Assembly: GCA_964639385.1 (NCBI GenBank)
Contig: CAZXCW010000004.1
Span: 1 to 40,285, forward strand
Direction: 5' to 3'
From: an uncultured Nitrospiraceae bacterium
Lineage (GTDB): Bacteria > Nitrospirota > Thermodesulfovibrionia > Thermodesulfovibrionales > SM23-35
Length of the DNA: 40,285 nt
Shown here: positions 1 through 40,285 of the stretch, in pieces
Position numbering within the stretch: position 1 is the first letter of the stretch
Layout: every line of letters starts with the position of its first letter
Translations under genes and position numbers: made by a program
Notes under the pieces: generated by a model
Told to the model about the DNA's origin: nothing
The model's database searches: none
Seen by the model: the letters and a program-made list of their open reading frames with translations, nothing else

Positions 1-18
1 CAGAAGAGCCACAAACGG

Positions 19-612
19 ATGAGCAATGATCAAGCAAAGAGTTTAGCAGATTTTGTAAATAATCTGACAAAGGATGTAGGTTTAATGTTGAATGGTTTTC
101 AGAGGAAGCGTAGCGAGATGTCAAAGGAACTTAAGAACAAGCTTGCTAAAGAAGTAAAAGAGATTGAAACCTACGTCAAGAAAAGATTAAAAGAGTTTAA
201 CGAAACCCATGCAGAGATGAGCAATGCCTTAAAAGAGAGTTTAGCTAAATATGTTGCTGATATAGTCAGTGGTATCAAGAAACTCTTAGGCGAATATAGT
301 TCTGATATGAAAAAGGCGGCTAATGCATGGCAGGGTATGTCTAAGACCCTGGTCAGTGCAAGAAAGGGCAGAGCTGTAGTGTCAGAGGTGGAAGAGGAAG
401 TGCCTTCTGAGATGGGCATGGAAGAGATGGAAGAAAGGGTACTGGAATTTATCAATAGACATGAAGGAGTGAAAGTTAGCGAGATGGAAGATCCCCTTGG
501 AGTCGCCAGAACAAGATTAGGTGTAATAGCCAAAAGACTGTTAGAGGAAGGTAAGGTCAGGAAAGAGGAGAATCTCTATTTTCCAAACTTGGTACATGCC
601 GGAGTTAGGTAG
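19..612 (+). CDS. Gas-vesicle-cluster coiled-coil protein (GvpC-position analogue) with a C-terminal winged-helix domain; the 5' end may lie outside the window
   Basis: It sits two genes upstream of gvpN, the slot gvpC occupies in gvpA-gvpC-gvpN clusters. The protein is K/E-rich and helical. EMSKELKNKLAKEV (aa 33) and EMSNALKESLAKYV (aa 66) repeat at 33-residue spacing. The C-terminal ~55 aa (EERVLEFINRHEG...ARTRLGVIAKRLLEEGKVRKEENLYF) read as a wHTH. There is no in-frame stop between nt 1 and the ATG at 19. Confidence 0.45.
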   Translation: MSNDQAKSLADFVNNLTKDVGLMLNGFQRKRSEMSKELKNKLAKEVKEIETYVKKRLKEFNETHAEMSNALKESLAKYVADIVSGIKKLLGEYSSDMKKAANAWQGMSKTLVSARKGRAVVSEVEEEVPSEMGMEEMEERVLEFINRHEGVKVSEMEDPLGVARTRLGVIAKRLLEEGKVRKEENLYFPNLVHAGVR

Positions 613-687
613 CACAGGCTATGAAGTAGATAGGAATCTCCCTTGTAGCATTTTTGCATGCAAGTTGTTTGAAAAGGAGGTTGTTCT

Positions 688-1035
688 GTGATGGATAATG
701 TATCAGCTGGAATGAAATCTCTCTGTGGAGACATTTTAAGAGGTCACAAAAATAGAAAGGCCGATATTAAACAGATCAAAGGTCAGGTTGATGTCCGTCG
801 AGATAATGCCAGGAAGTTTTTAGCCGACTCTAAGAAATTTCATGAAGAGATGAGTAAAGACCTTAAAAAACACTTGCAGGAAGGTCGAGAAAATCTGGTC
901 AAAAATGTCAACACCCTGAAAGAAAACTTCAGGAAAAAGGAAAGAGAAATAAGGGCAGATTTGGCTGAAGCAAGCAAAACCTGGAATAAGATGAATGAGA
1001 CTTTAAAAGGTAAGAAGACAAAATCCTCCGATTAA
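688..1035 (+). CDS. Gas-vesicle-cluster coiled-coil protein, short paralogue of the 19..612 product (GvpC-position analogue)
   Basis: It shares motifs with the upstream ORF: FHEEMSKDLKKHL vs THAEMSNALKESL, and the C-terminal ASKTWNKMNETL vs AANAWQGMSKTL. A strong SD (AAGGAGG) lies upstream; ATG at 691 directly follows GTG at 688. It lacks the wHTH domain. Confidence 0.45.
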   Translation: MMDNVSAGMKSLCGDILRGHKNRKADIKQIKGQVDVRRDNARKFLADSKKFHEEMSKDLKKHLQEGRENLVKNVNTLKENFRKKEREIRADLAEASKTWNKMNETLKGKKTKSSD

Positions 1036-1066
1036 CACCAGCAAAAATAGATAAGGAGGTGAGACA

Positions 1067-1981
1067 ATGATGATTGATGAGATGACTACAGTTTTAGAGC
1101 CTAGTCCTCTGCCAGACTTTGTGGAAACAAGGTACATTAAGGATATTAGCGATAGGGCCCTTTCTTATATTAAGGCTGGTTTTCCCGTCCACTTTAGAGG
1201 AGTCTCAGGTACCGGCAAGACCACCATGGCTATGCATGTTGCGAGTAAAATAGAAAGGCCGGTAGTTATGATTCATGGAGACGAGGAATTTACCACTTCT
1301 AACTTAGTTGGTGGAGAATACGGTTACAGATTTAAAAAGGTGGTCGACCGTTTTGTCTCTCGGGTCTTAAAATTAGAAGAGGATATGGTTAAGCGTTGGG
1401 TGGATAACCGGTTAACCGTTGCCTGTAAGTATGGATTTACCTTGATATACGATGAGTTTACCCGTTCTCGGCCTGAGGCAAACAATATTCTGCTTTCTAT
1501 CCTGAGCGAAAAGGTGATGGATTTGCCTGTAAGGAGAGGTGAAGAACCATATCTAAGGGTTCATCCGGATTTTACAGCGATATTTACAAGCAACCCCGAG
1601 GAATACGCAGGAGTTTACAGAAGTCAGGATGCCCTTCGCGACAGGATGATAACCATGGATCTGGATCACTTTGATTACGAGACAGAAGTTGCGATAACTC
1701 ATAAAAAGTCTAAACTTTCTAAAAAGGACTCTGAGAAGATAGTCAATATCGTAAGGGGTCTAAGGGAATCCGGGAAGTGCGAATTTTCTCCTACCATTCG
1801 TGGAAGCATTATGATTGCCAGGACACTTAAGGTTCAGAACAATACACTTGCTAAAGCCAATAGTTCCTTTGCACATATATGTCAGGACATATTGGCCTCT
1901 GAGACAAGCAGGGTTGGCTCTAAGACAAATCAAACAAGGGTAAAAGAGATAGTTAAGGGGCTGGTTGAAAAATATAGTTAG
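1067..1981 (+). CDS. gvpN: Gas vesicle protein GvpN (AAA+ ATPase, CbbQ/NorQ/GvpN class)
   Basis: Walker A GVSGTGKTT. GvpN-typical blocks are present: GFTLIYDEFTRSRPEANNILLSILSE, VHPDFTAIFTSNPEEYAGVYRSQDALRDRMITMDL. SD is AAGGAGGTG. Confidence 0.9.
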   Translation: MMIDEMTTVLEPSPLPDFVETRYIKDISDRALSYIKAGFPVHFRGVSGTGKTTMAMHVASKIERPVVMIHGDEEFTTSNLVGGEYGYRFKKVVDRFVSRVLKLEEDMVKRWVDNRLTVACKYGFTLIYDEFTRSRPEANNILLSILSEKVMDLPVRRGEEPYLRVHPDFTAIFTSNPEEYAGVYRSQDALRDRMITMDLDHFDYETEVAITHKKSKLSKKDSEKIVNIVRGLRESGKCEFSPTIRGSIMIARTLKVQNNTLAKANSSFAHICQDILASETSRVGSKTNQTRVKEIVKGLVEKYS

Positions 1982-2106
1982 AAGTCAGTTCTCCGTGGCA
2001 TTCATGAGGAACTTGATGTTAAGCCAGGCGAAAAATCGGAATTAACAGTTGAGAGAATAAAGCAAAGAAGGTGATTATTAATAAACAAAGAAAAAGGGGG
2101 CCGCTA

Positions 2107-2412
2107 ATGAGAGGATTACAACAAATGCCGGGCATTAGAGATATAAAATGTATACACTCTGTAGGTATGCGGTCTATTCCAAAAGTTCAAAGATCAGGCT
2201 ATTTAGAGTTATACATGCTTCGAAGAGAAAAGGATAGATTAGAGAAAGAGATTTTTGCATTGGATAAAAGAAGAAGCACAGCTGATAAACAATTAGATAG
2301 TATCAACAAGCGAATTGAAAAATTACAAAAAGAAGTGCATGAAGAGCAGAAGATTAAAACTTATAGAAGTATACCTACAAAGCCACTTAAGACAATGGCT
2401 ATAAATTATTGA
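2107..2412 (+). CDS. Small coiled-coil protein in the slot after gvpN (possible GvpV-like, by position only)
   Basis: The ORF track starts at GTG 2071. ATG 2107 has an AAGGGGG SD about 7 nt upstream. The coiled-coil core is YLELYMLRREKDRLEKEIFALDKRRSTADKQLDSINKRIEKLQKEV. gvpV follows gvpN in some proteobacterial and cyanobacterial clusters, but I cannot verify sequence homology. Confidence 0.3.
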   Translation: MRGLQQMPGIRDIKCIHSVGMRSIPKVQRSGYLELYMLRREKDRLEKEIFALDKRRSTADKQLDSINKRIEKLQKEVHEEQKIKTYRSIPTKPLKTMAINY

Positions 2413-2432
2413 GACCTATTAAGGAGCTCATT

Positions 2433-2517
2433 AGTAAGACTATATGATCGTTATTCCCGCGCATCATGTACAAGGCAGGCTCTGTCAAGCACGGAATGAC
2501 AAAAGGTGGATAATATG
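2433..2517. repeat. Imperfect ~85-bp palindromic element downstream of the gvpV-like ORF
   Basis: The left arm agtaagactatatgatcgttattcccgcgc matches the reverse complement of the right arm gcacggaatgacaaaaggtggataatatgtattcttact, around a ~20-nt centre. Confidence 0.4.
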
Positions 2518-2806
2518 TATTCTTACTTGTGAACTTATTAGTAAATATTAAGGGTAGGCGCCATTAGAAATTTTATTTTAATGGGATGACCAAAAAGTAG
2601 TATTTCTAAGAGGGGTAGATCGGTGGGAATGGAAAAGCCAAAAAGTAGATCAGAAAGGTAAGGTTCTAAATAAGACCGTTTATAAATGCAGTTTTTGTAA
2701 GGGAAAGAGAAAAAGGCGTTAATCTTCTATGTTTAATGTGTAGAGGCAAAGGCGTTATTACAAAATAGGCTATTCTAAAGTGGGAATATAAAGTGGGAGT
2801 ACAAAG

Positions 2807-3175
2807 ATGGGAATAAAGAAAATAGAGGGATTGGTTAAAAAGGTGCGGAGACCTTTAAAAATATCCTCTTATAAAATTAAATGTAATATTGTTGAGGATG
2901 ATTATTCAAAATATGCCGAAATAAACTACCAGCATCCTAAAAGAGCCGCCACAATAAATTTTAATACAAAAAGAATCCATCAGGAATTAGAAAATACCGT
3001 AATTCATGAATTACTGCACTTATTATTTAATAAACATTTGTGGGTTGCAGAAGATATTTTTGAAAGACAGAGGAAATATAAAAGTTTACAAAAGTATCAA
3101 GAGGGTGAAGAGAAAATAATCAATATTTTGGTACCCTTACTGGAAAAGGCAATTTTTGGGAAAGGAAGGAAATAA
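2807..3175 (+). CDS. Minimal zincin-like protein (HExxHxxxxxH motif; SprT/DUF45-like core)
   Basis: VIHELLHLLFNKH gives HELLH plus a third His 6 residues later. It follows a beta-rich segment (YAEINYQHPKRAATINFN), as in SprT/DUF45-type minimal metallopeptidases. The protein is only 122 aa. Confidence 0.4.
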   Translation: MGIKKIEGLVKKVRRPLKISSYKIKCNIVEDDYSKYAEINYQHPKRAATINFNTKRIHQELENTVIHELLHLLFNKHLWVAEDIFERQRKYKSLQKYQEGEEKIINILVPLLEKAIFGKGRK

Positions 3176-3254
3176 GATGAGCAATGGATTTACCCTTAGA
3201 CAGAGAGCATCTAAGGGGTAAAGATAGGGAGTAAAGTTTGGAAGGAGATAAGGC

Positions 3255-3784
3255 ATGGCAAAAGAAAAAAAAAGAAAAGAAGACGAAGGTTTAGATATTG
3301 ATTTTGGAATAGGCAAGTTAAGCGTGGGTGGGATATTTAAGGGTATAGAGAAGTTAATAGACCTTGCGGCTGAACTAAAAGAGGCAGGTGGCGAGATCAA
3401 GAAAGAGGGTGAGATTGACTTAAGCCATCTTAAAGAAGGTATGAAAGGGGTATATGGCTTTTCTATTAAGACTGCTGTTGGCGGAAAGCCGATTGTCGAG
3501 ACATTTGGCAATATCAAAAAGACTCCCGAAGGACCTATGGTAGAAGAAGAAAGAGAACCCTTAACAGATGTGTTTGATGAGAAAGACAAGATCCTGGTAA
3601 TAGCCGAGATTCCCGGAGTTTATGAGGAAGGTATAACAATAGATTTAAAAGGAGATATATTAGAAATTTCAGCAGTGGGCAAGAATAGAAAGTATCGAAA
3701 GGAGATCCTTCTACCAGTGCAGGTCAAGAAGGAAGCACTTTCTTATATTTATAAAAACGGTATCTTAGAAGTTAGAATTAAAAA

Positions 3785-3788
<4 letters not shown>
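3255..3788 (+). CDS. Hsp20/alpha-crystallin family small heat-shock protein (GvpH-like role possible)
   Basis: The C-terminal alpha-crystallin domain reads [36 protein letters not shown]...[11 protein letters not shown]...[12 protein letters not shown]. The stop overlaps the GTG start of the downstream AAA+ gene (GTGA, 3785-3788). Confidence 0.8.
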
Positions 3789-5956
<2,168 letters not shown>

Positions 5957-5957
5957 A

Positions 5958-6080
5958 ATGGCAAAGATTATTGAGAAAATTAAGAATCTCTTCACGTGTA
6001 AAAAGGTAAAAAAAGAAGAATCAAAACCGCAACCGGAAGAGACCAAAGTGCAGGAAAAGCCTGAAGAACAAAAACAATAA
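5958..6080 (+). CDS. Candidate 40-aa small protein (MAKIIEKIKNLFTCKKVKKEESKPQPEETKVQEKPEEQKQ)
   Basis: The ATG sits 2 nt after the Cdc48-like stop, with a perfect SD (AAGGAGG, 5945-5951) 6 nt upstream. It has an amphipathic N-terminal helix and a charged tail. It falls below the ORF-track size cut-off. Confidence 0.35.
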   Translation: MAKIIEKIKNLFTCKKVKKEESKPQPEETKVQEKPEEQKQ

Positions 6081-6163
6081 CCCTCGCTGCCTTCTCTTAA
6101 TAAGTCGGCTGTGGAGTGCAGCAAGAAATAAATTATAGTGAGCGTCAGAATTAAGTTTACATA

Positions 6164-6253
6164 CCCCCCTCACCCTAACCCTCTCCCGCAAGGGGAGAGG
6201 GTACTCTCTTATGTCTCTCCTCCCTTGATGGGAGTGAATGTAGGAGAGGGTGG
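6164..6253. repeat. C/G-rich REP-like palindromic element (family copy 1)
   Basis: The element reads cccccctcaccctaaccctctcccgcaaggggagagggtac...tctcctcccttgatgggagtgaatgtaggagagggtgg. It includes the hairpin ccctctccc-gcaa-ggggagaggg (6178-6201). It splits the gvp cluster into two transcription blocks. Confidence 0.6.
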
Positions 6254-6267
6254 TTAAAAGATAGGCA

Positions 6268-7320
6268 GTGAGTGTACAGAAAATGGAAGCTAAATATATT
6301 TACGGCATTATTGAGGTTTCAGAAGAGAAAGTGTTTAATTCATATGGGTTCGCTACCTATGAGGAGGTCTATGTAATTTCTTATCAGGATATATCAGCAG
6401 TGGTAAGCGATTCTGAGCTTGTTGATTATACCACCCTTCCTAAGAATCAGGTTGCCAGATACCTTCTAAGACACCAGCAGGTAATCGAGAAGATTATGGA
6501 TCTTCACACCATCATTCCTATGAGGCTTGGCACTTATGCCTTTAGCATCAGAGAGGTTGAAGAGATTCTATCCAAAGGATACAAGACGTTTAAGGATATA
6601 CTTGTGAAGATTAACAATAAAATTGAGATGGATGTTGCAGCAATATGGAGTGATCTGAATTCGATAATTAAAGAGATTGGTGAAGGAGAAGAGATTAAAC
6701 AGCTTAAAGAAAAACTTATGTCCAAACCTGAAGGCATATCTATGGAAGACCAGATAAAGATAGGTAGGCTCATTAAAAATATCTTAGATAAAGAGAGAGA
6801 AAAACTTACTTCTGAGATATGGGATGTATTAAGAAGGTTGAGTATAGATTCAAGAGCGCATGGTCTTATGGATGACAGGATGATTCTTAATACCGCCTTC
6901 CTAATAGATAAAGAAAAAAGGGCTGAATTCGAGAGAAGGTTAAGTGAGTTGAATGAACTGTTCAATGAGAGAATAAATTTTAGGTGTGTTGGTCCACTTC
7001 CGCCCTATAGTTTTTATACGGCTGAGACTAAAAAGATAAGCTGTGAGGAGGTGGATTGGGCAAGAAAGATGCTACATCTGGGTAACAGGGCAACAAAAGA
7101 AGAAGTTATTAACGCGTACAGGAACGGAGCCAAATTCTATCATCCCGATAAGAACATTGGCGTTTCGAATACTGAAAGACAATTTAATGAGATAAATAGG
7201 GCTTATAGAATTCTTCTGGAATACTGCCTGTCTGCCGAACAGGCAGGCAAGGGGGATGGCTGTTTATTTAATGAAAAAGAGTTTGGTCAAAATGCCATCA
7301 TCGTGAAGGTAAGGGAGTAA
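6268..7320 (+). CDS. GvpL/GvpF-family protein fused to a C-terminal J-domain (DnaJ-type, HPD motif)
   Basis: The N-terminal ~260 aa show the GvpF/L pattern (KYIYGII..., IIPMRLGT, LNTAFLIDKEKRAEFE, FRCVGPLPPYSFY). The C-terminus reads ARKMLHLGNRATKEEVINAYRNGAKFYHPDKN...ERQFNEINRAYRIL, with HPD at nt 7141-7149. The likely true start is ATG 6283 (MEAKYIYG). Confidence 0.8.
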   Translation: MSVQKMEAKYIYGIIEVSEEKVFNSYGFATYEEVYVISYQDISAVVSDSELVDYTTLPKNQVARYLLRHQQVIEKIMDLHTIIPMRLGTYAFSIREVEEILSKGYKTFKDILVKINNKIEMDVAAIWSDLNSIIKEIGEGEEIKQLKEKLMSKPEGISMEDQIKIGRLIKNILDKEREKLTSEIWDVLRRLSIDSRAHGLMDDRMILNTAFLIDKEKRAEFERRLSELNELFNERINFRCVGPLPPYSFYTAETKKISCEEVDWARKMLHLGNRATKEEVINAYRNGAKFYHPDKNIGVSNTERQFNEINRAYRILLEYCLSAEQAGKGDGCLFNEKEFGQNAIIVKVRE

Positions 7321-7324
7321 TATT

Positions 7325-8092
7325 TTGGGAAGGGAGAGAAAATATATCTATTGCATTATCGGTACAAAGCAGGAAAGAAATTTTGGACCTGTAGGGATCG
7401 GTGGCAGAGGCGATGAGATCTTAACTATTGGCAATGATGACCTGAGTATGGTGGTAAGCAATCACCCGATGACTAAATTTGTTGTGAGTCGCGAAAATAT
7501 GTTGGATCACGAAAAGGTAATCGAGCAAGTAATGAAGGAATTTGACAGTGTGCTTCCAGTTAGGTTTGGTACCATTGCTTCTAATGCCGATGAGATAAGA
7601 AATCTCTTAGATAGAAGATATAGAGAATTTAAGAATCTTTTGAGAGAGATGGACCATAAGATAGAATTAGGTGTTAAAGGGATATGGAAAAATATGGATG
7701 TAATCTTTAAAGAGATTGTAAAAGAAAACAAGGAAATTAAGAGGGCAAAAGAGAAAATCCTGAACAATACGGGCAAAAAGATACTGACAAAAATGGAAGT
7801 TGGTATGATGGTTGAAGAGGCTCTGAAAAAGAAAAAGGTGGAAGAGACTGAAAGGTTTATCAATATTCTAAGAAAGACATCTATTGACTATAGGCTCAAC
7901 AAGACTATCGGTGATGAGATGTTTATGAAGGCTGCCTTCCTGTTAGATAAAGGTAGAGAGAAAGAATTCGATAACATTATGGATGAGTTAAGTGATGAAT
8001 ATAAGGAAAGAATAAAGTTTATGTATGCAGGCCCCTTGCCTGTATTTAATTTTGTTAATGTCGTAATTTATCCGGAAGAATGGGAAGAATAG
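7325..8092 (+). CDS. gvpF: Gas vesicle protein GvpF/GvpL family
   Basis: KYIYCIIG..FGPVGIGGRGDEI..VSRENMLDHEKVIEQVM..VLPVRFGTIA...FMYAGPLPVFNF. It is a close paralogue of 9623..10375. The start codon is TTG. Confidence 0.85.
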   Translation: MGRERKYIYCIIGTKQERNFGPVGIGGRGDEILTIGNDDLSMVVSNHPMTKFVVSRENMLDHEKVIEQVMKEFDSVLPVRFGTIASNADEIRNLLDRRYREFKNLLREMDHKIELGVKGIWKNMDVIFKEIVKENKEIKRAKEKILNNTGKKILTKMEVGMMVEEALKKKKVEETERFINILRKTSIDYRLNKTIGDEMFMKAAFLLDKGREKEFDNIMDELSDEYKERIKFMYAGPLPVFNFVNVVIYPEEWEE

Positions 8093-8095
8093 TTT

Positions 8096-8617
8096 ATGTT
8101 ATCAGGAACAGAAGCAGATGTTATAAATGCCGTTGCCAGATTAAGGGAGGCAACTAAGGATCAGATAAGGAGAGAGGTTGGTTTTTCCTCAGACTATATA
8201 GAGTTTTTATGTCGATATTTAGTCAGAAAAGGTTATCTTAATTTTTCTAATAGGCATTATTCCATAGGGGAAGTGGGAATAAAAATACTATTGGCTGAAG
8301 AGACATCAAAGTTTGACAGGGGGTTAATCAAAGAGATTACCGCTGAAGTAGCTGAAGAGATCAGTGATGAGTTAAAGGAGACAAAGATGACTGTTGCACT
8401 GAGAGAGCAGAAAGTAGAACGGATTCCAGAGAAAAAAACAAAGATAAAGACCGATTTTGAACTCCCTGTAGAAGATGAGAGTTTAGTCTTAGAAAGTAAT
8501 ATCAATAAAATAGGGCCAAATTTAGAGAAGAAGAGATCTGATATTGATGAGTCAGTTAGATTATTTAAAAAGATTCAAGAGATATTTAAAAAGATTCAAA
8601 GGGGAGGGAGAACATGA
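8096..8617 (+). CDS. Winged-helix N-domain protein with an acidic linker and a duplicated basic-amphipathic C-terminal heptad (candidate adaptor of the downstream actin-like ATPase)
   Basis: The N-terminal wHTH reads EADVINAVARLREATKDQIRREVGFSSDYIEFLCRYLVRKGYL. The middle is E/D-rich (EITAEVAEEISDELKE...ELPVEDESLVLES). The C-terminus LFKKIQE-IFKKIQR is encoded by a 21-bp tandem duplication (atttaaaaagattcaa at 8563 and 8584). The stop overlaps the next ATG (ATGA at 8614). Confidence 0.5.
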   Translation: MLSGTEADVINAVARLREATKDQIRREVGFSSDYIEFLCRYLVRKGYLNFSNRHYSIGEVGIKILLAEETSKFDRGLIKEITAEVAEEISDELKETKMTVALREQKVERIPEKKTKIKTDFELPVEDESLVLESNINKIGPNLEKKRSDIDESVRLFKKIQEIFKKIQRGGRT

Positions 8618-9618
8618 ATGAGGGAGGAAAGGGCATTGATATAGGAACAGTATTTGTGAAATGTGCGCACAAAGAAGGAGATGAAATCATATTCGGGTCT
8701 CAGCGAAACGCCTTTTTCCAAGTAGAATATGCAGGAGGTTTTACTAAGAAGATATTTGACGACCGCATGATAAAGTACGTTGTAAAAGATGATAAATTGT
8801 ATGTGACAGGCAATGATGCATTACAATTTGCCAATCTCTTTAATAAAGAGACAAGAAGGTCTTTAAGTAATGGAGTGATAAGCCCGACAGAAGGAGAAGC
8901 CCTTCCTATAGTAGAGCTATTGATAAAGAGTGCAGTGAGTGAACCTCATTATCAAGGTGAGATAGTCTATTTTTCCATCCCAGCACAGCCTCTAGATGCA
9001 GATTTTAATATCATATATCACATAAAGACCATTGAAGGATTCTTAAAGACCCTGGGTTATACCCCAAAACCCATAGATGAAGGTCTGGCAATTATATTAT
9101 CTGAGTTAGCTGATAAAGACTTTACAGGAATTGGCATTTCCTTTGGCGGCGGGATGGTCAATGTATGCTTGAGCTTTATGTCTGTGCCCATTTCCAAGTT
9201 TTCCCTTACCAGGGCAGGTGACTGGATAGACCAGCAGGTTGCTATGGCAGTGGGTGAGGCAGCCAGCCGTGTAACAGCGATAAAGGAGTCCTCTTTTGAT
9301 TTAACCAAGGTGGGAACATTAAGTAAGATTGAGAGTGCCCTGTCTATTTACTACAATGATCTAATTGAATATGTAATTGAAAATATAAAGCAGGAGTTTG
9401 AAAAAGCAGGCGGGATGCCAGGTATAGTTAAGCCTATAAGTATTGTCCTATCAGGAGGAACCTCGCTTCCTGAGGGCTTTAGCCTTAGGTTTAAAGAGAT
9501 TTTAGACCAATTTAAATTACCTATTCCAGTTGGCGAGACAAGGATAGCAGCACAACCTTTAAATTCGGTGGCTAAGGGTGCCTTAATTGCTGCAATAGCA
9601 GAAGAGGGTTATTCATAA
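8614..9618 (+). CDS. Actin-like ATPase (ASKHA fold; MreB/MamK/ParM class)
   Basis: All ASKHA motifs appear in order: phosphate-1 GIDIGTVFVK, phosphate-2 GIGISFGGGMVNVCL, adenosine IVLSGGTSLPEGF, connect-2 QPLNSVAKGALIAA. MreB/MamK-like blocks are also present (YVTGNDALQF...RRSLSNGVI; FSIPAQP; IDEGLAIILSEL; TRAGDWIDQQV). At 334 aa it is MreB/MamK-sized and has no Hsp70 substrate-binding domain. Confidence 0.75.
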   Translation: MNEGGKGIDIGTVFVKCAHKEGDEIIFGSQRNAFFQVEYAGGFTKKIFDDRMIKYVVKDDKLYVTGNDALQFANLFNKETRRSLSNGVISPTEGEALPIVELLIKSAVSEPHYQGEIVYFSIPAQPLDADFNIIYHIKTIEGFLKTLGYTPKPIDEGLAIILSELADKDFTGIGISFGGGMVNVCLSFMSVPISKFSLTRAGDWIDQQVAMAVGEAASRVTAIKESSFDLTKVGTLSKIESALSIYYNDLIEYVIENIKQEFEKAGGMPGIVKPISIVLSGGTSLPEGFSLRFKEILDQFKLPIPVGETRIAAQPLNSVAKGALIAAIAEEGYS

Positions 9619-9622
9619 GGCT

Positions 9623-10375
9623 GTGGAAGGTATATATATATATTGCATAATAAAGTCAAGCCAATCTCAATCATTTGGTCCATTGGGAATTGGTGGCAGG
9701 GGAGATGAACTGTATACAATTTGCCTTGACAATACAGCCGCTATAGTTAGCAATTCTCCGATAATAAAATATTCTGTATCGAGGGAAAATATGGTTGCCC
9801 ATGAAAAGGCTATTGAGCAGGTAATGAAGGAGCATACAGTGCTACCGGTCAGATTCTGCACAATCGCCGAAGATGAAGAAAAGGTTAAGAAGATATTAGA
9901 AAGAGAGCACGATAGATTTATAGATTTATTAAAAAATATTGAAGGAAAAAAGGAACTCGGGCTAAAAGCAGTATTTAAAGAGGACATTATTTATAAGGAT
10001 ATTTTAGAAAAATATGAAGATATAAGGTTGTTAAAAGAAAAAGTGGCAGCACTACTTCCTGAGAAAACATATTATCAGCGTATGGAAATAGGAAGGATGG
10101 TTGAGGCTGCTTTACAAAAAGAGAAAAAGATTCATAAAGAGGATATTTTAAATGCCCTGTCATCCCTGTCAGTAGAAGTAAAGATCAACAATACCTATGG
10201 CGAGCGGATGATTATTAACGCTGCCTTTTTGGTGGAGAAACACAAAGAGGCAGAATTTGACCGAAGGGTAAATGAACTTGGCGTAAGATATAGCGATAAA
10301 ATAAAATTCAAATATGTGGGGACACTGCCGCCGTTTAATTTTATTAATCTAACAATAAATGTAGGAGAATATTAA
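9623..10375 (+). CDS. gvpF: Gas vesicle protein GvpF/GvpL family
   Basis: IYIYCIIK..FGPLGIGGRGDELY..VSRENMVAHEKAIEQVMKEHTVLPVRFCTIA...FKYVGTLPPFNF. The start codon is GTG. Confidence 0.85.
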   Translation: MEGIYIYCIIKSSQSQSFGPLGIGGRGDELYTICLDNTAAIVSNSPIIKYSVSRENMVAHEKAIEQVMKEHTVLPVRFCTIAEDEEKVKKILEREHDRFIDLLKNIEGKKELGLKAVFKEDIIYKDILEKYEDIRLLKEKVAALLPEKTYYQRMEIGRMVEAALQKEKKIHKEDILNALSSLSVEVKINNTYGERMIINAAFLVEKHKEAEFDRRVNELGVRYSDKIKFKYVGTLPPFNFINLTINVGEY

Positions 10376-10377
10376 AA

Positions 10378-10614
10378 ATGTTTTTAATAGACGACCTGTT
10401 GTTACTGCCGGTTAAGGGCTTGGTGGGTGTATTTAAAAAGATACATGAGATGGCAGAGAAGGAATTGACCGACGAAGATTATATCCGAGAAAGACTTATG
10501 GAAATAGAGTTAAAATTTGTATTGGATGAGATCAGCGAGGAAGAATATACAAGGCAAGAAAACGAACTATTGGCACGTTTCGATGTTATTAGCAAAGCAA
10601 AGGAGGGTATGTAA
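10378..10614 (+). CDS. gvpG: Gas vesicle protein GvpG
   Basis: The signature reads MFLIDDLLLLPVKGLVGVFKKIHEMAEKEL...EISEEEYTRQENELLARF. Size (78 aa) fits. Confidence 0.85.
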   Translation: MFLIDDLLLLPVKGLVGVFKKIHEMAEKELTDEDYIRERLMEIELKFVLDEISEEEYTRQENELLARFDVISKAKEGM

Positions 10615-10616
10615 AG

Positions 10617-10880
10617 ATGGCAAAAGATGTAGGAATATTGATCGAGCTAGCACGGGAAAAATTAAGTAAGTTAACCGGACTTAAAGCCTCTTCTACAGTA
10701 CAGGCTGCAAAGGATGAAAAGGGATGGCATATATCTATTGAAATGTTGGAAAAACAATCCATTCCGGATCAAATGGATATCCTGGCAATATACGAGACCC
10801 TTTTAGACGAAGAAGGGAATTTTTTAAGTTTTGAGCGAAAATCAATGCGCAAGCGTATGGAGACAGAGGTGAAAGCCTAA
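10617..10880 (+). CDS. gvpO: Gas vesicle protein GvpO
   Basis: AREKLSKLTGLKASS...DEKGWHISIEMLEKQSIPDQMDILAIYETLLDEEGNFLSFERKSMRKR matches the GvpO family pattern (LTG..., GW.v.vE..E...iPd..d.La.YEv.lD..G.l..y.R..R). Confidence 0.8.
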   Translation: MAKDVGILIELAREKLSKLTGLKASSTVQAAKDEKGWHISIEMLEKQSIPDQMDILAIYETLLDEEGNFLSFERKSMRKRMETEVKA

Positions 10881-10885
10881 ATCAA

Positions 10886-11695
10886 ATGGAGGGATTATAT
10901 CTTTATTGTATAAAAGAGAAAACTGATGGCGTTCCAGCGTTTTCTACCAAGGGTATTGATGGAAGGGGAGAAGTCTTCACCTTTCCTTACCGTGAATTAG
11001 AGGCAGTTGTATGTAAGGTTTCTTTAGAAGAATTCGATTCTGAAGTAATCCAAACTAAGGCCCGGGAAGACCTGGACTGGATTAAAGAAAAGGCTGTTGC
11101 TCATGAAAAAGTTATAGAAGAAGCGATGAGAAAGAATGAGAAGATTTTAGGTGTGATACCAATGAGATTCGGCACTGTTTTTAAAGAGAAGGTGAGTTTA
11201 GAAGATAGCTTAAGCAAAAACTACTCTAAGATCAAAGAGGTTTTACATAGAATTCATGGAAGACAGGAGTGGAGCATAAAGGTATATCTAAAGGACAGAG
11301 AAAAATTTGTGCAGGCAATGAAGGGGAAAAATGAAGCAATAAAAGAAAAGGAGAGAGAAATAGCCTCTTTACCTGAGGGTATGGCCTTTTTTATGGAAGA
11401 AGAACTGAAAGAGGCTATTTCCAGAGAAGTGAACAAAGAATTAAACAATGTTGTAGAGGGTTTATTTGAAAGATTAGGCAAGCAAGCTACGGCTTCAGTT
11501 AAAAGTAAGATTTTGGAAAAGGAACTAACAGGCAGAAGCGAGCCCATGGTTTTAAATTCAGCATATTTAATCCCTGAGAAGAAAAATGAGAATTTTAAAA
11601 AAGAAGCAGAGGGCCTAAATCAAGAAATACAGGCAAAAGGATTTTACCTCGAATATAGTGGCCCCTGGCCTGCCTATAATTTTACTTCCTATTAA
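10886..11695 (+). CDS. gvpL: Gas vesicle protein GvpL/GvpF family
   Basis: LYLYCIKE...IDGRGEVFTF..LEAVVCKV...AHEKVIEEAM...IPMRFGTVF...LNSAYLIPEKKNENF...LEYSGPWPAYNF. Confidence 0.8.
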   Translation: MEGLYLYCIKEKTDGVPAFSTKGIDGRGEVFTFPYRELEAVVCKVSLEEFDSEVIQTKAREDLDWIKEKAVAHEKVIEEAMRKNEKILGVIPMRFGTVFKEKVSLEDSLSKNYSKIKEVLHRIHGRQEWSIKVYLKDREKFVQAMKGKNEAIKEKEREIASLPEGMAFFMEEELKEAISREVNKELNNVVEGLFERLGKQATASVKSKILEKELTGRSEPMVLNSAYLIPEKKNENFKKEAEGLNQEIQAKGFYLEYSGPWPAYNFTSY

Positions 11696-11700
11696 AGACC

Positions 11701-12234
11701 ATGATTAATAAAAGCGACAATGCAACATTGGTAGACGCCTTGGATAAGGTTTTAGAAAAGGGGGCAGTCGTTAACGGAGATATAATAATAAGGTTAGCGG
11801 ATGTAGACCTTGTCTATTTAGGTTTAAGACTCATTCTTACATCAGTTTCCAAGGCAGAGGAAGTATCGGGTAAAAGTTTTAGTAATCCCAACAAAGGACC
11901 CACCCATGAAGATATAGAGTATATAGAAAGATTGCAAAGAGAAATAAAAAAGGCAGAAGAAAATATCCCCAAACTCATTAACGCCAATAGCCCCAGGGAG
12001 ACAGAACAGGGTTTGGCTAAATTAGTTTTAATCCTGGTTGAATTAATAAGAAAACTTACGGAAAAAGAAGCCTTCAGAAGGGTAAAGAAAGGAACGCTTT
12101 CTCCTGCAGAAATTCAAAAATTAGGATTGACTCTTAAGGCAGTAAAGAAAAAGATAAAAGAGATTCAGATAATCTTTGGCATCGAAGATGAAGAGTTAAG
12201 TTTAGATTTAGGTCCTCTGGGGAATTTGATGTGA
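11701..12234 (+). CDS. Fused GvpJ (GvpA/J/M-fold) - GvpK protein
   Basis: The N-terminus reads ATLVDALDKVLEKGAVVNGDIIIRLADVDLVYLGLRLILTSV (GvpA/J family core). The C-terminus reads GLAKLVLILVELIRKLTEKEAFRRVKKGTLSPAEIQKLGLTLKAV...FGIEDEELSLDLGPLGNLM (GvpK signature, including the terminal LDLGPLG). It is a single uninterrupted 177-codon ORF. Confidence 0.8.
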   Translation: MINKSDNATLVDALDKVLEKGAVVNGDIIIRLADVDLVYLGLRLILTSVSKAEEVSGKSFSNPNKGPTHEDIEYIERLQREIKKAEENIPKLINANSPRETEQGLAKLVLILVELIRKLTEKEAFRRVKKGTLSPAEIQKLGLTLKAVKKKIKEIQIIFGIEDEELSLDLGPLGNLM

Positions 12235-12506
12235 GGGGAAATATGCATAAAGAAAAGCCCAAAATAAGTTGTCCAATATTCCAAAAGCAGGAGCCGGTAA
12301 TAAAGGATATTATGGATAAAATTAATCAGGCTAAAGGAGTGCAAGGGAAGGCAAGATTTGCTGAGGAGTTACAAAAAGAAGTAAATGTGCTTCTCTTCTG
12401 CCCGGATTATGATGATAAAAGATTAGATTGTAAGAGTTGCCATTTCATTGCGAATTTGCGAAAGAAAACCGCGAATTTAATTATAAGGGCTGAAAAATTA
12501 GCGTAA
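12231..12506 (+). CDS. Small four-Cys protein of unknown function within the gvp operon
   Basis: It overlaps the gvpJ-K stop; ATG 12243 is an alternative start. Cysteines occur in CPIF...CPDYDDKRLDCKSCH, so a zinc site is possible. I recognise no family. Confidence 0.35.
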   Translation: MRGNMHKEKPKISCPIFQKQEPVIKDIMDKINQAKGVQGKARFAEELQKEVNVLLFCPDYDDKRLDCKSCHFIANLRKKTANLIIRAEKLA

Positions 12507-12513
12507 AAGGAAG

Positions 12514-12819
12514 GTGAATATCATGGCTGAAAGGATGGCACATGCGATTGAGGCTACCAATTTAGCAGATATCTTGGAGAGGGTTTTAGATAAGGGGATT
12601 GTAATTGCGGGAGATATCCAGATCAGGATTGCCGATATTGAACTCCTAACGATAAAGATAAGGCTATTGATTGCCTCTGTAGATAAAGCGATGGAAATGG
12701 GAATAAATTGGTGGCAGCAGGATTCTTATTTATCTATGAAAGCAAGAGAAGCCGAGATAGAAAAAGAGAATAAGGCGATAAAAGAAAGATTAGAACGCTT
12801 AGAGACAAAGATTACATAA
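12514..12819 (+). CDS. GvpA/J/M-family gas vesicle protein (GvpJ/M/S type) with a C-terminal coiled-coil tail
   Basis: The core reads LADILERVLDKGIVIAGDIQIRIADIELLTIKIRLLIASVDKAMEMGINWW. The AGD...I motif is J/M/S-like rather than the DAWVRVS of GvpA. The tail is KAREAEIEKENKAIKERLERLE. The likely start is ATG 12523, after an AAGGAAGGTG SD. Confidence 0.8.
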   Translation: MNIMAERMAHAIEATNLADILERVLDKGIVIAGDIQIRIADIELLTIKIRLLIASVDKAMEMGINWWQQDSYLSMKAREAEIEKENKAIKERLERLETKIT

Positions 12820-12880
12820 ATGTTTGAATAGAGAGAAAAATAGATACAAAAGACGGGGTGGTATCCAAAAAAGAATCCAT

Positions 12881-13576
12881 ATGAGAACATTGATTTATGT
12901 TCCCATTATACACACGAGTGCTGACCTTGGCTCTTTGGCAGAAGATATAATTAAAAGAGGCATAGCAGATTTAGGCGAGGAATTCTGGAAAAGACACGAA
13001 AAGACCATTGAAGGTTTCTGGGACGCGATTATAAAATATTTTGATTTGCTTGAGGTATCCGGCTTTAAGATATATCAGGATGGAATGGTGGCAGATGGTG
13101 AAGTTGGACAGAAAATAGTTGAAGAAGGGCTAAAATCAGGTAGTAAAAATCATGAACTAATCTCAAGGCTCCTTCAGAAAGGAGCCATTTTAGTTAAGAC
13201 AGAAGATTTTGAACTTGTTAAGGAAGAAAGAGATAGGTTACTTGCCATAACAAAGGCAAAATCGACCCAGAAATTAATTGCATTTGTAAAATATAAGTTA
13301 GTTAAAAATAGACTCTTAAACAAAAGAGATGAATTTATTGCCAAAAGAATAAATGAAACCCTGAATCAGGGCGAGAAAGGGATCGTTTTTATCGGCGCAT
13401 ATCATGATATTAAGAAGTGGCTTCCTGAAGACATTCAAATTAAAGAGATAAAAGATGCGGATAAAGTAAAAGAATATCAGAGGTTATTGCCTTTTTATAA
13501 TAAGAATAGAGAACGACTTGAAGAATTATCTGAATATCTTATATCCGTAGTTGCCATTGGCACGTTTTTCGATTAA
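12881..13576 (+). CDS. Uncharacterised protein, last gene of the gvp block
   Basis: The ORF track starts at TTG 12824; M20 (MRTLIYVPIIHTSADLGSL) looks more natural. The N-terminal YVPIIHT and C-terminal GIVFIGAYHDIKKWL blocks faintly recall the TraB/GumN-type GTxH...VxGxxH layout. That resemblance is weak and unverified. Confidence 0.4.
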   Translation: MRTLIYVPIIHTSADLGSLAEDIIKRGIADLGEEFWKRHEKTIEGFWDAIIKYFDLLEVSGFKIYQDGMVADGEVGQKIVEEGLKSGSKNHELISRLLQKGAILVKTEDFELVKEERDRLLAITKAKSTQKLIAFVKYKLVKNRLLNKRDEFIAKRINETLNQGEKGIVFIGAYHDIKKWLPEDIQIKEIKDADKVKEYQRLLPFYNKNRERLEELSEYLISVVAIGTFFD

Positions 13577-13744
13577 AAAGTAGTTAGACAAATATGAGAA
13601 ATGCATAAAGAGGTCAAAAAATGAAAAAGGAAGCTTAACAAATGTTGAACATCATAATGGTTGGGGCGGGGGGTCTTTAAATGAAGGAGCAACATTTTAT
13701 TTCTCGCTCCCGAAAAAGGTTCAAGTGAGCGCCCATTCACAAAC

Positions 13745-15061
13745 TCATGCTCTATAAACCTTTTTACTATCAATCCCTCTTCTTCTGAAGGCATTCCTTG
13801 TATCTATGATGCATAGTGCATATCTCTCTATAAAGGCACAGTCATAAGCTGTGTGATCAGTTACCAAAAGCACCAAGTCCGCCCCTTTTAGGGTTTCCTT
13901 TGTGAGTTTAACTGATTTCATGTCAATATCAGGATAGTGACGATGCCCACTGCAGACAGGAACATGCGGGTCATTATAAGTTACTTCTACTCCATGCTCC
14001 TTCAAAAGCTGAATAATGCTCAAAGATGGCGATTCCCTCTGATCATCTACATCTCTTTTGTATGCTACTCCAAGCACAAGGATCTTTGAACCGTTAAGCG
14101 ATTTTTTGAACTTATTCAAAACCCATCCTATTCGCTGTACAACATGGTAAGGCATGTTTGTGTTAATCTCTCCTGCGAGCTCTATAAATCGTGTAGAAAA
14201 ATCAAGCTCCCTCGCCTTCCACGTGAGATAAAACGGATCAATAGGAATACAATGTCCGCCTAACCCTGGACCTGGGTAGAATGCCTGGAATCCAAAAGGT
14301 TTTGTCTTTGCTGCATCAATGACCTCCCATATATCTATCTCCATCCTCTCAAAAAGCATCTTGAGTTCATTCACAAGCGCAATATTTACTGCCCTGTAAA
14401 TATTCTCAAGGAGCTTCGTAGCCTCCGCAACTCTCGTGGATGAAACAGGCACTGTCTTAACAACTATTGAGTCATAAAGGGCCTTTGCAATTACAAGACA
14501 CCTCTCTGTATAGCCTCCGACTACCTTTGGTATAGTCCCTGTCGAAAAATCCTTGTTCGCAGGATCTTCCCTCTCAGGCGAGAAGGCGAGATAGAAATCC
14601 TTCCCTGCTTTTAATCCCGTACCCTCAAGTATTTTCTTCATATCATCATCAGTAGTGCCAGGATACGTAGTAGATTCGAGGACTATGAGCTGACCTCTGC
14701 GAAGATACCTGGCTATGGTCTCAGTTGTATTAAATACATATGTCATGTCAGGCTCACGATTTTTGTTTAGAGGTGTGGGAACACAGATAATTATGCAATC
14801 CATTTTGGAAAGAATCGAAAAATCAGAGGTCGGCAAAAATAATTTACACTCTCTGATAAGTGTTGCGTCAATGTGCTTGATATAACTTCTGCCCTGTTTG
14901 AGTAACTCTACTTTTTTATTATCAACATCAAACCCTGTTACATGAAAGCCGGCCTTAGAGAATGCAATAACAAGCGGTAACCCCACATATCCAAGGCCAA
15001 TGATACCAATCTTAGCTTTTTTGAGATTAATCTTTGATATCAGGGATTTGTGATTGGTCAT
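13745..15061 (-). CDS. wbpA: UDP-N-acetyl-D-glucosamine 6-dehydrogenase-like nucleotide-sugar dehydrogenase (WbpA/WbpO class)
   Basis: KIGIIGLGYVGLPLVIAF (NAD fold), CVPTPLNKNREPDMTYV, LESTTYPGTTDD, FSPEREDPAN, GPGLGGHCIPIDPFYLTWKA (catalytic Cys). Confidence 0.85.
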   Translation of the reverse strand: MTNHKSLISKINLKKAKIGIIGLGYVGLPLVIAFSKAGFHVTGFDVDNKKVELLKQGRSYIKHIDATLIRECKLFLPTSDFSILSKMDCIIICVPTPLNKNREPDMTYVFNTTETIARYLRRGQLIVLESTTYPGTTDDDMKKILEGTGLKAGKDFYLAFSPEREDPANKDFSTGTIPKVVGGYTERCLVIAKALYDSIVVKTVPVSSTRVAEATKLLENIYRAVNIALVNELKMLFERMEIDIWEVIDAAKTKPFGFQAFYPGPGLGGHCIPIDPFYLTWKARELDFSTRFIELAGEINTNMPYHVVQRIGWVLNKFKKSLNGSKILVLGVAYKRDVDDQRESPSLSIIQLLKEHGVEVTYNDPHVPVCSGHRHYPDIDMKSVKLTKETLKGADLVLLVTDHTAYDCAFIERYALCIIDTRNAFRRRGIDSKKVYRA

Positions 15062-16479
15062 TCTTCTATCCTTCCGTAACGATCCTCGAGCCTCACAATA
15101 TCATCCTCCCCCACATATTCTCCATTCTGTACTTCGATAATCTCAAGGGGCACCTTGCCAGGATTTTCAAGCCTGTGAAGGGTTGACTTTGGCACATAAG
15201 CTGACTCATTCTCGTGTGTAAAAATTTCTTTATCCCCAATCGTCACCTTTGCGGTACCTTTCACAACTACCCAGTGTTCAGATCTATGATAATGCTTCTG
15301 AAGGCTTAACCTTTCTCCAGGATTAACTACCACCCTTTTTATCTTATACCGTTCCCCTTCTTCCAAAACAGTATAACTACCCCATGGTCTATAGATAGTT
15401 ACATGTTCTAATACCTCTCTACGCTTCTCCAACATTAGCCTCTCCACAATCTCTTTCACCTTTTGTGTATGTCCCCTTTTAGCTATCAGCATAGCATCAT
15501 CTGTTTCAACTATTAAGCAGTCCTGCAGGCCTATAGTAGCTATCAATCTTTTATCTCCTATTACCATGGTCTCATTTGTATCCATTGTGACAACATTACC
15601 TGTCTTTACATTATCATTTTCATCTTTATCCAAAATTTCGAATAATGCATCCCATGAACCGACGTCATTCCAGTAAATATCCACAGGCAATGTCACTACC
15701 CTGTCAGACCTTTCTAATACGGCATAGTCAATAGAAATATTAGGCATTTTTGTAAATTCTGCCCTAAATTCATCAAAACCCGTATCAAAGACCCTGCCTA
15801 TTTCAGGGGCATGCTTTTTAAATTCCTCTATTATCAAACCCATTTTAAAGGCAAAAATCCCTGAGTTCCAGTAGTAAATTCCTTCCTTCAAATATTTCTC
15901 TGCAGCTACCTCATCAGGTTTCTCTACGAACTTCTCGACCTTATAGCTTTCTGTTCTACTATCAGCCATTTTTAGCCCCTCACCCCTTTTCATATATCCA
16001 TAGCCTGTCTCAGGACGTGTTGGCTTAATTCCGAATGTCACTATATAACCTTCTTTGGCTACCTCCTCAGCTTGTTTTACATATTCCCAGAATTTCTCCG
16101 CGGGTCTGATTATATGATCGCAGGGTGAAATAAATAGAACCTCCTCTTCCAGACATCCGAGTTTTTCAAGGCAATATTTAACGCCGAGTGCAATTGCGGG
16201 TGCTGTATTCCTAGACTCAGGCTCAAGAATCATGTGACTAGTAGGGGATAAACCGAAGTCGTCTGTTAAAGAACTCAGTTCAGATTTAACATGAAATTTG
16301 TAATCATTATTGGTCATTATAATTATATCATCAGGTAATACAGCTCCCTTTAATCTTTCCACACTCTGCTGCAAAAGGGATCTGCCTCCACCCAGTTTCA
16401 AGAATTGCTTTGGGTAATTCTTTCTGGACAAAGGCCATAGCCGCGTCCCAGAACCACCTGCAAGGATTATTACCTTCAT
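15058..16479 (-). CDS. manC: Bifunctional mannose-1-phosphate guanylyltransferase / mannose-6-phosphate isomerase (type II PMI)
   Basis: MKVIILAGGSGTRLWPLSRKNYPKQF at the N-terminus. The C-terminal cupin reads RPWGSYTVLEEGERYKIKRVVVNPGERLSLQKHYHRSEHWVVVKGTA. The 4-nt overlap with the downstream dehydrogenase indicates an operon. Confidence 0.9.
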   Translation of the reverse strand: MKVIILAGGSGTRLWPLSRKNYPKQFLKLGGGRSLLQQSVERLKGAVLPDDIIIMTNNDYKFHVKSELSSLTDDFGLSPTSHMILEPESRNTAPAIALGVKYCLEKLGCLEEEVLFISPCDHIIRPAEKFWEYVKQAEEVAKEGYIVTFGIKPTRPETGYGYMKRGEGLKMADSRTESYKVEKFVEKPDEVAAEKYLKEGIYYWNSGIFAFKMGLIIEEFKKHAPEIGRVFDTGFDEFRAEFTKMPNISIDYAVLERSDRVVTLPVDIYWNDVGSWDALFEILDKDENDNVKTGNVVTMDTNETMVIGDKRLIATIGLQDCLIVETDDAMLIAKRGHTQKVKEIVERLMLEKRREVLEHVTIYRPWGSYTVLEEGERYKIKRVVVNPGERLSLQKHYHRSEHWVVVKGTAKVTIGDKEIFTHENESAYVPKSTLHRLENPGKVPLEIIEVQNGEYVGEDDIVRLEDRYGRIEE

Positions 16480-16594
16480 AATATAGCCCCCTTTTTCACT
16501 TGTCCGAATTCCAGCTTGCAGGCTTGGAAGCCTACACGTTTAACTACCTGCACAAACTTTCATTTTCTTAATTATAATGCAATGCTGAAGTATT

Positions 16595-16624
16595 TTGACA
16601 TCTCACCCACCTAATTTCTATTAT
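16595..16624 (+). promoter_or_regulatory. Candidate sigma70-type promoter for the epimerase/T2SS block
   Basis: TTGACA (16595-16600), an 18-nt spacer, then TATTAT (16619-16624). The REP-like element would then lie in the 5' UTR. This is sequence pattern only. Confidence 0.3.
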
Positions 16625-16693
16625 AAAAGTTAGGGGGGAACAGATTAGTAAAAATCTCTAATCTTTTGATAGAAAAAAAGATTCATTACAGAA

Positions 16694-16790
16694 CCTCCCC
16701 TCCCTTTGACGGGAGGGGATGAAGGGGAGGGTGAGCTAAAAAGATATTAATCACCCCCACCCTTTCCCTCCCCCATCAAAGGGGAGGGAA
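16694..16790. repeat. C/G-rich REP-like palindromic element (family copy 2) with G-quadruplex motifs on both strands
   Basis: The element reads cctcccctccctttgacgggaggggatgaaggggagggtgag ... tcacccccaccctttccctcccccatcaaaggggaggga. Two hairpin units are arranged as a larger palindrome. gggaggggatgaaggggaggg (16711-16731) fits G3+N1-7 x4. Confidence 0.6.
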
Positions 16791-16819
16791 ACATAGTGTA
16801 AGAATGTGGAGGTGTGATA

Positions 16820-17791
16820 ATGAAAATACTATTAACTGGGGGAGCCGGCTTTATAGGCTCTCATGTTGTTGATAGCTACATCGCAGAGGGCCATGAAGTT
16901 GTTGTAGTAGACAATCTCTTCACTGGAAAAAGGCAGAACATCAATCCCTTAGCAAGATTTTATTTAATGGATATCAGGTCAGAGCTTATGAATGATATCT
17001 TTGAATTTGAGAGGCCAGAAATTGTTAACCACCATGCAGCCCAGCCCTCTGTACCTGCCTCTATGGAAAACCCCCTTTTCGATGCCAATGTTAACATATT
17101 AGGTCTTCTTAATCTTCTCGAGTGTTCTATGAAATATGACACCAAAAAAATCATTTTCATCTCCTCTGGTGGAGCAATATATGGAGAGACAAAGGCTGTC
17201 CCAACGCCAGAGGAGCATCCGACCCAACCAGCCTCTCCTTATGCCATCAGTAAACTTGTTTCAGAGTACTACCTGAATCATTATAGAAACTGTTATGACC
17301 TTGATTCTACAATCCTTCGATATGCAAACATTTACGGGCCGAGACAGGTACCCCATGGCGAAGCAGGTGTTGTAGCCATCTTCATGGATAAGCTCTTAAA
17401 GGGCGATGTCCCAACTATATTCCATTACAAAGAGAAGCCAGAGGGAATGGTTAGAGATTACTGCTATGTAGAAGATGTGGCCAGGGCAAACCTTCTTGCT
17501 CTCGACAGAGGTTCAGGGGAGACCTACAATATAGGAACGGGTATAGGGACTGCAACAACCGATCTCTATCATAATATTCTCAGCCTGATGAGAGATCACG
17601 GTTATGCACAAAAATCAATATATGATAAGCCTCATAAAGGTTCGGCAAGACCAGGTGATATTCGAAGAAGCTGTCTTGACATCAGAAAGGCAGAAAAACA
17701 ATTTGGCTGGAGTCCAGAATATGACCTAAAGGCTGGTCTGACAAAGACCATGAATTGGCTATTGGGAGAACAGACTAAAGAAAAAAAATGA
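16820..17791 (+). CDS. NAD-dependent epimerase/dehydratase (extended SDR; UDP-glucose 4-epimerase-like)
   Basis: MKILLTGGAGFIGSHVV (Rossmann fold) and YAISK (catalytic YxxxK). A GGAGGTG SD lies 5 nt before ATG 16820. The ORF track starts at GTG 16814. Confidence 0.85.
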   Translation: MKILLTGGAGFIGSHVVDSYIAEGHEVVVVDNLFTGKRQNINPLARFYLMDIRSELMNDIFEFERPEIVNHHAAQPSVPASMENPLFDANVNILGLLNLLECSMKYDTKKIIFISSGGAIYGETKAVPTPEEHPTQPASPYAISKLVSEYYLNHYRNCYDLDSTILRYANIYGPRQVPHGEAGVVAIFMDKLLKGDVPTIFHYKEKPEGMVRDYCYVEDVARANLLALDRGSGETYNIGTGIGTATTDLYHNILSLMRDHGYAQKSIYDKPHKGSARPGDIRRSCLDIRKAEKQFGWSPEYDLKAGLTKTMNWLLGEQTKEKK

Positions 17792-17819
17792 TTGTGTTAT
17801 AATTTTTTTAGGAGTCGCT

Positions 17820-19343
17820 TTGATTAAAGAGATACAATACTTAAAACCAGAGGACTTGCCAAAGGTTCCCATCGTCCTTGAGGGTATATCATCCCGCTTT
17901 ATTCGGGAAAATAGAGTCATCCCTTTAGAGATTAAAAATAATGTATTGAAGATTTTAATGGCAAACCCTGAGGATAAGGCGACTATAGATGCCCTAAGGG
18001 TAGCGACATTAGCAGATATCATAGTACATGTCACTGACCCGGAGATGCTCGACGAATATATATCCAGATTCTATGGTCAAGAACAACAAAACATAGGAAG
18101 GATAATCGAAGACATTGGGGAAAAGGGTCTTGAGTTCCTTAGAGAAGAGGAAGAAGACATAGGTTATCTCAAAGATTTAGCATCGGAGGCTCCTATAATA
18201 AAGCTCGTTAACCTCTTTATAACAAGGGCTGTTGAAAGCAGGGGAAGCGATATTCACATAGAGCCTTTTGAGGATGAATTAAAGGTCAGATATCGCATAG
18301 ACGGAGTACTGCATGATATAGAATCTGTACCGAAGAGACTTCAGGCAGCGATTGTATCAAGGATAAAGATCATGGCAAAACTTAACATAGCCGAAAGAAG
18401 ATTACCACAGGATGGACGTATCAGGTTAAAGATAGGCGAGAGGGAGATAGACATCAGGGTATCAACGATACCTGTACTTTATGGTGAGAGCGTCGTAATG
18501 AGGCTTCTTGACAAGGAGAGCATCGTCATAGACCTTAACCTCTTAGGATTTTCTCCACAAACACTCTCAGCCTTTAATCAGCTTATTAAAAAGCCAAATG
18601 GGATAATACTTGTCACAGGTCCTACAGGAAGTGGAAAAACAACCACACTCTATGGTGCACTGGATAAGATAAACTCCCCTGACAAAAAGATAATCACCGT
18701 TGAGGACCCGGTTGAGTATCAGCTCAAAGGAGTTAATCAGATACAGGTTAAACCACAGATAGGTCTAAGTTTTGCCAATACCCTTAGACATATCGTCAGG
18801 CAGGACCCCGATATCATTATGATAGGCGAGGTTAGAGACTTAGAGACTGCGGAGATTGCTATACAGGCAGCCCTTACGGGGCATCTTGTATTCTCAACAT
18901 TGCATACAAATGATGCCCCAAGTGCAATCACAAGACTCCTTGATATGGGCGTTGAGAATTTTCTTCTCTCTTCTACTATACGTGGAATTCTAGCCCAGAG
19001 GCTTGTCAGGGTCATCTGTCCTGTATGCAAAGAAATAGACACATCAATTGCCGATAAAGAAGAATTGGCTATCCTTGGTATAAGTGGTGTAACAACCCTT
19101 TACAAAGGTAAAAGATGCGAAAAATGTACCTTTACCGGCTACTATGGCAGAGCAGGGATATTCGAATTCCTCCTCGTCAACGATGATATACGGAAATTAA
19201 TCTTAAAGAATGCTGATTCAAATCAGATAAGGGAAGTAGCAAGGAGGCATGGCATGAAAACCCTGCTTGAGGATGGGGCACAAAAAGTAAAAAGTGGCAT
19301 AACAACCCTAAACGAGGTTCTCCGGGTAACACAGGAGGCATAG
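17820..19343 (+). CDS. gspE: Type II secretion / type IV pilus assembly ATPase GspE/PilB
   Basis: It has a T2SSE N-domain, Walker A GPTGSGKTT, Asp/His boxes (VEDPVEY, MIGEVRD, TGHLVFSTLHTN) and a tetracysteine motif (CPVC...CEKC). Confidence 0.9.
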   Translation: MIKEIQYLKPEDLPKVPIVLEGISSRFIRENRVIPLEIKNNVLKILMANPEDKATIDALRVATLADIIVHVTDPEMLDEYISRFYGQEQQNIGRIIEDIGEKGLEFLREEEEDIGYLKDLASEAPIIKLVNLFITRAVESRGSDIHIEPFEDELKVRYRIDGVLHDIESVPKRLQAAIVSRIKIMAKLNIAERRLPQDGRIRLKIGEREIDIRVSTIPVLYGESVVMRLLDKESIVIDLNLLGFSPQTLSAFNQLIKKPNGIILVTGPTGSGKTTTLYGALDKINSPDKKIITVEDPVEYQLKGVNQIQVKPQIGLSFANTLRHIVRQDPDIIMIGEVRDLETAEIAIQAALTGHLVFSTLHTNDAPSAITRLLDMGVENFLLSSTIRGILAQRLVRVICPVCKEIDTSIADKEELAILGISGVTTLYKGKRCEKCTFTGYYGRAGIFEFLLVNDDIRKLILKNADSNQIREVARRHGMKTLLEDGAQKVKSGITTLNEVLRVTQEA

Positions 19344-20537
19344 ATGGCTATTTTTTCGTATAGGGCAACCACATTGGATGGGACAATCATGGAAGGAGTC
19401 ATCGAGGCTGCAGATGAAAAGGCCGTAATCGAGAGGCTGAAAAATTCAGGCATTATCCCTATAAAGGTTGCTGCACCTAAAGAAGGCATAAAAAGGAGAC
19501 TTACCTTTAGATCATCAAAGGGCGACCTGCTGACATTCACAACTGAGTTGTCTGCGCTTTTAAGTGCGGGGCTTCCTCTGGACAGAAGCCTCAACATACT
19601 CTCGGAGTTATCTGAAAGTAAGGAAATGAAGAACATAATTCAATCCATACTTAAATCCATTAGAGAAGGTAGCTCTTTTTCTGATGCCATAGCAGGGCAT
19701 CCCAAGGTATTCCCAAGGTTATACATAAATATGATAAGGGCTGGCGAGGCTGGCGGGGTGCTGGATGTAGTGCTGGATAAGCTGAGCGAATTTCTTGAGT
19801 CCACAAAAGAACTAAAAGAACACATATTTTCCGCAATGATCTACCCTGCAATTCTAACCGTAGCAGGCGGGATATCAGTCACTGTGCTCCTCACCTACGT
19901 TCTCCCGAAATTTTCTACCATCTTTGCAGAACTTGGAGGTTCATTACCTCTTTCAACACAGATCATCCTAACTTTTAGTAACGGCGTGAGGTCATATTGG
20001 TGGGCCGCCTTACTTTCTATAATCATTTGCTGGATAACCCTCAAGAATTACATAAAATCTGATACAGGCAGATATAGATGGGATGTCTTTAAATTAAAGG
20101 TTATAGGCGAGATTATAAGAAAGCTTGAGACAGCCCGATTCTGCAGAACCCTCGGCACACTTCTCAGAAGCGGGGTACCTCTAATTCAGGCGTTAGGTAA
20201 TGCAAAGGAAGTTATAAGCAATCATGTGATAGCCTCTGCAATTGACGATGTCCTGAAAGGCGCAAAGGAAGGTAAAGGAATAGCGGGTCCCCTCTCCGCT
20301 TTAAATGTCTTTCCTCCCCTTGCCATGTCAATGATAAAGGTTGGAGAAGAAACAGGCCAGCTGGACACTATGCTTATGAAGGTAGCTTCCACTTATGAGA
20401 AAAGCCTCAAAGTAGCCATAAAAAGATTCGTGAGTCTCTTTGAGCCTGCCGTGATCCTCGGAATGGGTTTAATTATTGGTTTTATAGTTATATCAATGCT
20501 TATGGCTATATTCAGCGTGACAGAACTGCCATTCTAA
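19344..20537 (+). CDS. gspF: Type II secretion platform protein GspF/PilC
   Basis: It has the duplicated GspF domain (LSALLSAGLPLDRSL ; LGTLLRSGVPLIQAL) and three TM segments. The gene starts immediately after the gspE stop. Confidence 0.9.
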   Translation: MAIFSYRATTLDGTIMEGVIEAADEKAVIERLKNSGIIPIKVAAPKEGIKRRLTFRSSKGDLLTFTTELSALLSAGLPLDRSLNILSELSESKEMKNIIQSILKSIREGSSFSDAIAGHPKVFPRLYINMIRAGEAGGVLDVVLDKLSEFLESTKELKEHIFSAMIYPAILTVAGGISVTVLLTYVLPKFSTIFAELGGSLPLSTQIILTFSNGVRSYWWAALLSIIICWITLKNYIKSDTGRYRWDVFKLKVIGEIIRKLETARFCRTLGTLLRSGVPLIQALGNAKEVISNHVIASAIDDVLKGAKEGKGIAGPLSALNVFPPLAMSMIKVGEETGQLDTMLMKVASTYEKSLKVAIKRFVSLFEPAVILGMGLIIGFIVISMLMAIFSVTELPF

Positions 20538-21037
20538 TGTACTCAGAACTCAGAACTCAAACTTTCACCCCTTCCTTTACCCTCCCCCCTCAAGGGGGAG
20601 GGACGGGTGGGGGGGATGGTTTCACACTTTTAGAACTGCTTATCGTTCTCTTTCTCATAACCCTCATGCTCGGACTATCCACCATTTTTTTTGCTAACAC
20701 ACTGCCTTCAAGTAAGTTAAATGCAACAGCAAGGGAGATGTCGGCAACCCTCAGGCATGCCAAAGACCTTGCTCTTATAAATGGCCAAAAGCAGACAGTC
20801 ACAATCGATCTTGACTCTAAATATTATGAGACAGAAGGCATTAGTCATAAAAATATTCCCTCTTCCATAAATATCAAAGTGATAGATCCACTATTAGGAG
20901 AGGTTCGGAATGGAAAATACTCCTTTGTATTTGATGCGACTGGTGGTATGGAGGGTGGGACAATCATATTGTCTATGCGTAAAAAAACAGTAAGGATACA
21001 GTTAGATCCTGTAGTTGGATCAGTGGTGATAAAATGA
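20537..21037 (+). CDS. gspH: Minor pseudopilin, GspH/FimT-like, with an unusually long repeat-encoded leader
   Basis: The prepilin motif is G|FTLLELLIVLFLITLML, and the GspH-like core is ATAREMSATLRHAKDLALINGQKQTVTIDL. The ATG overlaps the gspF stop (TAATG). No alternative in-frame start exists before the cleavage motif, which implies a 28-aa leader. Confidence 0.65.
   Translation: MYSELRTQTFTPSFTLPPQGGGTGGGDGFTLLELLIVLFLITLMLGLSTIFFANTLPSSKLNATAREMSATLRHAKDLALINGQKQTVTIDLDSKYYETEGISHKNIPSSINIKVIDPLLGEVRNGKYSFVFDATGGMEGGTIILSMRKKTVRIQLDPVVGSVVIK
20541..20616. repeat. Heptanucleotide repeat (actcaga x2 + actcaaa) followed by a REP-like C/G-rich hairpin and G4 motif, all inside the gspH leader region
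   Basis: The heptamers occupy 20541-20561. The hairpin ccctcccccctcaagggggaggg occupies 20580-20602. The G-run string gggggagggacgggtggggggg occupies 20594-20615. Confidence 0.8.
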
Positions 21038-21471
21038 CACAGAGATTTGGAGACTCATCCCCTTTTCCCCGTTTCCCCTTTTCGTTGGGTTCCCAAAGAG
21101 AGGGGTTTACCCTTCTTGAGGTTCTTTTAGCCCTTGCAATATTAGGTATTGCAATAACAATAATACTTCAGCTTTTCTCTGCCGATCTAAGGGCATTATC
21201 TGTATCCGAGGATTATGTATCAGCCGTCACAAAGGCTGAGGCAAAGATGAGGGATATACTGGATAATGATAATCTCTCAGAAAAATCATGGAGCGAGACA
21301 ACAGACGAAGGCTATAGGTTTGATACATCGATAACCGAAGTGTTAAAAGATAGAACAGAAAACCTTAATGTTCGACTATTAGAGGTTGACCTCACAATAT
21401 ATTGGACAAAAGGCACTAAGAATAAATCTCTAACCCTTAAAACAATGAAGGTCGTAAACAAACAAATATAG
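21034..21471 (+). CDS. gspI: Minor pseudopilin GspI-like
   Basis: G|FTLLEVLLALAILGIAITIIL, with size and position as for GspI. The ATG overlaps the gspH stop (ATGA). The 24-aa leader contains an 8-bp x3 repeat (cccctttt/ccccgttt/cccctttt, 21059-21082). An internal TTG would give a 7-aa leader, MGSQREG. Confidence 0.6.
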   Translation: MTQRFGDSSPFPRFPFSLGSQREGFTLLEVLLALAILGIAITIILQLFSADLRALSVSEDYVSAVTKAEAKMRDILDNDNLSEKSWSETTDEGYRFDTSITEVLKDRTENLNVRLLEVDLTIYWTKGTKNKSLTLKTMKVVNKQI

Positions 21472-22284
21472 ATGAATAATTCATGGAGTAGAGATACGAA
21501 ACTTGATATAAAATCAGGTGGTTGCTTCGTCGGTCTTAGCGACCTCCTCGCAAAGACAAACCCCATCCCTCCCTTTGACCCTTCTGTATCCCCACTTACT
21601 AAGGTCATGACTCGTAGAGGGGGAATTAAAGGGGGGTTAAAGGGGGCTTTTGGTTTTACCCTTCTGGAACTGTTGATTTCTATAGTTATGCTCGGGATTA
21701 TTATTTTAATAATAGTTGGTGCTATGAGACTTGGTTTTCGTTCTGTTGATGCAGGTGAGAAAAAAATGGAATCCCTTGAAAGAATCAGGGCCTCTTTCAA
21801 TATAATGGATTCACAGATCCAGTCCTTAGTCCCGTTAACCTATGTGGAGGAAGGGGAAACAAAATTCTACTTTGCAGGGGACAAAGAGTCTCTACAGTTT
21901 TCAACAAACTACTCGATCTGGGGTGGTCAGAAGGGTTACGTCGTAGTTACATACAAGGTTTTATCCGAAGATAATGGAAAGCCAGCCTTATATGCATCTG
22001 AAAATATTGTAGGTATAGGAAGCAGTGAAGAGACAAAACTATTAGATAACTTTGATGCTCTCTATTTCGAGTATTTCTATAAGGACCCAACAGAGGAGGT
22101 AGGAACTTGGGTCGAGCAATGGACAGATACTTTAAATATGCCGGAAAAAATAAAGGTACATCTTGTTAAGGGAGAAAGAGATCTGTCCATAATTATTCCA
22201 GTGAGGACAAGAAAGTCAATGTTAGAGATACCCTCAGAATCTTCTGGAGAAGAAGAGGAATATACAGCAGAAGAGGAAGAATAG
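21472..22284 (+). CDS. gspJ: Minor pseudopilin GspJ-like (true start possibly ATG 21607)
   Basis: FG|FTLLELLISIVMLGIIILIIVGAMRLGFRSVDAGE...RASFNIMDSQIQ. Starting at 21607 gives a basic 16-aa leader, MTRRGGIKGGLKGAFG. The 21472-21606 stretch is REP-like C-rich DNA. The C-terminal tail is acidic. Confidence 0.6.
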   Translation: MNNSWSRDTKLDIKSGGCFVGLSDLLAKTNPIPPFDPSVSPLTKVMTRRGGIKGGLKGAFGFTLLELLISIVMLGIIILIIVGAMRLGFRSVDAGEKKMESLERIRASFNIMDSQIQSLVPLTYVEEGETKFYFAGDKESLQFSTNYSIWGGQKGYVVVTYKVLSEDNGKPALYASENIVGIGSSEETKLLDNFDALYFEYFYKDPTEEVGTWVEQWTDTLNMPEKIKVHLVKGERDLSIIIPVRTRKSMLEIPSESSGEEEEYTAEEEE

Positions 22285-22306
22285 GATTTATATAATTTAA
22301 CGTGAC

Positions 22307-23278
22307 ATGGGAAATCTAAAAAGAAACCAAAAGACTATGGGATCAGAAAAAGGGATTGCCCTTCTTTTAGTATTATGGGTGTTAACCATCCTGATGGTTC
22401 TTGTCCTTTCCTTTTCTTTTATAACAAAGACCGAGACTTATGCCACCTTATCTTTTAAGCAAGGAGCAGAAAAGAAATTTCTTGCTGAGGCAGGAATAGA
22501 AAGAGGCATTATGGAGCTATTCTACAGAAAACAGAATCGCGGAATGCAGGTTATTTTAGAAGGCACCGAGGTCTGGAAAATAGATGGCACACCCTATAAG
22601 ATCCAGTCAGGAGATGGAGAATATACTGTCATGATTACAGACGAGTCAGCTAAAATAGACATAAATGCAATATCTGATGCAAACTCAGATATTTTAAGAA
22701 ATCTTTTAAAAAACTTAGGGGTTCAGGAAGAGGAGGCTAATACAATAGTAGATTCTATACTGGACTGGAAAGACCCTGACGACCTAATCCATCTCAACGG
22801 CGCTGAGAGTGACTATTATATGTCCCTGCCAAACCCTTATAAGGCAAAGAATGCAGACTTTGATACCATAGAAGAACTTTTGCTGGTTAAAGGAATGACA
22901 CCTGAGATTCTCTATGGAAATGGTGAAAAAAAAGGTATCATTGATTTTCTAACTGTCAATTCTGGGAAGAACAAATTTAATGTCAATGCAGCACCAAAAG
23001 AGGTCCTGATGGCAATTCCGGGTATTACCCCTGAGATTGCTGATGGAATAATAAGTTACAGGGAGACTGAAGAGATTAAGAGCGCGGGGGATGTTGGAAT
23101 TCCACAAGAAAGCATGGGTTATCTTACCTTTAATGATTCCAACATATTCACCATTGATGCTGTTGGTTACAAGGGAAGTGAAAAGGCAGGCTTTCCAATC
23201 CGGGCAACTGTTACCATAGAAGAAGGAAATAAATATCGATATCTCTATTATAAAAGTCCGGCATACATAAAACAATGA
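22307..23278 (+). CDS. gspK: Minor pseudopilin GspK-like
   Basis: The N-terminus is hydrophobic without a conserved Glu5 (EKGIALLLVLWVLTILMVL). There is a helix-hairpin-helix segment, NVNAAPKEVLMAIPGITPEIADGII. Confidence 0.75.
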   Translation: MGNLKRNQKTMGSEKGIALLLVLWVLTILMVLVLSFSFITKTETYATLSFKQGAEKKFLAEAGIERGIMELFYRKQNRGMQVILEGTEVWKIDGTPYKIQSGDGEYTVMITDESAKIDINAISDANSDILRNLLKNLGVQEEEANTIVDSILDWKDPDDLIHLNGAESDYYMSLPNPYKAKNADFDTIEELLLVKGMTPEILYGNGEKKGIIDFLTVNSGKNKFNVNAAPKEVLMAIPGITPEIADGIISYRETEEIKSAGDVGIPQESMGYLTFNDSNIFTIDAVGYKGSEKAGFPIRATVTIEEGNKYRYLYYKSPAYIKQ

Positions 23279-24834
23279 CAGCAACTATTGTTGTAAAGAA
23301 ATTGACAACATTTATCTCCAATTCGGCAGCAGCTTTGGAGAAAATAGGAAGACCTTTGTGGAGGATTCTTACCTTTAGCCCTGCTGATGATATTATCTTT
23401 CCTAAAAAAGCCCTTTGTGTCTCCATTGATAAGGGGAACTTGTCTATTGTCTTTGGTTCAAGACTCTTCTCAAAAATCAACATAAAAGGGGCCAGGAGAT
23501 ATCCTCTTGAAAAAGGCAGATACCCCTCTCCAGAAAACTTAGCTTCCTCAGTAGCGTTAGCCATCAATGATCTCGGCGCTGTCAGAACGGAGGTGACTCT
23601 CAGCATTCCAAAAGCATGGGCCATTATTAAGACCGTTGAGTTTCCATCAACTATAAAAGAAAACCTACCCAACGTGCTTTACTATGAATTGGACAGGATG
23701 ACCCCTTTTAACCCAGAGGACACACTCTATGACTTCAGGATACTGAAAGATGTGAAAGATGAGGCAGGAAAACTCACTCTTTTAGTTATGGCAGCAAAGG
23801 CTAATGTGATAAATCCCTATATAGATGCCCTTAGAGAAAGGGGTATTAATGTCAGTAGATTAATGGCCAATCTTTCAGGAATAGATACTCTATGCCGTTA
23901 TATTGATAAAGGTACAGACTCTATCTTTGTTGAGATAAATGAGAATGGATATGAAGGTGCTTTATTTCTTGATAGTTCTGTAACTGATGTCTTCACAGGA
24001 ACCTTCCCTTCAGAAAACGAGGAACAAAAGGTAGATACAATTTTGAAAGAAATCTTATCCCTTATAGATGTTGCTGAAAAACAGGCTAAGTCTCTTCAGA
24101 TTATGCTGCTTCTGAGAGATAAGAATACTAACCTTAAGGAACTCCTGAAACTAAATATTAATCTGCCTTTAAGAATACTGAACGATTTAGATATAAAGTT
24201 CATGCCCTCAGGACCTCAGAAAGAGCTTTACTATGCTGCTTCTGGAGGTATCTTGGAATCTCTATGGCACAAGGCAAAGGGTCTAAACCTCCTTAAAAAG
24301 GGGCGTCACGAGATACAGAAGACCCCTTTTGCCCTTACAGCAGTACTTATGCTTTCAATATTTGTCATGTGGATTCTCTATATGGCTGCTCCTCTTCGGA
24401 TAGAAAAGAAGCGGCTTGAGGAGATTGACAATCAGATCATGCTTAGAAAGGAAGATGTTAAAAGGGTTGAGGCATTAAAAAAGGAGATGGATACCCTTCA
24501 TGGCGAGGTATCCACAATAAACAATTTTAAAGGAAATAAGCCCATGATTCTGAATTTGCTCAAGGAGCTCACAACTATCCTTCCCCAGAATACCTGGTTG
24601 ACAAGAGTCAGGATCACAGAGTCAACAGTTGATATCGAAGGTTATGCTGGCTCAGCTACTGGTCTTCTGCCAAAGCTTGAGGCATCTAAATATTTTAAGA
24701 AGGCTGAGTTTGCATCGCCTACATTCAGGGATGCAAGACAGAATGCTGATAGATTTATTATTAAGATGGAAATAGAAGGTGTCAAAGTAGAGGGAAAAAA
24801 GGCTGCAGAAGGGGGATCAGATGAGGAAGAGTAA
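23275..24834 (+). CDS. gspL: GspL/PilM-like cytoplasmic domain fused to a TM segment and a PilN-like periplasmic domain
   Basis: It has a ~340-aa cytoplasmic part, a TM segment (FALTAVLMLSIFVMWILYMAA), a coiled coil, and a PilN/GspL-C-like ferredoxin domain (NTWLTRVRITESTVDIEGYA). Position is after gspK. Confidence 0.6.
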   Translation: MTATIVVKKLTTFISNSAAALEKIGRPLWRILTFSPADDIIFPKKALCVSIDKGNLSIVFGSRLFSKINIKGARRYPLEKGRYPSPENLASSVALAINDLGAVRTEVTLSIPKAWAIIKTVEFPSTIKENLPNVLYYELDRMTPFNPEDTLYDFRILKDVKDEAGKLTLLVMAAKANVINPYIDALRERGINVSRLMANLSGIDTLCRYIDKGTDSIFVEINENGYEGALFLDSSVTDVFTGTFPSENEEQKVDTILKEILSLIDVAEKQAKSLQIMLLLRDKNTNLKELLKLNINLPLRILNDLDIKFMPSGPQKELYYAASGGILESLWHKAKGLNLLKKGRHEIQKTPFALTAVLMLSIFVMWILYMAAPLRIEKKRLEEIDNQIMLRKEDVKRVEALKKEMDTLHGEVSTINNFKGNKPMILNLLKELTTILPQNTWLTRVRITESTVDIEGYAGSATGLLPKLEASKYFKKAEFASPTFRDARQNADRFIIKMEIEGVKVEGKKAAEGGSDEEE

Positions 24835-25372
24835 AATATTGATAGCCTCTATTCCTCTAATGATTATACTGATAGTGCTCGTTATATACCGGTATGGATA
24901 TCTGAGGATCCAGACAGAGGTAGCTTCTATCAAAGAAGAACAGGCTATGAAGACAAGGACCCTCGAAAAATATATAAACCTGATCTCAGAGAAACCAAGT
25001 CTGGAAGCAAGGCTTTCTTCACTTAAAGAGACGAGGAAGGCTGAAGATTCGAAACTCATAGAGGGTCAGACTCCTTCACTTGCAGCAGCACAGCTACAAG
25101 AGATAGTTAAAGGCACCATTACAGAAAGAGGGGGAACAATATCCAGCGAAAGGGTTGGAAAACCTGAGGACCTTGGTAAATTCAAGGTTATAAGAGTCAG
25201 TTTAGATGCCATAATACCAGACTCAAGAGCCCTAAGCGAAATTCTTTACTCCATCGAGACGAGAACTCCTTACCTTGTTGTAAAAGAGCTCGATGTAAGG
25301 GTCAGAAATTATAGAGATCCAAGGGAGCTGATAGTAAAACTGGATGTATCAGCCATAACAGGTGCAAGATAA
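24821..25372 (+). CDS. gspM: GspM/PilO-like bitopic inner-membrane protein
   Basis: It has an N-terminal TM segment (ILIASIPLMIILIVLVIY), a coiled coil and a C-terminal alpha/beta domain (LSEILYSIETRTPYLVVKELDV). It overlaps the gspL end. Confidence 0.55.
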   Translation: MRKSKILIASIPLMIILIVLVIYRYGYLRIQTEVASIKEEQAMKTRTLEKYINLISEKPSLEARLSSLKETRKAEDSKLIEGQTPSLAAAQLQEIVKGTITERGGTISSERVGKPEDLGKFKVIRVSLDAIIPDSRALSEILYSIETRTPYLVVKELDVRVRNYRDPRELIVKLDVSAITGAR

Positions 25373-25461
25373 TAAAAATAAAAATTTTTTCTATAGAACT
25401 TGAGCTTAACCCGAATAATGCAGACATTGTTCAAAAATTTATTTAAAGGAGATGAACCTTT

Positions 25462-27864
25462 TTACTGGCTGTGCGACCTCCCCTTTATGAACTCCTCTAA
25501 CTTTATCTCTTTAGTGGTTTTGACAAACCTATTGATATAATCAGAAGTTACAACCTTTGCCTCTTGTGGACTTTTCATAACATGGGGCGTAAGAAGGATA
25601 ATCAGTTCATTACGTGTTTTTGTATTTGATGTCTTACCAAAGAGATAACCGAGAATTGGAATCTTGCTGAGAAAGGGGATACCCGATCTTGACTGAGTAG
25701 TATCTTCTCTTATGAGTCCCCCGATAATGATCGTCTGGCCGTCTTGCGAAACAAGGTTTGTTTTCGCTTCTGTTTTTGTTATAGATGAGTACGATTGACT
25801 AGCTATCTGTACTGCTCCCCCAAGGGTCGAAACCTCTTGCGATAGTTCGAGAGAAACAAGGCCGCTTTCATTAATCTGCGGCTTCACCTTGAGTATAATT
25901 CCTATGTCCTTGTACTGAACAGACGTAGTAATAGCGCCTGTTATGACTTCTGCTGTAGAGATTGTTGAGGTCGCAATAGGAATCTGAGAACCAACCTGGA
26001 TACTTGCCTCCCGGTTATCCGCCACAAGGATATGAGGGGTTGCCAGTAACTTGGCTCTGGATTCAGTGACAAGGGCCTGAAGGTAGGCCCTGACAATACC
26101 TGACGGATCCGTACCCACGAATGTGAAACCTGAGCCGCTTAGTACTGGGTTTGTAGATGTTGTAGATGTTGTAGATGTTGTAGGCATGTCGGATGGATTT
26201 TGTCCCATTTCTCCTGTAAGGTTTCCTTTCTGAAAAGGCCAACTGTTAAGCTTTATATGTGTCCTTAAAGACCATGCTACTCCAAGGCTCAAGTCATCTT
26301 CCAGCGTTACCTGAGCTATAAGCCCTTCTATCACTACCTGTCTTGGAACGATATCAATCTTCTTAATTGCCTCGGCTATCTTAATGAAATCTTCAGGTGT
26401 AGCAAGGATTATTATGGAATTTGTCACTTCATCAGCAAATATCCTTGTAACCTCAGAAACGAGAGCCTCTCCTCCGGTTTCGGAGGGAACTAAGGAAGGG
26501 GGCGTCACTGTCCTTCTGCCTGCTGTTGGTGCTTTTGCAGGAGTTGGTGCTGAGGGCTTTGCACCGAGAAATATCTGTTGAAGCATGTTAGCAACATCTT
26601 TTGCCTTACTGTTCTGGACAGGATATACAAACACTTGTGGTCGAGCTGCTCTCAGCTTTTCGCTGTCAAAAATCTCCACCATCTGAAGCAGCCTTTTCAC
26701 ATTGGCATCAGTATCCGCAATTATCAAGAAGCTCGGTGGTACATCAATAATAGATCCGCCCTGTGAGAGCAAAGGAGTGAGTATCTTTATAATCTCCGCT
26801 GAACCAATATATTTAAGCTCCACCACTTGAACAATCGCTACACCTTTTAATTCAACTCCTTCAGGGTCTCTCCCAAAACGTATAGGAGCCGGCTCCTTAG
26901 GAATATCAGTGATAGGTATAATCCTGTATAGGCCCTTTTCTTCAACAACAGCAATACCATTAAGTCTGAGGATAATCTCCATAACAGGAAGAACCTGGTC
27001 TCTCGGGATGGGTGTAGTAGTCCTGAAATTGACTCTGCCTTTTATCTTCGGGTCAACGATGTAATTGACCTTAAGCACCTCGCCGAAGACCGTCTGGATT
27101 ACCTCATATACATCGGCATCATCGAAAAAGAAACTTACATCTGCGGCTGGCTTTTTTTCAGCCTTTGGAGTTTCAGCCTTTGGTGGCACTGGACCAACAG
27201 GAGCTCCTTCTTTAGTCTCGGGGGGCTTTACCTCTGATGGCGGTGTTGGAGCTGGTGGTGTTGGAGGCGCCTGGACCTCAGCTTCTTCATCCCCTTGTGA
27301 CTGCGCAACTAATTTTTTCATCCTCGACGTTATATCACTCTCTTTCATATCTGCTGAGGTAGTACTAAAATCATAGCCGCTTTGTCCTGTATTAAGGGTT
27401 AAGACCTTGGAAAGCACTTGTATTGGTTGTTTTTCTCTCTCTATATCGAACACAAGCCTTGAAGGAGAAGAAAGCCTTGAGAATTTAATCTTGCCCTCTT
27501 TGTTAAGATTAACTTCCAATGACTTATCTGTTAACACTACCTCAAAGGGAAATTCTTTCGGGGCTTTTAGATTGAAGGGCTCCGGGAATTCTATCTTCAC
27601 CTGTGAAGGAAAGGTAGAGACTTTTGTTGCATTTATGAATGATTTTTCAGCCTCAAACACAACCCGCGTAAACCCTTCATGGTTACCTACCCTTAACAAA
27701 ACTTCTGTCTCTTTCTGATTAATCAGAGGAACAATTTTCGAGGACAACTCATTAGGCTCTTGCTTGCCAAATAAAGCTGAATCCTCTCCAGAAATAAGGC
27801 TGACAAGAATTATAAGAAGAAGGAGGAGGAGATACCTTACCCCCTCCCACCTATGGATTTTCAT
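25462..27864 (-). CDS. gspD: Outer-membrane secretin (GspD/PilQ family) with an AMIN-like N-domain and a proline-rich linker
   Basis: The secretin C-domain reads LLATPHILVADNREASIQVGSQIPI...YKDIGIILKVKPQINESGLVSLEL...GGLIRED...SGIPFLSKIPILGYLFG. The AMIN-like segment reads LLRVGNHEGFTRVVFEAEK, and the P-rich linker APPTPPAPTPPSEVKPPETKE. The signal peptide begins at M19 (27864); the ORF track starts at 27918. Confidence 0.85.
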   Translation of the reverse strand: MKIHRWEGVRYLLLLLLIILVSLISGEDSALFGKQEPNELSSKIVPLINQKETEVLLRVGNHEGFTRVVFEAEKSFINATKVSTFPSQVKIEFPEPFNLKAPKEFPFEVVLTDKSLEVNLNKEGKIKFSRLSSPSRLVFDIEREKQPIQVLSKVLTLNTGQSGYDFSTTSADMKESDITSRMKKLVAQSQGDEEAEVQAPPTPPAPTPPSEVKPPETKEGAPVGPVPPKAETPKAEKKPAADVSFFFDDADVYEVIQTVFGEVLKVNYIVDPKIKGRVNFRTTTPIPRDQVLPVMEIILRLNGIAVVEEKGLYRIIPITDIPKEPAPIRFGRDPEGVELKGVAIVQVVELKYIGSAEIIKILTPLLSQGGSIIDVPPSFLIIADTDANVKRLLQMVEIFDSEKLRAARPQVFVYPVQNSKAKDVANMLQQIFLGAKPSAPTPAKAPTAGRRTVTPPSLVPSETGGEALVSEVTRIFADEVTNSIIILATPEDFIKIAEAIKKIDIVPRQVVIEGLIAQVTLEDDLSLGVAWSLRTHIKLNSWPFQKGNLTGEMGQNPSDMPTTSTTSTTSTNPVLSGSGFTFVGTDPSGIVRAYLQALVTESRAKLLATPHILVADNREASIQVGSQIPIATSTISTAEVITGAITTSVQYKDIGIILKVKPQINESGLVSLELSQEVSTLGGAVQIASQSYSSITKTEAKTNLVSQDGQTIIIGGLIREDTTQSRSGIPFLSKIPILGYLFGKTSNTKTRNELIILLTPHVMKSPQEAKVVTSDYINRFVKTTKEIKLEEFIKGRSHSQ
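26152..26184. repeat. 9-bp tandem repeat (tgtagatgt x3 + partial) inside the secretin gene
   Basis: Read directly from the sequence. On the coding (minus) strand it encodes TTSTTSTTSTN. Confidence 0.9.
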
Positions 27865-27955
27865 GGCTGGTTTAAGATAATTTATTTCTCTGCTCATGTC
27901 AATAGAATTGAAGCACATAGACTTGAAGCACTGTAAGTATTTCCAATTTCATGAT

Positions 27956-28072
27956 GGCAGGGATAGTATCTGAGCGGTTTCTTTTGCCGATAGTCCTTAA
28001 GCCTATTTTCAATAATAAAGAGGCAAAAACCTCGGTCTACGACTCGTAGAGAGGTCGATAGACCGAGAATGA
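27956..28072 (+). repeat. MITE-like structured repeat, copy 1 (right end degraded)
   Basis: It shares ggcagg.atagtat(c/t)tgagcggtttcttttgccgatag ... ataaagaggcaaaa(a/g)cctcgg ... ccgagaatga with 33416-33538. Internal stems are cttttgcc/ggcaaaag and ctcggtcta/tagaccgag. Confidence 0.6.
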
Positions 28073-28218
28073 TTTATTGGGAATGTCTTCATTGGTTATA
28101 TCCATAAAAATATTCCAATAACCATCAGTTTAGGGTACACTAAGATATCGAAAAATAAATTTTTTCACAACATCTGCATTATGTAAATGCATTTTTCGGG
28201 TTAATAAATTCAGAACGT

Positions 28219-29694
28219 TTGGAGAGATTTAAAAAATTGGAGATCTATAGTCTAAACATTTCCGAAGCAAGAAATCTGCTCGATACAAAAGAGATATCTG
28301 TTAAAGACTTAATTATATCTATTTATGAAAGAATAGAAGCCGTTGAAGATAAAGTAAAGGCCTTTGTCACCATAACAGAAGAGAAGGCCATGAAGATGGC
28401 TGACGATGCGCAGCGGAAGATAGGAGAAGAAGGGAGGACAAGGTTTCTACTCGGAATTCCTCTTGCCATCAAAGGCAACATCTGTACAAAAGGAATTCCC
28501 ACAACCTGTTCATCAAAAATACTATCTAATTTCGTACCTCCCTATGAAAGTACTGTTACGTCAAGACTGATAGAACAAGGATATATACTTACCGGAAAGA
28601 CAAACATGGACGAATTTGCAATGGGTTCATCAACAGAGAACTCATGCCTTTGTCCCACAAGAAATCCCTGGGACCTGGAAAAAATACCAGGTGGATCAAG
28701 CGGTGGCTCTGCAGCAGCCGTCTCTTCAGATGAATGCATTGCAGCATTAGGCTCTGACACAGGGGGCTCAATAAGGCAACCAGCCGCTTTATGTGGAGTC
28801 GTCGGACTAAAGCCAACTTATGGTAGGGTATCAAGATATGGTCTCGTCGCCTTTGCATCATCCCTTGACCAGATAGGACCTCTCACAAAAGACGTGAGAG
28901 ATGCAGCAATATTATTGAATATTATCTCAGGCCATGATCCCCTCGACTCTACTTCAGCCCCTCTGTCTGTACCCGACTTCACAGCCGTTCTCGGTCAGGA
29001 TATTAAAGGAATAAAATTAGGTGTTCCAAAAGAATATTTCATTAAAGGTATGGAAAATGAAGTCGAAGTCCTTGTTAAAGAGGCAATCAAGAAACTCGAA
29101 TCCCTGGGTGCTATCCCTGTTGAGGTAACCCTACCACATACCGACTACGCCATTGCAACATATTATATTCTTGCAACATCTGAGGCTTCTTCTAACCTTG
29201 CACGATATGACGGAGTAAAATATGGCTTCAGGGCAGAGGGTAAAGACTTAATGGATATGTATACTAATACAAGGGCTCAGGGATTTGGTGCAGAAGTCAA
29301 GAGAAGAATTATGCTCGGCACATATGCCCTCTCGTCAGGATATTACGAGGCATATTATAAGAAGGCTCAACAGGTAAGGACACTTATAAAACAGGATTTT
29401 GAAAAGGCATTCAAGGTAGTAGATGCCATTGTTACACCTACGTCCCCTACCGCAGCATTTAAATTAGGAGAGAAGATTGCTGACCCTCTCCAGATGTATC
29501 TGTCTGACATATTTACAATTTCTGTTAACCTTGCTGGAGTACCTGGGATTTCCGTACCCTGTGGATTTACATCAAATAATCTACCTGTTGGGCTACAACT
29601 TATCGGAAGGCATTTTGATGAAGAATCTATCTTAAAGCTCGCATATGCCTACGAGCAGGCAACAGAGTGGCACAAGAAGAGGCCCAATTTATGA
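28219..29694 (+). CDS. gatA: Glu-tRNA(Gln)/Asp-tRNA(Asn) amidotransferase subunit A
   Basis: The amidase signature is [12 protein letters not shown]...[13 protein letters not shown]. GatA-typical N- and C-terminal blocks are present. The start is TTG, and an internal TTG 6 codons later is also possible. Confidence 0.95.
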
Positions 29695-31163
29695 AATATG
29701 AGGCTGTTATCGGTCTTGAAGTCCACGCCCAGATGCTTTCAGAAACAAAAATATTCTGTAGTTGTTCTACAAAATTCGGTTCAGATCCAAATACCCAGAC
29801 GTGCCCTGTATGTATTGGAATGCCTGGAGTACTTCCCGTATTGAATAAGAGGGCCATTGAGCTTGCTATAAAGACAGGCATTGCAATGAACTGTAATATC
29901 TCTCCCTATAGCCGCTTTGCAAGGAAGAATTACTTTTACCCGGACCTTCCAAAGGGATACCAGATCAGTCAGTATGAACTTCCGATATGTGAGCATGGAT
30001 ACATAGAGATCATTGCTAACGGAGAAATAAAAAAGATTGATATTACGAGAATCCATATGGAAGAGGATGCAGGTAAGAGCATACATGGAGAGGATGGAAA
30101 TTACAGTTTTGTAGATTTAAACAGGGCAGGTGTTCCACTTATGGAAATCGTCTCCGAGCCGGATATCAGAAGTCCCGGGCAAGCTGTGGAGTACATGAAA
30201 AAACTGAGGACTATCCTGCGATATCTTGGGGCCTGCGATGGGAATATGGAACAGGGATCCCTGAGGTGTGATGCCAATGTATCTGTAAGGCCCATCGGGC
30301 AAAAAGAATATGGGACAAGGACAGAGGTGAAGAATATCAATTCATTCAGGTTTGTTGAAAAGGCGCTTGATTATGAGATAAGGCGACAGACAAAGGTCTT
30401 GGAAGATGGTGGAAAGATTGTTCAGGAGACAAGGTTATGGAACTCAGAGAGAGGGATAACAGAATCCATGAGAACAAAGGAAGAGGCTCATGACTACAGA
30501 TATTTCCCTGAACCAGACCTTGTACCCATAATCGTTGAACAGAAATGGATTGTTGAAATAAAGGAATCCCTTCCTGAATTACCTGATATAAAAAGAGAGC
30601 GGTTTGTCTCTGAATACGCACTTCCCGAACACGATGCAGGTTTTCTCACATCTGAAAGACCACTTGCTGATTGGTTTGAGGAAGCAGTTAAGCTCGGCGG
30701 GCAACCAAAGATTGTCGCAAACTGGATACAGGGCGACTTGATGAAATTATTAAATGCAGAAAATAAATCAATAGAAGAAAGTCCCTTGAAACCAAAACAA
30801 CTTGTTGGCATGTTGAAACTCATAGAGAATGGAACAATCAGCGGGAAGATTGCAAAAACTGTCTTTGAGGAAATGTATAGAACAGGAGCTGAAACTATTA
30901 GTGTAGGCGATTCATCTCTTCCCAGTTTAGAAGGTATTGCTGAAGCCATTGTAAAAGAGAAAGGGCTTGAACAAATAAGCGATGAGGCTATAATTGATAA
31001 CGCTATTAGTGATATCATTGCCAAACATCCAAAAGAAGTTGAAAGATTCAAATCGGGAGAGGAAAAGCTCATCGGTTTCTTCATAGGCCAGGTGATGAAA
31101 TTGACTGAAGGCAAAGCAAACCCTCAGATGGTAAATGAGCTATTGAAAAAGAAACTAACATAG
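29691..31163 (+). CDS. gatB: Glu-tRNA(Gln)/Asp-tRNA(Asn) amidotransferase subunit B
   Basis: [14 protein letters not shown]..., [40 protein letters not shown], and a C-terminal GatB/YqeY domain. ATG 29691 overlaps the gatA stop (ATGA). The ORF track starts earlier, at 29667. Confidence 0.95.
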
Positions 31164-31354
31164 GTAAACCTCTTTTGTACCACGCTTGAAAAGTCTTTAA
31201 CACGGGATAGTGAATAGAAGAGATACCTCCTTTACTCCACATCTTAAGTACAGAATCCAACCTTGATTTTACTCCTACCTTTTCATTAATCTAATCTTAA
31301 TCAGATAAAATCCGTCGTCTTTTATATGTAGGACTAAGACATTAACGAGATTAT

Positions 31355-31448
31355 GGAGAGATGTCCGAGAGGCTGAAGGAGCACGACTGGAAATCGTGTG
31401 TGGGGGATAAAAACCTCACCGAGGGTTCAAATCCCTCTCTCTCCGCCA
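31355..31448 (+). tRNA. tRNA-Ser (anticodon GGA), type II with a long variable arm, CCA encoded
   Basis: Folded by hand. The acceptor is ggagaga/tctctcc. The anticodon stem is cacga/tcgtg with loop cuGGAaa. The variable arm is 6 bp (gtgggg/cctcac). The T-arm is gaggg-ttcaaat-ccctc. The discriminator is g, followed by cca. Confidence 0.85.
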
Positions 31449-31543
31449 TCCGCCTAAGGCGGAAGACAGTTAATAATTATCAGTGAAAGTAGTGAGTACA
31501 AAATTTTATTTTCGGCTGAATAGTAGCTACTATTCACTGTTTT

Positions 31544-31654
31544 TGCAGCCAGGGAAGGGCACTATGCAGCAGGGAGATGTGAATCCCGTCAGGTCTGGAA
31601 GGAAGCAGCGGTAAGCATTCTATCTGTGTGACATAGCACGTCTTTCCCTGGCTA
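31544..31654 (+). ncRNA. ffs: Small (4.5S-type) signal recognition particle RNA
   Basis: The domain IV core gtcaggtctggaaggaagcagcgg matches the conserved GUCAGGUCCGGAAGGAAGCAGC with its GGAA tetraloop. The closing helix is ccagggaag/ctttccctgg. It lies immediately upstream of dnaX, a common arrangement. Confidence 0.8.
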
Positions 31655-31690
31655 TAAAAACAAATACATTTTTCACCTAACGTAGAGGAA

Positions 31691-33376
31691 ATGAGTTATT
31701 TAGTACTGGCAAGAAAATGGAGGCCCCAAAGGTTCGATGACCTTATAGGCCAGGAACCAATAACCCGTATTCTTAAAAATTCGATAAACCAGGGAAAGAT
31801 TGCACACGCCTATCTCTTTTCTGGCCCGAGGGGTGTAGGTAAAACATCAACAGCAAGGATACTCGCAAAGGCACTAAACTGTGAAGATGGACCAACATCT
31901 AATCCTTGTGATAAGTGTCCGTCATGCACATCAATAACAGACAGCTCTTCTATTGATGTGATGGAAATAGATGGTGCATCAAACAACAGCGTCAATGATA
32001 TAAGAGACCTGAGAGAAAGGGTAAAATATGCTCCTTCAGGCGGAAGATACAAGGTCTATATCATAGACGAATCTCATATGCTCTCGGATGCTGCATTTAA
32101 TGCGCTACTGAAAACCCTTGAAGAACCACCTCCCCATGTGGTTTTTGTCCTTGCCACAACAGCCCCGAAGAAGATTCCGCCTACTGTGCTTTCCCGTTGT
32201 CAACATCTTCCCTTCAGGAGAATACCCAGTCAGAAGATAAAGGAAAGACTTAAGCAGATTTCTCATGCCGAGGGTATAGATATATCTGGCCCTGCGCTGG
32301 AATTGATTGCGAGGGCTGCTGATGGAAGCCTTCGAGACTCGCTCACAATCCTTGATCAGCTTTCAGCCTTCTCATCTGATATAAAGGACTCTGACATTAA
32401 AGACCTTCTAGGGATAACAGATTTTGGCCTCCTTTCCCAGACCTCAACTGCACTTATTGAAGGAAAGAGAGAGGAACTGTTGAAGATTATTGAGGAACTT
32501 GCTGAAAGAGGCACCGATATCAAATCCTTTGCAAAAGAACTCGTTAGGTTCTTCAGGGATCTATTGGTTGCAAGTGTCATAAAAAAGCCAGAGGAGGTAC
32601 TCGATTTAGGTAAAGAAGAGATGGAGGTGATAAAAAATATCGTAAGCAGTGTATCTGAAGACCAACTCACCGTTCTGCTCTCAGAGGTAATGAAGGCAGA
32701 GATAGATGTTAGAAATGCGTCATCACCACGACTCGCTCTTGAGATGTCTCTTATTAAGGCCAGCTTCTTGAGCAGCATAAGGCCACTAAAAGAAATACTG
32801 AAAAATATAGAAGCTTATACAAATATTTCATTGCCTGAAATAAAAAAATCCGCACCTCTTGAACTCAAAGCAAAGCAACATGTATGTCATGCTGATTCGC
32901 CTCAAGCGGACGTTTCAGCATCTGATGAAACCCCTAAACTCGATGCGAGTCTTTGCGAGGAGTCGCTCCGACAGGTTCAGGATGACAAAAAGGGAGTACC
33001 ACCTGAACTCGAAGCTGAGAATTTCTGGGAAAAGGCTATAAAAAGGATGGATACACCCCTTGCCTCTAAGCTATCAAGGGCGGAGTTTAAACTTGACGGA
33101 GATGATCTAATGATTATCCTGAATGGCGGCGATTCACTCTTTGCTGACTCTCTTGTAAAAAATTTGGAGATGATAGAAAGGATTTTTTCAGAAGAAATCG
33201 GTAAAGAAATCAAGGTCAAGATAGAGACAAAAAAAGAAAAGAGAATAAGTAAAAAAGACCTGAAGGAAAAGGTAATGGCAGAACCAATCATTAAAGAGGC
33301 CATTGAACTCTTTGAGGGAAGAATTGCAGACATAATTCCAAAAACAAAAAACAGAATACAGGATACAAAGGCGTGA
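31691..33376 (+). CDS. dnaX: DNA polymerase III subunit gamma/tau
   Basis: LARKWRPQRFDDLIGQE, Walker A GPRGVGKTS, zinc module CDKCPSC, Walker B YIIDESHML, SRC motif LSRCQ. Confidence 0.9.
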   Translation: MSYLVLARKWRPQRFDDLIGQEPITRILKNSINQGKIAHAYLFSGPRGVGKTSTARILAKALNCEDGPTSNPCDKCPSCTSITDSSSIDVMEIDGASNNSVNDIRDLRERVKYAPSGGRYKVYIIDESHMLSDAAFNALLKTLEEPPPHVVFVLATTAPKKIPPTVLSRCQHLPFRRIPSQKIKERLKQISHAEGIDISGPALELIARAADGSLRDSLTILDQLSAFSSDIKDSDIKDLLGITDFGLLSQTSTALIEGKREELLKIIEELAERGTDIKSFAKELVRFFRDLLVASVIKKPEEVLDLGKEEMEVIKNIVSSVSEDQLTVLLSEVMKAEIDVRNASSPRLALEMSLIKASFLSSIRPLKEILKNIEAYTNISLPEIKKSAPLELKAKQHVCHADSPQADVSASDETPKLDASLCEESLRQVQDDKKGVPPELEAENFWEKAIKRMDTPLASKLSRAEFKLDGDDLMIILNGGDSLFADSLVKNLEMIERIFSEEIGKEIKVKIETKKEKRISKKDLKEKVMAEPIIKEAIELFEGRIADIIPKTKNRIQDTKA

Positions 33377-33415
33377 TATTTTCCATTCAAAATATTCACA
33401 ATCTATGGTTTGACG

Positions 33416-33538
33416 GGCAGGTTATAGTATTTGAGCGGTTTCTTTTGCCGATAGACAAATGAGGATATTCTTATTATAAAGAGGCAAAAGCCTCGGAGGG
33501 CGACAGCCCGAGAATGAGCGAGAATACTATGTCCTGCC
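33416..33538 (+). repeat. MITE-like structured repeat, copy 2 (intact terminal inverted repeats)
   Basis: The TIRs are ggcaggttatagtatt and aatactatgtcctgcc (14/16 complementary). Internal stems are cttttgcc/ggcaaaag and ctcgg/ccgag. It lies in the dnaX-ybaB spacer. Confidence 0.65.
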
Positions 33539-33602
33539 TATGCTCGTGATGAGGTTAAGACTAATATTCTTAGCTATATATATTTAATGGAGGGAGGGTA
33601 AA

Positions 33603-33944
33603 ATGTCGAAAAAGATCTTTGGAAACATAATGCGTGAGGCCCAGAAGCTTCAGGCCGAGATGGCAAGAATGCAGGAAGAGGCAAAAACAAAGACTGTTGA
33701 GGCGACAGCAGGAGGCGGTATGGTTACCGCCATTGCAAACGGTGCAGGTGAACTCGTATCTTTAAAGATAGAGAAAGAGGTTGTGAACCCTGATGACATT
33801 GAAATGCTCCAGGACCTCATTATTGCAGCAGCAAATGAGGCATTACGCCGCGCACACGAGATGGTAAGCAGCGAAATGTCAAAACTGACAGGAGGATTAC
33901 AGCTTCCTGGACTGGGAGGGCTGGGGAATATCTTTGGGAAATGA
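33603..33944 (+). CDS. ybaB: Nucleoid-associated protein YbaB/EbfC
   Basis: NIMREAQKLQAEMARMQEE...VEATAGGGMVTAIANGAGELVSLKIEKEVVNPDDIEMLQDLIIAAANEAL. It sits in the canonical dnaX-ybaB-recR context. Confidence 0.9.
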   Translation: MSKKIFGNIMREAQKLQAEMARMQEEAKTKTVEATAGGGMVTAIANGAGELVSLKIEKEVVNPDDIEMLQDLIIAAANEALRRAHEMVSSEMSKLTGGLQLPGLGGLGNIFGK

Positions 33945-34534
33945 CACGGGGCATTATTGAGAATCTTATAGCAGAACTGACAAAGCTTCCCGGCATAGGC
34001 AGGAAGACTGCACAGAGACTTGCATTTTTTATACTCTCGATGCCCGAAGAGGATGCAAAAGGTATCTCAAAGGCGATAAATGAAGTAAAGGATAAAGCAA
34101 GGTTCTGTAGTGAGTGTTTCAATATCACAGAGGCTGAGATTTGCAGCATATGTAGTAATAATTCACGGGATAGAAAGAAACTCTGTGTCGTGGAGGAACC
34201 GAGCAATATTCTTGTTATTGAGAAAACAGGTAGCTATAAAGGGCTTTATCATGTCCTCCTCGGCGCCCTCTCTCCAATAGATAGCATGACCCCCGATAAG
34301 CTTAAAATCAATGAACTTATGAAAAGAATAAAAAAAGATGAAATAAAAGAGATTATTCTCGCAACAAATCCTAACACCAAAGGTGAGATGACCGCCCAGT
34401 ATATTAGAGAACTACTGAAACCTTTTGATGTTAAAGTCACGCGGATTGCCTATGGCCTGCCAATGGGTGGAGATATCGAGTTCGCAGACGAGGTTACGCT
34501 CGGAAAAGCCCTCGAGGGAAGAAGAGAGATGTAG
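33941..34534 (+). CDS. recR: Recombination protein RecR
   Basis: The helix-hairpin-helix reads LTKLPGIGRKTAQRLAF and the zinc finger CSECFNITEAEICSIC. A Toprim domain is present (LCVVEEPSNILVIEKTGSYKGLYHVL). The start overlaps the ybaB stop (ATGA). Confidence 0.95.
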   Translation: MTRGIIENLIAELTKLPGIGRKTAQRLAFFILSMPEEDAKGISKAINEVKDKARFCSECFNITEAEICSICSNNSRDRKKLCVVEEPSNILVIEKTGSYKGLYHVLLGALSPIDSMTPDKLKINELMKRIKKDEIKEIILATNPNTKGEMTAQYIRELLKPFDVKVTRIAYGLPMGGDIEFADEVTLGKALEGRREM

Positions 34535-34653
34535 CCTCTTCCCCAATCCTCCCAACTGACAATGAACTAACTTTTTATTTATAATCCTCAATCTTAAGTT
34601 CTCTTAAAGAAGTCTTTTGCCTTTCCACCATCATGTAATTTTGTATGAGATAG

Positions 34654-34682
34654 TTGAATATGAACTTTTTTTGCCATATAAT
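34654..34682 (+). promoter_or_regulatory. Near-consensus sigma70 promoter upstream of the 100-aa secreted-protein gene
   Basis: TTGAAT (34654-34659), a 17-nt spacer, then TATAAT (34677-34682). It lies ~38 nt upstream of ATG 34721, which has a GAGGAGG SD. Confidence 0.45.
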
Positions 34683-34720
34683 TAAGCTTAAAAGTAATAT
34701 ACTACTGAGGAGGCATAACA

Positions 34721-35023
34721 ATGAAGAAAATGATTATTATATTTTTAACCATCGCAGTTATCCTTACCTCAACCCCGGTATTTGCTGCTGATGAGGACGG
34801 ATTCATTATCGTAATGGATACAGTAATAGCCAGACCATTTGGTCTTGCTTCCCTTGCAATCGGTTCTGCTTTCTTTGTTGTTACTTTTCCGTTTGCGGCT
34901 ATAAGTAAGAGTACCAAGAAAACTGCTGATACCCTCGTTGGAGCACCGTTCAGGTTTACCTTTACCCGACCTCTCGGTGATTTCAGCGATTCCTATATGT
35001 ATAATCATAAAAAGGAAAGTTAA
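34721..35023 (+). CDS. Small exported/membrane protein of unknown function
   Basis: The signal peptide is MKKMIIIFLTIAVILTSTPVFA|ADE. A second hydrophobic stretch follows (FGLASLAIGSAFFVVTFPFAAI). Confidence 0.5.
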   Translation: MKKMIIIFLTIAVILTSTPVFAADEDGFIIVMDTVIARPFGLASLAIGSAFFVVTFPFAAISKSTKKTADTLVGAPFRFTFTRPLGDFSDSYMYNHKKES

Positions 35024-35114
35024 CTCCAGCAACCGGGAAATGATTCCTGAATTGAGGAGAAGAGGAAACCTCAGAATTCAGAATTGAGAGAAGGCATCTC
35101 CGAGCCAAAAAATA

Positions 35115-35885
35115 ATGAGATGCCCTAAGTGTAATTTTGAACAACCCGACAGCGGAACCGAATGTTTAAAATGCGGTATTGTCTTTGCGAAATATCTATC
35201 AATAAAGAATCAAGCATCTGACAAATCTGCGGTCATACCCCAACTTGATTTTAAGGAAGTAAATCACCATTCAAGTAAAATAAAAGCGTATCTTAAAAAT
35301 CTACTCTTTCATATCAACCCTGAAATTGGTATATATCATTTGATCGGCAGGGTATTTGTATTATTGGTAATTATTGTCTGGGGCCTCAAATTTATATTTT
35401 CTTCCATAGAGAGCAATTATTCCGGAATCAGTTTCATGCATCTCATTAACCTTCCCTTTCACGAGGCGGGTCATATCTTGTTCCGTATCTTTGGGCAATT
35501 CATGATGACACTGGGTGGGAGCCTAACACAATGTTTGGTGCCTTCAATTTGTCTTTTGACTTTTCTTGTTAGGACAAAGGACCCGTTTGCAGCTTCAATA
35601 TCATTATGGTGGTTGGGGGAGAACCTCATAGATTTGGCTCCGTATATAAACGATGCAAGAGCGCTTAAATTGATGTTGTTAGGTGGCGTAACTGGTCAGG
35701 ATGTAGAAGGCTACCATGATTGGGAATTCATCCTTCGCAAACTCAGTTTGCTTGAATATGACCATCTGATAGCCAAAACCGCACATGTAATCGGAGCACT
35801 ACTCATGATCTGCGCATTTGTTTGGGGCGTAGTTGTGTTGATAACCCAATACAGAAATCGCCACACAGACTTGGAAGAAAGGTAA
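35115..35885 (+). CDS. Membrane protein with an N-terminal zinc ribbon and an intramembrane HExxH motif
   Basis: CPKCNFEQPDSGTECLKCG at the N-terminus, several TM segments, and LPFHEAGHILF at a membrane boundary. Confidence 0.5.
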   Translation: MRCPKCNFEQPDSGTECLKCGIVFAKYLSIKNQASDKSAVIPQLDFKEVNHHSSKIKAYLKNLLFHINPEIGIYHLIGRVFVLLVIIVWGLKFIFSSIESNYSGISFMHLINLPFHEAGHILFRIFGQFMMTLGGSLTQCLVPSICLLTFLVRTKDPFAASISLWWLGENLIDLAPYINDARALKLMLLGGVTGQDVEGYHDWEFILRKLSLLEYDHLIAKTAHVIGALLMICAFVWGVVVLITQYRNRHTDLEER

Positions 35886-36063
35886 TTGATTTTATATAGT
35901 CATAAAGCATCAGCTCCTTTCTGACCTTCATGCTTCACAAAAAAGTAATAATGGTGTAGATTAGAACTTGGAAATCTATAACAAGTTATCTGCTCATTGC
36001 GGTCAGGGAAAGGAGAGGAAAGATGTTGGAATTAGCGATTGTTTTAGTGGGAGGATTAAAAAA

Positions 36064-36477
36064 ATGAGGAGATATTTTTCATTTAAAATTACGTTCCTAA
36101 TCATTTCTATAGTGGTTTGTATAATCACTCTAAATAGTTGTAGCAAAATCACAGAATATCGGGAATTAAAAAAGCGTGAAGAAGAACGGCAAAAACAGGA
36201 ACAAACTGCTAAAGAAACACAGAAAATATTAAATGAGATGTCTTATCGTAAAGAAGCAATTCTTCTTGCCATTAAATACAAAATTGAAGAAGATAAAGTT
36301 TTTAATTTGCTCGTTGAAACTAAAGCTTTCAGTTTAGAGAGCATTCAGGCATCCCTCGAAGGCAGACCCATAACAAAAAGCCGTTTAAATTCATTAGCTG
36401 AAAAATATAATATCCCAATCGAAACATTAGCAAGCATTCTTATTGATTATTATTCAATGAAGGCATGCGAACATTAA
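36064..36477 (+). CDS. Putative lipoprotein
   Basis: MRRYFSFKITFLIISIVVCIITLNSC carries a lipobox-like LNSC. The ORF track starts upstream at TTG 35968, which lacks signal-peptide logic. Confidence 0.5.
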   Translation: MRRYFSFKITFLIISIVVCIITLNSCSKITEYRELKKREEERQKQEQTAKETQKILNEMSYRKEAILLAIKYKIEEDKVFNLLVETKAFSLESIQASLEGRPITKSRLNSLAEKYNIPIETLASILIDYYSMKACEH

Positions 36478-36845
36478 ATCCTTTACCTGGAACTTGCTTC
36501 GAATTCACTCTTTGTAGGTACAAGAAATAATGTGAAATCCTCTCTCAGCTACTTCCTGTAATCCTCAACATCAAAATTCTTCTAACTATGCAACACCACG
36601 AATGGAAATCAATAAGCAATGTCTATTTAAGAAAAAAGATAAGATTAAGATTAAGATAATGTGTTATGATAACTAACAAAGGAAAAGAGTAAATAGTCGA
36701 ACAGGGAAACTGATAAATAGATTTCATTTCGCAAAGCTCACCTTTTAGCAGTATCCCTAATTAACAAGCATTTAATTTTCATATTTGAGGAAGCACTTTT
36801 TCACCACTTTATATAAGTCGCTGCACATAGGAGATTGAAAAGTAT

Positions 36846-37088
36846 ATGAAGGCATATCGTATAGGCAAATCTATCATCCTGCCTCATGTCCGTTATATAA
36901 ATCGTGGAGGATGTAATAGTATGATGTTTCATTCTCAAGTCATAAGATTTAATGGATGTTATCAAACATTGGGATGTCATAGGATGGACGTTTCTGGTTT
37001 TTGTTCTGGACATAAGATGAGCAAAGAAGAGTTTATAAAAAGATATTGTGGTGGTGTAGAGCCAGAAACAAAGACAAACAAAGAATGA
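36846..37088 (+). CDS. Hypothetical Cys-rich small protein (start uncertain; ATG 36921/36924 has a GGAGG SD)
   Basis: There are five Cys in 80 aa (GGC, NGC, LGC, GFC, RYC). No recognisable family. Coding status is unproven. Confidence 0.25.
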   Translation: MKAYRIGKSIILPHVRYINRGGCNSMMFHSQVIRFNGCYQTLGCHRMDVSGFCSGHKMSKEEFIKRYCGGVEPETKTNKE

Positions 37089-37180
37089 TAAGGAGGTCTA
37101 ATATTTATAACTAAGGCTTTGAAGGTATCCAAGAATATTGAAAGATAAGGGTTTTTATTAACAAAGAGGAGGTTTGAATA

Positions 37181-37498
37181 ATGAGAAAAATGTATGTTGG
37201 AAACATTGCATTCGATGCGACAGAAGAAGATTTAAGAAATCTCTTCTCGGAATATGGTGAGATTGAATCATTAAAAATAATTAAGGATCAATTTACGGAA
37301 CGATCCAGAGGCTTTGGTTTTATTGAGATGGCAGATGAAAAAGATGCAAGAAAAGCAATTGCAACTCTTAATGGTAAAGACTTTATGGGGAAAACACTCA
37401 TTGTAAATGAAGCAAGACCTCAACAGAAACGACAAGGTTTTAATAAAAGAAGTAGTGGCTATGGTGGTGGTGGGGGTACAGGGAGAGGCTGGAGATAG
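37181..37498 (+). CDS. RRM-type RNA-binding protein with a Gly-rich tail
   Basis: RNP2 is MYVGNI and RNP1 is RGFGFIEM. The C-terminus is SSGYGGGGGTGRGWR. The SD is GAGGAGG. Confidence 0.9.
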   Translation: MRKMYVGNIAFDATEEDLRNLFSEYGEIESLKIIKDQFTERSRGFGFIEMADEKDARKAIATLNGKDFMGKTLIVNEARPQQKRQGFNKRSSGYGGGGGTGRGWR

Positions 37499-37500
37499 TT

Positions 37501-37695
37501 TTGGAGATCAAAGTCAATGAAAGTGATATCGATGGAGCACTGAAAGTCCTTAAGCGTAAATTGGAAAAGGAAGGTCTTTTTAGAGAAATAAAGCAGAGAG
37601 CATCATATGAAAAACCTTCTCAAAAAAAGAAACGTAAACGAATAGAAGCAAGAAAGAAAAGGATGAAGGCTCTAAGATTTAAGAAACGTACCTAA
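37501..37695 (+). CDS. rpsU: 30S ribosomal protein S21
   Basis: IDGALKVLKRKLEKEGLFREIKQRASYEKPSQKKKRKRIEARKK matches the S21 pattern. The TTG start lies 2 nt after the rbp stop. Confidence 0.85.
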   Translation: MEIKVNESDIDGALKVLKRKLEKEGLFREIKQRASYEKPSQKKKRKRIEARKKRMKALRFKKRT

Positions 37696-37783
37696 CATTT
37701 GGATAAACCTACAGATTGTTTTGAAGAAACTTTTAAAAATTTTGGGTCTGTAAAAAACAGCCCGAATGCTTATGGAGGTGGAT

Positions 37784-38014
37784 ATGAAAGCACTTATTGA
37801 ACTAATAGCGAAGTCTCTGGTAGATAAGCCGGAGGAGGTTGCAGTGGCCAAGGTAGACGGAGAAAGAACCGCTATTTTTGAACTGCGTGTTGCTCCAAGT
37901 GATATTGGGAAGGTTATCGGAAAGCAAGGAAATACAGCGCGAGCAATGAGAACAATACTGAGCGCTGCCGGTGCTAAGCTCGAAAAGCGTTGTGTTCTTG
38001 AAATATTGGATTAA
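37784..38014 (+). CDS. khpA: KH-domain RNA-binding protein (KhpA/YlqC family)
   Basis: [21 protein letters not shown]...[27 protein letters not shown] contains the GxxG KH motif. The ORF track starts at 37766. Confidence 0.8.
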
Positions 38015-38059
38015 ACTGAATAATACCCAAAAACTGAATTTTAATTGCTCGGTCGCTGA

Positions 38060-38316
38060 GACAAGATAGGAGTGGCAGTAGTATTCCTTGAAGGTGAACT
38101 GGCGGCGGGAGACACCATTCACATTAAAGGCCACACTACAGAACTTTGCACAGAAGATAGAATCTATTCAGATTGAAAGTAAGAACGTAGAGCGGGGCAA
38201 AGCAAGGTGATAATATTGATATCAAGGTGAAGGAACATGCAAGGGTGCATAATGTAGTCTATAAAGTGGTGGAAGCTCGGTTTGATGATTATCTTGTGAA
38301 TAGAAAACTGTTATAG
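38060..38316 (+). pseudogene. Decayed gene for a small EF-Tu-domain-2-like protein (two +1 frameshifts, N-terminus lost)
   Basis: Three consecutive frames read DKIGVAVVFLEGELAAGDTIHIKGHTTE | FAQKIESIQIESKNVERGKA | GDNIDIKVKEHARVHNVVYKVVE... Frame switches fall near 38144 and 38205. An in-frame TGA (38057-38059) lies immediately upstream. Confidence 0.6.
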
Positions 38317-38337
38317 GTTTATTTTGAGGAGGTAGCT

Positions 38338-39759
38338 TTGAGAGAATGGGATATTTTTGATGAGATCATAGATTTAGGTAAGAAGCGTGGGACGCTTACT
38401 TATGATGAGATAAATGATGCTTTTCCTTCAGCGTTTGTTTCTCCAGGAGAATTAGCAGACTTTATGGATCTCCTACAAGATATTGGTATTAAAGTTATAG
38501 ATAATCAGGAACTCTCCACTGACGAGGAAGAGGAAGAAGAAAACTATGAAAAAACAGAAGACATTATTCAAGCATATTTTCATTCGATGGGGAATATTAC
38601 AATACTCACAAGGAATGAAGAATTACACCTTGCGAAGAGATTCGAAGAGGGAAAAGAGATAATTAAAGGAGTTGTTACAACGCTGCCTTTATACCAGCAA
38701 CTCGAAGCGAGTTTAGATGGTAAAAACGAAGAGCACTTGAAAAATTCAGAGGAAGAAAAAACAGAAGAAGCTCTTGAAATGAGCTTGAAAGTACTTGACA
38801 ATCTTATGATAAAAATAGAAATAGCAGATAGAAGGATTGCAAGATATGGGACATTAAAAGATTTGAAAAAATTAATAAATCGAAAACGGAAACATGGTAT
38901 CAATTCCATACGGCTTAACACTATTGCAAGAGAAGTTCAGAGTGAGTATAAGCGAGTTGAATCAGAGGTTGGGATCAAGATTGACAAATTGAAAGCTAAG
39001 TGGGACAGAATAACCAAGGCAAGAACCCTTGTTAGCGAAACAAAGAATGAATTAATAACTCATAACCTGAGATTGGTAGTGAATGTTGCTAAGAATTATA
39101 TTAGAAGAGGTCTTTCCTTGCTTGACCTTATTCAGGAAGGGAATATCGGTCTTATGAAAGCTATAGATAAGTTCGACTATAAAAAGGGATTCAAATTCAG
39201 CACCTATGCAACGTGGTGGATAAGACAGGGAGCAACAAGAGCATTAATTGATCAGACAAAGACTATCAGAGTTCCTGTACATATGATGGAATTTTATAAC
39301 AAGGTTACTAAGGCTTCCAGAGAACTGATATCCCAGATTGGAAGAGAACCCAGTAAAGAAGAAATTGCTACGAAATTAGGTATTCCCATAAGGAAAGTCG
39401 AAGAAATATTCAGGGCAATACAGGACCCAATAGCTCTTCAAACTCCCATCGGTGATGATGGTACAACCATTGAGGAGTTTATCAGTGATAAAGATAGTCC
39501 TTCTCCATACACTAATGCGGAAAGAAATAATGTCACCGAGCAGATACTAAAGATTCTGCACACCTTAACTCCCAGGGAAGAGGAAGTTATAAGAATGAGA
39601 TTTGGTATAGGAGTTGATAAAGACCACACCCTCGAAGAAGTAGGAAGACATCTTTCTATTACACGTGAAAGGGTAAGACAAATAGAGGAAAAAGCACTTA
39701 GAAAGCTTAAACATCCAAATAGACTCAGAGCACTAAAGCTCTTAAATACCGCTTTATAA
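38338..39759 (+). CDS. rpoD: RNA polymerase sigma factor, sigma70 family group 1-like (RpoD)
   Basis: There is an acidic region after region 1.1. Region 1.2 reads YFHSMGNITILTRNEELHLAKR. Region 2 reads LITHNLRLVVNVAKNY...LLDLIQEGNIGLMKAIDKFDYKKGFKFSTYATWWIRQ. Region 3 reads IRVPVHM. Region 4 reads TLEEVGRHLSITRERVRQIEEKALRKLKHP. The start is TTG after a GAGGAGG SD. Confidence 0.9.
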   Translation: MREWDIFDEIIDLGKKRGTLTYDEINDAFPSAFVSPGELADFMDLLQDIGIKVIDNQELSTDEEEEEENYEKTEDIIQAYFHSMGNITILTRNEELHLAKRFEEGKEIIKGVVTTLPLYQQLEASLDGKNEEHLKNSEEEKTEEALEMSLKVLDNLMIKIEIADRRIARYGTLKDLKKLINRKRKHGINSIRLNTIAREVQSEYKRVESEVGIKIDKLKAKWDRITKARTLVSETKNELITHNLRLVVNVAKNYIRRGLSLLDLIQEGNIGLMKAIDKFDYKKGFKFSTYATWWIRQGATRALIDQTKTIRVPVHMMEFYNKVTKASRELISQIGREPSKEEIATKLGIPIRKVEEIFRAIQDPIALQTPIGDDGTTIEEFISDKDSPSPYTNAERNNVTEQILKILHTLTPREEEVIRMRFGIGVDKDHTLEEVGRHLSITRERVRQIEEKALRKLKHPNRLRALKLLNTAL

Positions 39760-39761
39760 TA

Positions 39762-39884
39762 CTCATGCTGAGCCAGAAGATCTTTATTATATTTTGCCCA
39801 TTCTAAAAGATCATTCTTTTTATGATCGTGTGCAACAAGAGCAATCTTCTTCTTTTGACCTATCGCTAACTTTTTGTTTTCCAT
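39762..39884 (-). pseudogene. mgsA: 5' fragment of methylglyoxal synthase (mgsA), truncated at the rpoD stop codon
   Basis: [31 protein letters not shown] matches the MgsA N-terminus (E. coli: [29 protein letters not shown], then VLYATGTTG). The ATGTTG motif and everything after it are absent. The ORF then runs on as antisense of rpoD. Confidence 0.65.
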
Positions 39885-39919
39885 ATGTTCTTAACTTATA
39901 AACTATTAATGAATGGCTC

Positions 39920-40264
39920 TTAAGACTTTTTGTTGTACTTTATATTAACTTTATAGTGAATATTCGAATGGCCAGAGGAAAGATTATTTCCACCACAAAC
40001 AAGCTCTCCTTCTCCTGAGTCTTTATGACTTCTAATCATCATAGTAATAACTTGATTTAAGTCAAATCCGCCGTCAAGACAGCCTTTGCTCAAGCATTCA
40101 ATATTAAAATATGCATAGCTGTTGGGCCAAAAACTTAAAGTACGTAATATGGTAATCGGGTTTCTTTTTCCATAAGAGTCTGTCACATCAATAACAATGC
40201 TTGAAACTTTAGGAAAGTGTTCAGAAATAAGACCTGAATCGAGTCTTTGTTGCCTTTTCTCCAT
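39920..40264 (-). CDS. Hypothetical protein
   Basis: A 114-codon ORF on the same strand as, and 36 nt upstream of, the mgsA fragment. No recognisable motifs. Confidence 0.3.
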   Translation of the reverse strand: MEKRQQRLDSGLISEHFPKVSSIVIDVTDSYGKRNPITILRTLSFWPNSYAYFNIECLSKGCLDGGFDLNQVITMMIRSHKDSGEGELVCGGNNLSSGHSNIHYKVNIKYNKKS

Positions 40265-40285
40265 CCTTGCGGCATTCTTTTCACT

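What the first reader, a model, noticed from the sequence alone, without database searches (positions are those of the whole stretch)
7045..7320. J-domain fused to the C-terminus of a GvpL/F protein
The first GvpF/L paralogue (350 aa) continues without interruption into a canonical J-domain: ...LGNRATKEEVINAYRNGAKFYHPDKN...FNEINRAYRIL, with HPD at 7141-7149. J-domains recruit and activate Hsp70. GvpF/L proteins are thought to act at gas-vesicle nucleation and assembly. The fusion therefore implies direct recruitment of DnaK to the nascent vesicle or to the aggregation-prone GvpA/J subunits. The neighbouring actin-like ATPase has no substrate-binding domain, so the housekeeping DnaK is the more likely partner.
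Basis: partly seen in the sequence, partly recalled or inferred. Interest (0 to 1): 0.65.

Follow-up and report, generated by a model that had tools for sequence, protein, structure and literature searches.

The report
Gas-vesicle assembly protein carrying a J-domain
A gas-vesicle assembly protein (GvpF type) in this uncultured bacterium has a genuine Hsp70-recruiting J-domain fused to its end; the fusion is conserved across many phyla, which points to the general Hsp70 chaperone taking part in building or recycling these gas-filled protein organelles.

Summary
ORF 6268-7320 (+) is uninterrupted and encodes a GvpF/L domain (Pfam 202 bits) followed by a J-domain (47.2 bits, cutoff 27.8), with HPD at 7141-7149. 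An AlphaFold model (pLDDT 87.7) matches GvpF crystal structures and, separately, the DnaK-bound J-domain of E. coli DnaJ.

The fusion is not an assembly artefact. All 120 best database relatives carry both domains, and so do 82 loci from species-representative genomes of more than 12 phyla, all of them MAGs or single-cell genomes. HPD is invariant in 186 unique sequences, and the other DnaK-contacting positions are conserved.

The gene sits in a conserved module, Hsp20-(ArsA/Get3-like)-Cdc48-type AAA+-GvpF-J. Cdc48 is directly upstream in 51 of 59 loci. The neighbouring actin-like gene belongs to the volactin family and is optional (9 of 61 loci), so it is not the obligate partner.

In four relatives a full-length DnaK gene directly follows the last gvp gene. 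These DnaKs are each other's closest relatives.

Best reading: a class-C J-domain protein that delivers Gvp clients to Hsp70. Whether it acts in assembly or in recycling is open. I found no paper that describes it. I rate it a new variant of a known kind, interest 0.65.

The parts
6268..7320 (+). Gene for the GvpF/L-J fusion protein (350 aa from GTG 6268; more likely 345 aa from ATG 6283)
   Evidence: P0001 in the database is the 345-aa form.
6292..7017 (+). GvpF/L domain (aa 9-250), more GvpF-like than GvpL-like
   Evidence: Pfam PF06386 202 bits. NCBIfam GvpF 91 bits against GvpL 71 bits, both below the equivalog cutoffs. Foldseek match to GvpF 6l5d and 4qsg, TM 0.76-0.81.
7042..7242 (+). 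J-domain: helix I (ORF aa 259-268), helix II (277-291), HPD loop, long helix III (302-325)
   Evidence: Pfam PF00226 47.2 bits, above cutoff 27.8. PDB sequence match to the DnaJ J-domain. AF2 secondary structure. Foldseek match to 5nro_B, TM 0.80.
7141..7149 (+). HPD motif (H292-P293-D294)
   Evidence: Read directly from the sequence. 100% conserved in 186 unique fused orthologues; invariant columns in alignment A1.
7243..7317 (+). Conserved C-terminal tail (GDGCLFNEKEFGQNAIIVKVRE), predicted to form two beta-strands; found only with this fusion family
   Evidence: AF2 strands at model residues 326-328 and 338-344. The N-A-I-[LI]-V-K-V-R-E consensus is conserved. The J+tail module is found almost only behind GvpF/L domains.
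3785..5956 (+). Cdc48-type double-ring AAA+ ATPase, the conserved upstream neighbour of the fusion gene
   Evidence: Pfam CDC48_N, CDC48_2 and two AAA domains. Passes TIGR01243 (939 bits against 803). Directly upstream of the fusion in 51 of 59 loci.
3255..3788 (+). Hsp20 / small heat-shock protein (GvpH-like), overlapping the start of the Cdc48 gene
   Evidence: Pfam HSP20. NCBIfam archaeal Hsp20 141.4 bits against cutoff 140. Present upstream in 46 of 49 loci.
6178..6202 (+). GC-rich hairpin (10-bp stem) in the 312-nt spacer between the Cdc48 and fusion genes
   Evidence: A single copy in the window. The spacer is longer here than the median of about 100 nt in relatives.
7325..8092 (+). Second GvpF/L paralogue, with no J-domain, starting 5 nt after the fusion gene's stop codon
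   Evidence: It is the conserved downstream neighbour in 49 of 71 loci.
8614..9618 (+). Volactin-family actin-fold protein (the 'actin-like ATPase' of the finding). Together with orf 8096-8617 it forms an optional cassette
   Evidence: Pfam PF25216 314 bits. No Hsp70 similarity. Present in 9 of 61 loci.

Best explanation
The protein is a class-C (type III) J-domain protein whose targeting module is a GvpF-type gas-vesicle assembly domain. The proposed mechanism has three steps. First, the GvpF domain binds the hydrophobic, aggregation-prone shell proteins (GvpA and its relatives GvpJ/M/S), as shown for GvpF in other systems. Second, the rigidly attached J-domain docks onto ATP-bound Hsp70 (DnaK), with its HPD loop against the DnaK nucleotide-binding domain and linker. 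Third, it triggers ATP hydrolysis, so that DnaK clamps onto the Gvp client presented next to it. In this way Hsp70 capacity is brought directly to the site where shell protein is handled.

The protein works within a conserved cluster-encoded proteostasis module: Hsp20, usually an ArsA/Get3-like ATPase, a Cdc48-type unfoldase and the GvpF-J protein, often with small DnaJ-type zinc-finger proteins as well. In this genome the partner is presumably the housekeeping DnaK. In some relatives a dedicated DnaK is encoded at the end of the gvp cluster.

Shown here: the domain identity, the fold, the conservation of Hsp70-contact residues, the synteny, and the cluster-linked DnaK in relatives. Inferred: client binding by this particular paralogue, the identity of the Hsp70 partner in this genome, and the stage at which it acts.
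For: J-domain identity: Pfam score above cutoff; best PDB sequence match is the DnaJ J-domain; AF2 model plus Foldseek matches to J-domains, including the DnaK-bound 5nro_B.

Purifying selection on Hsp70-contact positions in 186 unique orthologues that go down to about 43% identity: H33, P34 and D35 are 100% conserved; the F47 equivalent 96%; the Y25 equivalent Y/H/F 99%; the K26 equivalent is R or K in 68% and Q or H in 29%; K23 88%; R36 is K or R in 92%. PMC13012618 names these residues as the ones contacting DnaK R167, E217, L391 and L392.

The fusion is conserved across Nitrospirota, Planctomycetota, Omnitrophota, Elusimicrobiota, Atribacterota, Actinomycetota, Ignavibacteriales, Latescibacterota and others. 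Of the 150 best 50%-identity cluster representatives for the J+tail segment, 61 carry the GvpF/L domain.

Hsp70 link: in L082/L085, L084, L086 and L087 a full-length DnaK directly follows the last gvp gene on the same strand. It covers the HSP70 profile to position 595 of 599 and matches Geobacillus DnaK at E 3e-196, and the RIINEPT and VLLD linker segments are intact. These DnaKs are 71-83% identical to one another and at most about 62% identical to the other 77 DnaK loci retrieved, none of which has gvp genes.

Chaperone context: Hsp20 in 46 of 49 loci, Cdc48 in 51 of 59, ArsA-like in 39 of 49, DnaJ-type zinc-finger proteins in 29 of 40.

Literature: GvpF binds GvpA and is proposed to chaperone its hydrophobic face (PMC11445434). 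[quoted passage not shown]
Against: There is no biochemical evidence. No dnaK gene lies in the 40-kb window, and I could not inspect the rest of this genome. A cluster-linked DnaK was seen in only 4 of about 85 related loci, all of one variant gene order. Helix IV of the J-domain is not recognisable by profile: the Pfam match stops at position 53 of 63, and that region instead leads into a family-specific tail. The K26-equivalent position is not basic in about 30% of members. It is not known which of the four GvpF/L paralogues binds GvpA. I could not examine the AF2 coordinates, so I could not check whether the HPD face is accessible in the full-length protein.
Confidence: 0.7

Rival explanations
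1. The J-domain still works through Hsp70, but the purpose is disassembly and recycling rather than assembly. Together with Hsp20 and the adjacent Cdc48-type unfoldase, the fusion would form a bi-chaperone disaggregase, analogous to sHsp-DnaK/J-ClpB, that extracts GvpA from collapsed vesicles or off-pathway aggregates. This overlaps with the best explanation and differs only in the stage at which the protein acts.
For: The Cdc48-type AAA+ gene is directly upstream in 51 of 59 loci, with a median spacing of about 100 nt, and Hsp20 is present in 46 of 49 loci. [quoted passage not shown]
Against: GvpF/L proteins are essential assembly factors in all studied systems, and GvpF binds GvpA early, possibly co-translationally (PMC11445434). 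Cdc48-type ATPases lack the ClpB M-domain through which Hsp70 normally couples to a disaggregase (established knowledge, not tested here). Nothing in the sequence tells the two stages apart.
Confidence: 0.2
2. The J-domain acts on a partner other than Hsp70 that is encoded in the cluster: either the adjacent Cdc48-type AAA+ ATPase or the volactin-family actin-fold ATPase, which shares the Hsp70/actin ATPase fold.
For: Very tight synteny with the Cdc48 gene. In this window a volactin-family gene lies two genes downstream, and actin-fold proteins share a fold with the Hsp70 nucleotide-binding domain.
Against: Volactin is present in only 9 of 61 fusion loci. It lacks the interdomain linker and the beta substrate-binding domain that J-domains contact, and it shows no sequence similarity to Hsp70. 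The conserved positions in the J-domain are exactly those that contact DnaK R167, E217 and L391/L392. No J-domain is known to activate a Cdc48-type ATPase (established knowledge). True DnaK genes are recruited into some related clusters.
Confidence: 0.06
3. The J-domain is a structural relic with no co-chaperone activity, or the fusion is an assembly or annotation artefact.
For: Helix IV is divergent, and the domain is followed by a family-specific tail that may pack back onto the GvpF domain. One orthologue, in L064, is split by a stop codon.
Against: HPD is 100% conserved across 186 unique sequences from more than 12 phyla, which is not expected without Hsp70-related selection. The same fusion is assembled independently in hundreds of contigs from different studies. 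The ORF is continuous in the window.
Confidence: 0.04

Closest known systems
Class C (type III) J-domain proteins, such as DjlA, HscB and TopJ, in which a J-domain is fused to a client- or site-specific targeting domain
   Same: It has a canonical J-domain with HPD and lacks the G/F region, the zinc-finger domain and the DnaJ C-terminal domains. The non-J part gives localisation or client specificity. The logic is the same: bring Hsp70 to a particular substrate or structure. NCBIfam lists weak J-domain-only matches to TopJ, DjlA and CbpA.
   Different: The targeting domain is a GvpF/L gas-vesicle assembly domain, an architecture I did not find described in the searchable literature. The J-domain is C-terminal and is followed by a conserved beta-strand tail specific to this family.
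GvpF of cyanobacteria (crystal structures 4qsg and 6l5d) and GvpF/GvpL of Halobacterium and Bacillus megaterium
   Same: The fold of the N-terminal 250 aa is the same (TM 0.76-0.81). It belongs to the same Pfam family and lies in a gvp cluster beside GvpG, GvpO, GvpJ, GvpK and GvpN. GvpF is already proposed to chaperone GvpA (PMC11445434).
   Different: Sequence identity is about 23%. It scores below the NCBIfam equivalog cutoffs for both GvpF and GvpL. It carries a J-domain that the studied GvpF/L proteins lack. It is one of four paralogues in the cluster.
The bacterial sHsp-DnaK/DnaJ-ClpB disaggregation network
   Same: The cluster combines a small Hsp, a J-domain, a double-ring AAA+ unfoldase and, in some relatives, a DnaK. 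These are the same functional classes as that network.
   Different: The AAA+ component is Cdc48-type (CDC48_N, D1 and D2 domains), not ClpB. The J-domain sits on an organelle-specific adaptor rather than on DnaJ. An ArsA/Get3-like ATPase is usually present as well. No functional coupling has been tested.
E. coli DnaJ J-domain bound to DnaK (PDB 5nro)
   Same: It is the best sequence and structural match for the J-domain. The equivalents of HPD, Y25, K26 and F47 are conserved.
   Different: Only the J-domain is shared; identity is about 30-35%, and helix IV is not conserved.

Membership tests
J-domain protein (JDP) superfamily | Sequence match to the J-domain profile (PF00226) above the curated threshold | tested here: met
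   47.2 bits against a gathering cutoff of 27.8, E 2.5e-12, aa 268-316. The same holds for the L082 orthologue, at 44.8 bits.
J-domain protein (JDP) superfamily | HPD tripeptide in the loop between helices II and III | tested here: met
   H292-P293-D294 lies between the predicted helices II and III and is 100% conserved in 186 unique orthologues.
J-domain protein (JDP) superfamily | Helical-hairpin J fold (helices I-III, plus helix IV) | tested here: met
   The AF2 model has pLDDT of about 86-95 in this region. Foldseek TM to 5nro_B is 0.80, and many other J-domains match. Helix IV is not separately resolved: helix III is long, and the Pfam match ends at position 53 of 63.
J-domain protein (JDP) superfamily | Conserved Hsp70-contact residues outside HPD (equivalents of DnaJ Y25, K26, F47) | tested here: met
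   The window protein has Y, R and F at these positions. Across the family they are Y77/H19, R63/K5/Q17/H12 and F96. The contact list is taken from PMC13012618.
J-domain protein (JDP) superfamily | HPD-dependent stimulation of Hsp70 ATPase | not testable with these tools
   Needs biochemistry.
Class A/B DnaJ (DnaJ/CbpA type) | G/F-rich region, CXXCXGXG zinc-finger domain (class A) and DnaJ C-terminal client-binding domains | tested here: not met
   No such Pfam domains. The protein is far below the NCBIfam DnaJ equivalog cutoffs, at 39 bits against 377. No CXXCXGXG motif occurs anywhere in the window. It is therefore class C.
GvpF/GvpL gas vesicle protein family | Match to PF06386 above threshold, and the GvpF fold | tested here: met
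   202.3 bits against a cutoff of 23.6. Foldseek matches 6l5d_B at E 4e-14 with TM 0.81, and also 4qsg.
GvpF/GvpL gas vesicle protein family | Encoded within a gvp gene cluster | tested here: met
   GvpN, GvpG, GvpO, a GvpJ-K fusion, a GvpA/J-type gene and three more GvpF/L paralogues lie on the same strand.
Strict orthologue of cyanobacterial GvpF (NF052351) or of GvpL (NF045778) | Score above the NCBIfam equivalog cutoff | tested here: not met
   GvpF 91 bits against cutoff 350; GvpL 71 bits against cutoff 200. It is GvpF-leaning but forms a distinct subfamily.
Hsp70 (considered for the neighbouring actin-like ATPase at 8614-9618) | Match to the HSP70 profile, with the interdomain linker and a substrate-binding domain | tested here: not met
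   Only Pfam Volactin PF25216 matches (314 bits). There is no PDB sequence hit and no phmmer hit to a true DnaK at E 1e-3. The protein is 334 aa long, which leaves no room for a substrate-binding domain.

The most novel reading that the evidence does not exclude
This type of gvp cluster encodes a self-contained, organelle-dedicated proteostasis machine. Its parts would be a GvpF-J adaptor that hands shell proteins to Hsp70; an Hsp20; an ArsA/Get3-like holdase for hydrophobic segments; a Cdc48-type unfoldase; DnaJ-type zinc-finger holdases (a DnaJ split into separate polypeptides); and, in some lineages, its own DnaK. If so, Hsp70 is an integral and obligatory part of gas-vesicle biogenesis or turnover in a large, unstudied group of anaerobic bacteria, and the J-domain shows that GvpF acts mechanistically as a co-chaperone.
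Probability: 0.4. Interest if true: 0.8.

Novelty: new variant of a known kind. Interest (0 to 1): 0.65.

Why it matters
How the extremely hydrophobic shell protein GvpA is kept soluble and inserted into a growing gas vesicle is an open question. GvpF has only been proposed to be its chaperone, on the basis of interaction data. A conserved J-domain on a GvpF paralogue is independent evolutionary evidence for that proposal, because it says this protein hands clients to Hsp70. It also gives a clean test: an HPD point mutation.

It also defines a widespread gvp cluster type, so far undescribed in the literature I could search, with built-in chaperones (Hsp20, Cdc48, ArsA/Get3-like and sometimes DnaK). 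The cluster occurs in uncultured Nitrospirota, Planctomycetota, Omnitrophota, Atribacterota and other phyla.

On the practical side, heterologous gas-vesicle expression for acoustic reporter genes is limited by proteotoxic stress. Co-expressing or fusing J-domains, or matching the host's Hsp70 capacity, are engineering ideas that follow directly from this finding.

Tried and rejected
1. Artefactual fusion or hidden frameshift. Rejected: the ORF is continuous, and the fusion recurs in all 120 best database hits and in 82 loci.

2. Volactin-like neighbour as the J-domain partner. Rejected as a general explanation: the gene is optional (9 of 61 loci) and has no Hsp70 features.

3. An apparent HPD-less orthologue in L064. 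This was an artefact of my own slicing. That gene is split by a stop codon but still has HPD.

4. A dnaK, grpE or dnaJ gene inside the window. None found.

5. DnaJ-type zinc-finger and ArsA-like genes inside the window. Absent, although common in relatives.

6. Literature searches for 'gas vesicle' with J-domain, J domain, DnaJ or DnaK, with Cdc48, volactin or Nitrospirota, and for 'J-domain protein' with 'GvpL'. No paper describes the fusion. PMC7325909 describes the Hakubella gvp genes and a neighbouring hsp20 but not the J-domain or DnaK.

7. I could not read the AF2 coordinates, so where the tail docks and whether the HPD face is accessible remain unchecked.

8. The extra scan of species genomes with the DnaK fragment mostly returned ordinary DnaKs: 77 of 80 loci had no gvp genes.
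Full report
**1. Observation.**

The window contains a + strand ORF at 6268..7320, 350 aa from a GTG start, with no internal stop. The database gene call (P0001, 345 aa) and all homologs start at the ATG at 6283 (MEAKYIYGII), so 345 aa is the more likely length.

Pfam finds GvpL_GvpF at aa 9-250 (202.3 bits) and DnaJ PF00226 at aa 268-316 (47.2 bits against a gathering cutoff of 27.8, E 2.5e-12). NCBIfam gives only J-domain-limited matches to DnaJ, TopJ, DjlA and CbpA models, all far below their whole-protein cutoffs. So the protein is not a DnaJ orthologue; it is a J-domain attached to something else.

The C-terminal 96 aa match the E. coli DnaJ J-domain best among all solved structures (1bqz, 1xbl and 5nro_B; E 2.4e-6; no gaps over 52 residues).

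An AlphaFold2 model built on a 65-sequence alignment has mean pLDDT 87.7 and pTM 0.77. In it the GvpF domain ends with a strand at model residues 246-252. Helix I (254-263), helix II (272-286), the HPD loop (287-289) and a long helix III (297-320) follow. The chain ends with two short strands (326-328 and 338-344).

Foldseek matches the N-terminal part to the GvpF crystal structures 6l5d and 4qsg (E about 1e-13, TM 0.76-0.81). It matches the C-terminal part to dozens of J-domains, including the DnaK-bound J-domain 5nro_B (TM 0.80, rmsd 2.9 A).

**2. The fusion is a conserved family, not an accident.**

All 120 best hits among 5.8 billion proteins carry both PF00226 and PF06386, down to 51% identity. 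The sources that name them call them GvpL/GvpF family proteins from Nitrospirota, Thermodesulfovibrionales or 'Nitrospinae' MAGs, and one JGI record names both domains. Every one of the 120 contains HPD.

A profile-guided scan of one genome per species found 275 relatives. The best 80 nearly all align through the J-domain and tail. They come from MAGs or single-cell genomes labelled Nitrospirota, Nitrospinota, Planctomycetota (Pirellulales, Phycisphaerae), Omnitrophota, Elusimicrobiota, Latescibacterota, Ignavibacteriales, Kiritimatiellota, Atribacterota, Actinomycetota, Sumerlaeota, Desantisbacteria and others.

All 82 J-bearing orthologues in these loci keep HPD. One, in L064, is split by a stop codon.

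An exhaustive search of 1.84 billion cluster representatives with only the J+tail segment gave 37 hits at E <= 1e-10. Of the best 150, 61 have a GvpF/L domain directly N-terminal. Several short hits are fragments with the same tail, and the rest are ordinary J-proteins.

**3. Conservation pattern of the J-domain.**

I compared 186 unique fused sequences using E. coli DnaJ numbering:

- H33, P34 and D35 are 100% conserved.
- K23 is K in 88%.
- Y25 is Y in 77%, H in 19% and F in 3%.
- K26 is R in 63%, K in 5%, Q in 17% and H in 12%.
- R36 is K or R in 92%.
- N37 is 86% conserved.
- F47 is 96% conserved.
- A53 is 96%, Y54 94% and L57 96% conserved.

PMC13012618 lists D35, K26, Y25, H33 and F47 as the J-domain residues that contact DnaK R167, E217, L391 and L392. 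It describes the D35-R167 salt bridge and the H33-L391 contact as the trigger for ATP hydrolysis. Selection has therefore preserved the Hsp70-activating surface. Helix IV is not conserved. A family-specific tail (consensus C-S-F-x-E-x-E-F-x-K-N-A-I-L-V-K-V-R-E) takes its place, and 36% of members lack a 7-residue segment just before it.

**4. Genomic context.**

The window's cluster runs on the + strand in this order:

| Position | Gene |
|---|---|
| 19 | unknown orf |
| 688 | unknown orf |
| 1067 | GvpN |
| 2071 | unknown orf |
| 2807 | unknown orf |
| 3255 | Hsp20-like |
| 3785 | Cdc48-type AAA+ |
| 6268 | GvpF-J fusion |
| 7325 | GvpF/L |
| 8096 | unknown orf |
| 8614 | volactin-family actin-fold protein |
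| 9623 | GvpF/L |
| 10378 | GvpG |
| 10617 | GvpO |
| 10886 | GvpF/L (GvpL-like) |
| 11701 | GvpJ/A-GvpK fusion |
| 12231 | unknown orf |
| 12514 | GvpA/J-type |
| 12824 | unknown orf |

The cluster ends against convergent sugar-nucleotide genes. The Cdc48 gene passes the TIGR01243 cutoff, and the Hsp20 just passes the archaeal Hsp20 equivalog. The J-bearing paralogue leans towards GvpF (91 bits against 71 for GvpL), while the fourth paralogue leans towards GvpL.

I used the window's proteins as probes against 84 related loci, and the order is strongly conserved. The counts below are for loci that extend far enough, out of 82 loci with the fusion:

| Feature | Loci |
|---|---|
| Cdc48 as the immediately preceding gene | 51 of 59 |
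| Hsp20 upstream | 46 of 49 |
| ArsA/Get3-like ATPase between Hsp20 and Cdc48 | 39 of 49 |
| GvpN upstream | 39 of 40 |
| Small DnaJ-type CXXCXGXG zinc-finger proteins upstream | 29 of 40 |
| Volactin-family gene present | 9 of 61 |

The ArsA/Get3-like and zinc-finger genes were identified. Spacing between Cdc48 and the fusion gene has a median of about 100 nt. The window itself lacks the ArsA-like and zinc-finger genes.

**5. The Hsp70 link.**

No dnaK is in the window. In a variant gene order, however, a true Hsp70 gene directly follows the last GvpA-family gene on the same strand. This occurs in four loci:

- L082/L085 (Nitrospirota MAG042)
- L084 ('Edwardsbacteria' MAG059)
- L086 (an Atribacteria MAG)
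- L087 (Candidatus Hakubella thermalkaliphila, Actinomycetota)

This is shown. The L085 gene is full length: the HSP70 profile is covered to position 595 of 599, so it has a substrate-binding domain. It matches Geobacillus DnaK at E 2.8e-196. The RIINEPT segment that holds the R167 equivalent is intact, as are the FEV segment (E217 equivalent) and the DVVLLDVTPL linker. The mapping to E. coli DnaK numbering is from my own knowledge.

The gene is not flanked by grpE or dnaJ. Another DnaJ-type zinc-finger protein and a second ArsA-like gene lie downstream. These cluster-linked DnaKs are 71-83% identical to one another. The next best of 578 DnaK relatives are at most about 62% identical, and none of the other 77 loci fetched has gvp genes.

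This looks like repeated co-inheritance of a DnaK with this cluster type. It is the strongest available evidence that the J-domain's partner is an Hsp70.

**6. Mechanism.**

Published interaction work supports the client-binding step. GvpF is the primary binder of GvpA, including its hydrophobic N-terminal helix, and is proposed to act as its chaperone. GvpL scaffolds GvpJ, GvpS/M and GvpK (PMC11445434). [quoted passage not shown]

Putting these together, the best-supported model has three steps. The GvpF domain binds a Gvp client. The J-domain docks on DnaK-ATP. HPD-triggered hydrolysis then traps the adjacent client on DnaK.

Shown here: the identity, fold, conserved contact residues, synteny and cluster-linked DnaK in relatives. 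Inferred: client binding by this paralogue, use of the housekeeping DnaK in this genome, and the stage at which the protein acts.

The main alternative stage is recycling. [quoted passage not shown] The conserved Hsp20 and Cdc48-type unfoldase next to the fusion would also fit a disaggregase role. The sequence data do not separate the two stages.

**7. Comparison with what is known, and novelty.**

By domain content this is a class-C J-domain protein, with no G/F region, zinc finger or DnaJ C-terminal domains. It is also a member of the GvpF/L family by profile and fold. It is not a strict orthologue of cyanobacterial GvpF or of GvpL.

Automated annotation has seen both domains. But seven full-text searches found no paper that mentions a J-domain on a Gvp protein or this chaperone-rich cluster type (the seventh, served only to document the J-domain contact residues). 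The Hakubella genome paper lists the gvp genes and notes a neighbouring hsp20, but nothing more. The library lacks most subscription journals, so a prior description elsewhere cannot be excluded.

I rate this a new variant of a known kind: a new J-domain architecture, and a new chaperone-equipped type of gvp cluster.

**8. Verdict.**

The added context, namely the Hsp20-Cdc48 module, the optional volactin cassette and the cluster-linked DnaK in relatives, both strengthens and widens that interpretation. Interest 0.65.

Noticed in passing
window 8096-9618 (+): A volactin-family actin-fold gene (PF25216, 314 bits; weak MamK similarity) and a 173-aa unknown gene just upstream of it form an optional two-gene cassette inserted between the second and third GvpF/L paralogues. 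The cassette is present in only 9 of 61 related clusters, across several phyla. It may be a cytoskeletal element for positioning gas vesicles, by analogy with MamK and magnetosomes.
   Followed up: partly
window 3255-5956 (+): A bacterial gvp cluster carries an archaeal-type Hsp20 (NF041800, 141.4 bits against cutoff 140) and a full Cdc48-type double-ring AAA+ ATPase (TIGR01243, 939 bits against 803), with overlapping start and stop codons. Both are conserved directly upstream of the J-fusion in most related clusters.
   Followed up: partly
L012:6605-7615, L010:4217-5158 and about 37 other loci; tandem form at L082:13464-15425: An ArsA/Get3-like ATPase gene sits between Hsp20 and Cdc48 in 39 of 49 related clusters but is missing from this window. 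Get3/ArsA-type proteins shield hydrophobic segments, so it may be another holdase for shell proteins.
   Followed up: partly
L082:16135-16524, L085:12616-13107, L010:1050-1379 and many others: Small proteins of 110-165 aa with a DnaJ-type CXXCXGXG zinc-finger domain (PF00684) occur once or twice in 29 of 40 related clusters and are absent from this window. With the J-domain on GvpF, this looks like a DnaJ split across separate polypeptides.
   Followed up: partly
L085:10001-11725, L084:20317-20952, L086:1857-3317, L087:6186-7985: A full-length DnaK gene directly follows the last GvpA-family gene in four related clusters from genomes labelled as four different phyla. These DnaKs are each other's closest relatives (71-83% identity).
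   Followed up: yes
window 11701-12234 (+): A single 177-aa ORF combines a GvpA/J-type Gas_vesicle domain (aa 9-47) with a GvpK domain (aa 97-177). This GvpJ-GvpK fusion is conserved in most related loci.
   Followed up: no
window 6160-6260; L010:7473-8546: The 312-nt spacer between Cdc48 and the fusion gene holds a GC-rich hairpin (6178-6202, CCCTCTCCCGCAAGGGGAGAGGG) that looks like a terminator or a repeat element. The L010 orthologue has an in-frame insertion (NNPPYPPLIKGGQGGLSG) inside its GvpF domain that looks like a translated copy of a similar GC-rich element.
   Followed up: partly
window 1-620: The major gvpA gene is not in the window. In relatives a GvpA-type gene lies just upstream of the homologue of orf 19-612, so it was probably cut off at the window's 5' end.
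   Followed up: no
window 2807-3175 (+): A 122-aa ORF with an HELLH (HExxH-like) motif and no Pfam match lies between the GvpN region and Hsp20. Among the related loci it was recognised only in L012.
   Followed up: no
L064:3825-4988: In this MAG, labelled Pseudomonadota, the fusion orthologue is split by an in-frame stop into two ORFs. It is either a pseudogene or a sequencing error. The J-domain part still has HPD.
   Followed up: partly
window 13745-40285: The rest of the window encodes UDP-glucose dehydrogenase and mannose-1-phosphate guanylyltransferase (- strand), an epimerase, a type II secretion / type IV pilus-like locus (T2SSE, T2SSF, T2SSK, PilM/N and a secretin), GatA-like amidase, DnaX and an RpoD-type sigma factor. 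No chaperone genes are present.
   Followed up: partly
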